Origin: an uncultured Alphaproteobacteria bacterium
GTDB taxonomy: Bacteria; Pseudomonadota; Alphaproteobacteria; RF32; CAG-239
NCBI GenBank assembly: GCA_904501925.1
Contig: CAJGCO010000004.1
Span: 5,593-69,592, forward strand
Length of the DNA: 64,000 nt
Reading direction: 5' to 3'
The stretch's first letter is position 1. Every line of letters begins with the position of its first letter. Shown in pieces: positions 1 to 64,000 of this stretch. The notes beneath the pieces were generated by a model that had not been told where the DNA came from, made no database searches, and was given only the letters and a program-made list of their open reading frames with translations. Made by a program: the position numbers and the translations under genes.

Positions 1-259
1 TTTTTTTATATGCATCTATAATTGAGCGATTTTTACCTACAAGAGAAGATATCCAAGCAATATATGGACGAGTAAAAGTATATGGAGAAATAATAAGCAT
101 TAATAAATAAAACATATATTTTCCAACTAATGATTCGTTTGCTTGTAAAAAAAACATATATTTTTCAAAAAAGTTTAGATAATTATCCCTAAACCCCATT
201 AAAAGAGGGAGATAGGGGATTATCAATAATAGGATATAAATACTAATATTGATGAACAT
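1..259 (-). CDS. partial hypothetical membrane protein (N-terminal part only; continues past the left edge)
   Basis: ATG at 259-257 opens a stop-free minus-strand frame down to position 1 (MFINISIYILLLIIPYLPLLMGF...). It is hydrophobic. It is absent from the ORF track because it has no stop in the window. Confidence 0.3.
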   Translation of the reverse strand, partial: MFINISIYILLLIIPYLPLLMGFRDNYLNFFEKYMFFLQANESLVGKYMFYLLMLIISPYTFTRPYIAWISSLVGKNRSIIDAYKK

Positions 260-451
260 TATTTTACTTGAAGGAATTAAGCCATTAAAAATTCTTATTA
301 ACGAGAAACATGGTCGCCGTTTGTTAATATATCTAATGAATATGGTCCAAAAAATATAATAAAGAATAAGCCAAATTATACTTAAAGAATTTGTCCATCC
401 ATTTGGAATACGTGATAATGAAAATATAAAAACAAAATTTATTAAACACCA

Positions 452-502
452 AAAAATAAAATTACGCTTAAAGAGTAGCACATATTTTGCACTACTCTTT
501 AA
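452..502 (-). terminator. rho-independent terminator downstream of virD4
   Basis: An 11-bp inverted repeat, 468-478 (ttaaagagtag) with 492-502 (ctactctttaa). On the minus strand it is followed by GCGUAAUUUUAUUUUUU. Confidence 0.55.
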
Positions 503-536
503 TACTTGAAATAATACTAATTGTTTTGATGTTCTA

Positions 537-2765
537 CTATTCATCTTCTAATTCATAATCAATATTTTCTTCTGCGTTTGGATCATAATCAATACCTAAT
601 TTTGATAGAATATCCTCGCTTTCTGTTGAGCGCTGAGCAACAATCCAATCTGGCACCCAAGGTGAGTGTGGTAATTTGGCTAAAGCTAACATTTGTTTAT
701 CAAGATAAAAACGAGGAGCATCTGCCATAATTGGAGTTTCGATTGAACCTTGCATCAAAACAACTTGTTTTAACATAGGCAAACTTAAAAGTGCATTAGA
801 GCTGATTGCTGACACACCTTGGAGTTGATAACTAACGTTTTTAGCAAATGGGTTAAATTCTTTATTTAAGCTACCTTCATTTCTTGAGTATGATGTTGTT
901 TGAACGGTTTTATTACCAATCATTTTAGAGAAACGTTCGGCTGTTTGCTCGTTATTTTGTGATAAAATTACTTTACAAGCAGTTGTTGAGATAACTGTCT
1001 CTAAGTCGTCTTTACCATATTTACCAGAAATTTGGCCTAAGTCTTGTCCGATGAGCAGATATGACACTTTCTGACCACGACCTACGGCAGGACCATCAAT
1101 AACGGCTTTCAATTTAGGCATTTGTGGAAACTCGTCCAGCACGAACAATGTTGGGAATGGCCCCATCTTACCATCTGTTGGGTTAACAAAGTTTGGTGGG
1201 TTTGAAATGAGATATGCACTCATTAAGTCCACAAACACAGCACTAATTGGGTTTAAGGCTTGAGCGTCTGTTTGGTTTACTGATAGATATACGGAAATTG
1301 GTTTCCATTCACCAGTTATTGGGTCTTTCATACCACGCATATCTTTAAAAGTGATATCAGAAAAGCTTGTACGAGCAACCACCGCTGAGTTTTTAAAGAT
1401 ACGAATACCATTAAATGCTGTTGATAACACAGAACCACGTTCTTTATCTGGTTTTGCACTTAAACCACTAAGCTCGGTTACGCAACGACGAGAATAACCA
1501 TAGTCGTTTGCCTCATTAATAGCATCATCTAATAAATCACGCATAAGGTCTGCCATAGCAGCCATTTGGTCACCTTCTTCAAGGCGACGTTTAATTTCGT
1601 TACTTTGTTCAATTTGAGCAGCTGTAATCCATTCCAAAATCATGGCAAGACATGCTTCATGATTTATCCATTTATCTGGAAATGAACGCCATGTACCAAT
1701 TGGAAGATAATTTTCTACAGTTAGGTTGCCACTTTGTAGGTCACTTATTGCACGGGCGGCATTTGCTTTGAAATTACCATTTTGCATTTCTTCATAATGA
1801 CCAATTAATTCTTCTTTATCTTCTTTGGTCATTGAGCCTTCGTATATTTTTTGAATGAAGCGCTCATTTGCAAGTGCTTTTTCACACTTTGATGCAACGA
1901 AGTGTATTAAACCACAGAGAGCACCACGACCAGCTTGTGACCAATACGCATCACCACCACCTTTGGGGTCTTCAACTAGGGTATTACACATTGAGTCAAT
2001 GTATAAGTCTCTGGCAGGACCAGGAGCCGGCAACGCACCGGGAGATAATGGGTTCCAGCTTGGATAATACTCACCTGTTGCTGGGTTATCTTCTTTACCC
2101 CAGTTAATCACAAACACTGGACCAACTTTTGCACGAGCACCTGTTGTTGAGTAACACAACTCTGGTTTGGGGTCGTTTACGATAATACTTAAACCTTCAG
2201 AGTTAAAAATTGTTGGAATCACTACTCCGGCTGTTTTACCGGTACCTGGAGGAGCACAACATAAGGTTGAAAGAGTTTCTTTTAATTTTAATAGTTTACC
2301 TTGGAATTTACCAACAACCATACAGAAACCATCAAAACCAAGAAGAGGCATTCTTTCAATATCTCTTAATGTGGCAATGTGAGCTGAACCATGAACATTT
2401 GATTGGAATTTATATGGACATTTTTTTGCACCAACAATTAACATTATTGGTAGTAATATAAATGGAAGTAATGGAAACCACATGCTTAATCTAAATGAAG
2501 CACCGCTTCTTGCGTATGCAAAGAATCGCCCAAACCATCTTACGTATCTATCATATAATTTTCCAGGATCTGAGATTGTTGCTTGTAAAAATTTTTTTAC
2601 AGCAATCATACTCTCTTTAGAGATACCTTCTTGAATTAAGAATCCTATTGGTTGAGATAAATATATTAACGCAATAAAAACAGCTATTGAAACTAGGGCT
2701 GTTATAGCCATCCATCTAACGGCGTTATCATATTCTTCCCACTCTTTACCTCTTTCTTTTGCCAT
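537..2765 (-). CDS. virD4: type IV secretion coupling protein, VirD4/TraG family
   Basis: 742 aa with two N-terminal TM helices. Walker A is APPGTGKTAGVVIPT and Walker B is TLFVLDEFPQM. The LLIGQDLGQISGKYGKDD and TAERFSKMIGNKTV blocks are typical of the T4SS-DNA_transf family. The C-terminal tail is acidic. Confidence 0.88.
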   Translation of the reverse strand: MAKERGKEWEEYDNAVRWMAITALVSIAVFIALIYLSQPIGFLIQEGISKESMIAVKKFLQATISDPGKLYDRYVRWFGRFFAYARSGASFRLSMWFPLLPFILLPIMLIVGAKKCPYKFQSNVHGSAHIATLRDIERMPLLGFDGFCMVVGKFQGKLLKLKETLSTLCCAPPGTGKTAGVVIPTIFNSEGLSIIVNDPKPELCYSTTGARAKVGPVFVINWGKEDNPATGEYYPSWNPLSPGALPAPGPARDLYIDSMCNTLVEDPKGGGDAYWSQAGRGALCGLIHFVASKCEKALANERFIQKIYEGSMTKEDKEELIGHYEEMQNGNFKANAARAISDLQSGNLTVENYLPIGTWRSFPDKWINHEACLAMILEWITAAQIEQSNEIKRRLEEGDQMAAMADLMRDLLDDAINEANDYGYSRRCVTELSGLSAKPDKERGSVLSTAFNGIRIFKNSAVVARTSFSDITFKDMRGMKDPITGEWKPISVYLSVNQTDAQALNPISAVFVDLMSAYLISNPPNFVNPTDGKMGPFPTLFVLDEFPQMPKLKAVIDGPAVGRGQKVSYLLIGQDLGQISGKYGKDDLETVISTTACKVILSQNNEQTAERFSKMIGNKTVQTTSYSRNEGSLNKEFNPFAKNVSYQLQGVSAISSNALLSLPMLKQVVLMQGSIETPIMADAPRFYLDKQMLALAKLPHSPWVPDWIVAQRSTESEDILSKLGIDYDPNAEENIDYELEDE

Positions 2766-2787
2766 AATACTTCCTCTTTTCTAATAA

Positions 2788-4179
2788 TTATGCTATACTA
2801 TAAATAAGTTTTTTAAGTTTTTCAAATGTTGAAGGATCAACCTTTTCTTCACATGGTTCTATTGATTTTGAGAACAAGCGAATTTCTTTAGGTTCACCTC
2901 TATTTATTCTTGTTACATTTATATCCATTTCATTCCAGATATCAAACATATCTTCTGCATTTATGATTGAACCTGATTGGATAACAACGTATGAAACAAT
3001 TTCAAAATTAAAGTCACCGATGGCTAATTTAGATTTTAATACATCTCGTGCAACATCAACTTTTCTTACAGGAGAAATTCTATGAGAACTCTCTGAGAAC
3101 CACAATGGCTCTTCGTCATTAAATTTTTCTTCATCAGCCAACCATTCACCAACTTCTTTATCAACAAGACATAGCAATATTTGATTTTTTGAAACAGCAA
3201 TATAATCAAGTTTTGTTTTTTTGATAATTGGAGAAGATATAATTTCATAACCTTTTTGCATTAAGATATCAAGCACAGGTGTATGAGATTCTTTAATTTG
3301 TTGTTTTGGCGCTTCTTGTTTTTTCTTTGGAGGTTGAGAATTGTCTTTTTCATGAGCTTTTTTAGGCTTTGCTTGTTCTTTCTTTTCTTGTGGCGCTTTC
3401 TCTATTGTTTTTTCTTCTACAGCATTTTCTGGAGCTTTTTCTACTTTTAATGCTGATGGAATATTTTCATCAAGGCTCTTTTGTGGTTCTTTTTTCTCAA
3501 AATCAAAGTCAAAATCAAAATCATCTTCAGTAAAGTTAAATAAAGCGTGATCAAGAGGTGCTTCTTGTTTTTTCTTAGCTGGTTGATATGATGATTGAGC
3601 ACCTTTTAATGATGAAGGTTGAGTGTTTATATTTGATTTTAACAATACTTCTGATGGTAATTGTCTTTTAGAGGGGGCTGCAATAGGAGCTGATGTAGCA
3701 GGATGGGCTTGAGGAGAAACTGTAGATTGAGGCTGTTGTTGAGGCTGAACAACTGCTCCCTGATTTGTTATTTGTCCGTCTTTTTTGATTACAGCTACTT
3801 TTTTAATTGGCTCAACATTACTGATGCTTGCTCTTTTTTTAACAACAGGAGCTTTGCGTTTCAATGTTATTGCTCTGAATAAATATATTGGACTTAGAAG
3901 AGTATCTCTTAAGAACTTTTTCCATTTTATTACACACATTCCATACCATCCAAAAATCCACAAAGGGATACTACTGATTAAGATGATATAAAATACTAAT
4001 TCAGAATTAGAGACAACCTCACCACTATTCCACTTCTCTACGAGGAGAGCCCAGTGTCTTCTTAGGAAAATATCAAAATGCCAATTAATTAACAAAACCA
4101 CTCTAATACCATCTATAAAGACTATGCTCCATAGGTAACCAATTATAAGAGTTTTTATTATTATTAGAAATGGTTTCAA
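2788..4179 (-). CDS. hypothetical membrane protein: N-terminal 3-TM module, long K/E/P/Q-rich disordered linker, C-terminal NERD-like (degenerate PD-(D/E)xK-like) domain
   Basis: 463-aa ORF lying 22 bp upstream of virD4. The N-terminus is paralogous to the 163-aa neighbour. The C-terminal layout KLDYIAVSKNQILLCLVDKEVGEW...SPVRKVDVARDVLKSKL...IVSYVVIQSGSII follows the NERD pattern. The function is an inference. Confidence 0.75.
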   Translation of the reverse strand: MKPFLIIIKTLIIGYLWSIVFIDGIRVVLLINWHFDIFLRRHWALLVEKWNSGEVVSNSELVFYIILISSIPLWIFGWYGMCVIKWKKFLRDTLLSPIYLFRAITLKRKAPVVKKRASISNVEPIKKVAVIKKDGQITNQGAVVQPQQQPQSTVSPQAHPATSAPIAAPSKRQLPSEVLLKSNINTQPSSLKGAQSSYQPAKKKQEAPLDHALFNFTEDDFDFDFDFEKKEPQKSLDENIPSALKVEKAPENAVEEKTIEKAPQEKKEQAKPKKAHEKDNSQPPKKKQEAPKQQIKESHTPVLDILMQKGYEIISSPIIKKTKLDYIAVSKNQILLCLVDKEVGEWLADEEKFNDEEPLWFSESSHRISPVRKVDVARDVLKSKLAIGDFNFEIVSYVVIQSGSIINAEDMFDIWNEMDINVTRINRGEPKEIRLFSKSIEPCEEKVDPSTFEKLKKLIYSIA

Positions 4180-4234
4180 TGTTTTCTCCCTTTTTTGCCT
4201 TTCCTATATTATAATGGGATTAGTTAATAAGTAA

Positions 4235-4726
4235 TTATTTTTTTTCGTTTTCCTCTATTTTTACAGAGATTAGTTGACGGATACTTTTTGTTGTATTTGA
4301 GTTTGCTAACACATCTCCTTTTTCTTTGAGTTTATCAGATATAATTTCATCTATATCACCAGTTTTTGCTCCTAAATTTTTTATAACGATATGTACATCA
4401 TCCATTGGCTCTGGAGCGTTAAATTTGCGATATAGTTTATTAATCGGTTTTGTTAAAGTTGCCCAAAATCCTTTTTTATACAACTTTGCTGTTATATAAA
4501 AACCCAAAACAGGAAAGATTGCCATTAAAAACAACAAGCTACAATCTTTAAATGTTTTAAAAACACCGCCCCTTTCCCAGAAAGAGTACATTGCTTTGTA
4601 GGATTTAACATTTAATATATTAAAACTCCAAATGACTTTGAAAACATGGAAGTAAACAAAAATTAAGAACAAAAATACTGTGCAGAATATTGCTATGTAC
4701 CTTAAGGCCTTTTTCATTTTTTTCAT
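4235..4726 (-). CDS. hypothetical small membrane protein (same membrane module as the 463-aa neighbour)
   Basis: 163 aa, hydrophobic N-terminal half. Shares the W.F.I / W..G.V / P..G.Y / K.F / PI..L[FY]R...AP pattern with 2788-4179. Starts 3 bp after the stop of the upstream gene. Confidence 0.72.
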   Translation of the reverse strand: MKKMKKALRYIAIFCTVFLFLIFVYFHVFKVIWSFNILNVKSYKAMYSFWERGGVFKTFKDCSLLFLMAIFPVLGFYITAKLYKKGFWATLTKPINKLYRKFNAPEPMDDVHIVIKNLGAKTGDIDEIISDKLKEKGDVLANSNTTKSIRQLISVKIEENEKK

Positions 4727-4729
4727 GTT

Positions 4730-6397
4730 TTACCTACCTGAGTAAAATTGTCTCATAAAGCCTGCAACATCATTTGACAATTTAATGTTGTTAAACTCTA
4801 GAGGAACCCCACTAGCTGGAGCTTCTTCTCTATCTGCTGCTGCTAATACTTTTCTAACAGCGCTCTTACACCCTTTTTCATCATAAGTTTTTGATTCTTC
4901 TAAGAAATCTCTAGCCTTCATTATTTCATCTGCTAGATTTTTGGTATATTTTGTACCTTCAGCTAAACCTTCCTCTAATGATGAAGCGCCTCTACAAATT
5001 TCCATAAAGTGAGAAGTTATCATTCTATAATCATCAGTAGCGCCTTTATGTATTGCTTGTGCTATATAAGAAGGATCATTTTTAGGAGTTTCTCTAACTT
5101 CTTTCATTTGCTCTCTAACGCCAGCAATAAACTCATCTGATAATGTACCTTCATTTAATACTATTGAATCTTTAATTTTGGTAATTGATGTGCGCATACT
5201 ATTACTGCAATCATCTTCACCGGCAATTAATGTATTCATTTCGTTTAATTGATTAACTAAATCTTCTTTTTTAACAGGTAGAGGAGCATCGTTTATTTTT
5301 TTGAAAAACTCCATATCCTCTCTAAACCTATCACCAAGACCCTCAGTCATCACCAAGTTATTTAAATTAGCAAATTCAGTTTTTATTGTAGCTCTTGAAT
5401 CTGTGTTTTCTGGATCAGATAAAGCAGCTTTTAGCCTGTTTAAAGCCTCATTTGTACCATCTACACCTGTTCGCCCCTCATTTGCTTGTAGCATTTGATC
5501 AATTTTCTGTAATGCTTCAGCTTTAGGATCTGGCTCTTTTTGCTCTTGAGAATATCTTACTAAATCATGATTGAAAGCGTTCATCTTTTCTGTTACTTCT
5601 GGAGAGTATTCAACACTCTTTAATCCTGACATAATATCTAAAGTTGCCTTACAAACAGCCAATCTTGTGAAATCTTTTTCTTTTCTATATACTGCCTCTA
5701 TCATATTTGGTACTTTTTCATAAAGGCTTAACCTCTTGGTGTCTTCAGTTTCAACACCTCTCTCTCTATCTGCGCGTCCAGCTCTTACCATTGCAACCAG
5801 ACTTTCAAAATTATCTGGCGCTGAAACTCCTTCTGGCCACACAGGCGCTTCACCTCTAAGAACTTTATCAATATTTTCTGCAGTTACAGCATATTCATTT
5901 AAAAGTTTATTTTTATTTGTTTTCAAGTCTTTATCCATTTTTTCGAAAACTTTTTCGCCGATTTGATAATAATCTTTTTTAGATTCTTCAGCTGCATTAT
6001 CTGAAAACAACGCAAAATGGCATAGATTAAGGGCAAAATCTACACTTTTGTTTAACAGCCAATCTGCAGAATGAACAAAAATTTCATTCCACAAAAGATC
6101 CATAATTCCGTTACTCTTACCAGTAGAAGAATCTATTTTTGACTTTTCTGGTTTATCTGGAACAGATCTCTTTTCTTTTGGAGGCGCTTTTTTGAAATTA
6201 CCATATGCATCTGAAATACCTAATTCTGCACCGACAAGATTGTTGAGATTTTCATCACCAAACTCTTCTGGTGTAATTATTGTATTATTTTGAGTTCCTG
6301 GTGTCTCTTGTGAGTTATTTTGAACATCTGGTGTCTCTTGTGAGTTATTTTGAACATCTGGTGTCTCTTGTGAGTTATTTTGAGTATCATCAACCAT
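4730..6397 (-). CDS. hypothetical acidic, mostly helical protein with an N-terminal QNNSQETPDV tandem repeat
   Basis: 555-aa ORF in the operon with virD4. No family recognised. The C-terminal tail is basic (FMRQFYSGR). Confidence 0.78.
   Translation of the reverse strand: MVDDTQNNSQETPDVQNNSQETPDVQNNSQETPGTQNNTIITPEEFGDENLNNLVGAELGISDAYGNFKKAPPKEKRSVPDKPEKSKIDSSTGKSNGIMDLLWNEIFVHSADWLLNKSVDFALNLCHFALFSDNAAEESKKDYYQIGEKVFEKMDKDLKTNKNKLLNEYAVTAENIDKVLRGEAPVWPEGVSAPDNFESLVAMVRAGRADRERGVETEDTKRLSLYEKVPNMIEAVYRKEKDFTRLAVCKATLDIMSGLKSVEYSPEVTEKMNAFNHDLVRYSQEQKEPDPKAEALQKIDQMLQANEGRTGVDGTNEALNRLKAALSDPENTDSRATIKTEFANLNNLVMTEGLGDRFREDMEFFKKINDAPLPVKKEDLVNQLNEMNTLIAGEDDCSNSMRTSITKIKDSIVLNEGTLSDEFIAGVREQMKEVRETPKNDPSYIAQAIHKGATDDYRMITSHFMEICRGASSLEEGLAEGTKYTKNLADEIMKARDFLEESKTYDEKGCKSAVRKVLAAADREEAPASGVPLEFNNIKLSNDVAGFMRQFYSGR
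6286..6390. repeat. 30-bp tandem repeat (about 3 copies) inside the 555-aa gene
   Basis: The unit ggtgtctcttgtgagttattttgaacatct is identical at 6301-6330 and 6331-6360. A third copy matches for about 25 nt from 6361. A partial copy lies before 6301. The repeat encodes QNNSQETPDV x3. Confidence 0.92.
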
Positions 6398-6463
6398 TTC
6401 AAATCTCCTAAAGGTGTTTATTCTGCTATTATATCATAAAAACATACGTTTGTCTACTTTAAA

Positions 6464-7654
6464 TTATACTTTCAGATTTTTTATAAACTCGCCTATTTTT
6501 CGGTTATATTTTATTCCATCTTCTGGGGTTACTTTAATGAGACCAAAGAATTTAGCCTTAATTTTATCAAATTGAATTGGCGTAAACATAGCTGGATTTT
6601 TTATTAAAGCTTCAAAAGCTCCTTTAGGGTCTTTTTGAGCTGCTTTGAAATAATTGTTTATAAGTTTTTCTGCATCTATTGGGAATTTTTGAGCTTTAAT
6701 CTTTTCGATAAAAACCAATCTTCTTTTTTGCATCATCTGGTATTCTTCATATAATTCTTTTTTTATCTTGTTTTTTTTGATTACTTCTTTCATTTGCTCA
6801 TATTGTGATTCACATATTTCAATGTTTATCAATATTTCTATATATGAAATAACTACAAGTTGCATATCTGTATCATTTAGAGATGATGCAAAATCTAAAA
6901 ATTCTTCATCGGTTGCATTTTTGTTTAATCTTTTCATGTTTTCTGGATCATATTTATTTAGCGCATCCCATCCATCTAACAAAAATTGAGCAATTTTTTT
7001 GCCAACACTTGGTTTGTAGTTTGGCTTTAGCATATCATCATTATAATCTGTTTGTGGGGTTTTGATTTTTTTTCTTTGAGTTATAGCTATTATTCCATCT
7101 TTAAAGTTTAGAATAGCTCTAGCTAATTCAGCCTCTTCTTGTTTTAAATCTTTGTTTAATTCATCTACATCAATATTAGATGTTGGTTGTTTAGTATTTG
7201 GCGAGGATGATGTTATTGTGGAATCTAACGTCGCTGATGTGGTTTGGGATGATGTTTGTGGGGTTAAGAAACCATCTAAACCAGAAGACTGCGCCTCTGA
7301 TGGAGACTGGGTTGTTAAAAAGCTGTCTAAACCAGACGATTGCGCCCCAGATGAAGGCTGAGTTGTTAAAAAGCTATCTAAACCTCCAGCTGCTTGGTTA
7401 GGTGTAGCATTTGAAGGTGATTGAGATAAAAAGCTATCTAAACTATCTTTTTTAGAAGGTTCAAAGAAACCATCTACAGTATCACTTGTGTCACCATTTA
7501 TAAATTTACTTAACAATCTTGAGAACTCTGTTTCAATATCTGTATTTTCAGAAGATTGAGGTTGAGATGGTTTGAGGTCCTCTTCTTTTTTTAGTGGAGT
7601 GGATGATGTATTTGCACTTAAAAAACTATCTAAATTATCTAGTTCATTTACCAT
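6464..7654 (-). CDS. hypothetical protein: N-terminal S/T/Q/P-rich region with 5-6 LD[S/G]FL motifs, and a C-terminal helical domain
   Basis: 396-aa ORF and first gene of the virD4 operon. No family recognised. The C-terminal tail is basic (NRKIGEFIKNLKV). Confidence 0.78.
   Translation of the reverse strand: MVNELDNLDSFLSANTSSTPLKKEEDLKPSQPQSSENTDIETEFSRLLSKFINGDTSDTVDGFFEPSKKDSLDSFLSQSPSNATPNQAAGGLDSFLTTQPSSGAQSSGLDSFLTTQSPSEAQSSGLDGFLTPQTSSQTTSATLDSTITSSSPNTKQPTSNIDVDELNKDLKQEEAELARAILNFKDGIIAITQRKKIKTPQTDYNDDMLKPNYKPSVGKKIAQFLLDGWDALNKYDPENMKRLNKNATDEEFLDFASSLNDTDMQLVVISYIEILINIEICESQYEQMKEVIKKNKIKKELYEEYQMMQKRRLVFIEKIKAQKFPIDAEKLINNYFKAAQKDPKGAFEALIKNPAMFTPIQFDKIKAKFFGLIKVTPEDGIKYNRKIGEFIKNLKV
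7235..7387. repeat. 51-bp (17-codon) tandem repeat, 3 diverged copies
   Basis: Encodes GGLDSFLTTQPSSGAQS / SGLDSFLTTQSPSEAQS / SGLDGFLTPQTSSQTTS. The DNA core gttgttaaaaagct[ga]tctaaacc recurs at 7311 and 7362. Confidence 0.85.
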
Positions 7655-7764
7655 TGTTCTTCCTCTTTGTTTTTTTGAACACCAATTTTGATGTATTCTT
7701 TCCTTGATTTTATAGAATATTTTAGTTTATTATATCTGCTAATTAGTGAAAATATATTTAATAA

Positions 7765-8748
7765 GTGAATAAAATGAGCGAAGAATATAATAAAATTTTA
7801 TATACACATCCTGTTGATGAAACAACTACTGGACAAAGAATTGATAAATTTATTGCTAGTGATATTGATGAATTATCGCGATCACAAGTTCAAAAACTCA
7901 TTGAAAAGGGAAATGTTTTTGCTGATGAAGAAATTATTGCTGATAATGATTTTAAAACAAGATTAGGAGATATTTATCAGATAACAATTCCAAACCCTGA
8001 AGAGCCAACTCCTGTTGCTCAAGATATAAAAATTGATGTTTTATATGAAGATAAAGACATTATCGTTGTCAACAAACCTGCTGGGATGACTGTTCACCCA
8101 GGGGCTGGTATAAACACTGGCACACTTGTAAACGCTTTATTGTATCATTGTAAAGATTCCTTATCAGGAATCGGTGGGGTCGCTAGACCAGGAATTGTAC
8201 ATAGAATTGATAAGAACACTAGTGGAATTCTTGTTGTAGCAAAAAATGATATTGCACACAGAGGTTTAGCTGAACAATTTTTTAAGCATTCTATTGAAAG
8301 AACTTATTTTGCTGTAGTTTATGGCGTTCCCTCACCTAAAAAAGGAACTATTGAGGGAAATATTGCAAGAAGTTATTATGATAGAAAAAAAATGGCATTG
8401 GTTCAAAGTGGTGGAAAATCGGCTATTACACACTATGAAGTTATGGAAAACTATAAGAATATTGCTTCACTTGTTAAATGTAACTTAGAAACAGGAAGGA
8501 CCCATCAAATTAGAGTACATTTATCTAGTATTGGCTGTCATTTGATTGGTGATGATATATATGAAAAACCTAAAAAGAGTAATATTAATCTTCCTGTTAT
8601 GGAAAAAAAATATGTAAATACCTTTCCAAGACAAGCTTTGCACGCATATTCTTTAGGCTTTATTCACCCTATTACTAAGAAAGAATTGTCTTTTTGTGTT
8701 GATGTGCCTGAAGACATACGAGAGCTAATTGGTGTTTTGAAGAAATAG
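7765..8748 (+). CDS. rluD: 23S rRNA pseudouridine synthase, RluA/RluD family with an N-terminal S4 domain
   Basis: HRIDKNTSGILVVAK catalytic motif, the GRTHQIRVH block and an S4-like N-terminus. The start could instead be the ATG at 7774. Confidence 0.88.
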   Translation: MNKMSEEYNKILYTHPVDETTTGQRIDKFIASDIDELSRSQVQKLIEKGNVFADEEIIADNDFKTRLGDIYQITIPNPEEPTPVAQDIKIDVLYEDKDIIVVNKPAGMTVHPGAGINTGTLVNALLYHCKDSLSGIGGVARPGIVHRIDKNTSGILVVAKNDIAHRGLAEQFFKHSIERTYFAVVYGVPSPKKGTIEGNIARSYYDRKKMALVQSGGKSAITHYEVMENYKNIASLVKCNLETGRTHQIRVHLSSIGCHLIGDDIYEKPKKSNINLPVMEKKYVNTFPRQALHAYSLGFIHPITKKELSFCVDVPEDIRELIGVLKK

Positions 8749-8874
8749 ATAATTAGTTGAGCTTAGAGTAAAAAAATCTTAAATTTCCATTAAAAACAAT
8801 ACAACCATTGTCTAGGTTGTGGAAAAAAAATTATTAAATATACTCTCCTTTAGTCAACTTTTAGGAGAAAGATT

Positions 8875-9750
8875 ATGAAAGAAGAACTTACTCTAAATGG
8901 ACTTGACTTTTCACCCGAAGAAAACTTAGCTAGATATCTTCAAAATATAAAAAAATATCCAATATTGACATCTGATGAAGAATATGACCTTGCTTTAGAG
9001 TATCAAAAAACTAAAGATAAAAACATCGCATACAAGCTTATTACATCACATTTGCGACTTGTGGTCAAAGTTGTTGCAAAATATAGAGGATATGGGCTAC
9101 CTGTTGGTGAGATGATTTCGGAAGGTAATATAGGATTAATGTATGCTATTGATAAATTTGAGCCAGAAAAAGGGTTTAGATTTTCTACTTATGCGTTATG
9201 GTGGATAAAAGCATCTGTTCAAAAATATATATTAAATTCTTGGTCTTTGGTTAAACTTGGAACAACTGCTGCACAAAAAAAATTATTTTTTAATCTTCGA
9301 AAAATAAAAAACAGGCTAAACTTGGTTGATGATAGAGACTTATCGCAAAATGTGTTATCAAATATTGCACAGTCACTTGATGTAAGTGTACAAGATGTCA
9401 CCGATATGAATATGAGACTAAAATCTCATGATGGCTCTTTAAACGCAATGGTTGATGGTGATCAAGATAGCTCTTCAGAATGGCTTGATTTTATTGCTGA
9501 CAATAAACCTAATCAAGAGGAAACTTTAGCACATAATGAAACTATAAAATATAGAAAAAAGATGTTCAACCAAGCTCTTTATGTGTTAAACACTAGAGAG
9601 AAAGATATTTTATTTAAACGTAGATTATATGATAAGGCTATTACTCTAGATGATTTAAGCAAAACCTACAATATATCTAAAGAAAGAGTGAGACAAATTG
9701 AGCTTAACTCTATAAAGAAAATAACTAAAGCAATAGAACTTATGCAATAA
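8875..9750 (+). CDS. rpoH: RNA polymerase sigma-32 heat-shock factor
   Basis: RpoH box AQKKLFFNLRKIK, sigma-70 region 2 (LRLVVKVVAKYRGYGLPVGEMISEGNIGLM) and a region 4 HTH (ISKERVRQIE). Confidence 0.92.
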   Translation: MKEELTLNGLDFSPEENLARYLQNIKKYPILTSDEEYDLALEYQKTKDKNIAYKLITSHLRLVVKVVAKYRGYGLPVGEMISEGNIGLMYAIDKFEPEKGFRFSTYALWWIKASVQKYILNSWSLVKLGTTAAQKKLFFNLRKIKNRLNLVDDRDLSQNVLSNIAQSLDVSVQDVTDMNMRLKSHDGSLNAMVDGDQDSSSEWLDFIADNKPNQEETLAHNETIKYRKKMFNQALYVLNTREKDILFKRRLYDKAITLDDLSKTYNISKERVRQIELNSIKKITKAIELMQ

Positions 9751-9825
9751 CTCTTGAAAAAGGACTAACTAATATTATCTATCTTTTACAAAAAATTTTT
9801 AATAAAACTATTGTGGGAATGATAG

Positions 9826-10962
9826 ATGAAAGTATATACAAAAGAGAGAAATGTTTATGTTTTATTATTGGTAGGAATGTGTCTTATTTCTTTTTATCTT
9901 GGATATTATATGTACAAACATAATAACCCTAAAGAAATTAAGCATATTCCTATTAATGATAGCGTTGTAATCAATGTTATGCCTCTTAAAACTCAAAACT
10001 TTATTGTAAAAAAATCTTATATTGGAAAAACAGAGGCAATAAACCAAGTACAAATCATTCCTTTTGTTAGTGGGTACATTAATAACATATCTATTAAAGA
10101 GGGAAGTTTTGTTAAAGAAGGTGATTTATTGATAAATATTAATCCTGATGAATATAATGCTAAACTTTTATCTGCTGATGCTAATGTATTGCAAACAAAA
10201 TCTAATTTGGACTATACAAAATCGTATTATGAACGAGTGCAAAAATCTGGTAAAAACACATTTTCTGAAACAGAAATAGAAAATGCAAAAAACAACTACA
10301 CAAAAGCAGAAGCTGCATATAAAGAAGCGTTAGCAAACCAATTATTTGCAAAAATAAATTATGATTACACAATAATTAAAGCCCCTATCTCAGGAAAGAT
10401 AGGAAATTTCAATTTAAGTGTTGGAGATTATGTTTCACCAAATGATGGAGGTTTAATACATATTATACAAACAACACCAATAAAAGTTGTGTTTTCTTTA
10501 AGCGATGTTGAGTATATAAATATGCTGCAAAACGATGGTAAACTTTTTAAAGACACCGTTATAAAACTAAAGCTTACAAACGGAGATATTTTTGAAAACT
10601 CAGGTGAGTTTAAATACAGTGATAACCAATTAAATAAAAGCACAAATTCTCTATCTGTATATGCATATTTTGATAATAAAAATAATATACTTTTGCCGAA
10701 CTCTTTTGTTAACATCGAAACAAGCAAAGAGCTCAAAAATATCATCCTTATAAAAAAGCAATATGTTAAAATGAAAGAAGATGGAAATTATATAAACATA
10801 GCAAGAAACAACAGTGTTTTTTCAGCCCCTATAAACATTTTATCTGAGAATATTGATGAATATGCTATAGAAAATACATTAATGGATGGTGATATGCTTG
10901 TTTTAGATGATATATCAACAATAAATAAAAATACAAAACTTATTTTCAACACAATAAAATAG
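9826..10962 (+). CDS. RND efflux periplasmic adaptor (membrane fusion protein)
   Basis: N-terminal TM anchor, a coiled-coil hairpin and the [21 protein letters not shown] lipoyl/beta-barrel motif. Lies upstream of the RND pump. Confidence 0.85.
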
Positions 10963-10975
10963 CTGGGAGATTAAT

Positions 10976-13900
10976 ATGTTTTCTAAGTTTTTTATTGATA
11001 GACCTAGATTTGCGATTGTTATATCTATCGTTTTACTTATTTTGGGAGGGCTTGCATTTAAGATGCTTCCTATATCACAATTTCCAAATATTACACCACC
11101 GCAAGTTAGTGTTAAAACATCTTATTTGGGGGCAAATGCACAAGTTTTGGTTGATACTGTTGCCGTACCTATTGAAAATCAGATGAACGGTGTTGAAAAC
11201 ATGATTTATATGTCTTCAACATCTGATGATAATGGTTCGTACAACTTAACTGTTACTTTTGATATTGGAACAGATCCTGACATAGCACAGGTTAAGGTAC
11301 AAAACAGGATACAGCAAGCAAATAGCGAATTACCAGAAGAAGTTATTAGAGAAGGTGTTGATATTTCAACAGAAAACTCTGATATGTTGGCAATGATTGC
11401 TTTTCAGTCTCCTAATAACACTTATTCTGATTTATACTTAAGCAATTATGCATACACAAATATTAAAAACCCTTTATCTAGAATTAAAGGAGTAGGAAAT
11501 GTACAAATTTTTGGCCCACAATATAGTATGAGAATTTGGCTTAATATTGATAAGCTAACAAATTTTGGATTAACAAGTTCGGACATTATAAACACAATAA
11601 AACAACAAAACACCCAAGCTGCTGTTGGCAGTATTGGAGCTGCTCCTAGTGATAAAAAAAATGATATTGTTCTAAGCCTTAGCGCAAAAGGATTATTAAA
11701 TAGTGTAGAAGATTTTTCTAATATAATCATTACAACAGATGAGAATGGTGGTGTTGTTTACTTAAAAGATGTAGCTCAAATTGTTTTAGGACAAGATTCA
11801 TATAACTTAAACTCTAAATTTAATAATTCGCCTGCTGTTATTATTGCTCTTAGCCAGACACCAAATACTAACGCTATTGAGATTATGAAAAATGTGAAAA
11901 AAGAATTAGAAAATCTATCTATGAACTTTGATGAAGATATGGATATATCTGTAGCTTACGACTCAACGGCATATGTTAGCGCATCTATTGATGCAATTAT
12001 TGAAACGCTATTTATCACTTTTATGTTAGTGGTATTGGTTACTTATTTGTTTTTACAAAAAGCAAAAACGACATTCATTCCTCTTATTACTATACCTGTA
12101 TCTTTAGTTGCAACTGGAATTATTATATATCTTTTGGGTTTTGATATAAATATTTTAACCCTTTTTGCCATGATTTTGGTTATTGGTCTAGTTGTTGATG
12201 ATGCTATTATTGTTGTAGAACGAGTACAATATTTAATGACAAATGAAGGGCTAAACTCTTATGATGCATCTATTAAAGCTATGCAACAAATTGGTAGCGC
12301 AGTTATTGCAACAACTTTTGTTTTACTTGCTATATTTGTACCGGTAGGTTTAATGGTTGGAATAACTGGAAAAATATATCAACAATTTGCTGTTGCAATC
12401 GCAACTGCTGTTGTATTTTCTGCAATTAATGCTTTAACACTAAGCCCTGCTATATGCTCTATTTTACTAAAAAAAACAGATACAAAAATTGGAGCATTTT
12501 TTAAAATATTTAACAATGGATTAGATTTTTTTAGAGATAAATATGTTAGTGTTGTTGGATTTTTTTCGAAGCACATTGTTTTAACCTCTTTAATTATAAT
12601 CTGCACAATTATTTTAATAGCAATAGGATTTAAATACACTGCTTCATCTTTTTTACCAGAAGAAGATCAAGGGATAATATTTGCAAATATTCAGCTAGAT
12701 ACAACTGCTAGCATAAATAAGACAAATGAGGTTTTATCAGATCTATCAACAAAAGCTCTTAAAGTAAAAGGAGTTAAATATGTTATTAGTGTTGCTGGAT
12801 ATAGTATTTTAGGTGGAAGTGGAGAAAATGTTGCGTTAGGAGTTATTGGTTTAGATGATTGGAGTAAAAGACAATCTAAAGATTTAACTCTTAATGCCAT
12901 ATCTAAACAATTAAAAGAAATGTTTAACTCATCTAAAGTGGCAGACATTAACTTTTTTGCCCCACCTTCAATTCCAGGTATTGGTCAAAGTAATGGTCTG
13001 TCTTTAGAATTAATTGCCACGAACAATAGCTTAACCCCTAATGATTTAGCAGATACTTTAAAAAATTATCTCAATATTATAAACAAGGATAAAGATTTCG
13101 AATATGCATTTAGTACATTTAGATCAGATACTCCACATATTTATTTAAACGTTGATAGAGAAAAACTATTATTTTATGGGATTGAGGTTAGCGAGCTATT
13201 CAATACATTACAAGCTAATTTAGGAGCTTCATATATAAACAATATTACCCTAAGTGGACAAGTTAATCGTGTTATATTACAGGCAGATTTTGATTATCGA
13301 AAAAGCATTGACGATATTAAGAATTTATATGTAAAATCCAACAATGGTAATCTAATTAAAATTGGTAGTTTTGCCACTATTTCTACTGAAATATCGCCTA
13401 AGATTATATCTAGATATAACTTATATACATCAGCACCAATTAATGCTCAAGCAACACAAAATATTAGTAGTGGACAAGCTATGGATAAGCTAGAAAAAAT
13501 TGCTAAACAAGTTTTACCCAAAGGTTTTAATATTAATTGGACAGACTTATCGCTTCAAGAAGCAGAAACACGTGGAATTATTGGAGCATTAATTACATTT
13601 GCTGTTATTTTTTGTTATTTATTTCTTGTTGCACAATATGAAAGCTGGATGCTTGCTTTTTCTGTAATGTTCTCAACCGTTTTTGCTGTTGGAGGCGCTT
13701 TGATTGGATTAAAAACATTTGGGCTTCCATTGAGCATTTATGCACAACTTGGCATTATTCTTTTAATTGGTCTTGCGGCTAAAAATGCTATTTTAATAGT
13801 AGAATTTACAAAAGAATATAGAGAAAAAGGATATAGCATTTTAGAAGCATCAAAAAAAGGCGCTAGCGAAAGATTTAGAGCTGTTTTAATGACTGCTATG

Positions 13901-14113
13901 ACTTTTATTTTGGGCGTATTTCCAATGATTATTGCCACTGGCCCTGGTGCAAACTCACAAATATCTATTGGTGTTAGTGTTTTCTTTGGAATGCTTTTTG
14001 CAACAACTATTGGTATTATTTTTATACCAGCGCTTTTTTCAGTGTTTGAAAGCATTAAGGAGTATTTCTTTCCTGTTAATAAATATAAAACAAAGGAAAA
14101 CAAAGATGAATAG
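10976..14113 (+). CDS. RND multidrug efflux permease, AcrB/HAE1 family
   Basis: 1045 aa. Canonical N-terminus [35 protein letters not shown], with a 12-TM architecture. Confidence 0.92.
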
Positions 14114-15512
14114 AATTTTAATGTTACTTATTATAAATACCTTAGTTGCTTGTTCTGTTGGAGATGAGTATAAAAGCAATGACTTCATATCTCAAACAGA
14201 GATAAAAGAAACTCTTAAAATAGGAAACACTGATAAAACAATTACACATAATTGGTTTGAAATATTCAACGATAAAGATTTAAATACACTACTCATATAC
14301 GCAATAAATAGTAATTTTAGCATAAAACAAGGAATAGAAAGATTAAAACAATCTAGACTACAATATATGATAAAATCAAAATCATATTATCCGATGATAA
14401 ACTCTCAAAACAATTATTCTTTCAGTAAAAGCAATAACATATCAAACACTTATTCTAACACCAATGACTTTAGAGTTGGATTTGATTTTTCTTGGGAGAT
14501 AGATGTTTGGGGAAAAGGCAAACATATCAGCGAACAATATTATCAGTTATTAAAAAATGCTCAATATTCTATAGCAAATATTAAAGTTATGATAATATCT
14601 GAAATTATATTAAACTACATAGAACTACGATCTACTCAGGAAAAACTTAGCATAGCCAACAAAAACTTATCGCTTCAAAATGCTATTTTAGATACAATTA
14701 AAGGAAAATATAATTCAGGAATTGAAACAGAACTAGCTTTAAGCCACGCTAATTTTGTTACTGAAAAGACAAAACAACTTATACCTGAATACAAATCACA
14801 AATTGAACAAAGCAAGAATGCTATTGCAACACTGCTTGGCGTCCTACCACAAAAACTACCAATAAACCTTGAAAAAACAAACAATAACATAGCATCAAAA
14901 ACATTTAAATACAGTGTAAAAAAACTACACAAACTTCCTTTAAATATTATACAAACAAGACCTGATGTTGTTATTGCCGAAACAAACATTAAAAAGCAAA
15001 ACGCAATAGTAAACCAAGCAATTACAGATTTATATCCTGATATTAATCTAGATATGGCATGGGGGTTTATGAATACAAGTGGCTCTAATTTATTTAATAC
15101 TAAATCTCAAGTTTATAGCTATACACCTGAAATATACATTCCAATTTGGAATTGGGGACAACTAAAAAACAACATTGAGCTACAAAAGAGCATAAAAGAA
15201 GAATATTTATTAAACTACAATGAAGCCGTTTTAACTGCAATACTAGAAATAAAAACAGCAATAGACACTATCAAACACACATACACCCAAAACAAACATG
15301 CTACAAATGCTTTAAATCAAATAAAAAACATATTAAAACTAACAAAAAATAAATATGAAAATGGGTTGATTGAATTTAGTGAACTAGCAAAAGCAGAGCA
15401 AAATTTACTTGATGCTCAAAATAATCTTATAGATAGCAATGCAAATATTATAAAAAACATTGCTGCTTTTTATAAAGCGACAGGAGGCGGATATAATATT
15501 TATGAAAACTAG
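14106..15512 (+). CDS. efflux outer-membrane factor lipoprotein, NodT/TolC family
   Basis: The preferred start is the ATG at 14106 ([16 protein letters not shown] lipobox), which overlaps the pump stop by 8 nt. It has the [14 protein letters not shown] motif. The track ORF start at 13932 lies inside the pump gene. Confidence 0.85.
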
Positions 15513-15970
15513 TCGTAATGATATGTGTCATCAAAAGGAACGTCTTGATTTACACTTTGAGGCTTGTAAACAAACAAATTAGATGCCTCAGGAATATCCG
15601 TTGTACGTTCAACATAGCCTTTTCTTAGCATACATCTTTGATATGCTCTTGGACTTGACTTACTATCATTACGAACAGAATTAACCATTATTGGCATAGC
15701 ACCAGGGTATGGCACAAAACTTGCCCATATACCATGTTCTTTATGCCATTTTACAACAATATCATAACGTTGTTCTTCTGAGCGCAACCAACTCTTGAAG
15801 CTTGGGAAAAATTTTATAGGCTCTGCTTGACGCATGCATTCAGAATGATCTCTGGCAAATTTTACTCCACCGGTATTATATCTATCCCAATGAAAAACAA
15901 CCTGTCCTTTTCCACTAGTACAAGAACAAAGCATTATAATTGATAGTATTGTTGTATATACTTTTTTCAT
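15509..15970 (-). CDS. hypothetical lipoprotein
   Basis: 153 aa with a signal peptide and lipobox (IIMLCSC). No family recognised. Confidence 0.65.
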   Translation of the reverse strand: MKKVYTTILSIIMLCSCTSGKGQVVFHWDRYNTGGVKFARDHSECMRQAEPIKFFPSFKSWLRSEEQRYDIVVKWHKEHGIWASFVPYPGAMPIMVNSVRNDSKSSPRAYQRCMLRKGYVERTTDIPEASNLFVYKPQSVNQDVPFDDTYHYD

Positions 15971-15971
15971 A

Positions 15972-16637
15972 TTAAAAATCCAAATTTGTATAATGTTTTG
16001 ATGGAGGAATGCCTTTTATATTATCTTTTAGAATATCCTTAAAACTTGGTCTTGATTTTATTTTTGCATACCAAATTTTGGCATTTTTATACTTATCCCA
16101 AGAGATATCGCCTAGATAATCTATAACTGATAAATATGCTGCAACAGTTAAATCAGCTAAACTAACCTCATCGCTACAAATATAATTATTACATTCTGTT
16201 AGATAATCTACATATTCCATGTGGTAATGAAGGTTATTTAATCCTGCTTTTAAGATTTTTGAATCTGGGGCTTGGCGAAGATGAAAACGTTTTATAATTT
16301 TTTCATTTACTATGTATTTATACACTTCATTATAAAACTTGGTATCAAACCAATCAACAACTCGTCTAATATCAGCTCTTTTTTTAGCATTTTCTGGCAA
16401 TAACTTATATTGAGGGTTGCTTTCTTCTAAATATTCTGTAACAGCATAATTTCCAGAAACAACAACCCCATCAAAAACAAGTATTGGCAAATCTCCTGCA
16501 GGATTGATATCTAAAACATTCTTAGACATATTCCATGGTTCTTCTTCTTTTAACACAAACAACATCTTTTTTTCAGCCATAATAAGACGAGCCTTTCTTG
16601 ATTGAGGCGATATACTATGATGAACCAAAAGAACCAT
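15972..16637 (-). CDS. glutathione S-transferase family protein
   Basis: A thioredoxin-like N-terminal domain (SPQSRKARL...INPAGDLPILVFDGVVVSGNYAVTEYLEE) plus a helical C-terminal domain. Confidence 0.72.
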   Translation of the reverse strand: MVLLVHHSISPQSRKARLIMAEKKMLFVLKEEEPWNMSKNVLDINPAGDLPILVFDGVVVSGNYAVTEYLEESNPQYKLLPENAKKRADIRRVVDWFDTKFYNEVYKYIVNEKIIKRFHLRQAPDSKILKAGLNNLHYHMEYVDYLTECNNYICSDEVSLADLTVAAYLSVIDYLGDISWDKYKNAKIWYAKIKSRPSFKDILKDNIKGIPPSKHYTNLDF

Positions 16638-16707
16638 TTTTCTCTCCTTAATTTTGCGTTATACTATATCCTTATTTTATATTTTTCAAGCTTTTGTTTG
16701 ATTGTTT

Positions 16708-17652
16708 TTAGTTATTCTCACCTTCTTGGGGTGTCGCAGAAGAATTAATATATTGAGGCGGAACAACCCCTTTAGTATTTTCTTTGTATCCTTCTAACAT
16801 TTTTGTAAAAATCTCATCTCTTACACTTTTATATCTATTGCTTTTTAGATATTTTTTTAGCTGAGCAATTCTTGGCATATTAAGCATTTCTGCATCCAAA
16901 CGAATAAACATCGGCATTTTCCAAATAGGTTCAACGCTATATCTAACATAAGGCCTTAAACCTACCTTATACAAAGCTATTTGACTTGGATAGTATGTTC
17001 CAACCATAAAATCAACTTTTGATGTCATTATTTTTTCAAATGCTTCATCCCAGCTTTCAACTTCTTTTATATTTAATCTAGAAAACTCACTTAATACATA
17101 ATCAGAAAAACTATCTTGTTTTACATAAATTCCTCTATATTTTTTCAAATCCTCTTTTTCTTTTACATCCAAATCTTTATCTGAAGGCACAATAAAGTGC
17201 ACATTGTTTTCCATTATTGACGGATAAAGAAAATCATTCTTGCTATATTTATATTCTCTATAATATACCCCAATAAGTCCCCTATAGGACTCCAAATCAC
17301 GATAATCTCTTCTTTCAAAATCCTCCTCAACTAACGAAAAATCTCGACTATAACTTGAGATAGTTATTAATATATGTTCTCTATCAAACAAATCTCTAAA
17401 TATTTTATTGAAAATAGAACCATACTCTTTAGAGGAAAAAGGAAAATTATCTGGTTTTGCCAACATAAATATATTAAACTGATCCGTGTATATGTCTTTT
17501 GTTTTTTCACCTATATACAATGGCTCTTTATACCCGTTTTTTCTTGTATACGTTTCAGCTTTTTTAAATATTTCGGCATTATCAACAGCCTCGGCTCTTA
17601 GGTTTAAGCAGAAAAAACAGCAAAATATTGTTAGAAAACTAAATAACCTCAT
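16708..17652 (-). CDS. hypothetical periplasmic protein, possibly solute-binding-protein family 3-like
   Basis: 314 aa with a signal peptide (CLNLRAEA). The layout resembles type 2 periplasmic binding proteins. This assignment is weak. Confidence 0.55.
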   Translation of the reverse strand: MRLFSFLTIFCCFFCLNLRAEAVDNAEIFKKAETYTRKNGYKEPLYIGEKTKDIYTDQFNIFMLAKPDNFPFSSKEYGSIFNKIFRDLFDREHILITISSYSRDFSLVEEDFERRDYRDLESYRGLIGVYYREYKYSKNDFLYPSIMENNVHFIVPSDKDLDVKEKEDLKKYRGIYVKQDSFSDYVLSEFSRLNIKEVESWDEAFEKIMTSKVDFMVGTYYPSQIALYKVGLRPYVRYSVEPIWKMPMFIRLDAEMLNMPRIAQLKKYLKSNRYKSVRDEIFTKMLEGYKENTKGVVPPQYINSSATPQEGENN

Positions 17653-17752
17653 TTATTTGCTCCTAGATAAAAAGAATTCTTTGATATTTAAAGTATAATT
17701 GTTATAGTGTTAAAAAATGATTTAATTTATCTGTTTTTATGAGGATTTTAGT

Positions 17753-18553
17753 TTGAAAGAAGTTTCGGATATTATTTATAATAGCTTATTCTTGGAAACT
17801 ATGCATAATAAGAATATTTATGCTCTTATTTCTGGGGCTGAAAATATTGGGGCTTCTTGGCTTGCTTTGACGCTTGCACACGCATTGAATAAACAAAAAC
17901 AAAAAGTTTTAACCATTGATGGAATTGGAAACTATTCTAATATTCTAGAATATATATCCATTCAGAATCCAATGTATATTGAAGAATATATCAAAGGTAG
18001 AAAAACATTAAATCAACTTGTTCTCGCTTATAGAAATCAAAACTTTAATATATTAACTGGAATGGCTGGTAATAATTATATCAACTCATTACCTTTAGGA
18101 CGAGCACAGGTTCTGACAAATGATATACAAATTATTGCTCAAAATTATGACCATACTTTTATTGATGCTGGAAGTGAAATAAATCCTAACAACCTATCTT
18201 TTTATAATATTGCAGATAATATTATTATTCTTTGTTCTGAAAACAATTCAGATATGGTTAGGACTTTTGATTTAATAAAAAATATTAATGAAGCCGGTAT
18301 TCAGACTAACTATAGTTTGATTGTGAACAAGGTTAACTCTTATGAAGATGGTTATAAAGTGTATGAAAAATTAAGCAATGTTATTGAAAAAAACGGCTTG
18401 AATTTTCCTAGTTTGCTTGGTATTATTAGATTTGACACAAGAATTCGCGATACAATAAAAAATAAAGAACTTTTATTAAATCGTTATCCTGAATCGGAAG
18501 CAGCTATTGATATTTGCGAAATTGTAGAGAAAATTAAAAGAGGTATAAGATAA
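17753..18553 (+). CDS. MinD/ParA/FlhG-family protein with a degenerate Walker A (predicted non-catalytic)
   Basis: Family-wide collinearity: IYALISG-AENIGAS-WLALTLAHAL, VLTIDG, YDHTFIDAGS, ADNIIILCSEN, LIVNKV. The SGKGGVGKT motif is replaced by SGAENIGAS. The start could instead be the ATG at 17801. Confidence 0.72.
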   Translation: MKEVSDIIYNSLFLETMHNKNIYALISGAENIGASWLALTLAHALNKQKQKVLTIDGIGNYSNILEYISIQNPMYIEEYIKGRKTLNQLVLAYRNQNFNILTGMAGNNYINSLPLGRAQVLTNDIQIIAQNYDHTFIDAGSEINPNNLSFYNIADNIIILCSENNSDMVRTFDLIKNINEAGIQTNYSLIVNKVNSYEDGYKVYEKLSNVIEKNGLNFPSLLGIIRFDTRIRDTIKNKELLLNRYPESEAAIDICEIVEKIKRGIR

Positions 18554-19704
18554 TGGGTAACAATATAAAATTTGACGTGTTGGGATATTATAATCTTTTT
18601 AGTTTACCACAAAATGCTGGTGATGAGGAAATTAGGGCCAAATATAAAGAACTAGTAAAAAAGTGGCACCCCGATTATAATAAATCACCTGAAGCTATTG
18701 AAATATTTCAAAAAATATCTGTTGCGTATAATGTGTTAAAAGACGAAGAAAGTAGGCTTGCTTACATTTTATTATCTATGGTTTATAACAAAAATAATAT
18801 TCCAGATAAAAACTCTCTTGCTATTATAAAAAACATTCATCAGCAAGAAGATTTGAATATGCGAGCTTTTAGATTAATTGAAATTACAGGAAAAGGTATT
18901 ACACACAAATCAATAGATAAAGCATATTATTGTAGTCAATATGAAGCTGTTAGCGTTATTACAAATATTGCTAAACATAACTGGCTATATGGTTTTTGGG
19001 GAATATCTGCGTTTTTTGCTAACATTAGAGCTATTACAAGGAATTTATGTTCCATTAATGATAGAAAAGAAAATATAAAACTATTTATTCATAATGCTCT
19101 TGCTTACTTAAATGAAAATAAAAACGAAGAAGCTTTAACTTTGTTTATGCTTGCAAAAGAATATGCAAATAATGTTGAGATGGTTTATATTGATAAATAT
19201 ATTTCATTGTTAAAAAATAACAAACCTTTATTGTTAAAGAAGTGGAATTTTACAAAACTACAACGCTTGCAACTGGTTTATCCGTTAGGAATAATTGTTG
19301 CTGTTATATTGGTTATTGGCTTTATATGCTTAAATAAATTTGAAAAAACTAGACAAGACACAACTGGAGTTAAACAAACGGTATTATTTAACAATGGTCA
19401 ATCCATTTATAGCGACGTATCTGTTTCTAAGATTTTTGATATCCCTGTTGATTTGCAAGATAAAAACAGGCTTTATCACTTAACAGAAGATGCTGACGTC
19501 AGACATGGAGCCGATAATAGTTTTGATATCTATAAAAAAGTTAAAAAAGGAACAACTGTTAGATTAACTGGTTACACTGTTGATGAAAAGTGGTTAAGAA
19601 TTATGCTTGATAATGGCGAAATGGGATTTGTTGAAAAACATAAAACAAAAAAGGGAATTGGTAACGAAATTCCTTTGTGGAGTAAAATTTATAAAGAAAA
19701 CTAA
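18553..19704 (+). CDS. J-domain membrane protein with a C-terminal SH3b-like domain
   Basis: The N-terminal J domain carries HPD (KKWHPDYNKS). There is one TM helix (LVYPLGIIVAVILVIGFICL). The C-terminus is SH3_3-like (VRLTGYTVDEKWLRIMLDNGEMGFV). The start overlaps the upstream stop (TAATG). Confidence 0.8.
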   Translation: MGNNIKFDVLGYYNLFSLPQNAGDEEIRAKYKELVKKWHPDYNKSPEAIEIFQKISVAYNVLKDEESRLAYILLSMVYNKNNIPDKNSLAIIKNIHQQEDLNMRAFRLIEITGKGITHKSIDKAYYCSQYEAVSVITNIAKHNWLYGFWGISAFFANIRAITRNLCSINDRKENIKLFIHNALAYLNENKNEEALTLFMLAKEYANNVEMVYIDKYISLLKNNKPLLLKKWNFTKLQRLQLVYPLGIIVAVILVIGFICLNKFEKTRQDTTGVKQTVLFNNGQSIYSDVSVSKIFDIPVDLQDKNRLYHLTEDADVRHGADNSFDIYKKVKKGTTVRLTGYTVDEKWLRIMLDNGEMGFVEKHKTKKGIGNEIPLWSKIYKEN

Positions 19705-19714
19705 GTAAGGATAA

Positions 19715-20842
<1,128 letters not shown>

Positions 20843-20843
20843 T

Positions 20844-21803
20844 ATGGCTAGAAAAAAAACAGTTTGCGATGACAAGAAAGGGCTTCTTTCCTCTTTTTTA
20901 AAGGAAAACCAAAAAGACGGTATTCGTGTTTTTGTTGCTGGTGGCTCTAGAGGTGGACATAATCCTATTTATGTAAAAGAGACTTATGAGCTAGGAAAGG
21001 CTATTGTTCGTATGGGATTCAAGTTGGATTTTGGGCTTTCAAATTCTGGTATTATGGGGGCTGTTGCTAGAGGTGTTATGGATGCTTGGAATGAAAAGCA
21101 AAACTGCACTGATCAAGATTTGCCAATTCAAGGAATAACAACTGAAGAATATTTTAAGCTATATGACTCTGAAGATGCAATGTTAAAGCATATTAATGTG
21201 ATTTTTGCAAAAACTTTAGAAGAAAGAAAGCAACGTTTACTTGATGCTGATTTTGTTGTATTTGCTCCTGGTGGCGTTGGAACGTTGGATGAACTTGCAT
21301 ATGATTGCGTTGCTATGCAGGATGGATTATTGGAGAAAAAACCTTTTATTCTTTATAATATTGGTGGGTTCTTTCACCACCTATTAGAATATTTGAAATC
21401 AATGGCAAATAAGGGGTTTGCTGATCCTGTACCATTTATTGTTGTTGACAATGATTTTGAGTTACAAGTTGCTTTTGAATTATTAAAATCAAAATATGGT
21501 AAATGCGAAGAAGATGGCAAAAAGGTTTATGCAAATGCAAGACAGTTAGTTTATGAATTACCTTATTTCATTAAGAAAAAGCTTGAAACAAATCAAGATA
21601 TTATCGACCTTGTTAGATATGTTTGTGGAATAAGAGCTTTTGGTGATGAGGAAGAAAAAGCAACTCTTGAAAGTGATATAGAAACAGCATATCTAGAAAA
21701 AGAAATTGAGCGTATGTATGATCGACTTGCAAAAGCCGGAAGGGATACATCTGTTGTTAGTTATAAGTTATCAAGATTAAAAAGGCGAAAAAGAAATCTT
21801 TAA
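20844..21803 (+). CDS. LOG-family (TIGR00730) nucleotide N-glycosidase-like protein with a C-terminal extension of about 100 aa
   Basis: GGSRGG...GIMGAVARG and PGGVGTLDELAYD motifs. The preferred start is the ATG at 20844, 1 nt after the tgt stop, with a GAGGAG RBS at 20831. The track start at 20769 lies inside tgt. Confidence 0.8.
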   Translation: MARKKTVCDDKKGLLSSFLKENQKDGIRVFVAGGSRGGHNPIYVKETYELGKAIVRMGFKLDFGLSNSGIMGAVARGVMDAWNEKQNCTDQDLPIQGITTEEYFKLYDSEDAMLKHINVIFAKTLEERKQRLLDADFVVFAPGGVGTLDELAYDCVAMQDGLLEKKPFILYNIGGFFHHLLEYLKSMANKGFADPVPFIVVDNDFELQVAFELLKSKYGKCEEDGKKVYANARQLVYELPYFIKKKLETNQDIIDLVRYVCGIRAFGDEEEKATLESDIETAYLEKEIERMYDRLAKAGRDTSVVSYKLSRLKRRKRNL

Positions 21804-21812
21804 GCACTTTAA

Positions 21813-23495
21813 TTAAAATAAACTATCCATTGTTTCTTTATTTAGCAGGACCTTTGCTGCTGCGCGTGCTTCTTTAGTTATGGTTTCGCCTGATAACATT
21901 CTTGCAACTTCTTCTAATTTACCATTTTCATCCAACTTAATTAAATTAGTTGTTGTTATATTGTCTTTTGTTTGTTTTTCAACCTTGAAATGACTTGAAC
22001 CAAAAGATGCAACTTGAGGAGAATGGGTTACGACTAAAATCTGAAGATTTTTTGATAATCTTGATAATCTTTCACCAACAGCCTGAGCAGTTGCACCACC
22101 TATTCCGGTATCTATTTCATCAAAAATAAGAGTTTCTTGACTTGATTGCTGTGCTAGGTTTACCTTTAGAGCAAGCATCAAACGTGATAACTCACCACCT
22201 GATGCTATTTTATTTAATGCTCCTAATGGTGTATTTGGGTTGGTTGAGACTTCAAAACAAACGTTATCACAACCTGTATCAGACCAACAATCTTTTTCTT
22301 TTATTGTTATAGATGTTTTAAACAATGCTTTTTCCATTTTTAATGGAGGGAGCTCTTTATTTATATTAGTATCTAAAGCTTCGGCTTTTGATTTACGCAT
22401 ATCGCTTAAAATTAGAGCAGATTTAGTATATTCTTTTTTATTTTCTTCAACTTCTTTATATAGGTTTTCTAAATTATCTACATCATTCTGCAAATTATTT
22501 AATATATTTTCAAACTCTTCTTTTTTATTAGGAAGATCATTTATCGTTGTTTGATGTTTTCTTGCTAAATCCTTTAGAGCAAATAATCTTGTTTCGATGT
22601 TATCTATTTCATTTTGACTTAAGCTTATTGAGGATGATATATTTTCTATTTCATCAATAATATCATTGATAGTATAAAGGGTGTTTTCAATATTTTCTTC
22701 TAATGATGAATATTTGCCATCTACAAGTTCGTTTACTTTTGAGATAGAGTTTAGAGCTTTTGATAACTGCTCTGCTACAGATATAGCTCCATTTAAATTA
22801 CTATAAGCATAATTTAACTTTTCTATTATTTTTTCAGCATTCATTAGTTCTTGACGTTTAGATCTTAAGATATCTTCTTCGTCTTTTTGAGGAGATATTT
22901 TATCTAACTCTTTTACCCAATGTTTTATATTTTCTTCATCTTCTTTGGCTTTTTTTATTAGCTCTTCTTTTTCTTTAAGTTTCTTGAGGCTTTTTTTATA
23001 TTTATCGTAGCTTATTTTAACATTATCAAGCTCTTTGCTATAACAACCATAACTATCTAGGATATTTTCATGAAATGATGGGTTTAATAAACCTTGGTTA
23101 TCATGTTGTCCATGTATTTCTATTAAATTTGAGCTTATTTCTTTTAGAAGTTTTAGGGTTATCACTTGATCATTAAAAAGGACTTTATTCTTCCCATCTT
23201 GGGTTATTGTTCTTTTTATTATAATATCACCATCAATTTCTAAATCATATTCTTTAGCAATATCATATATTTTATTTGATGCATCTATTTCAAAAACACC
23301 TGTAACGGTAAGTTTATCTGCACCAACTCTTATTAAAGATGTTTCTGAGCGATTTCCTAAAATTAGCCCAAGAGAATCCAATAAAATTGATTTACCGGCA
23401 CCTGTTTCTCCACTAAAAACTGTAAGCCCTTTAGAAAAATCTATATCTAAGCTATCTATTAAAACAACATTTCTAATGGAGAGAAATTTCAGCAT
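21813..23495 (-). CDS. recN: DNA repair protein RecN
   Basis: N-terminal Walker A GETGAGKSILLD, a long coiled coil, and the C-terminal SGGELSRLMLALK and LIFDEIDTGIGG motifs. Confidence 0.92.
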   Translation of the reverse strand: MLKFLSIRNVVLIDSLDIDFSKGLTVFSGETGAGKSILLDSLGLILGNRSETSLIRVGADKLTVTGVFEIDASNKIYDIAKEYDLEIDGDIIIKRTITQDGKNKVLFNDQVITLKLLKEISSNLIEIHGQHDNQGLLNPSFHENILDSYGCYSKELDNVKISYDKYKKSLKKLKEKEELIKKAKEDEENIKHWVKELDKISPQKDEEDILRSKRQELMNAEKIIEKLNYAYSNLNGAISVAEQLSKALNSISKVNELVDGKYSSLEENIENTLYTINDIIDEIENISSSISLSQNEIDNIETRLFALKDLARKHQTTINDLPNKKEEFENILNNLQNDVDNLENLYKEVEENKKEYTKSALILSDMRKSKAEALDTNINKELPPLKMEKALFKTSITIKEKDCWSDTGCDNVCFEVSTNPNTPLGALNKIASGGELSRLMLALKVNLAQQSSQETLIFDEIDTGIGGATAQAVGERLSRLSKNLQILVVTHSPQVASFGSSHFKVEKQTKDNITTTNLIKLDENGKLEEVARMLSGETITKEARAAAKVLLNKETMDSLF

Positions 23496-23504
23496 TTTAT
23501 TTTA

Positions 23505-24254
23505 TTATTCCTTTGAAACTAATTCTTGAGCAAGCTTTGACCATTTGCTTTCTGGATAGTTGGAAGTTAGAATTTTTTCTTTATTTTTAGCTTCTGTTGT
23601 TAAACCTAGAATTGTGTAAATTTCTACTTCTCTATATAAAGCTTCTTCTATTTGTGGAGTTGTTTGAAAATTATCAGTTACTGCAGAAAAACGATTTAAG
23701 GCAGAAACATAATCTTTGTTTTCAAGATAATATCTACCAATGGTCATTTCGTGTCCTGCAAGATGATCTTCAATTAGGGTCATTTTTGATTTTGCATCTT
23801 CTGCATATTCGGATGTTGGGAATAATGTTATTATTTGTGAAAAAGTATCATATGCATCTTTGGTGGCTGATTGCTCTTTTTCTGATGAAGATATTTGATT
23901 GTAATAACTTAAACCTTTTAAATAATAAGCATATGAAACATCTTTATTGCCAGGGTGAAGCCTAATAAACCTATCAAGAGCTGCTATTGCATCGTCATAG
24001 TTTTCAGCTTTGTAATAAGAATATGCACTCATTAATTTTGATTTTGTTGCCCATTTTGAATATGGGTGTTCCATTTCTACTTTATCAAAAGTTTCTGCAG
24101 CTTTTTGGTAAGATGTTTTTTCAAGATAATTATACCCTTCTGTATATAATTGTTCAGCTGTTTTATCTTCGTCATTGATGATATTTTCATTTGAAGCACA
24201 CGCTGATAACATTATAATACAAGTAAATGATATTAAGCTAAAAAACTTTTTCAT
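23505..24254 (-). CDS. bamD: outer membrane protein assembly factor BamD (TPR lipoprotein)
   Basis: Lipobox MLSAC, TPR-like repeats and the size of the YfiO family. Sits between recN and lpxC. Confidence 0.8.
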   Translation of the reverse strand: MKKFFSLISFTCIIMLSACASNENIINDEDKTAEQLYTEGYNYLEKTSYQKAAETFDKVEMEHPYSKWATKSKLMSAYSYYKAENYDDAIAALDRFIRLHPGNKDVSYAYYLKGLSYYNQISSSEKEQSATKDAYDTFSQIITLFPTSEYAEDAKSKMTLIEDHLAGHEMTIGRYYLENKDYVSALNRFSAVTDNFQTTPQIEEALYREVEIYTILGLTTEAKNKEKILTSNYPESKWSKLAQELVSKE

Positions 24255-24265
24255 ATATTATCTCC

Positions 24266-25120
24266 TTAAACAATTTCATAATTTTCGGGCGAACTAAATA
24301 ACACCTTTAGTATCTCGTTATTATGGAAATGACCACTTTTGTTAGCAACAACTTTTGCTAATATATAGTATCCAGATGTATATAAATCACCTATAGTATC
24401 TAAAACTTTGTGATTAACACATTCGTTTACAACTCTAAAACCTTCAGGATTTAAGATTTTATCACCATCTAAAACGACTGCATTATCTAGAGAACCTCCT
24501 TTGATTAAGCCAATTGATTTTAGGTAATCAACTTGATATTTTTCGCAAAATGTTCGGCAAGGGGCTATTTCTGAAGAAAAAACATCAGATGTAATTGTCT
24601 TGTTAAAATTTTGATGACCCACGATTGGTGATGGAAAATCTATATCAAAACATATACTTAATTCATCTGATGGATATAATGTAACAAAAGACCCTTTATC
24701 ATCTTTAAATGTTACTTCTTTTTTTACTTTTAGTATTTTTCTTGGTGCGTTTTGTTCTTCTAATTCAACGTTATTTAGTTTTTCTAAAAACTCTTTGTCA
24801 CTACCATCTAAAATTGGAATTTCGGAATTATTTATTTTTATAAAAGCATTATCTATTCCTAAAATATACAAAACAGCCATCAAGTGTTCTATTGTGCTAA
24901 CAATGTTTTGAGGAGAGCTACCTAAACAAGTGCAATTTCTTGTATCTATCACTGTTGAATAAAGAGCCTTTAAAGGTATAGAATCGGCAATATCCGTTCT
25001 TTGAAAAACAATACCAGTATTTTCAGCAGAAGGTTCTATTGTTAAACAAACAGGCATTCCTGAGTGCAAACCTATCCCAGAAATCTCTATTGCGTTCTTT
25101 AATGTGTGTTGCTTTTGCAT
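24266..25120 (-). CDS. lpxC: UDP-3-O-acyl-N-acetylglucosamine deacetylase
   Basis: GIGLHSG, TIEHLMAVL and HKVLDTIGDL motifs. Confidence 0.92.
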   Translation of the reverse strand: MQKQHTLKNAIEISGIGLHSGMPVCLTIEPSAENTGIVFQRTDIADSIPLKALYSTVIDTRNCTCLGSSPQNIVSTIEHLMAVLYILGIDNAFIKINNSEIPILDGSDKEFLEKLNNVELEEQNAPRKILKVKKEVTFKDDKGSFVTLYPSDELSICFDIDFPSPIVGHQNFNKTITSDVFSSEIAPCRTFCEKYQVDYLKSIGLIKGGSLDNAVVLDGDKILNPEGFRVVNECVNHKVLDTIGDLYTSGYYILAKVVANKSGHFHNNEILKVLFSSPENYEIV

Positions 25121-25140
25121 TTTCTCCTCCTAAAAAACAA

Positions 25141-25506
25141 GGGCGACCTATAAGCCGAGTTATGTACTTTAATTATAAAGCGATAGTTATTCATCTAGAC
25201 CAAATGTCACCATTTGGCTCAAGCGACCCACCTCTGGAGTGGAGTGGAAACTCTCCGTATAATGGCTAAAAACCACTCTCCTAACTTGGTCTTGCATCAG
25301 ATAGGGTTTACCTTGCCAAAGATATTACTACCTTTGCGGTGAGCTCTTACCTCGCCTTTTCAACCTTGCCAAAATAAATTTGGCGGTAATTTTCTGTGGC
25401 ACTTTCCCTTAGATTTCTCTAGCCAGACGTTATCTGGTATCTTGTTTCCACGATGCTCGGACTTTCCTCACCAATAAAATATTAGCGCAACTATCCGGTC
25501 ACCCTG
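25141..25506 (-). ncRNA. rnpB: RNase P RNA (bacterial type A)
   Basis: The reverse complement contains GAGGAAAGTCCGAGC, AGGGAAAGTGCCACAGAAA, GGTAAGAGCTCACCGC and CTAGATGAATAACT...ACATAACTCGGCTTATAGGTCGCCC. P1 pairing is 5' GGGTGACC with 3' GGTCGCCC. The region is richer in G+C than its flanks. Confidence 0.9.
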
Positions 25507-25668
25507 ATTTTTATTTAACACATATCAATTTAAAATCAATCTTTATAAGCACGTATTGGTATTTTTTATTTTTTTTAACTTTTTATTAACTTTTTTCTTG
25601 ATTTATAGAAAATTTATGATATTTTGTCTAAAAATTATTGAAAACCATTTAAATTGGAGCCCTTTAAT

Positions 25669-26283
25669 ATGACAAAAAAAATATACTTTATACTTTTTAG
25701 TGCTATTTTAATTTTAAGCGCAAAAATATCTTATGCTGAATGTGATGGCTTTTACCTTGCTGGTAGAGTTGGACAAGCAAAAATTGAAGTTGAAGACGCT
25801 AGAGGATTAGATGAAAGCCCTTCTGATGGCGTTATAAATAAAAAAAGATTATTAGTTAGTGGTGCTATTGGCTATCGTCATGAACACTGGAGAGCTGAAC
25901 TTGAATATATTTGGAGAAAGAAAAACGAGAAAAATGTTACAGAATTCTCTAGAGTAAACTTTAAATCACAATCTTATATGTTTGTTGTGTACTATGACTT
26001 TTTCCCATATACATGGTTTACACCTTTTGTTAATGCTGGTGTGGGATATTCAAGCAATAAGCTAACAATTAAAAACAACTCTGTTGATACAACACTTAAT
26101 GTTAAAGCAAATAGCTTTACTTGGTCTCTTGGTGCTGGTATTTCTGCAAAAATTACAAATCGCTTAAACATGGATGTTGGATACCGTTATTATGATATGG
26201 GTGATGGTGAATTAAACATCTATAATGGTAAAACAGAAACAACAGATCACGAAGTTTATATGGGCTTTAGATACGTTCTATAA
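25669..26283 (+). CDS. small outer-membrane beta-barrel protein (Omp25/OmpA-like beta-barrel family)
   Basis: Signal peptide ending YAE, alternating aromatic beta-strand pattern and C-terminal YMGFRYVL. The preferred start is the ATG at 25669, with GGAG 9 nt upstream. Confidence 0.72.
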   Translation: MTKKIYFILFSAILILSAKISYAECDGFYLAGRVGQAKIEVEDARGLDESPSDGVINKKRLLVSGAIGYRHEHWRAELEYIWRKKNEKNVTEFSRVNFKSQSYMFVVYYDFFPYTWFTPFVNAGVGYSSNKLTIKNNSVDTTLNVKANSFTWSLGAGISAKITNRLNMDVGYRYYDMGDGELNIYNGKTETTDHEVYMGFRYVL

Positions 26284-26359
26284 TAAATATTACAAAACGC
26301 TTGCAATATCGTTTATATAAACATACCTTTATTTATATAGAACAATATTGGAGTTAGAT

Positions 26360-27700
26360 ATGAGTAATTTATTTGGAACTGATGGTGTTAGGGGTGTTGC
26401 AGGACAACACCCCATTAATGTTGACTTTTCTATTAAACTGGCAAATGTATTAAGTAAACTTGTTTGCTTGGATAAAAAAAGAGTTGCAATTGGAAAAGAT
26501 ACAAGAATTTCTGGAGATATGTTAGAATCGGCTTTAATAGCTGGGTTTAATGCCAATGGAATCGATGTATTGTCTCTAGGCGTTGTTCCTACACCTTTAT
26601 TAACGTGCAAAACTAAATCTCTTGATGTTGATATGGCGATTATGATTACAGCTTCTCATAATCCTTATTTTGATAATGGTCTAAAATTAATTAATCAAAC
26701 TGGCGATAAATTTTCTGATGAACTTTATGACGAAATAGAAAAAGCTCTTAATGAGCCCATGACAAATAGTGAAACTCAACAATTTGGGAAAGTAATTAGA
26801 AAAGAAGAGTTGGTTGAAGAATATATTAAAGATATGAGGGAAATTGCACCAAATTATAAAGCTCTTCAAGGTATTAGAGTTGTTTTGGATTGTGCTAATG
26901 GTGCTTATCACTATATATTGCCACAAACATTTAAAGATTTAGGCGCAGGTGTTCTTGCTATTAACAACAATCCTGATGGATACAACATTAATGAAAAATG
27001 TGGCTCACAACATGTTGAACAATTATCACAAACTGTTATTGATTCAAAAGCTCACTTTGGAATAGCTGTAGATGGCGATGGTGATAGAATTATATTAGTT
27101 GATGAGAAAGGTTGTGTTATTGATGGCGATCAACTATTATGTCTCTTAGCAAAACATCTAAAAAAACAAGATAAATTATCAAACAACACAGTTATAAGCA
27201 CTGAGTGGTCTAACTTAGGGCTTGGAGAATATTTACTCAACAATGGGTATCAATATTATAAAAGTAAAGTTGGTGAAAGATATGTTATTGATTTGATGAA
27301 GGAAAAAAATGCATGTCTTGGAGGCGAGGTTGTTGGACATATTGTTCTATCTGATTATGCTGTTAGTGGTGATGCCTTAGCAACAGCCCTTGTTATTGCT
27401 CTTGCATATTGTGAAGAAAATAAAAAAATGAGCGAAATATTCCCAATTTTTAATCCTTATCCTTGCATTATAAGAAACATTAGATTTAAAAACAGAGAAG
27501 ATATGCTCAATAGTGTTGAGCAAGACGATGTTAAAAAAGAAATTGAAAAAGCAAAAAAACTTCTTGGAGAAAAAAGCACACTAATAGTTAGAAAATCTGG
27601 AACAGAGCCAACTATTAAATTAAGAATAGAAGACAAAAACGAAGCTATCGTTAAAGAAGTTGCAGACAATCTTGAAAAGGTAATATCAAAATATAGATAA
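26360..27700 (+). CDS. glmM: phosphoglucosamine mutase
   Basis: FGTDGVRG N-terminus, active-site TASHNP and metal site DGDGDR. The preferred start is the ATG at 26360. Confidence 0.92.
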   Translation: MSNLFGTDGVRGVAGQHPINVDFSIKLANVLSKLVCLDKKRVAIGKDTRISGDMLESALIAGFNANGIDVLSLGVVPTPLLTCKTKSLDVDMAIMITASHNPYFDNGLKLINQTGDKFSDELYDEIEKALNEPMTNSETQQFGKVIRKEELVEEYIKDMREIAPNYKALQGIRVVLDCANGAYHYILPQTFKDLGAGVLAINNNPDGYNINEKCGSQHVEQLSQTVIDSKAHFGIAVDGDGDRIILVDEKGCVIDGDQLLCLLAKHLKKQDKLSNNTVISTEWSNLGLGEYLLNNGYQYYKSKVGERYVIDLMKEKNACLGGEVVGHIVLSDYAVSGDALATALVIALAYCEENKKMSEIFPIFNPYPCIIRNIRFKNREDMLNSVEQDDVKKEIEKAKKLLGEKSTLIVRKSGTEPTIKLRIEDKNEAIVKEVADNLEKVISKYR

Positions 27701-27703
27701 AAA

Positions 27704-29491
27704 TTAGTGAGTTATATTTTCTATATTTTTTAGTAAATTACTAGTTTTTTCATTTTCTAGGGTTAGTACATCATTTTGAACTAGCCCTGTTTTTATTTTG
27801 CTTTTTACCTTTTTGACATTTATCTCATTATAGTCATCTTTTTGCTTTAAGGCTTGTTTCCATTGAAAAATAGCTTCATTTTTTCTGCCACCCTGCCAAT
27901 AAGCATCTCCTAAATGATCACTAATAACGGCATTTTGAGGATCTAATTCTGAAGCACGCTCTAAAAAGTTTATAGCGTTTTTGTAATCTCCTGTTTTATA
28001 GTAAACCCAGCCAAGACTATCTAAAACAAAACCATCATTTGGACTTTTTTCATATGCTTCAACGATATATTCTACGGCTAAATCGGTCTTTATTCCTGTT
28101 TTTAACCAACTATATCCAAGATAATTTAGAACATGAGGATGGCGATTGCTTAATTTTAGAGCTTTACTTAACTTCTCTTCAGCTTTTACCCATTCATTAT
28201 TTTTATCATAGGAAATAGCTAAAGCATAATATACCGGCCAATATTTATCAGCTTCATAGAAAATAGAATCTATTGCTTTGTTATAGTATTCTATTGCAGA
28301 TATTTGATCGTTATTAAACCTTGAAATATCGCCTAGATTAAACAAAATTTGAAAATTATCTGGATTATTTTTCAATAATTTCTTTAATACAACTAGTGCT
28401 TCATCATATTTTTCTAAAGACGATAAATTTTGAGCTTTTTTCATTTGAGCAGGATAATACATTTCAGATTTTCGATTAATAGAATCGTAATATGAATTTG
28501 CATCATTATACATTAATCTATCTTCAAACAACCCAGCTAATGCAATTTTTGTTACATCATTATCAGGATTAAAATATTTAGAAAACGCCATATATATTTG
28601 AGCATAATCATATCCTGCAGGAATAGTTTTAAACAATAAACCAATCTCTAAAAACACTTCACTAACACCTGATTGAGGAGTGTTTATTATTGATGGAGTT
28701 TTTTTTGAACTTTCTTTAATTTTATTACTAAGGCTTGAAAGCATTTCTTTTATATTACTTGAGCCATAGAACCTATTAATTAACCCAAGAGCTTCCTTTT
28801 TTTTGTTATTACGAACCATAAAGTTAGATATTAATTGCAAAGCTCTAAAAGAAATATCTGAAGCATTATTATCTATTATTGATTGATAGTGTGTTTCTGC
28901 TTTTTGATTATCTTTAAAATACTCAGCAATTAATCCTGAGTGAAGATGATAAACAGTAAACATTTCTTCTGATTTTGATAAAACGTCCAATTCTTTAATA
29001 GCTTGATCATAACTATTTTCACCAACATAGGACCAAGCATTGAGTAATGGATTTATTAAATTTTTGTATGTTTTTTCATCTATTTTATTTAGCAAATTAC
29101 GAGATAGTCTATAATTACCTTTTTGAAATTCATAAACAGCATTTATAACATCAATAAATGTATTATCATCGCCATCTTGACGAGCAAGGTTTGCATATTT
29201 CACGGATTTATCTACATCTCCTAATGATGCTAGTATTATATAAGTTTTTCCTAGTAAATCTTTATTTTTCAAACCTCTTTCTATACTTTTTGCATAGTAA
29301 TATGAAGCTTTATTATAATCTTGCCTTATATGAGCAACTCTTCCTGCTAGGTAATTACCATAAGCCGAATCCTTTGTTTGCAAATATGAAATTATCATTT
29401 TTTCATTTGGCAAATTAACTAAATTTGCAGCGCAAGAATTAAATAAACCCAATCCACTTAATAACGTTATAACATAGCTTAATTTTAGCAT
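27704..29491 (-). CDS. TPR-repeat (lipo)protein
   Basis: 595 aa with an N-terminal signal and Cys (LFNSC). Multiple TPR units, e.g. AISYDKNNEWVKAEEKLSKALKL and GDAYWQGGRKNEAIFQWKQAL. Confidence 0.75.
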   Translation of the reverse strand: MLKLSYVITLLSGLGLFNSCAANLVNLPNEKMIISYLQTKDSAYGNYLAGRVAHIRQDYNKASYYYAKSIERGLKNKDLLGKTYIILASLGDVDKSVKYANLARQDGDDNTFIDVINAVYEFQKGNYRLSRNLLNKIDEKTYKNLINPLLNAWSYVGENSYDQAIKELDVLSKSEEMFTVYHLHSGLIAEYFKDNQKAETHYQSIIDNNASDISFRALQLISNFMVRNNKKKEALGLINRFYGSSNIKEMLSSLSNKIKESSKKTPSIINTPQSGVSEVFLEIGLLFKTIPAGYDYAQIYMAFSKYFNPDNDVTKIALAGLFEDRLMYNDANSYYDSINRKSEMYYPAQMKKAQNLSSLEKYDEALVVLKKLLKNNPDNFQILFNLGDISRFNNDQISAIEYYNKAIDSIFYEADKYWPVYYALAISYDKNNEWVKAEEKLSKALKLSNRHPHVLNYLGYSWLKTGIKTDLAVEYIVEAYEKSPNDGFVLDSLGWVYYKTGDYKNAINFLERASELDPQNAVISDHLGDAYWQGGRKNEAIFQWKQALKQKDDYNEINVKKVKSKIKTGLVQNDVLTLENEKTSNLLKNIENITH

Positions 29492-29618
29492 TTAACAAAT
29501 AATCCCTAGTTTGACTTATTTTGTAATTTTTTTCTTAACTTTAAAGTTATTTTATTATATATGTGTAAATAATTACTTTACATAACAATAAAAAGTTAAA
29601 TATATAAGAATAGATAGT

Positions 29619-30395
29619 ATGACTAAACAAATTAACATAAAAGAGGCTTTAGACTGGTATATTTGGGCAGGAATTGTTGAAACCTGTGGTGATTTTGCAT
29701 GTATTGAGGAAAACAAAACATCAACTGAGCCTATTATAAGAAAAGAAGAAAATATTCAGCCTGTTAAACAAAATTTAGAATCGTCAGCTGTAAAAAATGC
29801 TAAAGATTTATGTAATAATATTTCAACATTGAGTGAGCTATTTGAAGCATTAAATAAATTTAATGGTTGTAATTTAAAAAATACAGCAGCTTCAACCGTT
29901 ATTGGCGAAGGAAATCATAACGCAGATATTATGTTTATTGGTGAAGCCCCTGGGGCTGATGAAGATAAAATGGGCAAACCTTTTGTTGGGAAATGTGGTA
30001 AATTACTTGATAAGATGTTATCTGCAATAGATTTAAATAGAGACGATTGTTATATTACAAATGTTTTACCATGGAGACCACCTGGAAATAGAACACCAAC
30101 AGATGATGAGTTGGCAATATGTTTACCTTTTCTAAAAAAACAAATAGAGCTAATTAAACCTAAAGTTATTGTTTTATTAGGTGGAATTGCTTTAAAATCA
30201 TTGATGGACTCTAATGATTCTATTTCAAGAACTAGAGGAAAATGGTTGGAGTATGAGTGTGAAGCCAATAAGTCTATTTGTACTATTGCAACCTATCATC
30301 CTTCTTTTTTGCTTAGAAGTTCTTCGCAAAAATCCAGAGCATGGGCTGATTTCTTGAGATTAAAAAATAAGATAAATGAATTAGAAGTGGATTAG
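29619..30395 (+). CDS. uracil-DNA glycosylase, family 4
   Basis: GEAPGADEDKMGKPFVG motif and a C-terminal HPSFLLR motif. The N-terminal extension is about 90 aa. Confidence 0.85.
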   Translation: MTKQINIKEALDWYIWAGIVETCGDFACIEENKTSTEPIIRKEENIQPVKQNLESSAVKNAKDLCNNISTLSELFEALNKFNGCNLKNTAASTVIGEGNHNADIMFIGEAPGADEDKMGKPFVGKCGKLLDKMLSAIDLNRDDCYITNVLPWRPPGNRTPTDDELAICLPFLKKQIELIKPKVIVLLGGIALKSLMDSNDSISRTRGKWLEYECEANKSICTIATYHPSFLLRSSSQKSRAWADFLRLKNKINELEVD

Positions 30396-30480
30396 TTTAA
30401 TTTTTGTAGCATTTTTAATAAAAATTAAACATTCTGTTTGTATACTGCACTCAACAATAGAATTATTGAGAGGTTTTGAT

Positions 30481-31230
30481 ATGAAAAAGTTATTAGCATC
30501 TATATTCATGCTTTTTGCGACACTTATTTGCTCACAAGCGATTGCGGCAACAGAAACTAACCAAGAAAAATTAAACAACGAGGCTCCTTCAACTCGCCCT
30601 GATGCTGTGATTTTTAAGGTTCATGAAGTAACACCTGTTATTGAAGATGGTATGGTTACAGGTTGTGATTTTACAGTAACTTTATATAATAGAACTTCTG
30701 TTAATTTTAGATCATTTACATTAAATCTTGATTGGAAAGATGTTGTTGATGAAACAATTAAATTTGATACATATATTTCAAACATTGTTAGCAAAGAAGA
30801 AGCTGAAATGTTTAAAAACATTGTAGCAAACGATAAAAAAGCATCAACACCTCTTAATGCCAAAGTTACTGTAAATGCGTTCGGCGCTGATAAACAAATT
30901 TCTGTTCGCTCTCACATTGATACTGAAAGATGTTATTTAATGCTAACTAATGCAAACTTTAGCGTTACACCTTGTGAAATGGTTAAAGTTGGAATTTCTA
31001 CTGGTGGTGGTAATACATCTGGAGAAAAAAGTAACTGCACAAATCTATTTGAGCTTGTAGATACATCAAATCCTGAATATTTTGGTCAATTTAAAAAAAT
31101 CTCTGCTACAGACGAGCAAGAACAAAATGTACAACAACAAAAAAGCGAATTATCTACGATTGATGAAATAATTGGCAAAATTGTTGAAAACATGGGAATG
31201 GCTGATAAATCATTAACAAACTCAAAATAG
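30481..31230 (+). CDS. hypothetical secreted protein (paralog of 31242-31988)
   Basis: Signal peptide MKKLLASIFMLFATLICSQAIA. The preferred start is the ATG at 30481. Shares a Cys-containing core with the next gene. Confidence 0.65.
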   Translation: MKKLLASIFMLFATLICSQAIAATETNQEKLNNEAPSTRPDAVIFKVHEVTPVIEDGMVTGCDFTVTLYNRTSVNFRSFTLNLDWKDVVDETIKFDTYISNIVSKEEAEMFKNIVANDKKASTPLNAKVTVNAFGADKQISVRSHIDTERCYLMLTNANFSVTPCEMVKVGISTGGGNTSGEKSNCTNLFELVDTSNPEYFGQFKKISATDEQEQNVQQQKSELSTIDEIIGKIVENMGMADKSLTNSK

Positions 31231-31241
31231 GAGAGATATAA

Positions 31242-31988
31242 ATGTTGCGTTGGTTGTTTTTGTTTTTTATTTTAATTAACGGATGTTGCACAAATGTGTA
31301 TGCGCAGTTGTTAGATGATGAAGAGGAACTCTTTGATACAACAGAAACAGCCGACATTCTTTCTATAGAAGATAAAGAAGCGAACACAAATAATAGTGGC
31401 GCTGAATTGGATAGCGAAGAGCTTTATAACGAAATGTTTAACGATTATAGTAGTGCTGTTTATGAAAACACCCCTGGTACTTTTGATGAACCGGCTGAAA
31501 AAATTGTAGATGCTCTTAGCAATGTTGATAAATTAGTAAAACAAAACGAGAAAAAAATTGAAAACCAAACAGAAGAAGAGATACCACCGCTTGAAGGCGA
31601 GTTAAAAATTGGTATTTCTAAAGGCAGTTTTGTATTCTTTAAGGATATTTTAGGAAGAACTAAGTGCTCTTTTGGTGTTACATTAAAGTCTACTTTAAAT
31701 AGAAGTATTAATAACATATCTTTAAGGCTTGAATATCCTGATAACAATCGCTTTGCTTTTATATTTAAAGACATAAAAGAAAACTCTGCTGACGAACACT
31801 TTATTACAACAGATGGTGATATTTGTTATTTTGTAGATGGTGTTCCTCATATAAATATTCATAAATGCAAAGTACGTAAAGAAAAATCTGATGTATGCGC
31901 AAAGTTAATGACATGGGATAATGACATTCGCTCACCAGACCCAACAAAACATCCTTATAGATCACTACTTAAACCTATTGAAGAATAA
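31242..31988 (+). CDS. hypothetical secreted protein or lipoprotein (paralog of 30481-31230)
   Basis: Signal sequence with Cys (FILINGCC), an acidic N-terminal region, and a core CSFGVTLKSTLNRSINNISLRLEY matching CDFTVTLYNRTSVNFRSFTLNLDW of the upstream gene. Confidence 0.65.
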   Translation: MLRWLFLFFILINGCCTNVYAQLLDDEEELFDTTETADILSIEDKEANTNNSGAELDSEELYNEMFNDYSSAVYENTPGTFDEPAEKIVDALSNVDKLVKQNEKKIENQTEEEIPPLEGELKIGISKGSFVFFKDILGRTKCSFGVTLKSTLNRSINNISLRLEYPDNNRFAFIFKDIKENSADEHFITTDGDICYFVDGVPHINIHKCKVRKEKSDVCAKLMTWDNDIRSPDPTKHPYRSLLKPIEE

Positions 31989-32007
31989 TCTTGTATTTTA
32001 ATTTTGA

Positions 32008-32037
32008 ACACACTCAGGCTGATGAGTGTGTTTTTTT
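32008..32037 (+). terminator. rho-independent terminator
   Basis: A 9-bp stem, acacactca (32008-32016) with tgagtgtgt (32023-32031), a 6-nt loop, then a T7 run. Confidence 0.75.
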
Positions 32038-32272
32038 AGAAATATTAAAAACTTGCAAAGCCATAAAAAATATGATATCATTGTTATGAAGTAGTATTTT
32101 TATGTGTAGTTTTGTGTTGTTATTATTTTTTTTAACAATCTTCATTTATTGAGTTTTAAGGTTCATCCTTGTTCCTCATATTTGATTGAAACATGCATTT
32201 AATATTACTAAATTTTATGTTCAACTAGGGACGCATTCAAAAGGGTGCTACCTCAAAAATTAATTTCAGGCT

Positions 32273-32593
32273 ATGGAGATTTTATTTTACTTTCTCATCT
32301 GCCTGGGCTCAGCCTGGGGGGTGACAAAACTTCTTATCCTTGCCAATGCGAGCGTAGGATTGAGTAGTTATCTATTCTTTCCTTGGCTGTGTGATTTCAT
32401 CAACAGCTTTGGAATAGAAGTAAGTACTCTTGTCTTTTGGGTGCTGTTAATTATATTTCTTGTTACAGGGATCCCCCTGAAAATAACAAGGAGTATAGTT
32501 CCCTTGATAGGCTACATTATCATTGCTATTATAGCACTGTTAGCCTTGTGGGCCACTTGGGGTGTTATTTCGCTTGCGATTAATTCACTCTAA
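32273..32593 (+). CDS. hypothetical small polytopic membrane protein (codon-usage outlier)
   Basis: 106 aa with 3-4 predicted TM segments. Rich in G/C-ending codons (CTG, GGC, GCC, GGG, GCG, ATC), unlike its neighbours. Bracketed by two strong terminators. Confidence 0.55.
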   Translation: MEILFYFLICLGSAWGVTKLLILANASVGLSSYLFFPWLCDFINSFGIEVSTLVFWVLLIIFLVTGIPLKITRSIVPLIGYIIIAIIALLALWATWGVISLAINSL

Positions 32594-32602
32594 TACTCAA
32601 AG

Positions 32603-32648
32603 AGAGTTGTTATTCTAGGTATAACCTAAATAACAACTCTTTTTTTTG
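32603..32648 (+). terminator. rho-independent terminator
   Basis: A perfect 12-bp stem, agagttgttatt (32603-32614) with aataacaactct (32629-32640), followed by a T7 run. Confidence 0.8.
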
Positions 32649-32726
32649 TTTTGATTAGTTGATTTTTTACAATTATATGTTAAAACCAGCATAATAGGTT
32701 TAATTTACAAAAAAACGAGGGTAACG

Positions 32727-33461
32727 ATGGAAAATGATGTTGCTGTAGAAGCTGTTAACCAATTGTCTATGTGGAGTATGGTTTGGTCATCAGACTTGAT
32801 TACAAAAGCTGTTATGATTGGGTTAATTGCTGCATCTGTTTGGTCTTGGGCTATTATTTTTGAAAAATTTAATACATTACGCCAAGTTAAGAGACTTTCT
32901 AAAAATTTTGAAGAAAGATTTTGGTCTGGTGGCTCTTTAGATAAGCTATATGATTCTATTGGTAATCCTCAAGACCCTATGTCTGCTATGTTTGTTGCTG
33001 CAATGAAAGAGTGGCGTAGAACAAATATTATGAAATCTAAGACAGATAGAGGGCTTAGAGGCGTTTCTCTGCAACAGCGAATCGAAAAATCTATGATGGT
33101 TTCAATGGATAAAGAAATTGATGAACTAGATAATAACCTAGGATTTTTAGCGTCTACTGGATCTGTTGCTCCACTTATTGGTCTATTTGGTACTGTTTGG
33201 GGGATTATTGATTGTTTTAATGCCATTGCTGTTACCCAAAGCAACTCTTTGACATCTATTGCTCCAGGTATTGCAGAAGCTTTATTTACAACAGCTTTCG
33301 GATTGATTGCTGCAATTCCAGCATATGTGGCTTATAATATTATTACATCAGATATTGATAGATATGCTAAAAAATTAGAAAACTTCTTAGCTGAATTTTC
33401 TAGTATATTATCAAGAGAAATTGATGATACTGCTATTAGAGCAGAAATGGCAGGAGAATAG
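32727..33461 (+). CDS. tolQ: Tol-Pal system protein TolQ (MotA/TolQ/ExbB proton channel)
   Basis: Three TM segments and the APLIGLFGTVWGI and IAPGIAEALFTTAFGL motifs. Followed by tolR and tolA. Confidence 0.9.
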   Translation: MENDVAVEAVNQLSMWSMVWSSDLITKAVMIGLIAASVWSWAIIFEKFNTLRQVKRLSKNFEERFWSGGSLDKLYDSIGNPQDPMSAMFVAAMKEWRRTNIMKSKTDRGLRGVSLQQRIEKSMMVSMDKEIDELDNNLGFLASTGSVAPLIGLFGTVWGIIDCFNAIAVTQSNSLTSIAPGIAEALFTTAFGLIAAIPAYVAYNIITSDIDRYAKKLENFLAEFSSILSREIDDTAIRAEMAGE

Positions 33462-33466
33462 AAATT

Positions 33467-33895
33467 ATGAGTGGTACAAATAGCCGTATTCAACGCAGGG
33501 GCAGTAGACGCAATGCAAATATCAACATGACAAATCTTATGGATGTTATGATGGTGTTATTGGTTGTATTTATGGTGGCTGCCCCTTTAATGACATCTGG
33601 TATTGCTCTTGATTTACCTAAAGTTGGTGGAGGCACTCTTAATGGTAAAGAAACATCTTTAAATATTAGTGTTGATAAAGATGGTTTGTATTATATCGGT
33701 CAAAGTGTTATTGAGCCAGATACAGTAATTGATAAAATTAAAGCAATTAAAGGAGAAAACAAAGATATATCTATTACGATTTCTGGTGATACTGCTTCTC
33801 AATATGGTAGTGTTATTGGACTAATGGCTATATTAAAAGAGGCTGGTTTTAGCAAAGTTGGGCTTAAAACCGAAGCAAAACGTAACCAAAAATAG
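33467..33895 (+). CDS. tolR: Tol-Pal system protein TolR (ExbD/TolR family)
   Basis: INMTNLMDVMMVLLVVFMVAAPL...LDLP signature. Confidence 0.88.
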   Translation: MSGTNSRIQRRGSRRNANINMTNLMDVMMVLLVVFMVAAPLMTSGIALDLPKVGGGTLNGKETSLNISVDKDGLYYIGQSVIEPDTVIDKIKAIKGENKDISITISGDTASQYGSVIGLMAILKEAGFSKVGLKTEAKRNQK

Positions 33896-33906
33896 GAAGC
33901 GTTCTT

Positions 33907-34920
33907 ATGGATAAAAGATATGTCTACAGATCAATAGTTTTCCATATAGCAATATTGTTGCTATGTGTTGTAGATATATCTTTTTTCAATAAAACGCCTA
34001 ATATTGACGAACAACCTCCTATTATTGTAAACCTTGATGATGTGATAATTTCTGATACGACAAATATACCAGAAAAGGCTGAGCTCGGAGAAGAAAGAAA
34101 AGTTGCAACAAGAAAAGAAAGACCTAATCAGGAAATAGCACAGAAAAAAACAGAATCCAAACCTAAAACAGAAGAGGTAAAAAAAGAGGAACCAAAGCAG
34201 GAGGAGATTTTAGATATTAAATCCCCTGCCCTTATTGAGGTTCCAGAAGAAAAAAATGAAACAAAAGAAGAGCCTAAAAAAGAATCTGAAGAACCTAAGA
34301 AGGAAAATAAAAAACCAGCACCTATCCCTCAAAGAAAACCCGAGGTAAAGAAGGAGAAAAAGGCTGAACCAAAGAAAAAAACTCCTACTAAACCCAAAAA
34401 TGTTGATAATAATAAAAAAACAAATAAACCAACTAAAACTGCAAACCCTCTTGCAAGTTTAATGAATTCTGTTGACGACTTACAAAAACAAATTGGCGAA
34501 AAAGATGCGTTAGCAGTTATTCCAAAGAATGAGCCTGTAAATAATCTTGGTATTGAAGGAGGAAACTCTAAAGGCTCATATTTTAGCGAGTTATCTGTTT
34601 CTGGAATAGATTTTGTAAAATCTAAAATTCAAGAATCTTGGAAAACCATTGTTGGTGGTAAGGATGATAGAAATATTGAAGTTATTATTAGTGTTAAACT
34701 CACTAACGAAGGTTTGATTGAAAGCGTGAAGATTAAAGATATGTCTAGATATCGCTCTGACACATACTTCCAAGCGTTGGCTGATAGTGCTGAGAGAGCT
34801 ATTTATATTGCTCAAGATGTACATGGTGTGTTTAAGGTATTAGCAAACCAAAATGGCTCAAGCTATAATGATTGGAAAGAAATTCACTTCACATTTACGC
34901 CTCTAGGTATAATTAAATAA
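33907..34920 (+). CDS. tolA: TolA-like cell envelope integrity protein
   Basis: N-terminal TM anchor, a long K/E/P-rich domain II and a small C-terminal globular domain. Positioned after tolQR. Confidence 0.72.
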   Translation: MDKRYVYRSIVFHIAILLLCVVDISFFNKTPNIDEQPPIIVNLDDVIISDTTNIPEKAELGEERKVATRKERPNQEIAQKKTESKPKTEEVKKEEPKQEEILDIKSPALIEVPEEKNETKEEPKKESEEPKKENKKPAPIPQRKPEVKKEKKAEPKKKTPTKPKNVDNNKKTNKPTKTANPLASLMNSVDDLQKQIGEKDALAVIPKNEPVNNLGIEGGNSKGSYFSELSVSGIDFVKSKIQESWKTIVGGKDDRNIEVIISVKLTNEGLIESVKIKDMSRYRSDTYFQALADSAERAIYIAQDVHGVFKVLANQNGSSYNDWKEIHFTFTPLGIIK

Positions 34921-34948
34921 ATAAAGCCTAGGAAAACCTAGGCTTTAT
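34921..34948. terminator. bidirectional hairpin terminator between tolA and the convergent small ORF
   Basis: A 12-bp perfect stem, ataaagcctagg / cctaggctttat, with loop aaaa. Both flanks are A/T-rich. Confidence 0.65.
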
Positions 34949-34971
34949 TTATGCTTTCGCACTTTACTTAT

Positions 34972-35223
34972 CTATCTATTTTTTTGATATCTCATATCGA
35001 TAGATAGGGTTGACAACTCTCCAAACTGGAGACTATTGAACTCCATTTCTGGAAACTCCTTGAGGTAGACTTCCGTCTTAAACGGGTACACAATGACTTT
35101 TGTCATGTTGTAGACCTTGCCCTTTTTTAGCACACTAGCATTAGGGAAATAGACATTTTCTTCCTCTTCTCTTACACACATAACTGGACGCGGTGACGCG
35201 TCATGAATGTCTAGACTTTTCAT
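34972..35223 (-). CDS. hypothetical 83-aa protein (codon-usage outlier)
   Basis: Isolated ORF enriched in G/C-ending codons (GTC, TAC, AAG, CTC, GAG, CCG). About 40% G+C by hand count. No family recognised. Confidence 0.5.
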   Translation of the reverse strand: MKSLDIHDASPRPVMCVREEEENVYFPNASVLKKGKVYNMTKVIVYPFKTEVYLKEFPEMEFNSLQFGELSTLSIDMRYQKNR

Positions 35224-35385
35224 TTTTTTCTAAATTTTAATTAACAATATTTTATGGACATCATTAAAGTTATATATATTAAATTAAGAGCTTAAATTTA
35301 ATTCAAACAATAAACCACGAATAATACCCATAAACTTTAACTATGTGGGGAATAGTATCATGTTTTTATGCATCCGTCAATAGTT

Positions 35386-35997
35386 TTATATATTCAATCT
35401 ATATCCACTATTTTCGGTTATAATTATTTGAGAACCATTGTCTTTTTCAACTTTTTGACGAAGACGATAAATATGAGTTTCAACTGTATGGGTGGTTACA
35501 TCTGTGTTATACTCCCATACATTTTCTAACAACTCGTCTTTGCTAACATTTTTTTGAGAATTGTTGTATAAATATTTTAATATAAGCACCTCTTTTTCGG
35601 TTAATTTAACCGTTTGATTATTTCTGGAAGAGTATATTTCTTTTTTTACAGGATATAAGCTATACTCTTGAAAAGAAATGCATTCTTTACGACGAACTTT
35701 GGGTAATAAATTTTGATTTTTAATATCTGTTAAAAAAGAAGCTAAAGAGAAAGGTTTTTTTATAACAACATCTGCTATATCTGAAACATGTATTTTTTGA
35801 GAAAATAAAACTAATGATGCTGATTTATTTTGAGCAAAAATATTTTTTAATAAACTTTCATCTTCATCAATAAAAAAAACATCGCATTCATTATCTATAC
35901 TTGATACAACTTCTATATCTTCATTGTTTTTGATTAATTGTTGGGACAAATCATCTAAAAATGTTTGATTGCTGGATAATATGCATATTTTTTTCAT
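35386..35997 (-). CDS. OmpR/PhoB-type winged-helix transcriptional regulator with an atypical receiver domain
   Basis: C-terminal trans_reg_C (LTEKEVLILKYL...THTVETHIYRLRQKV...GYRL). The receiver keeps FFIDED, S and KPF but lacks the N-terminal acidic pair (ILSSNQ). Confidence 0.8.
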   Translation of the reverse strand: MKKICILSSNQTFLDDLSQQLIKNNEDIEVVSSIDNECDVFFIDEDESLLKNIFAQNKSASLVLFSQKIHVSDIADVVIKKPFSLASFLTDIKNQNLLPKVRRKECISFQEYSLYPVKKEIYSSRNNQTVKLTEKEVLILKYLYNNSQKNVSKDELLENVWEYNTDVTTHTVETHIYRLRQKVEKDNGSQIIITENSGYRLNI

Positions 35998-37082
35998 AAA
36001 CTTAACTCCAATCCTAAAATGAAAGCATTGCCTTTTGTTGTTTTGTTATCTATGGATTTTTGATGAGCAACGGTTAACGAGAATGAGGTGTTTTTATTAT
36101 ACTGAAAACTATTAGAAAAACTTATGATTTTATCTGAATTGTTAAAATCATCTGATTTTGATGAAAAATAACTAACTCCTGTTGTAAACGGACCTATTTC
36201 ATAACTTAAACCTAAGTTATAAGCCGTGCCATTTCTATATCCATCATATAAAGCTATTTGGTCAACAGCATATTTATTATCTTTATTTGTTTTTTTATAA
36301 GATGCACCTATTGTCCATCCTTTTCTATAAACATTAATACCTGCTGATAATTCCTTATCTATTTCTTCAAAAACAGCATATCCTAAAGATGTTTCAACCT
36401 CATATCCTAAAACTTTCCAGAATCCATTTACACCAAAAACATATGCAGAATTATCTTTATATGGTGAGTTTTTTGCAACTAACCCATTTTGCGCATACAC
36501 TTGAGGTATATAAGTAAACCCAATTTTTATCCCTTTATATTCAGGGGTTATATAATTTACTTTTAACGATGAACCATCGGTATTTATATATGTTGAATTT
36601 AAGGTTTTATATATCATTTTAGAATCTTTTTTGTACCAATTAGGATTGGTTAGAAAGTTTGATATATAACTATTATTAACACTATAACTTCCTATGCGAG
36701 GAGCACCAACAGAAAAATTATATGCAACATTATAATCTTGTCCAACGATTATATCTCCAAATGGAGCTTCAAACAAAGCAAAAAACTCCTCACCCCAAAC
36801 ACCTTGATTATAGTTTTCTATTTCTTTAGCTGTGTCTGCCATTATATAGCCAATTAAAGAAGCTTTATAAGAAGAATTTATATTATATGTTATTCTTGAA
36901 TAAACATCTAAAGATGAGTTAAAGTTGTTGTTTTTATATATTCTTGGCGATGGTTTAGTATAATGTGTGTATCCATAGTAATTATTAAGGTTAAGAGATA
37001 AATCTGTATCAAAACCTTTAGCCTCTGCTGCGTAAGATATTAAAACGAGCATTATTGTTAAAAGTGTTTTCTGCATAAACAA
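35994..37082 (-). CDS. outer-membrane porin (general Gram-negative porin-like beta-barrel)
   Basis: Signal peptide ...SYAAEA, repeated Y/G/N/S beta-strand pattern, 362 aa. The stop overlaps the regulator start (ATGA). Confidence 0.7.
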   Translation of the reverse strand: MFMQKTLLTIMLVLISYAAEAKGFDTDLSLNLNNYYGYTHYTKPSPRIYKNNNFNSSLDVYSRITYNINSSYKASLIGYIMADTAKEIENYNQGVWGEEFFALFEAPFGDIIVGQDYNVAYNFSVGAPRIGSYSVNNSYISNFLTNPNWYKKDSKMIYKTLNSTYINTDGSSLKVNYITPEYKGIKIGFTYIPQVYAQNGLVAKNSPYKDNSAYVFGVNGFWKVLGYEVETSLGYAVFEEIDKELSAGINVYRKGWTIGASYKKTNKDNKYAVDQIALYDGYRNGTAYNLGLSYEIGPFTTGVSYFSSKSDDFNNSDKIISFSNSFQYNKNTSFSLTVAHQKSIDNKTTKGNAFILGLELSL

Positions 37083-37252
37083 ACCTTAAAAATTATTCCA
37101 TATAAAATGTAATATAAAACTATCTTTTTGTCTTAACAAGACTTATATTGTTTATAACCTAAAAAAATATGGATAAATAAATAAGTTTATGTTTTAAAGT
37201 GGTTTTATATTTTGTAATATTAATTAAAAATCAACATTTGGAGTAAAGAAAA

Positions 37253-38782
37253 ATGCAAAAACCGGTTATGCTTTTAATTTTAGATGGTTGGGGATATCGC
37301 GAACCAATTACAGCAGATAATGCTATTGAAAATGGAAACACAAAAAATTGGCACTATCTTGTTGATAATTGCCCACATTGTTTAATTGAAACATCTGGAC
37401 TTGACGTTGGTTTACCTGAAGGACAAATGGGAAACTCTGAGGTTGGCCATACAAACTTGGGCGCAGGTAGAGTTGTTATGCAAGATCTTCCTAGAATTGA
37501 TTTAGCCATAAAAGATGGCTCAATAGAAGCGAATCCAATTCTTGCTGAAATGATTAGCAAACTAAAAGAAACTAAAGGTTGTTGTCATTTGATGGGATTG
37601 ATGTCTCCAGGTGGTGTTCACTCTCATCAAAAACATATTGAAGCTTTGTGCAAAATTTTAAACAAGAATGGTATTGATGTTAATGTTCATGCATTTTTAG
37701 ATGGAAGAGATACACCTCCTCAATCTGCAAAAGAATATTTAGCTGAGTTTGAAGAAAACATTAAAGAACTTAACAACGTTAAAGTTGCTACGATTTCTGG
37801 TCGTTTTTATGCTATGGATAGAGATAAACGATGGGATAGAGTTGAACTTGCTTATAATAACATTGTATCTGCAACTGGTGAAAGAATTGCAACATCTGCA
37901 GAAGCTATTGCAAAAAGCTATGAAAATGGTGTTACTGATGAATTTGTTGTACCTGTTGTTATTGGTGATTATGCTGGTGCAAATGATGGAGATGCTGTTT
38001 TGATGATTAACTTTAGAGCTGATAGAGCAAGAGAAATTCTTTATGCTCTTGGTGATAAAGAATTTAATGGCTTTGAAAGAAATAAAGTTGTTAATTTTGC
38101 TGATTTGGTTGGAATGAGCGAATATTCCGTAGACCACAATCGTTTTATGAAAACTTTATTTGGCCCAGAAGCTTTAACAAATATTTTTGGTGAAGTTGTT
38201 GCAAATAATGGATTAACACAACTTCGTATTGCTGAAACAGAAAAATACGCTCACGTTACATTCTTCTTCAATGGTGGCGAAGAAAAAGAATTTAAAGGCG
38301 AAGAAAGAATCCTTATCAATAGCCCTAAAGTTGCAACTTATGACTTAAAACCTGAAATGAGTGTTTATGAAGTTACTGAAGCATTAACAGATGTTATAAA
38401 AAAACAAAAACATGATGTGATTATTTGTAACTTTGCAAATGGTGATATGGTTGGTCACACAGGAATTATGGATGCCACATTAAAAGCTGTTGAAGCTGTT
38501 GATATTTGTTTAGGCAAGGTTATGGACGCAATTAAAGAAGTTGATGGAGTGTTGTTGGTTACTGCCGACCATGGTAATGCAGAAAAAATGATTGAAGAAA
38601 CTACAGGAGAACCTTATACTGCACATACTATCGGTAAAGTTAGAGCTGTTTTATACAATGCTGACGAATCTATCAAAGCACTAAATGATGGAAGATTAGC
38701 AGATATTGCTCCAACATTACTTGATTTAATGAATATTGAAAAACCTGTAGAAATGACTGGTGTTTCTTTGATACAAAAGTAA
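37253..38782 (+). CDS. gpmI: 2,3-bisphosphoglycerate-independent phosphoglycerate mutase
   Basis: LLILDGWG, MGNSEVGHTNLGAGR and ADHGNAE motifs. Confidence 0.93.
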   Translation: MQKPVMLLILDGWGYREPITADNAIENGNTKNWHYLVDNCPHCLIETSGLDVGLPEGQMGNSEVGHTNLGAGRVVMQDLPRIDLAIKDGSIEANPILAEMISKLKETKGCCHLMGLMSPGGVHSHQKHIEALCKILNKNGIDVNVHAFLDGRDTPPQSAKEYLAEFEENIKELNNVKVATISGRFYAMDRDKRWDRVELAYNNIVSATGERIATSAEAIAKSYENGVTDEFVVPVVIGDYAGANDGDAVLMINFRADRAREILYALGDKEFNGFERNKVVNFADLVGMSEYSVDHNRFMKTLFGPEALTNIFGEVVANNGLTQLRIAETEKYAHVTFFFNGGEEKEFKGEERILINSPKVATYDLKPEMSVYEVTEALTDVIKKQKHDVIICNFANGDMVGHTGIMDATLKAVEAVDICLGKVMDAIKEVDGVLLVTADHGNAEKMIEETTGEPYTAHTIGKVRAVLYNADESIKALNDGRLADIAPTLLDLMNIEKPVEMTGVSLIQK

Positions 38783-38786
38783 TAAA

Positions 38787-40025
38787 ATGAAAAAGATAAA
38801 AATCCTTAGTATTACACTATTAGCAACAACTCTTTTAATAATGAGTAATAATGGTTGTTATGCTAAGGATATATCTGAAACTGATGTAAAAAAAGCAGAA
38901 TTAGAAGCCAGAAAAAAAACAATAGAATCTAAACAGCTTCAAGCAAAGGCTATTGAATTAAATCTTGAATTATCAAAGATGGATAAAAAGATTATTACTC
39001 TTGCTAAAGAGATTCAAAAAAATGAAACTAATCTTTCTGAGCTTGAAAACTCTTTAAAAACACTCGAAGATAACTTAAAAGTAAAAGAGGTAAAATTTAC
39101 TGAAGAAAACAATTCTCTTATTCAAACATTAGCCTCTCTTCAGAATATGTCTTTAAATCCATCTGAATCTATAATTTTACAACCACACTCACCGGTTGAT
39201 ATTATTAGAAGCGCTATTTTACTTAGGGAAATTGTACCATATGTTGAGAAAAAATCTTCTGGCTTAAAAGTTGATTTAGATGAATTATATTCTCAAAAAC
39301 AAAAAATTTTAAATTTAGTTGAAAAAACGCAAAAACAAAAAATTTTACTTGAAAAACAACAAACAGAAATGAGGGTTTTGCAAAAGAAAAAAACAGCTCT
39401 AAGAAAAGAATTTGAAACCAAAGGCGCTGAAACAAAAAAAATTGCAGAAAAGCTTTCATCAAAAGCTAAAGACTTACGAGAACTTTTTGATGAAATAGAA
39501 AAACAAAAAGAAATAGCTAGGAAGAAAAAAGAAGAAGAAAGACGTTTAGCTGAATTAAAAAAATTACAAGAAATGAAAAAATCAGGTGAAAGCAAAGGTG
39601 TTGATTTAAGAACTCACGAAGAAATAAAAAAACAGACAACACAATTTGCTAGAGCAAAAGGATCTTTGTTGAAACCAGTTAGTGGACAACTTGTTACAAG
39701 CTATGGACAAGCAACCTCTAATGGTGTGACATCAAAAGGTATTACCTACAAAACGAGAGCTAACGCTCAAGTTATTGCACCGCACGATGGAACTGTTGTT
39801 TTTTCTGGTCCATTTAAAGGATATGGTAATATTATTATAGTAGAACATGGAGAAGGGTATATCTCTTTACTTGCTGGACTTGGCAATATTGATTGTGAAC
39901 TAGGGCAAAACATCCTCACAGGAGAACCTATTGGAACAATGCCTATGTCAAATAATGCAAAGCTTTATGTTGAGATAAGAAAAGATAGACAACCAATCAA
40001 CCCTGCACCATGGTTTGCAAGTTAA
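38787..40025 (+). CDS. murein hydrolase activator EnvC-like protein / M23 peptidase-domain protein
   Basis: Signal peptide, a long coiled coil and a C-terminal LytM/M23 domain (GTVVFSGPFKGYGNIIIVEHGEGYISLLAG). Confidence 0.85.
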   Translation: MKKIKILSITLLATTLLIMSNNGCYAKDISETDVKKAELEARKKTIESKQLQAKAIELNLELSKMDKKIITLAKEIQKNETNLSELENSLKTLEDNLKVKEVKFTEENNSLIQTLASLQNMSLNPSESIILQPHSPVDIIRSAILLREIVPYVEKKSSGLKVDLDELYSQKQKILNLVEKTQKQKILLEKQQTEMRVLQKKKTALRKEFETKGAETKKIAEKLSSKAKDLRELFDEIEKQKEIARKKKEEERRLAELKKLQEMKKSGESKGVDLRTHEEIKKQTTQFARAKGSLLKPVSGQLVTSYGQATSNGVTSKGITYKTRANAQVIAPHDGTVVFSGPFKGYGNIIIVEHGEGYISLLAGLGNIDCELGQNILTGEPIGTMPMSNNAKLYVEIRKDRQPINPAPWFAS

Positions 40026-40047
40026 ATTTTATTGATAGGAAAGAAAA

Positions 40048-41340
40048 ATGAGGAAAAACAAATTATTTTTTGCTTCTTTAATGACTGCTTTTTTGATAAA
40101 CGTTTCTTATGGACAAGCTTCTAATTCAAAAGAGGAAGATGTAAACACATATGAGCTACTTAACTTATTTGGCGAAGTTATGGAAAGGGCTAAAGTTTCA
40201 TATGTTGAAGAAGTTACAGATAAAAAACTAATCGAATCTGCTATTGATGGAATGTTAACCTCATTAGATCCACATTCAAGCTTTTTAGATACCGAAAGCT
40301 TTAATTATATGTCTGAACAAACAAAGGGGAAATTTGGTGGTTTGGGTATTGAAATAACAATGGATAATGGTCTTGTAAAAATTGTATCTCCAATTGATGA
40401 TACTCCTGCTGCTAAAGCTGGTATTAAAGCTGGTGATTATATAACACACATTAATAATGAAACTGTTGTTGGAATGAATTTAAATGATGCAGTTTCAAAA
40501 CTTAGAGGAAAAATCGGAACAACAGTTAATCTTACAATTAGAAGAATCAACTCCAAACCTATAGATTTAACAATAAAAAGAGAAGAAATTAAAATCCAAT
40601 CAGTTAAAAGCGAAATAAAAGAAGATGCTATTAGCTATATTAGAATATCCTCATTCTCTGAAGATATTGATAAAAATATTTCTGATGCAATAAAAAAGGC
40701 AAAAAATGAATTGAAGGATAAGCTTCTAGGCGTTGTAATTGATGTTAGAAACAACCCAGGTGGTTTATTAGATCAAGCTGTTGAAGTTTCCGATTTATTC
40801 TTAGATAAAGGAGAGATTGTTTCTACACGCTCAAGAAATGAAGCTGATACGGTTAAGTTTATGGCGAATGAAGGGGATATTGCTAGAGGATTACCAATTG
40901 TAGTTATTATTAATGAGGGCTCTGCTTCTGCTTCTGAAATTTTAGCAGGTGCACTTCAAGATCATCATAGAGCAATTATTTTAGGTGAGAAATCTTTCGG
41001 TAAAGGTTCTGTTCAAACAGTTATTCCTCTTGGAAGTCATGGTGCTATGCGCTTAACAACTGCTAGATACTATACACCAGCTGGTAGATCAATTCAAGCC
41101 AAAGGTATTGAACCTGATATTGAAGTAAAACCAGCAAAAGTTGAAGAATTTGAATCTTATGCGTTTAACTTGAGTGAAGCTGATTTAAATAACGCTCTAA
41201 AGAATGAAGAAGATAGCGAAGCTAAGGATAAGAGCAAAACAAAAAATAAAAAATCTAAAGAAGATTTGCAAGATTATCAATTGGTTAGAGCTTTAGATTT
41301 GGTAAAAGCATTAGCTATATATTCTAAATTTGAAAATTAG
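40048..41340 (+). CDS. ctpA: carboxy-terminal processing protease (S41 family)
   Basis: PDZ domain (SPIDDTPAAKAGIKAGD), DVRNNPGGLL and GSASASEILAGALQD...SFGKGSVQ. Confidence 0.92.
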   Translation: MRKNKLFFASLMTAFLINVSYGQASNSKEEDVNTYELLNLFGEVMERAKVSYVEEVTDKKLIESAIDGMLTSLDPHSSFLDTESFNYMSEQTKGKFGGLGIEITMDNGLVKIVSPIDDTPAAKAGIKAGDYITHINNETVVGMNLNDAVSKLRGKIGTTVNLTIRRINSKPIDLTIKREEIKIQSVKSEIKEDAISYIRISSFSEDIDKNISDAIKKAKNELKDKLLGVVIDVRNNPGGLLDQAVEVSDLFLDKGEIVSTRSRNEADTVKFMANEGDIARGLPIVVIINEGSASASEILAGALQDHHRAIILGEKSFGKGSVQTVIPLGSHGAMRLTTARYYTPAGRSIQAKGIEPDIEVKPAKVEEFESYAFNLSEADLNNALKNEEDSEAKDKSKTKNKKSKEDLQDYQLVRALDLVKALAIYSKFEN

Positions 41341-41348
41341 GATAAGAA

Positions 41349-41834
41349 ATGAGTAATAATTATAGGCGTTGTGCTGGTGCGATTGTTTTTAACAAAGAAG
41401 GACGTGTGTTTTTAGGAAAACGCATTGGTGTGGATGGTGCTTGGCAATTTCCACAAGGTGGAATAGAAGATGGCGAATCTATCGAAAAAGCGTCTCAGCG
41501 AGAATTGTTTGAAGAAACTGGTATATCTAGTGTAACACTAATACATTCAGAAACAACGCCTATAAGATACTCTTTTCCTAAGATTATAAAAGAAAATTTA
41601 GCGAAAAAAGGAAGAGACTTTGCTGGGCAAGATATATTTTTTTCTCTATTTTATTTTAATGGAAATGATGATGAAATAAATCTCTTAGCTGATGAACAAG
41701 AGTTTGATGAATATAAATGGGAAAGTTTTGATTTTGCAATAAACAATATTATTGATTTTAAAAAAGATGTTTATGTTAGTATTGCAAATAAGTTTGCACC
41801 ATTGATCTCCCAATATCTTAAACATCTTACTTGA
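41349..41834 (+). CDS. rppH: RNA pyrophosphohydrolase (Nudix)
   Basis: YRRCAGAIVFN...WQFPQGGIEDGES...REL.EETG Nudix box, in the alphaproteobacterial form. Confidence 0.87.
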   Translation: MSNNYRRCAGAIVFNKEGRVFLGKRIGVDGAWQFPQGGIEDGESIEKASQRELFEETGISSVTLIHSETTPIRYSFPKIIKENLAKKGRDFAGQDIFFSLFYFNGNDDEINLLADEQEFDEYKWESFDFAINNIIDFKKDVYVSIANKFAPLISQYLKHLT

Positions 41835-41887
41835 TATTTGAAACTTTTAGGAATAAATTTATGTTAGGTTAATAGAGAGCATATATT

Positions 41888-42337
41888 ATGAACAATATTC
41901 CAGAAATTAGAGACATACACATTCCCCAAGGTGTTTCTATTTATCCACTAGCATATGGGTGGTGGGTAATGTTGTTCGTTGGAATACTATCTATTGTTGG
42001 AACATGGTTTATTTTTTGGGCTATTAAAAAAAGTAAAAAATATTACGCACTAAAAACACTAAACAATATACAGGTGTCAGCTATTGTTTCATCGGCTATT
42101 GAGATGTCTGAATTATTAAGAAGAATTTGTAATGTTAAGTATAAAGACGCGAGCTCATTATATGGTAAAGAATGGAGCGAGTTTTTAGTAAATAAAACAG
42201 ATTTTAAAATATCAGAAAAAGCGTTACGCTTACTAATTTTTGCACCTTTTATGGATAAAAACTCAAATGAATATTCTATTGAAGATGCTCAAGAGTTAAA
42301 AGATTTTTGTAAAAACTGGATAGGAGCAAACTTATGA
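41888..42337 (+). CDS. DUF4381-like membrane protein (Bat operon leader protein)
   Basis: IRDIHIP...YPLAYGWWVMLFVGIL TM pattern. ATGA-coupled to the following VWA gene. Confidence 0.62.
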   Translation: MNNIPEIRDIHIPQGVSIYPLAYGWWVMLFVGILSIVGTWFIFWAIKKSKKYYALKTLNNIQVSAIVSSAIEMSELLRRICNVKYKDASSLYGKEWSEFLVNKTDFKISEKALRLLIFAPFMDKNSNEYSIEDAQELKDFCKNWIGANL

Positions 42338-43350
42338 TTGTTATTGCTCATCCTGAATTTTTTTGGTTGTTATTGTTGCCTTTTTTAATGTATTTGTTTT
42401 TTCCAAATACCAAAAGTTATAGCGACATTTCGCTAAAAGTACCTTTTATTGAAGACTTAAAGAAAATAAAGAATGAAGTAAATAATAGATATTTTCCTAA
42501 ACTTAGTGAAAAGTTTTTATTTTCATTAAAAGTTATCTATCTATCTTTGGTGTGGGCTCTTTTAGTTTTAGCAGCAACTCGTCCTCAATTTTTAGGAGAA
42601 CCATTTAGGTTAAAAACAGAAAATAGAGATATTATGCTGGTTATTGATATATCACCATCTATGTTACAAAAAGATTTTTTAATTAAAGATTATAATACTA
42701 AAGACGTTTATATTGATAGATTGACTGCTGTTAAGTATGTTGTTAGTGAATTTATAAAACAACGCAAAAATGATAGATTGGGTTTGGTTTTATTTGGAAC
42801 CAGAGCTTATTTACAGTCGCCTTTAACATTTGATAAAAATGCTATTAATGAAATTTTGCAAAGTACTGATGTAGGAATGGCGGGCAACTCTACATCTATA
42901 GGTGATGCATTAGGACTGGCGCTAAAAAATCTAAAAAACGAAAAAGATAAAGAAAACAAATCAATCATATTACTTTCTGATGGTGAAAACACTGATGGAT
43001 ATTTAAGCATGGCACAAGCTATTGATATGGCCGAAAAAGAAGGGATTAAAATTTATACCATTGGGGTTGGATCTGAAACAGGATTTATGGGCTCCATTTT
43101 TAATATTAGATCTGATGAACTTGATGAAAAAAGCTTAAAAGAGCTAGCTAACAGAACAAGAGGACGCTATTTTAGAGCAACTGATTTAGCATCACTTCAA
43201 CGAATATATCAAGAAATCGATAAACTGGAACCCAAAACAAATGATTCTGATATTGTTCAAGAAAAAAGAGAGTTATTTTATTTACCTGTACTTTTGGCGT
43301 TGTTGTTATCTATTGCTTTAATCTTTTATTTAAAGAGAGGGATCGAATGA
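42334..43350 (+). CDS. batA: VWA domain protein BatA
   Basis: N-terminal TM, then a VWA domain with the MIDAS motif (DISPSM...S...T) and a C-terminal TM. Part of a Bat-type operon. Confidence 0.8.
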   Translation: MIVIAHPEFFWLLLLPFLMYLFFPNTKSYSDISLKVPFIEDLKKIKNEVNNRYFPKLSEKFLFSLKVIYLSLVWALLVLAATRPQFLGEPFRLKTENRDIMLVIDISPSMLQKDFLIKDYNTKDVYIDRLTAVKYVVSEFIKQRKNDRLGLVLFGTRAYLQSPLTFDKNAINEILQSTDVGMAGNSTSIGDALGLALKNLKNEKDKENKSIILLSDGENTDGYLSMAQAIDMAEKEGIKIYTIGVGSETGFMGSIFNIRSDELDEKSLKELANRTRGRYFRATDLASLQRIYQEIDKLEPKTNDSDIVQEKRELFYLPVLLALLLSIALIFYLKRGIE

Positions 43351-45326
43351 TTGAGTTTATTTATAACTTTCATTTTTTACGCCCTTGGGTTTTGTTGTTT
43401 TTAATAATTCCTATTTTTTTGCACATGAAAAAAATAAAAATAAAAGGTGCAAATTCTTCATGGGAAAATATTTGTGATAAAAATCTATTTAAATATTTGG
43501 CTGTTAAGAATAAAAAGTTTAGAAGGAAATCTTTTACAAAGTATGTGTATATTGGTTTGATTTCGGCGACAATAGCAGCAGCAGGTCCGGCTTGGAAAAA
43601 AGTAGAAGCACCGTCTTTTATAATAGAGAATCCAACTGTATTTGTTTTAAGTCTTTCTACTGATATGGAAGTTATGGATGTGAGTCCCTCTCGTCTAGAA
43701 AGAGCAAAGTTTTTTATTAGCGACGTTCTTGATGCTTCAGAACAAGGACAATATAGTTTGATTGCATATTCTGATGAGCCGTTTAATATTACTCCCATAA
43801 CAGATGATGCTGAACTCATAAAAAATATTTTACCACAAGTAACTGCCGATATTATACCTGGACAAGGTGATAGACTAGACAGAGCTATTGATTTTGCAAA
43901 AAGCAGGTTAAAGCAATCTGGTTTTTCTGATGGAAATATTATAATTTTAGCCTCTGATATAGAAGAGAGATTTAACGAAGCTCTTGGACAAGCTTCCAGA
44001 CAAGGATTTGAAAAATATAATATTCATGTAATTGATTTTTCATACGATGGAAATGAAAAACTAAAGCTTGTTGCTGAAAAAGGAAAAGGTCTTTATGTTT
44101 TTGCTAAAGATGGAGATGTAACTATATTGACAGATAGAATTAGGATTACAAATGAAGAAAAAACTAGAGCTAGCAAAAACTTTCGTTCTGTTTACTTGGA
44201 TTTTGGATATTATTTGTTAGCAATACCTATGTTTTGTCTTTTGATGTTTTTTAGAAAAGGAATTTTGATTTTATTTTTTGTTTTGTTTGCTCAGAATGCT
44301 TATGCTGGATTTTTTACAAACAGCAATCAAGATGCATTAAGACTATTTAATAATAATGAATTTGAAAAAGCCCTAAGTTTGTTTAAAGATAAAAACTGGA
44401 AAAGTGTTACATTGTATAAATTGGATAGACTAGAAGAAGCATTAAAAGAAATTGAAAATGAAAAATCAGAATTATCTATATATAATAAAGGGGTTATACT
44501 TACAAAATTATGTAAGTATGAGGATGCTAAAAAGATGTTTAATCAGGTTCTAGAAACCAATCCTAATAATAATGACGCTAAGTACAATATAGAAAAATTA
44601 AATGAATTGTTTTTAAAAGCAAAAGAAGATCCTTCAATTTTGAAGTGTGACAATCAACAACAAAACAACAAAAACAATCAAGATAACAACCCAAATAATG
44701 ATAAAAACAATGAAGATAAAGATAATCAAAAAAATCAGAATAAAAATTCTGATAACAATGATAAACAAGATAATAACAAAGAAGAAAACCAGCAAGAACA
44801 AGACAATAAAGATACTCAAGATAATCAAAACCAAAAATCTGACAACAATAATCAAGACAAAGAACAGCAAAACAATAAAAATGACAACAACAACCAACAA
44901 CAAAAAGAAGAAAATCAGCAAAATAATAATGAGGAAAAAAACAAAGAATCTCTTAACAATGATGAAAATAAGAACAATCAAAAACAAGATAAGCAAAATA
45001 GTGCAAGTAATGAGAAAAAAGAAAAAAATAATGATAACGAAAATAGTAAACAGAAAGCTCCTATGGACAATGAAAATGGTGAGGGTGAAGAACAAAATAA
45101 TGATAAAAACGAAGAAAATAAAAATGATGGTAATAGTGAAAGAGAGCAACAACAACAGCTTGAGAATATAGGTGCGAAAACAGGTGATAAAGATGAAGAA
45201 TATGACGAAAAAGCTCTTATGATGGAACGAAAATACAGAGAAATCCCAGAAGATATTGGGGGATTATTGAGAGAGTTTATAAAAAAAGAATATATGAAAG
45301 ATAGGTATAAAAATGAAAATATTTAG
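43347..45326 (+). CDS. batB: VWA + TPR fusion protein (BatB/BatC-like) with a long N/Q/K/D/E low-complexity region
   Basis: N-terminal TMs, a VWA-like domain (FVLSLSTDMEVMDVSPSRLERAK) and a mid TM. Also TPR units (NKGVILTKLCKYEDAKKMFNQVLETNPNNNDAKYN), then a low-complexity segment of about 170 aa. Confidence 0.75.
   Translation: MIEFIYNFHFLRPWVLLFLIIPIFLHMKKIKIKGANSSWENICDKNLFKYLAVKNKKFRRKSFTKYVYIGLISATIAAAGPAWKKVEAPSFIIENPTVFVLSLSTDMEVMDVSPSRLERAKFFISDVLDASEQGQYSLIAYSDEPFNITPITDDAELIKNILPQVTADIIPGQGDRLDRAIDFAKSRLKQSGFSDGNIIILASDIEERFNEALGQASRQGFEKYNIHVIDFSYDGNEKLKLVAEKGKGLYVFAKDGDVTILTDRIRITNEEKTRASKNFRSVYLDFGYYLLAIPMFCLLMFFRKGILILFFVLFAQNAYAGFFTNSNQDALRLFNNNEFEKALSLFKDKNWKSVTLYKLDRLEEALKEIENEKSELSIYNKGVILTKLCKYEDAKKMFNQVLETNPNNNDAKYNIEKLNELFLKAKEDPSILKCDNQQQNNKNNQDNNPNNDKNNEDKDNQKNQNKNSDNNDKQDNNKEENQQEQDNKDTQDNQNQKSDNNNQDKEQQNNKNDNNNQQQKEENQQNNNEEKNKESLNNDENKNNQKQDKQNSASNEKKEKNNDNENSKQKAPMDNENGEGEEQNNDKNEENKNDGNSEREQQQQLENIGAKTGDKDEEYDEKALMMERKYREIPEDIGGLLREFIKKEYMKDRYKNENI
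44650..45160. repeat. low-complexity A-rich coding tract (N/Q/K/D/E codons)
   Basis: About 0.5 kb made almost entirely of AAT/AAC/CAA/AAA/GAT/GAA codons. It generates spurious long ORFs in another plus-strand frame and on the minus strand. Confidence 0.85.
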
Positions 45327-47025
45327 ATTTTTTATTTTAACTTTATTTGTTTTATTTTCGGGTAGTGTGTTTGCTGCTGAAGTTAGTATATCTGTTGATA
45401 GAAAAAAGGTTAAAGATGGAGATACTGTTTATCTTACAATTACTTATACTGGAAATAGCTCTAAATCTCCGGATTTAACTTCTTTACAACAAGATTTTAA
45501 TATTGTCTCTAGTTCGACTTCATCTAGTTACACATATATTAATGGTATTGATCGTAAATTAACGAAATGGACAATCGGAATTGTTCCAAACAAAAAAGGC
45601 GTTATAAGAATTGCACCAATTGAAGTTGATGGTATTGTTTCTAATTCGCAACAAATAGAGGTGGAAGACACAACAGATATGGTTTATTTTGGCAACAATC
45701 TCGTTAAAATTGAAGCAAAGATTGATGCTGAAGAGGTTTTTATACAACAACAACTTAATCTTTGGATAAATATTTATGATAGTGTTGGAATTAATGACGG
45801 TTCAATTAATTTAACTGATGAAGATAAAGAAGCTTGGGTAATTAAACCTCTTATGGATAAACCAGCGGTTACTGAACATTTTGCTAATGGAAAACATTTT
45901 AATATTATCAGTTTAAATTATGCTTTATATCCACTTAAAAGCGGTAAATTAAAATTGCCACAATTTATTTTTAATGGTCATTTTATTACTAGTGGTGGAT
46001 TTAAACTTCCAACATTTGATGATGATTTCTTTAATCTTAATGCAACTTTTAATAGTGTTTTTGGAGCAAAAAATCATATAAAAACCAAAACAAAGGCTGC
46101 GTATATTAATGTTAAACCTGTTTTATCAGGTACGTTAAAAAAAGATTGGATAGCTGTTAAAGATTTAAAATTAAAATCTGAACTTTCTGATTTTTCAAAA
46201 ATACGAACAGGTGATGCGTTTAGTAGAAAAATTGAAATTACAGCAACAGGACTACCCAAAGTGTTGTTTCCTGAAATAAAGTTTGATGATATAGATGGAT
46301 TAAAACAATACCCAGATAAACCTGAATACATTGAAGAGGTTGTTAATAATAATATTGTAACAAAAGCTATTTTTAATACGACATATATACCAACTAAAAG
46401 CGGAGAAATTAATATACCCAAAGTTGATATTAGTTGGTTTAATACTGAAAAAAATGACATACAAACATCTTATTCAAATAGTCATAATATCGATGTATAT
46501 CCTAATGACAATTTAAAGAAACAACAAGAACAACAAGTTGCACAAAAAGCAACTGAAATAGTTGAGCAGAATATTGATAAAACAAATAAAGAAGAGGAAG
46601 ATATAGAACAACCAAACAAATATCTTTCTAAGGAAGTTTTTATTGTTTTGGGTGTTTTTTTATTAGTTTTATTGCTTGTGTTTATTTTGTTTAGAAAAAA
46701 AGATTTTTCTAAAAAGAGCATTAATTATAAAGCGCAAGTTGTTAAAGCTATTGAACAGCATGATTTAGGACTAGCAAAGCAATGTATTCTGAGTTGGGCT
46801 AAAGATAAGTTTAACGACAATACGATACAAAACTTTAGAGATATATCTGATATTGTTTGTAATGAAGAATTTAATGAACAATTAAACAAACTAAATAAAG
46901 CTATTTATTCTAGTGAGGATATTTTGTTTGATAGTAAAAAGTTCATTGAAATATTTTTAAAAACTGATAAAATTGAAATTAGAAAAGATAAAAAAATAGA
47001 AATTTTACCAAATCTTTATGATTAG
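45313..47025 (+). CDS. batD: BatD-like protein
   Basis: Signal peptide (SGSVFA), a long beta-rich ectodomain, a TM near residue 440 (VFIVLGVFLLVLLLVFILF) and a C-terminal cytoplasmic tail. Overlaps batB by 14 nt. Confidence 0.7.
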   Translation: MKIFRFFILTLFVLFSGSVFAAEVSISVDRKKVKDGDTVYLTITYTGNSSKSPDLTSLQQDFNIVSSSTSSSYTYINGIDRKLTKWTIGIVPNKKGVIRIAPIEVDGIVSNSQQIEVEDTTDMVYFGNNLVKIEAKIDAEEVFIQQQLNLWINIYDSVGINDGSINLTDEDKEAWVIKPLMDKPAVTEHFANGKHFNIISLNYALYPLKSGKLKLPQFIFNGHFITSGGFKLPTFDDDFFNLNATFNSVFGAKNHIKTKTKAAYINVKPVLSGTLKKDWIAVKDLKLKSELSDFSKIRTGDAFSRKIEITATGLPKVLFPEIKFDDIDGLKQYPDKPEYIEEVVNNNIVTKAIFNTTYIPTKSGEINIPKVDISWFNTEKNDIQTSYSNSHNIDVYPNDNLKKQQEQQVAQKATEIVEQNIDKTNKEEEDIEQPNKYLSKEVFIVLGVFLLVLLLVFILFRKKDFSKKSINYKAQVVKAIEQHDLGLAKQCILSWAKDKFNDNTIQNFRDISDIVCNEEFNEQLNKLNKAIYSSEDILFDSKKFIEIFLKTDKIEIRKDKKIEILPNLYD

Positions 47026-47058
47026 TGGTATACATTTTGTTCTGTAAGGAGAGTGTAT

Positions 47059-47916
47059 ATGCTTATATTGAAGAGAATCTTGTGTGGTCTTATTGCATTA
47101 TGTGTGATGTCTTTTGGGCTATCTTCGTTGTCATCTGATTCATTTTTTACTAGAACAATGGGATATTGTTTTTCTATTACTGGTATTGTCCTTATGTATA
47201 TTTCAATCTGGCAAAAACTTCCTAAATATAACTTTTGGATAACATTGTTCTCAATCGGTTTACTTGTTTTTATTTATTCTATATTGTTTTCGCCAAGTAT
47301 GAATATAGCTGATAAAAATGATAGTGTTAAAATGAAGCCTGTAAAAGTAGAAAAAACGGCAAAAAAAACAGCTAATACTATTAAGAAAATGAAAAAAACA
47401 AAAAAGACTGTTGGTTTTGATTTTTCTAAATATCCTAGAGTATATGGAGTTGCTAAATATATTAGTGCTAACGTTTTTTATGTTGGTGGACGATATGTAA
47501 GATTATATGGTGTTGATTCTCCTGATGTTGATCAGGTTTGTTCAAACACTATAGGAAATGCATACAACTGTGGGTCTGAGGCTTTATCTTGGGTTATTGA
47601 GCAAATTGATAATTCTCCTATTGAGTGTTATTTGTTTAAGGTTAATCATCAGGGTGTGGATATTGCTACTTGTTTGTGGAATGGTAATGATATTGGAGCA
47701 ATGGTTGTTGGTGCTGGCTGGGGTATTGCTAAAACTGATGAGACAGATATATATAAACCATATGAAGCAAAAGCTCAAACTCATTCTATTGGTTTATGGC
47801 AAGGCTCTTTTTATCTACCTGAAGACTGGCGAGAAATTAAACGTCAACAAAATAATTTTACTATAAAACGTAAAAAATCTTCTGGTAGTTGGTTTAAGTT
47901 TAGTTCTTGGTTTTAA
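47059..47916 (+). CDS. membrane-anchored thermonuclease (SNase)-like protein
   Basis: Three N-terminal TM helices and a K-rich linker. Also an SNase-like core (VRLYGVDSPDVDQVC...CGSEALSWV...GLWQGSFYLPEDWR). The preferred start is the ATG at 47059, with AGGAGAG 7 nt upstream. Confidence 0.68.
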   Translation: MLILKRILCGLIALCVMSFGLSSLSSDSFFTRTMGYCFSITGIVLMYISIWQKLPKYNFWITLFSIGLLVFIYSILFSPSMNIADKNDSVKMKPVKVEKTAKKTANTIKKMKKTKKTVGFDFSKYPRVYGVAKYISANVFYVGGRYVRLYGVDSPDVDQVCSNTIGNAYNCGSEALSWVIEQIDNSPIECYLFKVNHQGVDIATCLWNGNDIGAMVVGAGWGIAKTDETDIYKPYEAKAQTHSIGLWQGSFYLPEDWREIKRQQNNFTIKRKKSSGSWFKFSSWF

Positions 47917-47917
47917 G

Positions 47918-48382
47918 ATGGTATATAAAAAAGTTTTTAAGTGTAATTTAGAAGAAGATACTAGAAAATTAGCAAATGAGTTTGCAAAAATATCTAAAAA
48001 AGGAGATGTTTTTGCATTATATGGTACTTTAGGTGTTGGTAAAAGCACATTTTCGAGGTTTTTTATACAATCTCTATGTGGTGATATTGATGTACCAAGC
48101 CCAACATTTACACTTGTTCAAATGTATGATACTAATGATTTTGAATTATATCACTATGATATGTATAGATTAAAGAATCAAGAAGACGCTTACGAACTTG
48201 GAATTGAAGACGCTTTTTATGGTGGTGTAAATTTGATTGAATGGCCTGAAAACATTGAAGGATTATTACCTAAAACTTGTTGGAAAATTTATATTGAAAC
48301 ACAGGATAATATTCGAATATTTAGAGTTGAAACCACATCTTTAGAAAAAAATGAGAGATTGGAGATGATTAATTATGATTAA
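47918..48382 (+). CDS. tsaE: tRNA t6A37 biosynthesis ATPase TsaE
   Basis: P-loop GTLGVGKSTFSR, HYDMYRL and LIEWPE motifs. Confidence 0.87.
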   Translation: MVYKKVFKCNLEEDTRKLANEFAKISKKGDVFALYGTLGVGKSTFSRFFIQSLCGDIDVPSPTFTLVQMYDTNDFELYHYDMYRLKNQEDAYELGIEDAFYGGVNLIEWPENIEGLLPKTCWKIYIETQDNIRIFRVETTSLEKNERLEMINYD

Positions 48383-48806
48383 TATTCACGGCACTCTTAT
48401 ATCTGTAGATGGTAAAGGTGTTTTACTTAAAGGCGAATCTGGATCTGGTAAATCTGATCTTGCTCTTAGATTTATAAAAAATGAAAAAGCTAAACTTGTT
48501 GCTGATGATAGAGTTGATATTGATATTTCAGATAATAGGGTTATAGGAAAAGCTCCTTTAATATTAAAAGGTAAGCTAGAAGTTAGAAATATTGGTATTA
48601 TAGAAGACGTGGAGACAACTAATCAAGTTGATGTTTTTTTATGTGTTGAACTTGTAAAAAATAGAGAATGTTTGGATAGATTACCTCAAGATGAATTTGA
48701 AATTATTTTGAATAAAAAAATTCCTAAAATAAAACTATATGCTTTTGATTGTTCAACAATTTGCAAAATTCTTGTAAAAATTAGTAGCATTATAAACAAA
48801 AGATGA
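48375..48806 (+). CDS. hprK: short HPr kinase/phosphorylase-like protein (C-terminal kinase domain only)
   Basis: HGTLISVDGKGVLLKGESGSGKSDLAL P-loop and VADDRV, GKLEVRNIGI motifs. 143 aa, like the truncated alphaproteobacterial HprK. Overlaps tsaE by 8 nt. Confidence 0.75.
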   Translation: MINIHGTLISVDGKGVLLKGESGSGKSDLALRFIKNEKAKLVADDRVDIDISDNRVIGKAPLILKGKLEVRNIGIIEDVETTNQVDVFLCVELVKNRECLDRLPQDEFEIILNKKIPKIKLYAFDCSTICKILVKISSIINKR

Positions 48807-48846
48807 TAAATATATAGAATAAAGTAAAAAGAGAGAGGATGTACAA

Positions 48847-49638
48847 ATGTTTATGAGGATGTTTGAAGCATTTTTAAGAGCCCTTGGAAGACCATTGGTT
48901 AGTTTTTTATCTTCGTTAGGTGATTTTGCATTATTTGTTGCAAAATCCATTTATCATTGTTTTATCCCTCCTTTTTATTTTAAGATATTTTTTAAGCAGG
49001 TGCTTGATATTGGTTTTTACTCTTTGCCTGTTGTAGGACTTACAACGCTTTTTGCTGGTATGGTTATCGCATTACAAACATACTCTGGTTTTACAGGCTT
49101 TAAAGCTGAAAGTGTTATTGCATCTGTTGTTTTGATATCGGTTACAAGAGAACTTGCTCCTGTATTATCTGCGTTGATGGTTGCTGGTAGAATTGGTGCT
49201 GCAATGGCTGCTGAGATTGGCACAATGAGAGTGACTGAACAAATTGATGCGCTTGTTACACTTTCTACAAATCCATTTAAATACCTTGTTGCTCCTCGTC
49301 TTTGGGCTGGATTATTAGTTTTACCTATTCTTGTTTTAATAGGTGATATAATTGGTATTTTTGGTGGATATATAGTTGGTGTATACAAACTTGGATTTAA
49401 CCCTGCAAACTATATTACATCAACATTTCAAAATTTACAAATGGTTGGTATTGTATCAGGTTTAGTTAAGGCAGGTGTTTTTGGTTTTATAATATCTATT
49501 ATGGGATGTTATAACGGATATAATTCAAAAGGTGGGGCACAAGGTGTTGGTAATGCAACAACAAATGCTGTTGTTTCTTCATCTATATTAATTTTGATAT
49601 TTAATTACCTTATAACAGAAATGTTCTTTTCTAGATAA
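48847..49638 (+). CDS. mlaE: phospholipid ABC transporter permease MlaE
   Basis: TRELAPVLSALMVAGRIGAAMAAEIGTMRVTEQIDAL signature. Confidence 0.9.
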   Translation: MFMRMFEAFLRALGRPLVSFLSSLGDFALFVAKSIYHCFIPPFYFKIFFKQVLDIGFYSLPVVGLTTLFAGMVIALQTYSGFTGFKAESVIASVVLISVTRELAPVLSALMVAGRIGAAMAAEIGTMRVTEQIDALVTLSTNPFKYLVAPRLWAGLLVLPILVLIGDIIGIFGGYIVGVYKLGFNPANYITSTFQNLQMVGIVSGLVKAGVFGFIISIMGCYNGYNSKGGAQGVGNATTNAVVSSSILILIFNYLITEMFFSR

Positions 49639-49649
49639 AGAGGTGTGGT

Positions 49650-50417
49650 ATGGTTAAAGAAGTTAAAATAAAAATTAGGAATCTACACAAAAGCTTTGGA
49701 AAAAAACATGTTTTAAACGGGGTTGACTTAGATTTATATAAAGGGGAATCGCTTGTTGTAATTGGTGGCTCAGGGACAGGAAAATCGGTTTTAATTAAAT
49801 GTATTCAAGGTTTGCTTAATCCTGATGAGGGAAGCATAGAAATTGATGGAATCGATGTTGTTAATGAAGATAAGACAACAATCGACAATATGCATGCAAA
49901 AATGGGAATGCTTTTTCAGGGTGGTGCTTTATTTGACAGTTTACCTGTTTGGGAAAATGTTGCATTTGATTTGGTGCAAAATAGAGGTGTTAGTAGAAAA
50001 GAAGCTAAAATTGTTGCAATAAAGGTTTTAAGACAAGTTGGGCTTAGTAGAGATATTGCAGATCTTTATCCCTCAGAATTATCTGGTGGTATGCAAAAAC
50101 GTGTTGGTTTAGCTAGAGCTGTTATAACAAAACCTGAAATTATATTTTTTGATGAACCAACAACAGGTTTAGATCCTATTATGGCTGATATAATAAATGA
50201 TTTGATTATAGAATCTGCAAAAGATTTAGGAGCCACAACTCTTACTATTACTCACGACATGGCTTCTGCTAGAAAAATTGCTGATAAAATTGCAATGTTG
50301 TATCAAGGAAAAATTATTTGGTATGGAACTGTTAAAGAATTAGATAAAACAACAAATCCTTACGTTAAACAATTTATACAAGGCTCTTCAAAAGGACCTA
50401 TAACTGTGGAGAAATAA
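49650..50417 (+). CDS. mlaF: phospholipid ABC transporter ATP-binding protein MlaF
   Basis: Walker A GGSGTGKS, signature LSGGMQKRV and Walker B IIFFDEPTTGLD. Follows mlaE. Confidence 0.9.
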   Translation: MVKEVKIKIRNLHKSFGKKHVLNGVDLDLYKGESLVVIGGSGTGKSVLIKCIQGLLNPDEGSIEIDGIDVVNEDKTTIDNMHAKMGMLFQGGALFDSLPVWENVAFDLVQNRGVSRKEAKIVAIKVLRQVGLSRDIADLYPSELSGGMQKRVGLARAVITKPEIIFFDEPTTGLDPIMADIINDLIIESAKDLGATTLTITHDMASARKIADKIAMLYQGKIIWYGTVKELDKTTNPYVKQFIQGSSKGPITVEK

Positions 50418-50418
50418 T

Positions 50419-51795
50419 ATGGCTAAAAAATCAACAGTTGATTATGTTTGCCAAAGTTGTGGTAGTGTTTATCCTAGATGGCAAGGAAAATGCGATGCTT
50501 GTGGAGAATGGAATACGATTGTTGAGGAAAAAAAATCCACTTCTGAATTTTCAAATATTTCTGAAAAGAAAAAAGGAAATCAGATAGATTTTGTTTCTTT
50601 AAATGGTGAAAGTCATACATATAAAAGATTAGTCACAAATTTATCTGAAATAAATAGAGTTTCTGGTGGAGGGCTAGTTCCCGGATCTGTTATTCTTGTT
50701 GGAGGTGATCCTGGTATTGGAAAATCTACACTATTATTGCAAATATGCGCAGGAATGGCAGATAAATTAAAAGATAATAGTTGTTTTTATATTTCAGGTG
50801 AAGAAGCTATTGATCAAGTTAGGATAAGGGCAAAAAGACTAGGACTTGCAGATACGCCTGTTAGGTTAGCTAGTACAACAAGTGTTAAAGATATTATTGC
50901 GACTCTAGAAAAAGAAAATCCATCTCTTGTTATAATTGACTCAATTCAAACAATGTATCTAGAAGATGTTGAATCTACACCTGGAAGTGTAGCACAAGTT
51001 AGAGCATGTGCATATGAGTTAATAAAAATAGCAAAAAAGAAGGGATTTATTTTATTTCTTGTTGGACATGTTACTAAACAGGGTGCGATTGCCGGCCCTA
51101 GAGTTTTAGAGCATATGGTTGATACTGTTCTTTATTTTGAAGGAGATAGAGGACACCACTTTAGAATTTTAAGAGCTGTAAAAAATAGATATGGCGCTAC
51201 TGATGAAATTGGTGTTTTTGAAATGCAAGACACTGGACTTGTTGAGGTTGAAAACCCTTCTGCTCTATTTTTAGCAGAGAGACAGGGGTGTATTTCAGGC
51301 TCTTGCGTTTTTGCTGGAATAGAGGGCTCAAGACCTTTACTTGTTGAAATTCAAGCTCTTGTTGGAAGTAGTGGGTACAGTGGAGCAAAAAGAGCTGTTG
51401 TCGGATGGGACTCTAATAGATTGGCGATGATTTTAGCTGTATTAGAAGCCAGATGTGGTATGAATTTTAGCACACATGATGTATATTTAAATATTGCAGG
51501 TGGTTTAAAAATATCAGAACCTGCAGCCGATTTAGCTGTTGCTATGGCTGTTATTTCATCTATGACCAACAAACCACTTCCATCAGATATGGTTGTTTTT
51601 GGAGAAATTGGTTTATCGGGGGAAATTCGCTCTGTTAGTCAACCCAACTTAAGATTAAAAGAGGCTCAAAAATTAGGATTTACAAATGCTATTATTCCTA
51701 ATTTATTTACAAACGATAAAAAACAAAAACTAATTACAAATATGTCCTATCATGAGATAGGTAATGTGCAACGATTGATTTCAAAATTTAGTTAG
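50419..51795 (+). CDS. radA: DNA repair protein RadA/Sms
   Basis: Zinc finger CQSCG...CDACGEWNT, Walker A GGDPGIGKST, KNRYG and a Lon-like C-terminal domain. Confidence 0.93.
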   Translation: MAKKSTVDYVCQSCGSVYPRWQGKCDACGEWNTIVEEKKSTSEFSNISEKKKGNQIDFVSLNGESHTYKRLVTNLSEINRVSGGGLVPGSVILVGGDPGIGKSTLLLQICAGMADKLKDNSCFYISGEEAIDQVRIRAKRLGLADTPVRLASTTSVKDIIATLEKENPSLVIIDSIQTMYLEDVESTPGSVAQVRACAYELIKIAKKKGFILFLVGHVTKQGAIAGPRVLEHMVDTVLYFEGDRGHHFRILRAVKNRYGATDEIGVFEMQDTGLVEVENPSALFLAERQGCISGSCVFAGIEGSRPLLVEIQALVGSSGYSGAKRAVVGWDSNRLAMILAVLEARCGMNFSTHDVYLNIAGGLKISEPAADLAVAMAVISSMTNKPLPSDMVVFGEIGLSGEIRSVSQPNLRLKEAQKLGFTNAIIPNLFTNDKKQKLITNMSYHEIGNVQRLISKFS

Positions 51796-51804
51796 GAGAT
51801 TTTT

Positions 51805-52533
51805 ATGGAACAATTAAATAATTTAGATGCTGTTATCTTAATTGGATTTTTAATATCCATGCTTGTTGCATTTATTAGAGGATTTGTTAAAGAAGTTTTA
51901 TCTGTTTTAGGATTGGTTTTATTTATTGTTTTAACACTTAAGGTCTCTCCTAGTTTTAGTTCTTTTGTAAATAAATACGTTGAAAGTGAAATATTATCTC
52001 AAACGATTGTTTTTATTGTTATTATGGCTGTTTTTTATTCTATATGGATTATTTCTACAGATAAACTTATTGCAAAGATTAGAACAAGCACATTAAGCTT
52101 TATGGATAGATTATTCGGGCTTGTTTTTGGGTTTTTAAGAGCTGTTTTGATTTTAAGCTTTTGCTTTTTTATTGTAAAAACAGTTTTACCTGAAGAAATT
52201 GAAGATGGAGATTTGAAAAAATCTAAATATTTCATGATGGCAGAAGGTTGTTCGAATATTATAGAAAAATTGCTACCTGAAGATATATTGAAAAAGACAG
52301 TAAAATCTGTTGAAGATAAAGTTGATGATATTAATAAAGTTAAGAAAAAAGATGAAAATAAAAAAATAGAAGAACCATCAAAAAAAGATCAAGAACAAAT
52401 GGATAAAATGTTTGAACTCCTTGTTAAGCCTGAAATAAAGAAAAAACATCAAAAAGAAGAAACACAACAAGATGGATATAATAGGGATGATATTGAAGAT
52501 TTAAATGAGTTAATAAACAATGCGACAGAATAA
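51805..52533 (+). CDS. cvpA: CvpA-family membrane protein with a charged C-terminal tail
   Basis: LDAVILIGFLISMLVAFIRGFVKEVLS pattern and 4 TM segments. Sits in the radA-cvpA synteny. Confidence 0.75.
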   Translation: MEQLNNLDAVILIGFLISMLVAFIRGFVKEVLSVLGLVLFIVLTLKVSPSFSSFVNKYVESEILSQTIVFIVIMAVFYSIWIISTDKLIAKIRTSTLSFMDRLFGLVFGFLRAVLILSFCFFIVKTVLPEEIEDGDLKKSKYFMMAEGCSNIIEKLLPEDILKKTVKSVEDKVDDINKVKKKDENKKIEEPSKKDQEQMDKMFELLVKPEIKKKHQKEETQQDGYNRDDIEDLNELINNATE

Positions 52534-53386
52534 GTTTTATATAACGTTTTGGTTTTTAATTGTTGTTAATGCTTTAGTTGTTTTTTTCTTATTTTATACA
52601 TATAAAAAACAAAACAATACTGAAGTTTTAGCTAATCAGCCCCTTATTTCTGTGGTTGTTACTAGTTATAATTATGAAAAGTATATTGAGAAAACCCTTA
52701 AATCCATTTTAAATCAAACTTATAAGAACTATGAAGTTATTATTATTGAAGATGGTTCAAAAGATAATTCATTAAATATAATAAAAAAATATACTGATAA
52801 ATATGAAAATTTTCATTTATTTACTCATGATAATCATCAGAACAAGGGATTAGTTGAAAGTGTTAAGTTGGGTATAAGTAAGTCTAAGGGTAAATATATT
52901 GCTTTTTTAGAAAGTGATGACTATTGGCATAAAGATAATTTATTAGAAAAGGTAAGATTAATAAATAAGTATAGTGATTTGGTTTTTGCTGCAAACAGAG
53001 TAGAGCCTTTTGGAGATAAAAATAGCTTAAAAATTAGAAGAAATTATATTAAAAGAATTAATGAAGTTTTATTTAAAGAAAAAAATATATTTCATCCTCT
53101 ACAATTAATAAAATTTAATATTATACCAACATTTTCATGCGTTATAATTAGAAAAGATGTTTTAGAAAAATTGAATTTTGATACGATAATTCCTCAATTT
53201 CTTGATTTTTGGTTATACAGACAAATATTATTGAATCATCCTTTGTATTATTCGAAAAAAGTTTTAACATATTGGCGTCAACATGATAGCTACTATAGTA
53301 TAAAAAATCAAAATAAAATCCAAACATCAATGGAAGATTTTATAAAAGCTAACAATGATGTTATCTTTAATCCAACAATAAAATAA
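52520..53386 (+). CDS. family 2 glycosyltransferase
   Basis: ISVVVTSYNYEKYIEKTLKSILNQTYKNYEVIIIEDGSKDNS and the LESDD (DxD) motif. Has an N-terminal TM. Confidence 0.82.
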   Translation: MRQNKFYITFWFLIVVNALVVFFLFYTYKKQNNTEVLANQPLISVVVTSYNYEKYIEKTLKSILNQTYKNYEVIIIEDGSKDNSLNIIKKYTDKYENFHLFTHDNHQNKGLVESVKLGISKSKGKYIAFLESDDYWHKDNLLEKVRLINKYSDLVFAANRVEPFGDKNSLKIRRNYIKRINEVLFKEKNIFHPLQLIKFNIIPTFSCVIIRKDVLEKLNFDTIIPQFLDFWLYRQILLNHPLYYSKKVLTYWRQHDSYYSIKNQNKIQTSMEDFIKANNDVIFNPTIK

Positions 53387-53410
53387 AAGCACCTCATTTG
53401 AGATGCTTTT
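53385..53410. terminator. hairpin between the convergent GT2 and tyrS genes
   Basis: aaagcacctca / tgagatgcttt, an 11-bp stem with one mismatch, followed by tatttgtttttt. Confidence 0.5.
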
Positions 53411-53419
53411 ATTTGTTTT

Positions 53420-54673
53420 TTATTCTAAAACTAAAAGTCCGTGTTTTTTCTTACCTTGAGATAATTTAATGTTTCCATCAATTATATCTTTAGGGGTTAT
53501 GATATAGTTTTCATCGGTAATTGTTTTATCATTTAATTTTAATCCAGATTGTTTAATTAAACGACGAGCTTCTCCTTTACTAGATACAAAACCTAACAAA
53601 ACAAAAGCTTCTAAAACATTTATACCATCTTTTGGTGCTGTTATTGATGGTAACTCACCACCTGCGATACCTTTTTCAAAAATTTGAACAGCTGTTTCTT
53701 GAGAAAGTATTGCTTCTTGTTCGCCTCGACAAATTTTAGTAGCTTCAAATGCTAAAATTTTCTTAGCTTCGTTTATTTCTTTATCTTTGAGAGCTTCTAA
53801 GCGCTCAATTTCATCTAATGGTAAATCAGTGTATATTCTTAAGCATTTACCAACTTCGGCATCGCCAATATTTCTGAAATATTGATAGTAATCATATGAT
53901 GGTAACTTTTCGTCATTTATCCAGATTGCATTTCCTTCTGATTTACCCATTTTTTTACCATTAGAATCGGTTATAATTGGGCTTGTAAAACCAAATAATT
54001 CTGTATTATATCGACGACGTCCTAATTCTGTTCCTGAAACAATATTTCCCCATTGATCAGCGCCAGCAATTTGAGCACGACATCCATATTTTTGAAGCAA
54101 CACACAGAAGTCATAACCTTGAAGCAACATATAATTAAATTCAAGGAAAGACATAGGTTGTTCTCTTTCTAATCTTGATTTTACACTGTCCATTGTAAGC
54201 ATTCTGTTTACAGAATAACATGTACCAATATCTCTTAAAAATTCTAAATAATTTATATCCTTAAACCAGTCATAATTATCAACCATTATAGCATCTGTTT
54301 TACCATCGCCAAATTTTAAGAATTTCATAAATGATTTTTTTAACCCTTGATTGTTTGATTGAAGTGTTGCTTCATCTAAAAATGGGCGTAGTTTATCTTT
54401 TCCTGATGGGTCTCCAATACGAGCTGTTGCACCACCAACCAATGTTATTGGTTTGTGGCCACATTTTTGAAACCACCTCATCATCATTAAAGGCACTATA
54501 TGACCAACGTGTAAACTATCTCCTGTAGGATCTGAACCAAGATAACCAACAGCTGGTATACCTTGTTTTTCACAATCTGCAAGGTATTCATCAAAAGCTT
54601 GTTCGTTTGTACATTGGTTATAAAAACCACGTGATTGCATTATATTTAAAAATTCTGATTTAAAAGTTGTCAT
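53420..54673 (-). CDS. tyrS: tyrosine--tRNA ligase
   Basis: HIGH-type motif (LHVGH), KMGKS and a C-terminal S4 domain. Confidence 0.93.
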   Translation of the reverse strand: MTTFKSEFLNIMQSRGFYNQCTNEQAFDEYLADCEKQGIPAVGYLGSDPTGDSLHVGHIVPLMMMRWFQKCGHKPITLVGGATARIGDPSGKDKLRPFLDEATLQSNNQGLKKSFMKFLKFGDGKTDAIMVDNYDWFKDINYLEFLRDIGTCYSVNRMLTMDSVKSRLEREQPMSFLEFNYMLLQGYDFCVLLQKYGCRAQIAGADQWGNIVSGTELGRRRYNTELFGFTSPIITDSNGKKMGKSEGNAIWINDEKLPSYDYYQYFRNIGDAEVGKCLRIYTDLPLDEIERLEALKDKEINEAKKILAFEATKICRGEQEAILSQETAVQIFEKGIAGGELPSITAPKDGINVLEAFVLLGFVSSKGEARRLIKQSGLKLNDKTITDENYIITPKDIIDGNIKLSQGKKKHGLLVLE

Positions 54674-54751
54674 TTTTACTTCCTTATAACTAAATTTTAA
54701 TGCATATTATCATATTATTTTGATAATGCAATTATAAAGAGGTATTTTTTT

Positions 54752-55846
54752 ATGATAATTAAAAGTTTGAACTGTTTAGGTGTTATGGGGGCTTCAACTT
54801 TTGGAGGGGTTGAGTTAGCGCTCATAAAAACAGATGGAATCGATATAATTGAGAGAAAAAAAGCACGAACAGTTCAATATCCTGATGACTTAAAAAATAA
54901 AATAAAATCAATATTAGGATTAAAAAGAGATATTGATGATAATGAAGAAAAATTACGTGTAGTTGATTTAGAGGTATCTGAATTTTATGTACAAATAATT
55001 AATGAATTTATTGAAGAAAGTTGTGAACATGTTGATGTTATTGGAATTGAAGGCCTTAATGTATTACATAACCCTAATATCGGATACACATATCAGTTAG
55101 GAAATGCTAGGTATATAGCAAAAAACACGGGCATTAAAACAGTAACACACTTTAGAAATGCAGATATTTGTAGTGGAGGACAAGGAACTCCTATTTCTTC
55201 GACGTATTTTAACTCTATTTCTAATCATGAAATAAAGCCTATTGTGTATGTAAACATTAGTGGCAAATCAAGTTTAACATGGATGGGGAGCTTTGGTGAA
55301 ATTGTTGGTTTTGATTGTGGACCTGGAGATAATTTTATAAACAGTTGGACATCAAAACATGCAAGCATGGACAATGATTATAATGGTAGACTTGGTGCAA
55401 TGGGAAGAGTGCATGAAAAAATTGTAAACTCTCTTATGCATCATAAATTTTTTGCTAAATTTCCTCCCAAATCTGCTTATACTGGAATTTTTGCAGATAA
55501 AGCCGAACACCTTGAGGGATTATCTTTAGAAGATGGAGCTGCCACAGCAACAGCTTTTGTTGCTGAAGCTATTTGCTATTCTATTTGTTTATATGTTCCA
55601 GAATTGCCTAAAAAAGTAGTTATTTGTGGTAAAGGTGCAAACAACCCTACCCTTGTTCGTTTTATTAGGCAAAGATTACCAAATATGGAGGTTATTATTA
55701 GCAAGGAAGATGATATTCCAACGGATACTGTTAATGCTGAAATAAGTGCTTTTTTAAGTGCTAGATGTATTTATACCTTGCCTATAACTTTTCCGTCTAC
55801 AACAGGAGTTTTAATGCCTATGTCTGGAGGTGAAATATATGAATGA
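54752..55846 (+). CDS. anmK: anhydro-N-acetylmuramic acid kinase
   Basis: ASKHA-fold N-terminus (GVMGASTFGGVE) and the CGPGDNFIN block. Has the family length and is divergent from tyrS, as in many alphaproteobacteria. Confidence 0.82.
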   Translation: MIIKSLNCLGVMGASTFGGVELALIKTDGIDIIERKKARTVQYPDDLKNKIKSILGLKRDIDDNEEKLRVVDLEVSEFYVQIINEFIEESCEHVDVIGIEGLNVLHNPNIGYTYQLGNARYIAKNTGIKTVTHFRNADICSGGQGTPISSTYFNSISNHEIKPIVYVNISGKSSLTWMGSFGEIVGFDCGPGDNFINSWTSKHASMDNDYNGRLGAMGRVHEKIVNSLMHHKFFAKFPPKSAYTGIFADKAEHLEGLSLEDGAATATAFVAEAICYSICLYVPELPKKVVICGKGANNPTLVRFIRQRLPNMEVIISKEDDIPTDTVNAEISAFLSARCIYTLPITFPSTTGVLMPMSGGEIYE

Positions 55847-56600
55847 ATATAGTATAGAGATTAGTAATATATCAAAAAACTATGGTGATATTTGTGCTTT
55901 AGATAATGTATCTATGAATACATCAAAGGGTGAGATTGTGGCTTTATTGGGACCAAACGGAGCGGGAAAATCTACATTAATGAATATATTATCAACATTT
56001 TTAAGCCCTACGTGTGGAAGTGTATTAGTTAATGGTTTTAATGCAGATGGTGATGATATTTTAATAAAAAAAGATATTGGATTTTTACCAGAAGGAGGGC
56101 CTCTTTATGGTGATATGAGTGTTGAGATGTTTTTAAAGTATATTATTGAGTTAAAACTTGATATTGATGATATAAAAGAAGATAAAAAAGAAATAAATAA
56201 AAGGTATAAAGAAGAACTAAAAAGAGTTATGGATTTAGCAAGAATTGAACATGTTTCAAAACAAAAAATAGAAACATTATCAAAGGGATATAACAGAAGG
56301 GTTGGTTTTGCAATGAGTTTGATTGGTAATCCTTCTATTTTGTTATTAGATGAACCAACAGATGGTTTGGATCCAAATCAGAAAGAACATTTTAAAGATT
56401 TAATAAAAAAAATGAAAAAAGATAAAACTATTGTAATTTCAACACATTTACTAGAAGAAGCTGAAAGCATTGCTTCTCGTATTATTGTAATGAACAAAGG
56501 AAAAATTGTTATTTCTGGAAAAAAAGAAGAAATATTATCTCAAACAAAAACAAAAAGTCTAGAAGAAGCCTTTAAGACTCTTACAAACCAAAAGGGGTAA
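55830..56600 (+). CDS. ABC transporter ATP-binding protein (GldA-like)
   Basis: Walker A GPNGAGKST, variant signature LSKGYNRRV and Walker B LLLDEPTDGLD. The start could instead be the ATG at 55839. Confidence 0.85.
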   Translation: MKYMNEYSIEISNISKNYGDICALDNVSMNTSKGEIVALLGPNGAGKSTLMNILSTFLSPTCGSVLVNGFNADGDDILIKKDIGFLPEGGPLYGDMSVEMFLKYIIELKLDIDDIKEDKKEINKRYKEELKRVMDLARIEHVSKQKIETLSKGYNRRVGFAMSLIGNPSILLLDEPTDGLDPNQKEHFKDLIKKMKKDKTIVISTHLLEEAESIASRIIVMNKGKIVISGKKEEILSQTKTKSLEEAFKTLTNQKG

Positions 56601-56604
56601 ACCA

Positions 56605-59600
56605 ATGAATACTAAATTGTTATCTATTATAAAATTTGAGTTTATGAGATTTTTCTTATCTCCTATTGCTTATGTTTATCTGTTTAGTTTTCTTTTGTTG
56701 AGTGGGGCTTTTGCTATATATTTTGGACATTTCTTTTATAATGGTTCTGCTGATTTATTTGCATTATTTGATTATCAACCATGGGTTTACTTATTGTTTA
56801 TCCCAGGGATTTGTATGAGATTGTGGGCTGATGAATTTAAAAGTAAAACTGCAACACAAATGCTAACACTTCCTGTATCATTGTCTGACTTTGTTTGGGG
56901 AAAGTTTTTTGCATCTTGGTTATTTTGTACGTTAGCTATTTTACTTACATTTCCATTTGTTATTACTGTTAATATTTACGGGAATCCAGATAATTTAGTT
57001 ATATTTATTGGATACTTGGGGTGTATTGCACTATCAGGTGTAATGATTGCTATTTCTCAAACAATGTCAGCTATTACCAAAAACTCTATAATTGCTTTAG
57101 CTTTATCTGTTATTGTTAATTTGTTATTTTTATGGAGTAGCTTTGATTATGTTTTATTTTGGGCTAGAAGATTATTTAGCGATGTGATTGTTGATACAAT
57201 AATTTCTTTTAGTTTTTTGGGGCATTTTTTCTCTTTTAGTAGAGGGCTTGTTGAATTAAGAAGTTTGGTGTTTTTTACATCAATAATAATTTTGTTTAAC
57301 TGGATAACAAAGATTATTCTTGAAATAAAAACAAAAGGTTTGTCTGAAACTTATTCAAAGACAAATATAAAACATTATTTATTGTATATTATTTTAGTTT
57401 TTATTGGTTTTTTTAGTTTAAATATTATTTCTGATAATACATTAAGGCTTTTTAATTACGATTTTACATATAATAAGGGATTATCTTTAACAAAAAACAC
57501 CAAAGATGTTTTAAGAAACTTAAAAAGACCTGTTATTGCTAAACTTTATTATTCTCCGATATTAGAAGAAAGAAATCCTGAAATTAGAGATGTTTTTAAT
57601 CAAATAAAAATAATGTTAAAACAGTATCGCTCTTATTCTAGAGGGAATTTTGATTTTCATATTTATAATCCTGTTTATTTGGATAAAAATGAAGATAAAG
57701 CGATTGAAGATGGGCTTCAACCAATACCATTGGTTGACATAAACCAAAATGCATTGTTTGGTATTACTTTTTCTGACAACCTTACAAATAAAAGCGTAAT
57801 ACCTTTCTTTTCGTTAGATAAGTTAGCTTTTCTTGAGCAAGATTTAACAACAGCCATTTATAAGTTATCTCACAAAAAAAAGACTTTAGGTGTTTTATCT
57901 AGTTTACCTGTAATGGGAGAAAATGTAGAAACAGGATTTTCTTATAAACAATGGGAAATATTTAGACTTATTGAAGAATTATATGATGTGAAAGTTGTTA
58001 AAGATATTAAGGATATGCAACAAAAATTCGATGTGTTTATGTTAATACATCCTCAAAATTTAACATCTGAATATATTGAAGAAATAAAAAAACAACAAAA
58101 GGTTTTATTGTTCTTAGATGTGGCAGACGATGCTTCTTTATTATATTCCCCAATTGGTGGAAGTTTTTATTCTTCTAATTTATATTCACTAAAAGATTAT
58201 TGGGGAATCGCTTTTTTAGATAAAGCAGTTGTTGCTGATTTTAACAACTCTATAATGGTTGATGAAACAAAAGAATATAGCAAGAATCCTACGTTTACTC
58301 AAGATTTACTTCAATTTAGAGTGACAAGAAATGAATTAAACCCTAGTCACAGAATTACTTATAAATTGGATAATGTTTTATTTTCTACAGCCTCAATGGT
58401 TTCTTTGTTAAAAGGGGTTGATGTTTCTTATTTTCCACTAATTAAAACTAGTAACAAATCTGGTCTAGTTGATGCTGATTTAGCAAAAAAGAAAAAGTCC
58501 CCTAGAGAGGTTTTGGAGAAATTTTCACCAAGTAATAATATTACTATTGTTGCAGCCGAATATTTAAGTAATGATGCTAAAAAACCCTTTAATGTTATTG
58601 CTGTTGCTGACACTGATATTTTATATGATAATTTTTGGGCATATAAAAAATCATTTTTAGATAAATCATATATTATACCTCTTTTTGATAATGCTAATTT
58701 TGTTTTGAATGCTCTTGATTACTTATCTGATAATGATGATTTGATTAGCTTGAGAGGTAAAAAATTAAACAAAAGACATTTATTTGTTATTGATGAGTTA
58801 AGAAGAAATGGTACTTATAAATATAAAATAAAAGAAAGTGATATTTTTAGAGCTATAGAGGGAGCTAAAGAAGCTCTTAAAGAAGTTTCTGTAAAAAGAG
58901 ATTTTGAAAATCGCAACCAATTTACTCCTGACGAATTAGCTGTTATTGGTAATATTAGAAAGGAAATTAACAATTTACGTCAACAATTAAGTGATATTAG
59001 AATTAATGCATATAATGACATCCAAAACATTGAAATAAAAGTTAAATTTTTTAATATCTACTTTATTGCGCTTTTAGTTGTTATTTTATTTTGTATTACA
59101 CAGATAAAAAATGTTAAAACATCTTTTGGCAATTTAAGGTGTTGTAATGTTTGGAATAAAGATATCTTAAAACTATTTTTAATTGTGCTTTTATTGTTTA
59201 TTAGCGCTGTTGTGGTAGTTATTTTTGATAATAAAAATATTGTTTCTAATTATGAAGGAAAAATTATATTAAAAGATTTAAATAATAAACTTAACTCTAT
59301 TGATAAAATAAAAATTCAAAAAGGAGATAATAGCTTATTATTTGTAAAAAAAGACAATAAGTGGATTATAGAAAACAATATTGACTTACCTGTTTATCAA
59401 GAACGAATCCGTAAATTTTTAATAACATTAAGTAATATGGTTTACTACGAGAAAAAATCAGATAGAATTGATGATATGAAGTTTTTTGGACTATCATCAA
59501 ACAAAGATAAAAACACTCCAACAACCAATATAGTTTTGTATGATAAAGATGGTAAAGAAATTGAATATATTGATGTTGGATGGTATAATGTTGATTTAGG

Positions 59601-60054
59601 TAGAGGTACTAAAGCTGCTTATATTAGATTAAAAGATCAGTTTCAAGTTTGGTTAGCAGAAGTTGATTTTTATGATTTATCTATAAACTATAAAGGATGG
59701 ACATATAGTTCTTTATGGAATCTACGTTTTGGCAGATTTTTAAATTACAACAACATAACAGACGATAGCAAAGTAATGAATGTTGCAAAAAATCTTATAA
59801 ATATTTATGTAATAAATGTTGTTGATAATATTGATGCAGAGAGTATTGGTCATTTATCTATATTAACTGAAAACAATGACTTGATTAAGTTATCTTTTTA
59901 TAAAGAAAATGATGATAAATATTTTGCAAAATATGATTTTACAAATACCCCTAAAAATGAACATTTAATGGAATTTTATAAATCAATTAATGGAAAATTT
60001 TTAGAGATTAATAAAGACGATTTGGAGAGCATAATAAATGAATTATCAAAATGA
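56605..60054 (+). CDS. fusion protein: ABC-2 permease (GldF-like) + GldG-like auxiliary domain + DUF4340-like domain
   Basis: A single 1149-aa ORF. It has about 6 TM in the first 250 aa and a large soluble middle region. TM anchors lie near aa 813-832 and 853-874, followed by a beta-rich C-terminal region of about 275 aa. Confidence 0.72.
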   Translation: MNTKLLSIIKFEFMRFFLSPIAYVYLFSFLLLSGAFAIYFGHFFYNGSADLFALFDYQPWVYLLFIPGICMRLWADEFKSKTATQMLTLPVSLSDFVWGKFFASWLFCTLAILLTFPFVITVNIYGNPDNLVIFIGYLGCIALSGVMIAISQTMSAITKNSIIALALSVIVNLLFLWSSFDYVLFWARRLFSDVIVDTIISFSFLGHFFSFSRGLVELRSLVFFTSIIILFNWITKIILEIKTKGLSETYSKTNIKHYLLYIILVFIGFFSLNIISDNTLRLFNYDFTYNKGLSLTKNTKDVLRNLKRPVIAKLYYSPILEERNPEIRDVFNQIKIMLKQYRSYSRGNFDFHIYNPVYLDKNEDKAIEDGLQPIPLVDINQNALFGITFSDNLTNKSVIPFFSLDKLAFLEQDLTTAIYKLSHKKKTLGVLSSLPVMGENVETGFSYKQWEIFRLIEELYDVKVVKDIKDMQQKFDVFMLIHPQNLTSEYIEEIKKQQKVLLFLDVADDASLLYSPIGGSFYSSNLYSLKDYWGIAFLDKAVVADFNNSIMVDETKEYSKNPTFTQDLLQFRVTRNELNPSHRITYKLDNVLFSTASMVSLLKGVDVSYFPLIKTSNKSGLVDADLAKKKKSPREVLEKFSPSNNITIVAAEYLSNDAKKPFNVIAVADTDILYDNFWAYKKSFLDKSYIIPLFDNANFVLNALDYLSDNDDLISLRGKKLNKRHLFVIDELRRNGTYKYKIKESDIFRAIEGAKEALKEVSVKRDFENRNQFTPDELAVIGNIRKEINNLRQQLSDIRINAYNDIQNIEIKVKFFNIYFIALLVVILFCITQIKNVKTSFGNLRCCNVWNKDILKLFLIVLLLFISAVVVVIFDNKNIVSNYEGKIILKDLNNKLNSIDKIKIQKGDNSLLFVKKDNKWIIENNIDLPVYQERIRKFLITLSNMVYYEKKSDRIDDMKFFGLSSNKDKNTPTTNIVLYDKDGKEIEYIDVGWYNVDLGRGTKAAYIRLKDQFQVWLAEVDFYDLSINYKGWTYSSLWNLRFGRFLNYNNITDDSKVMNVAKNLINIYVINVVDNIDAESIGHLSILTENNDLIKLSFYKENDDKYFAKYDFTNTPKNEHLMEFYKSINGKFLEINKDDLESIINELSK

Positions 60055-60952
60055 TAAACTAAAAAACGTATCTGTTTTTGCTAGTATTTCTTTAGCTATT
60101 TTCTTGATTTTATTAAAAACTATAGCGTTTTTAAGAACTGACTCTCTTGCTATTTTTTCGTCACTTATAGATAGTATTACAGATTTATTTGCTTCTGCAA
60201 TATCTGGTATTGCTGTTTATTTTTCAATGAAGCCTGCAACAATTAATCATAGATATGGTTTTGGAAAAACAGAAGCTTTAAGCGCTTTATTTCAAGCCTT
60301 ATTTGTTGGCGTTTCTGGTTTATTTGTATTGGTTGATGGTATTAATAGATTGATTTATCCTATTGAAATAAAAGATACTGAACTTGGTTTATACATAATG
60401 ATAACTAGCGTTATTTTAACAGCATTGTTAGTTTTATTTCAATCATATGTAGCAAAAAAAACAAACTCTTTAGCAATAAAAGCAGATATGGCTCATTATG
60501 TTGTTGATTTTTTAACAAATGGAGCTGTTATTATTTCTCTTGTCTTAGTAAAGGTGTTTGGGTTTGTTTATTTTGATATTATAGCGGCTATTTTTATCTC
60601 AATATATCTTATTTATAATGCTTATGATTTGGCTAAAGAATCTGTAGATATGATTACAGATAAAGAGTTAGGCAATGATGTACGCTGTAATATTGTAAAT
60701 ATTATAGAAAAATGTAATAATGTACATGGTGTGCATGATTTAAGAACAAGAAGTCTCGGTGATATATATTTTATCGAAATGCATATAGAAATTGATGGAA
60801 ATTTCACACTAAATAAGGCACATGAAATAACAGAAGATGTTGAGAGAAAGATAAAAAAGTTATATGCAAATAGTCAGATTATAATCCATCAGGACCCTCT
60901 TGGTGTTGATGAAGAGAGGCTTGATAATGCATTAAACAAAACAAAGAACTAA
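60038..60952 (+). CDS. cation diffusion facilitator (CDF) family transporter
   Basis: SLAIFSSLIDSITDL and HYVVDFLTN metal-site helices, with a C-terminal cytoplasmic domain (VHDLRTRSLGDIYFIEMHIE). Confidence 0.87.
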   Translation: MNYQNDKLKNVSVFASISLAIFLILLKTIAFLRTDSLAIFSSLIDSITDLFASAISGIAVYFSMKPATINHRYGFGKTEALSALFQALFVGVSGLFVLVDGINRLIYPIEIKDTELGLYIMITSVILTALLVLFQSYVAKKTNSLAIKADMAHYVVDFLTNGAVIISLVLVKVFGFVYFDIIAAIFISIYLIYNAYDLAKESVDMITDKELGNDVRCNIVNIIEKCNNVHGVHDLRTRSLGDIYFIEMHIEIDGNFTLNKAHEITEDVERKIKKLYANSQIIIHQDPLGVDEERLDNALNKTKN

Positions 60953-62016
60953 TTTTTTGTTTTTTTAGATTTTAATTGCCCACATGCTGCTAAAATGTCT
61001 TGCCCCCTAGCAACTCTAACTGGTGATGCAAAACCTGCTTGATCAAGTGTTTTAGAGAAAGCTTCTATTGTTTTTTTATCACTAGGAGCAAATCCACATC
61101 CTGGCCAAGGGTTGAATGGGATAAGATTAAATGTTGCTCTTAGTTTATATTTTTTCATCAATGAAATTAATTCTTTTGCGCATTCTTGACTATCATTTAT
61201 TCCTTTTAACATTAGATATTCAAATGTTATATATCTACTATGTTCTCCATTTTGATATTCAGCACAAGCTTTCATAACCTCTTCTATTTTATATCTGTTG
61301 TTAATTGGCATAATTTGAGAGCGAATATCGTTATTTGGGGCATGTAAAGAAACAGCTAAACGAACACCTGTTTTTTGAAGAGCTTCTACAATTTTTGGAG
61401 CAATACCAGATGTTGACATTGTTATTCTTCTACGTGAGATAGATATACCATCACAATCTGTTAATATATTAAGAGCTTTAATAACATTATCCATATTATG
61501 TAAAGGCTCTCCCATTCCCATAACAACAATGTTTGATAAATATCTTGTTTCATCTGTTGGGCTTGGCCATTCTTTGTATACATCTCTTGCAACCATAAAC
61601 TGACCAACAATCTCACCAACAGTAAGATTTCTTGTTAATTTTTGACTACCTGTATGGCAAAATCTACAACCAACAGCGCAACCAACTTGGGTAGATATGC
61701 AAACAGCCCCCCTATCCTTTTCTGGGATATAAACCATTTCAACACGTTGACCATCATTAAACTCTAATAACCATTTATGAGTTTTATCTATGGATATTTG
61801 TTCATCTACAATTTTTGGGCGTGTTATAGTATAATGTTGAGACAATTTTTCTCTTAAAGAAAGAGATAAATTACTCATTTCCATAAAATCAGTTACACCA
61901 CGAAAATATATCCACTGCCATAGTTGTTTTGCACGAAAAGATTTTTCTCCAATACTTTCAAGTTCATTTTGGAGTTCTTCTTTTGTTAATTCTGTTAGTT
62001 CTTTTTTTATAGTCAT
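60949..62016 (-). CDS. rlmN: 23S rRNA/tRNA m2A methyltransferase RlmN (radical SAM)
   Basis: GCAVGCRFCHTG cluster motif, MGMGEPL and a C-terminal ACGQLK. Confidence 0.93.
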   Translation of the reverse strand: MTIKKELTELTKEELQNELESIGEKSFRAKQLWQWIYFRGVTDFMEMSNLSLSLREKLSQHYTITRPKIVDEQISIDKTHKWLLEFNDGQRVEMVYIPEKDRGAVCISTQVGCAVGCRFCHTGSQKLTRNLTVGEIVGQFMVARDVYKEWPSPTDETRYLSNIVVMGMGEPLHNMDNVIKALNILTDCDGISISRRRITMSTSGIAPKIVEALQKTGVRLAVSLHAPNNDIRSQIMPINNRYKIEEVMKACAEYQNGEHSRYITFEYLMLKGINDSQECAKELISLMKKYKLRATFNLIPFNPWPGCGFAPSDKKTIEAFSKTLDQAGFASPVRVARGQDILAACGQLKSKKTKN

Positions 62017-62017
62017 T

Positions 62018-62521
62018 TTATTTACATTTTGCGCTAATTACTTGATATGCTTTAGAGAATCCAGATAAAGAATATGTATCTTTTGTTTTTGTTCCTTTTA
62101 TAGAAACACCGTCAACAATCATCCTTTGTCCTTTTTTCATTGCTTCTACAATTTGTTTATCAGTTGCTGCATCAGGAGCCCAAGCATTTGTTCCATTTGT
62201 AAATAAATTATTGAATAATTTAGCTCCAATTTTAACACTAACTTTTGATCCAGATTTATAATTATATCCAGCAACAAAATTTATTACATTATAACTTTTT
62301 TCAGCTGGTCTATGAGTTACTATAGCATAAATATCGCCTCTTTTTTGGTATTTTCCCTCATCTTTTTTAGGAGTTGAAGCCATGTAACAAACAATATTTT
62401 TACCTTCTTTATAAGAATAAGCTGTCCAATCTCCATATTGTCCTAATTCTGTTGGAGCTGTTGAAGCCATAGCTGGAAAAGATATTATTATAGCTAAAAA
62501 TAAAATTACATACTTTTTCAT
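62018..62521 (-). CDS. periplasmic protein, invasion-associated locus B (IalB)-like
   Basis: Signal peptide (FPAMAS), 167 aa, the GDWTAYSY...CYMAS pattern and a C-terminal Cys. The assignment is tentative. Confidence 0.55.
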   Translation of the reverse strand: MKKYVILFLAIIISFPAMASTAPTELGQYGDWTAYSYKEGKNIVCYMASTPKKDEGKYQKRGDIYAIVTHRPAEKSYNVINFVAGYNYKSGSKVSVKIGAKLFNNLFTNGTNAWAPDAATDKQIVEAMKKGQRMIVDGVSIKGTKTKDTYSLSGFSKAYQVISAKCK

Positions 62522-62620
62522 GATATTTTACCTTAAAATGTTAGATTTGTTATAATATAATTAATACATTTATAATAATCTATTAATAACACGAATTTTT
62601 AAGAAAAAAAGAGGTTATTT

Positions 62621-63814
62621 ATGTTTCACCCAGAATACATTGATCCTAAAAAACTTATAACTAATGAGGATATTTTAAAATTATTTAATTTGGTTGAAAA
62701 ACACGGTGGGGTTTTGCGTTTTGTTGGTGGAGCAGTTAGAGACGCTATATCAGGTTTTCCTCGTGCTAATATTGACTTAGTTACTGATTTATCTCCGTCA
62801 GAATTTTCAGATATGTGTGATGATGAAGGATTAAGGTGTGTACCTTTAGGAATTCAGTTTTATACGCTAGGTGTTGTTATAAACAAAAGTTTTTTTAAGG
62901 TTACATCATTAAATTCAGAAGAAGAAACTTATAAAGACGAATGGAAAAATGATGCATCTTTACGTGATTTAACAATAAATGCCGTATATGCTGACGATAA
63001 AGGTAATGTATTTGATTATTACAATGGAATAAAAGACCTTGAAAATGGTGTGATAAAATTTATTGGTAAACCAGAAGATAATATTAATAGTGATTATATA
63101 AGAATTATGCGCTTCTTTAGATTTTGCGCTATGTTTGGCAAAAAAATTGATAGAAAATCATTAAAAGCCTGTATAAAAAATAAACATCTATTAAAAAAAG
63201 TATCTGCAGACAAGATAAAAGAAGAGTTATTTAAAATAATGACGGCGCCATATGCTGTCAGAGCTTTAGAATTACTTTTTGATAATGCTATTTTAGATTT
63301 TTTAATAGCTCCACCTAAAGATCTTAATGCGATGAACAAATTAGATAATCTTGTAAAAAAACTTGGAATAGAAAAAAGCATTATTAGGCGAATTTTTGTT
63401 ATATTCCAACCAGATATAAAAAGAGCAAACAGGTTGGCAGATATTTTTAGATTAAATAAAGAAGAAAAAGATTATTTAACAGCATTAATCTCGTCAAAAT
63501 TAACAATAACAAACTTTAAAGACAGTGTATCAATCAACAAATCATTATACCGATATGGGAAAGAATTATGTAGAGACAAATGGCTATGTTTAAACTTAGA
63601 TAACCCTGACCTATATAACATTAGAAGCACTTTAAATACAGTGGATTCAACAGTAATCCCAACATTCCCTGTAACTGGAAAAGATTTAATCAAAACTGGA
63701 GCTGACACAAAGTTTTTAGGAATGTATCTAGATGTGTTAAAAAAAGAATGGTTTGAAAAAGGATGTTGTCTATCAAAAGATGATTTATTGAAAATTTATA
63801 AAGAACAATTTTAA
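62621..63814 (+). CDS. cca: CCA-adding tRNA nucleotidyltransferase / poly(A) polymerase family protein
   Basis: Head-domain motifs FVGGAVRD, DLVTD, RDLTINA and RIMRFFRF. Confidence 0.8.
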   Translation: MFHPEYIDPKKLITNEDILKLFNLVEKHGGVLRFVGGAVRDAISGFPRANIDLVTDLSPSEFSDMCDDEGLRCVPLGIQFYTLGVVINKSFFKVTSLNSEEETYKDEWKNDASLRDLTINAVYADDKGNVFDYYNGIKDLENGVIKFIGKPEDNINSDYIRIMRFFRFCAMFGKKIDRKSLKACIKNKHLLKKVSADKIKEELFKIMTAPYAVRALELLFDNAILDFLIAPPKDLNAMNKLDNLVKKLGIEKSIIRRIFVIFQPDIKRANRLADIFRLNKEEKDYLTALISSKLTITNFKDSVSINKSLYRYGKELCRDKWLCLNLDNPDLYNIRSTLNTVDSTVIPTFPVTGKDLIKTGADTKFLGMYLDVLKKEWFEKGCCLSKDDLLKIYKEQF

Positions 63815-63823
63815 GGATTTAAT

Positions 63824-64000
63824 GTGACTAAATTTAGCTTAAAACCAATTTTTAATATAAAAACTTTATTATTTATTTTCGTTTGTTTTGTTTTCTTAAA
63901 ACAACCAAATTTGTTTGAAAATAATCCAACAGAATTATTTTATTGCTTTTCTAAATTTGCAGTAAAAAATTTTTGTTCATTTCTGGTGTTATATTTAATA
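63824..64000 (+). CDS. partial hypothetical membrane protein (continues past the right edge)
   Basis: A GTG at 63824 opens a stop-free frame to the window end (VTKFSLKPIFNIKTLLFIFVCFVFL...). Confidence 0.3.
   Translation, partial: MTKFSLKPIFNIKTLLFIFVCFVFLKQPNLFENNPTELFYCFSKFAVKNFCSFLVLYLI

Follow-up and report, generated by a model that had tools for sequence, protein, structure and literature searches.

A VirD4/TraG-family coupling protein in a conserved core-chromosome operon of gut Alphaproteobacteria, with partners of its own and no VirB genes in cis

The DNA described here carries an operon whose last gene encodes a type IV coupling protein (T4CP), and this five-gene block is syntenic, adjoining rpoH and rluD, in all 80 related species compared. 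In known systems the T4CP gene usually lies with MPF or relaxase genes, and the only role understood for coupling proteins is that of substrate gate in conjugation or effector-secretion machines. The reading we favour, to which we would give slightly less than an even chance, is that a T4CP has been domesticated here as the centre of a core-chromosome operon passed on by vertical inheritance, forming a self-contained module that is not part of a co-encoded type IV secretion system (T4SS). A fixed core operon with its own partners and no nearby machine, found in hundreds of species, suggests recruitment to a job that has not been described.

Within the window, by which we mean the whole 64,000-nucleotide stretch that was analysed, the operon consists of five minus-strand ORFs running from 7654 down to 537, and the intergenic gaps of 66, 3, 55 and 22 bp given in the preliminary description were reproduced. 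The last ORF is the 742-aa T4CP. The features are as follows.

1 to 544, minus strand: p249 (249 aa), polytopic inner-membrane protein, first 181 codons inside the window
468 to 502, minus strand: hairpin with a 15-bp stem, 35 nt downstream of the T4CP stop, then GCGUAAUUUU
537 to 2765, minus strand: T4CP, VirD4/TraG-family coupling ATPase, from Pfam matches, TM segments and Walker motifs
540 to 629, minus strand: acidic C-tail of the T4CP
1119 to 1151, minus strand: T4CP Walker B, TLFVLDEFPQM
1695 to 1874, minus strand: clade-specific insert of about 60 aa in the all-alpha-domain region of the T4CP (residues 298-357)
2211 to 2255, minus strand: T4CP Walker A, APPGTGKTAGVVIPT
2415 to 2726, minus strand: T4CP transmembrane domain (TMD), from hydropathy
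2788 to 4179, minus strand: p463 (463 aa, TTG start), putative membrane adaptor, from a 30-orthologue alignment, AF2, Foldseek and Pfam
2791 to 3285, minus strand: NERD/PD-(D/E)xK-like C-terminal domain of p463 (residues 299-463), from Foldseek and Pfam
3493 to 3549, minus strand: invariant acidic motif HALFNFxxDDFDxDFDF in the p463 linker
3865 to 4176, minus strand: TM hairpin of p463 (residues 2-105), its loop nearly invariant (NWHFDIF..HW..KWNSG)
4235 to 4726, minus strand: p163 (163 aa), two-TM hairpin protein, paralogue of the p463 membrane module
4730 to 6397, minus strand: p555 (555 aa), acidic, hypervariable slot, from the ORF and slot comparison
6464 to 7654, minus strand: p396 (396 aa), acidic cytoplasmic protein, from the ORF, repeats and structure prediction
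7655 to 7764, no strand: 110-bp divergent intergenic region between the rluD-like gene (plus strand) and p396 (minus strand)

The rluD-like (PseudoU_synth_2) gene starts at 7765, and the 110 bp that separate it from p396 are presumed to hold the promoter of the operon; consensus promoter-like sites in the operon region were no more frequent than in shuffled sequence. A single transcription unit ending at a hairpin on the left had been proposed; its five ORFs and their spacing were confirmed, but the proposed end does not hold, as there is a sixth gene. This gene, p249, starts at 544, overlapping the T4CP stop by 8 nt, and its ORF leaves the window leftward. The protein has several hydrophobic segments and the invariant motifs PYLPLFMGF..KYL.FFE.YM and RPY.AW, without any Pfam match. 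As a 3′ accessory gene it varies from locus to locus, and 33 of the 80 related loci have it. The hairpin itself is real and conserved with covariation: 86% of cells are paired where slid controls give 30-55%, and compensatory changes affect both sides in 6 of its 15 pairs. Because it sits inside the p249 ORF, within codons 14 to 26 or so, it is not a clean operon end and is probably a leaky terminator or attenuator.

The surroundings are those of a chromosome. Both the window and its 92-kb contig hold housekeeping genes only, and to the left of the window edge, where a virB or relaxase cluster might have been sought, the genes are p249, infC and a ligA in convergent orientation. About 80 kb of the contig contain no VirB, Trb, Tra or relaxase gene, and tblastn of the contig with VirB2, 3, 4, 6, 8, 9, 10 and 11 queries gave no match. 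This agrees with the absence of VirB, relaxase and Dot/Icm genes in cis as first described. The relatives had been expected among Holosporales or Rickettsiales; they are instead metagenome-assembled genomes of gut and rumen Alphaproteobacteria, and NCBI puts Ca. Scatocola in Rhodospirillales. The organism is a gut Rhodospirillales-like alphaproteobacterium, and a place in either of those two orders is not supported.

On sequence grounds the 742-aa protein is a member of the type IV coupling protein family, and Pfam, hydropathy and motif conservation agree with the preliminary description of a VirD4/TraG protein with two TM helices and intact Walker motifs. It matches T4SS-DNA_transf (PF02534) at 2.4e-54 (185 bits against a cut-off of 20), TraG-D_C (PF12696) at 8e-22 and TrwB_AAD_bind (PF10412) at 7e-17. 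Two N-terminal TM helices are formed by hydrophobic segments at about residues 14-45 and 91-117. The Walker A motif, APPGTGKTAGVVIPT, contains GTGKT with K177, which is invariant among relatives, and the Walker B motif contains LDEF (D544, E545), with D544 nearly invariant. Residues W77 and P98 are invariant in both orphan-clade alignments and largely kept in VirB-linked relatives. The closest solved relatives in a profile search are Cag5 (8.5e-8) and TrwB, and phmmer against the PDB returned nothing. The protein falls far under the curated NCBIfam cut-offs for VirD4, TraG and TraD, its best NCBIfam scores being 148 bits against 250 (CD1115 family) and 125 against 728 (VirD4). In the window lineage its C-tail is strongly acidic (-11 to -14 over the last 30 residues).

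Four partner proteins had been described as unassignable. This stands for three of them, which have no family matches, while the C-terminal domain of p463 can be partly assigned; no partner showed confident homology to a housekeeping family in Pfam, NCBIfam or PADLOC searches. The AF2 model of the p463 C-domain (pLDDT about 85-90) has PD-(D/E)xK nucleases as its top Foldseek matches (E 5e-3 to 0.2, probability up to 0.96), among them the R2 endonuclease domain, EndoMS, N.BspD6I and FokI, and a restriction-endonuclease-like alpha/beta fold is therefore moderately supported by the model. Against Pfam NERD (PF08378) the window p463 scores 16.2 bits (E 0.015; gathering score 22.1), and 15 of 30 orthologues match at E<=0.1, the best at 3.4e-5. 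Mapped on what we take to be the NERD consensus, the motif reads D325...D340-K341-E342, with D325 and D340 invariant in the 30-orthologue alignment; the canonical D...(D/E)-x-K triad does not occur, the Lys position being an invariant Glu in 30 of 30 orthologues. Because D-K-E stands where (D/E)-x-K belongs, nuclease activity of p463 is uncertain. The linker between its TM hairpin and C-domain is disordered and basic/Pro-Gln. A p463 orthologue also adjoins an outgroup T4CP of 53% identity. The preliminary description had recognised two paralogous small membrane modules, and p163 is indeed paralogous to the p463 N-terminus (blastp 1e-12); its juxtamembrane segment is basic and its cytoplasmic tail short. 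By tblastn p163 is found in 69 of the 80 related loci at 24-49% identity, and a 157-179-aa ORF fills its slot in nearly all 80.

The other two partners are acidic and repeat-bearing, as first noted. In p396 (pI 5.0), LDSFL occurs 5-6 times in a disordered N-half that also carries a conserved DDEFxxLLNxFI helix; residues 160 to 360 or so form an all-helical domain, well predicted (pLDDT above 90 over about 170-310), and the conserved tail is basic, GxFLKKLKV. It has no Pfam or NCBIfam match, and its best PDB fold match has an E of 0.75. In p555 (pI 4.8; no Pfam match) QNNSQETP is repeated three times N-terminally. Proteins of the p555 slot range from 427 to 730 aa with 12-21% identity across 30 species, and the only motif kept is DIIxYxxxxWxLxxxxW. 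Their short tails, mostly ...GGR or ...GR, carry a net charge of +2 to +5. Charge counts confirm that the tails of p396 and p555 are net basic, as are those of most p555-slot proteins. An acidic T4CP tail and basic-tailed p396 and p555 occur together in the window lineage only. The conserved p463/p163 TM hairpin, the acidic T4CP tail and these basic tails lend circumstantial support to the idea of adaptors plus cargo.

That the block would be conserved in relatives was a point on which the preliminary description depended, and the 80 syntenic species bear it out. Identities across them are 67-89% for the T4CP, 60-89% for rpoH and 53-78% for rluD; by this measure the T4CP is as conserved as rpoH. 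It falls within a deep orphan clade of T4CPs from gut Alphaproteobacteria, marked by the insert (AN[DE]YF...NYLPIGxW), which both orphan sub-clades carry and VirB-linked clusters lack. Among the best 150 cluster representatives at 50% identity, roughly 24-36 show the signature, and at least 583 species-level genomes were matched. The nearer relatives, at 28-53% identity, are all orphans in housekeeping contexts; the gene upstream, translationally coupled to the T4CP, encodes either a p463 orthologue or a pentapeptide-repeat protein, and 63 further metagenome loci have the same arrangement. The survey of the clade covered about 155 loci with the T4CP in usable context (±10 kb, about 2.5 Mb of flanking sequence). 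Each T4CP was coupled to a NERD-membrane or pentapeptide-repeat partner and VirB2-11 was absent throughout; no relaxase or MPF/VirB4 linkage was found in the window, its contig or these loci. The same method does find VirB clusters beside the nearest plasmid and VirB11-linked T4CP relatives. Domain homologues of p463 and p396 were absent from 72,556 PLSDB plasmids, and among 2.9 M viral contigs there was no member of the insert-bearing T4CP clade. Downstream of the T4CP, 18 sister loci and one outgroup locus have a SUKH-like putative immunity gene and a partner, possibly a toxin plus SUKH-immunity pair. Within the pentapeptide-linked sub-clade, at least 35 loci have rarA/mgsA as the next gene downstream of the T4CP.

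For the module in the window we infer a complex in which the ATPase would form the usual membrane-anchored ring, with p463 and its short paralogue p163 inserted beside it through the conserved two-helix hairpin, so that a NERD/PD-(D/E)xK nuclease-like domain, together with an acidic FDxDF motif, would lie at the cytoplasmic face. As clients or regulators, the cytoplasmic p396 and hypervariable p555 may dock with their basic C-termini on the acidic tail that the ATPase has in this lineage. With its receptor ATPase, its adaptors in the membrane and its clients, such a module would be functionally analogous to a coupling complex of the DotL-DotM type. It could act as an ATP-driven inner-membrane unit that handles or translocates substrates, probably DNA or nucleoprotein. 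Extended to all insert-bearing orphan T4CPs, domestication becomes a proposal that we hold a little more loosely still: a T4SS-independent machine, domesticated early in a gut alphaproteobacterial lineage, whose housekeeping-level function at the inner membrane would be to move DNA or nucleoprotein, or to process it, with a membrane-tethered NERD nuclease-like or DNA-mimicking pentapeptide-repeat partner. As rarA directly follows the T4CP in one sub-clade, and ligA or ruvB is close by in others, a link with replication or recombination is possible. The insert and the absence of the partners from plasmids argue for a specialised role. Basic tails, an effector-like hypervariable slot and the sister-locus toxin/SUKH pair are secretion-substrate-like features that speak against domestication.

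A less probable account, though one with a real share of the evidence, is that of a conventional T4CP serving a T4SS encoded elsewhere in the genome, scattered as in the Rickettsiales rvh system, with p463 and p163 as adaptors and p396, p555 and the sister-lineage protein dn208 as substrates recognised by their C-tails. The anatomy of the T4CP is complete, its ATPase motifs are intact, and the TMD, W77 and P98 that it shares with VirB-linked T4CPs fit a retained channel contact, which counts against domestication. The nearest non-orphan relatives close canonical virB2-virB11 clusters. The basic tails, the hypervariable slot and the SUKH-like gene with its partner are what such a system could be expected to show, and a pentapeptide-repeat protein has been co-precipitated with RvhD4, the T4CP of Rickettsia typhi (PMC11077975). 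However, about 155 loci spanning the whole insert clade lack a VirB gene within ±10 kb, the insert and plasmid-absent partners suggest specialisation, and the T4CP is conserved like rpoH at a fixed housekeeping locus.

It is improbable that the operon is a membrane defence or conflict system, in which a T4CP-like translocase would capture foreign DNA-protein complexes for cleavage by a tethered NERD nuclease and the hypervariable p555 and swappable 3′ accessory genes, including the SUKH-like gene, would reflect an arms race. The NERD/PD-(D/E)xK-like domain of p463 fits this, but its catalytic motif is non-canonical. In PADLOC-DB the T4CP gave a weak match to mad8 (E 0.0017), yet the other five of the six proteins matched nothing and none had a meaningful match. 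Defence islands also differ from an operon with fixed position, vertical inheritance and housekeeping-level conservation in all species examined. The decay of an integrated conjugative element can leave an orphan T4CP without MPF or relaxase genes, but a functionless remnant of this kind is hardly credible here and effectively refuted by conservation, since all genes are intact, the T4CP is 67-89% identical in 80 species at one locus with invariant ATPase motifs, no integrase, tRNA or repeat boundaries were found around the operon, and its GC content is that of the surroundings.

In abundant uncultured Alphaproteobacteria of gut and rumen, this whole T4CP clade has a fixed place in the core genome; it is conserved above many housekeeping enzymes and has obligate partners found on no plasmid. 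To our knowledge, no T4CP works without a T4SS channel, which speaks against domestication. If T4SS-independent, it would be the first of the coupling proteins to have a cellular, non-mobile function, and inner-membrane translocation by a T4CP alone, long debated, would become directly testable; if it serves a distant T4SS, a major gut lineage that has gone unstudied would be shown to have a new set of adaptors together with a hypervariable slot for candidate effectors.

With VirD4/TraG/TrwB proteins such as Cag5 and TrwB, the window T4CP shares the two-TM anchor, the Walker A/B nucleotide-binding domain (NBD) and the all-alpha-domain (AAD) region, but it differs in its insert, its sub-threshold NCBIfam scores, its lack of a phmmer match in the PDB, and its chromosomal, vertically inherited setting, never beside VirB or relaxase genes. 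The best annotated relatives, at 31-35% identity over NBD and AAD, are alphaproteobacterial megaplasmid VirD4s, from Erythrobacter aureus, Sphingosinicella, Microvirga and Thalassospira, which, unlike the window T4CP, end canonical virB2-virB11 clusters and lack the insert. The p463 C-domain shares with the NERD/PD-(D/E)xK superfamily its predicted fold and the matches of half its orthologues; it departs from it in the catalytic motif, in the score of the window protein below the NERD (PF08378) gathering threshold, in its fusion with a TM hairpin and in having a T4CP as constant companion. T4CPs and FtsK belong to one ATPase superfamily, and rarA beside the T4CP in a sub-clade recalls the E. 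coli order ftsK-lolA-rarA; this is a lead only. BLAST gives no FtsK-type similarity, there is no gamma domain, and at the window locus no rarA adjoins the T4CP. The likeness to Legionella Dot/Icm (DotL with DotM, DotN, IcmSW and LvgA) is by analogy: the operon has no other dot/icm genes, p463 matched no DotM/IcmP model and the partners no Dot/Icm family in Pfam or NCBIfam, and a T4CP profile found no DotL chain in the PDB at E<=1. The gene order alone is alike, with a TM adaptor gene directly upstream of the T4CP just as icmP/dotM precedes icmO/dotL, and acidic clients with a docking site on the T4CP C-tail would be a plausible shared logic.

The five ORFs of the operon all lie on the minus strand and encode four partner proteins, named here by their length in amino acids, and a 742-aa coupling ATPase of the VirD4/TraG type (T4CP). 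The gaps of 66, 3, 55 and 22 bp reported in the preliminary description agree with the ORF coordinates.

7654-6464, minus strand: p396 ORF
6397-4730, minus strand: p555 ORF
4726-4235, minus strand: p163 ORF
4179-2788, minus strand: p463 ORF, TTG start
2765-537, minus strand: T4CP ORF, 742 aa

Divergent from p396, and 110 bp upstream of it, is a PseudoU_synth_2 (rluD-like) gene, with an RpoH-like sigma factor gene next to it. The p396-p555 gap holds a strong sigma70-like match, which we do not count as an internal promoter because it abuts the p555 ATG, ending 1 nt short of it, and because promoter-like sites in the operon region are no commoner than in shuffled sequence. The 742-aa protein is a genuine ATPase of the T4CP family, and its motifs are intact. 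It matches the Pfam families T4SS-DNA_transf (2.4e-54), TraG-D_C and TrwB_AAD_bind, and hydropathy gives two hydrophobic segments at its N-terminus, while its relatives keep both Walker A (K177) and Walker B (D544, E545), so the original assignment as a clear VirD4/TraG protein with two N-terminal transmembrane helices and intact Walker motifs is borne out. It is also a divergent member of its family: it falls far under all of the curated NCBIfam VirD4/TraG/TraD cut-offs, phmmer against PDB sequences returned no match, and profile search alone reached the PDB, with H. pylori Cag5 (8.5e-8) and, marginally, TrwB.

The window and its contig are core chromosome. infC and a convergent ligA lie to the left of the sixth ORF, p249; the other genes include an RND efflux system, recN-like, tgt, dnaJ, lpxC, bamD-like, glmM, exbBD-like, radA, tyrS, rlmN and cca, and parAB and gidAB stand just past the right window edge. 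Two further features are located as follows.

25135-25506, minus strand: bacterial RNase P class A RNA (Rfam, 283 bits), the only Rfam match in the window
41888-47025, plus strand: BatA-D-like cluster (DUF4381, VWA, VWA-TPR, BatD), then tsaE, an HPr-kinase-C-like gene and mlaEF, an ordinary envelope/housekeeping context

The 64-kb window has no tRNA genes, no tRNA/integrase boundary was found at the operon, and the GC content of the operon is in line with its surroundings. Neither the window nor its contig carries VirB, Trb, Tra, relaxase or Dot/Icm genes, and tblastn with the full VirB2-B11 query set gave zero matches there, which upholds the earlier statement that no VirB, relaxase or Dot/Icm genes are present in cis.

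Our scan, which used one genome per species, recovered at least 583 relatives; cluster representatives and a metagenome scan gave access to more distant members. The best 80 loci, from which the conservation figures are taken, all belong to gut or rumen Alphaproteobacteria MAGs, including those labelled Ca. Scatocola, 'Acetobacter sp. 46_36' and 'Azospirillum' CAG types. Since NCBI places Ca. Scatocola in the Rhodospirillales, the Holosporales/Rickettsiales framing adopted at first has to be given up; we take the lineage to be the GTDB order RF32. As far as the contigs extend, the 80 loci have one gene order, in which rpoH and rluD diverge from p396, followed by a slot encoding 427-730 aa, p163, p463 and the T4CP; the synteny of the five-gene block is thus kept in relatives.

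Identity to the window proteins over the best 80 of at least 583 loci
T4CP: 67-89%
RpoH: 60-89%
RluD: 53-78%
p463: 32-60%, C-domain nearly invariant
p163: 24-49%
p396: 34-54%
p555 slot (hypervariable gene position): essentially unalignable; 12-21% in the multiple alignment, with a single short conserved motif

The operon was initially thought to comprise five genes and to end at a hairpin. A sixth ORF, p249, starts at 544, overlaps the T4CP stop codon by 8 nt, spans the hairpin and continues past the left window edge; its complete 249-aa product, found on an identical 92-kb metagenome contig, is a polytopic membrane protein with motifs invariant among species and no family assignment (Pfam scan empty). 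The hairpin itself (468-502, minus strand) is real and conserved, and what fails is its role as a clean operon end, since it lies inside the p249 frame. It occurs at the same offset past the T4CP stop in 22 of the 24 loci of the p249-bearing subgroup, in which the p249 frame is open through it. Base pairing holds for 86% of cells in the alignment of these 24 loci, whereas slid controls reach 30-55%; 6 of 15 pairs change on both sides, and none of 500 shuffles attained the covariation score of the alignment. Relatives that lack p249 have a classical terminator directly past the T4CP stop. In our interpretation the hairpin would work as a leaky terminator or as an attenuator, closing the conserved operon core and gating a variable accessory gene.

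Among the best 80 loci the gene after the T4CP is p249 in 33, and in 18 it is a gene for a ~208-aa protein together with one for a ~156-aa SMI1/KNR4 (SUKH)-like protein; the rest have neither type, and some of their contigs end early. The latter pair belongs to sister lineages (L036:12233-13304 and 17 others) and is also present in the closest outgroup locus (L089:12265-13334). At E 2e-4 the SUKH-1 match of the ~156-aa protein does not reach the gathering threshold. The ~208-aa proteins invariably begin with MWEWSN, and inspection by eye suggests that they contain an HNH-like motif (H-x-K-x-P..GG..NL..L..H..H..IH), a reading without Pfam or PDB support, as their profile found nothing in the PDB. 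The two look like a toxin-immunity pair. Elsewhere, about half of the related species (L036:5292-5573 and 41 other loci) have a gene for a ~93-aa membrane protein of the DUF6476 family (Pfam E 1.7e-7) just before the p396 orthologue, and the window lacks it; past the T4CP module of the outgroup locus, L089:13456-13803 is a type IV pilin-like ORF whose N-terminus (...GRSMVEMLGVLAIIGVLS) was judged by eye only.

The four partners had been regarded as unassignable, which still applies to p396 (no Pfam family, no PDB fold match) and p555 (no Pfam family) and no longer holds fully for p463. According to an AF2 model and an alignment of 30 orthologues, p463 begins with a membrane hairpin of two helices (residues 2-105), continues with a disordered linker that carries the invariant motif HALFNFxxDDFDxDFDF and ends in a confident alpha/beta C-domain (residues 299-463). 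The closest PDB folds to the C-domain are PD-(D/E)xK nucleases (E 5e-3 to 0.2), and Pfam NERD is matched by 15 of the 30 orthologues (best 3.4e-5). Its motif is D325...D340-K341-E342, with an invariant Glu at the position of the canonical Lys, so that the domain may or may not be catalytically competent. p163 is a paralogue of the p463 hairpin, the loop of which is near-invariant (NWHFDIF..HW..KWNSG). In the disordered N-half of p396 the LDSFL motif recurs and a helix, DDEFxxLLNxFI, is conserved; its C-domain is helical and confidently modelled; the p396 model had no match among PDB folds (best E 0.75). None of 72,556 plasmids carries a homologue of the p463 or p396 C-domain, a PADLOC scan of all six operon proteins gave nothing usable, Pfam scans of p249 orthologues, p555-slot proteins and the ~208-aa proteins were empty, and neither p396, p555, p163 nor p249 was found beside outgroup T4CPs.

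The tails of these proteins and of the T4CP are charged in a way that fits the earlier idea of C-terminal recognition, without proving it. p396 ends in a conserved basic GxFLKKLKV, and a ...GGR or ...GR terminus with a net charge of +2 to +5 is found on most slot proteins. The T4CPs of the window's lineage have an acidic C-terminal tail (-11 to -14 per last 30 residues) that is missing in outgroup T4CPs. Acidic-aromatic short motifs occur in three operon proteins.

3493-3549, minus strand: p463 residues 211-229, DDFDFDFDF
7100-7640, minus strand: p396 N-half, LDSFL x5-6
540-629, minus strand: T4CP tail, IDYDPN..IDYELEDE

They resemble docking peptides of the SSB-tail type and may point to a common binding partner.

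An exhaustive HMMER search returned 5,575 T4CP relatives, 256 of them with E<1e-30. The best annotated are megaplasmid VirD4s (31-35% identity), which terminate canonical virB2-virB11 clusters, and another relative cluster has a VirB11 gene directly upstream of the T4CP. The closer chromosomal relatives inspected are all orphans, lacking linked VirB, Trb or relaxase genes, and all lie in housekeeping neighbourhoods.

Orphan relatives, with identity to the window T4CP
P0241, 53%: p463 orthologue overlaps the T4CP start; ~208-aa and SUKH-like homologues downstream
P0242, 47%, labelled a Rickettsiales MAG: adjoins ruvB and ybgC-like genes
P0245, 43%: rluX and rpoH-like sigma factor genes nearby
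P0244, P0250, P0286, 28-40%: pentapeptide-repeat protein gene upstream, translationally coupled

All orphan relatives inspected have in common a ~60-aa insert (query residues 298-357, AN[DE]YF...D..L...Y..M...NYLPIGxW), in the region that matches the all-alpha domain, and it is missing in VirB-linked clusters. A metagenome scan with this signature added 63 loci (27-40% identity, GC 38-59%) with housekeeping neighbours and no VirB genes; wherever upstream DNA is present, the gene immediately preceding the T4CP encodes a pentapeptide-repeat protein, and in at least 35 loci rarA/mgsA is the next gene downstream. The pentapeptide-repeat fold mimics DNA, Qnr and MfpA being examples. In distant members a pentapeptide-repeat protein of 404-437 aa stands in for the NERD-membrane partner (L092:8772-10001, L093:8691-10004, L094:225-1439, L147:8674-9945), its gene overlapping the T4CP start in L092 and L093 and lying 18 nt upstream in L094. 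Directly upstream of that gene in L147 is a 599-aa ORF without Pfam match (6824-8623), which may correspond to the p555 slot. Clade members of ~1000 aa have C-terminal extensions, and these contain no Pfam domain.

The insert-marked clade is thus deep, chromosomal and never VirB-linked in the ~2.5 Mb of flanks sampled, and it is apparently vertically inherited; in the window's lineage five genes, one of them for a NERD-like membrane partner, form a fixed core. The best explanation as a whole, to which we give slightly less than even odds of being right, is a self-contained coupling-like complex at the inner membrane that handles DNA or nucleoprotein. On this view the hairpins of p463 and p163 would assemble with the ATPase ring and the acidic proteins of the cytoplasm into one complex, which would act as a coupling complex does, with receptor, adaptors and clients, but alone at the inner membrane. 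Its substrate would probably be DNA or nucleoprotein, given a partner that is nuclease-like here and of the DNA-mimic type in the sister sub-clade, and given the recurrent ligA, ruvB or rarA neighbours. The main rival, which we hold to be rather unlikely, is that a T4SS is encoded elsewhere in the genome, with the operon as its coupling module; its substrates would be p396, p555 and, where sister loci encode it, the ~208-aa protein together with the SUKH partner; co-precipitation of a pentapeptide-repeat protein with the Rickettsia T4CP RvhD4 (PMC11077975) speaks for it. A defence system would suit the nuclease-like domain and the hypervariable slot, but is at odds with the fixed position and housekeeping-level conservation, and we consider it improbable. 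Conservation effectively excludes an ICE remnant and, together with a scan of 2.9 million viral contigs in which no relative occurred, led us to reject a phage-borne origin.

Our literature searches found no description of such a T4CP clade, the nearest being a mention of the RvhD4-pentapeptide co-IP (PMC11077975). The ATPase belongs to a known family; the system would be new in kind if independence from a T4SS were confirmed. T4CPs are FtsK-superfamily ATPases, and a search of the retrieved locus sequences for an FtsK motor gave no match among these loci. In the pentapeptide-linked sub-clade at least 35 loci have rarA/mgsA immediately 3' of the T4CP (L094, L121-L161, e.g. L147:8674-13684), and in E. 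coli (L162, 933224-939337) rarA follows ftsK-lolA. With the E. coli order as reference, the T4CP of this sub-clade sits at an ftsK-like position relative to rarA.
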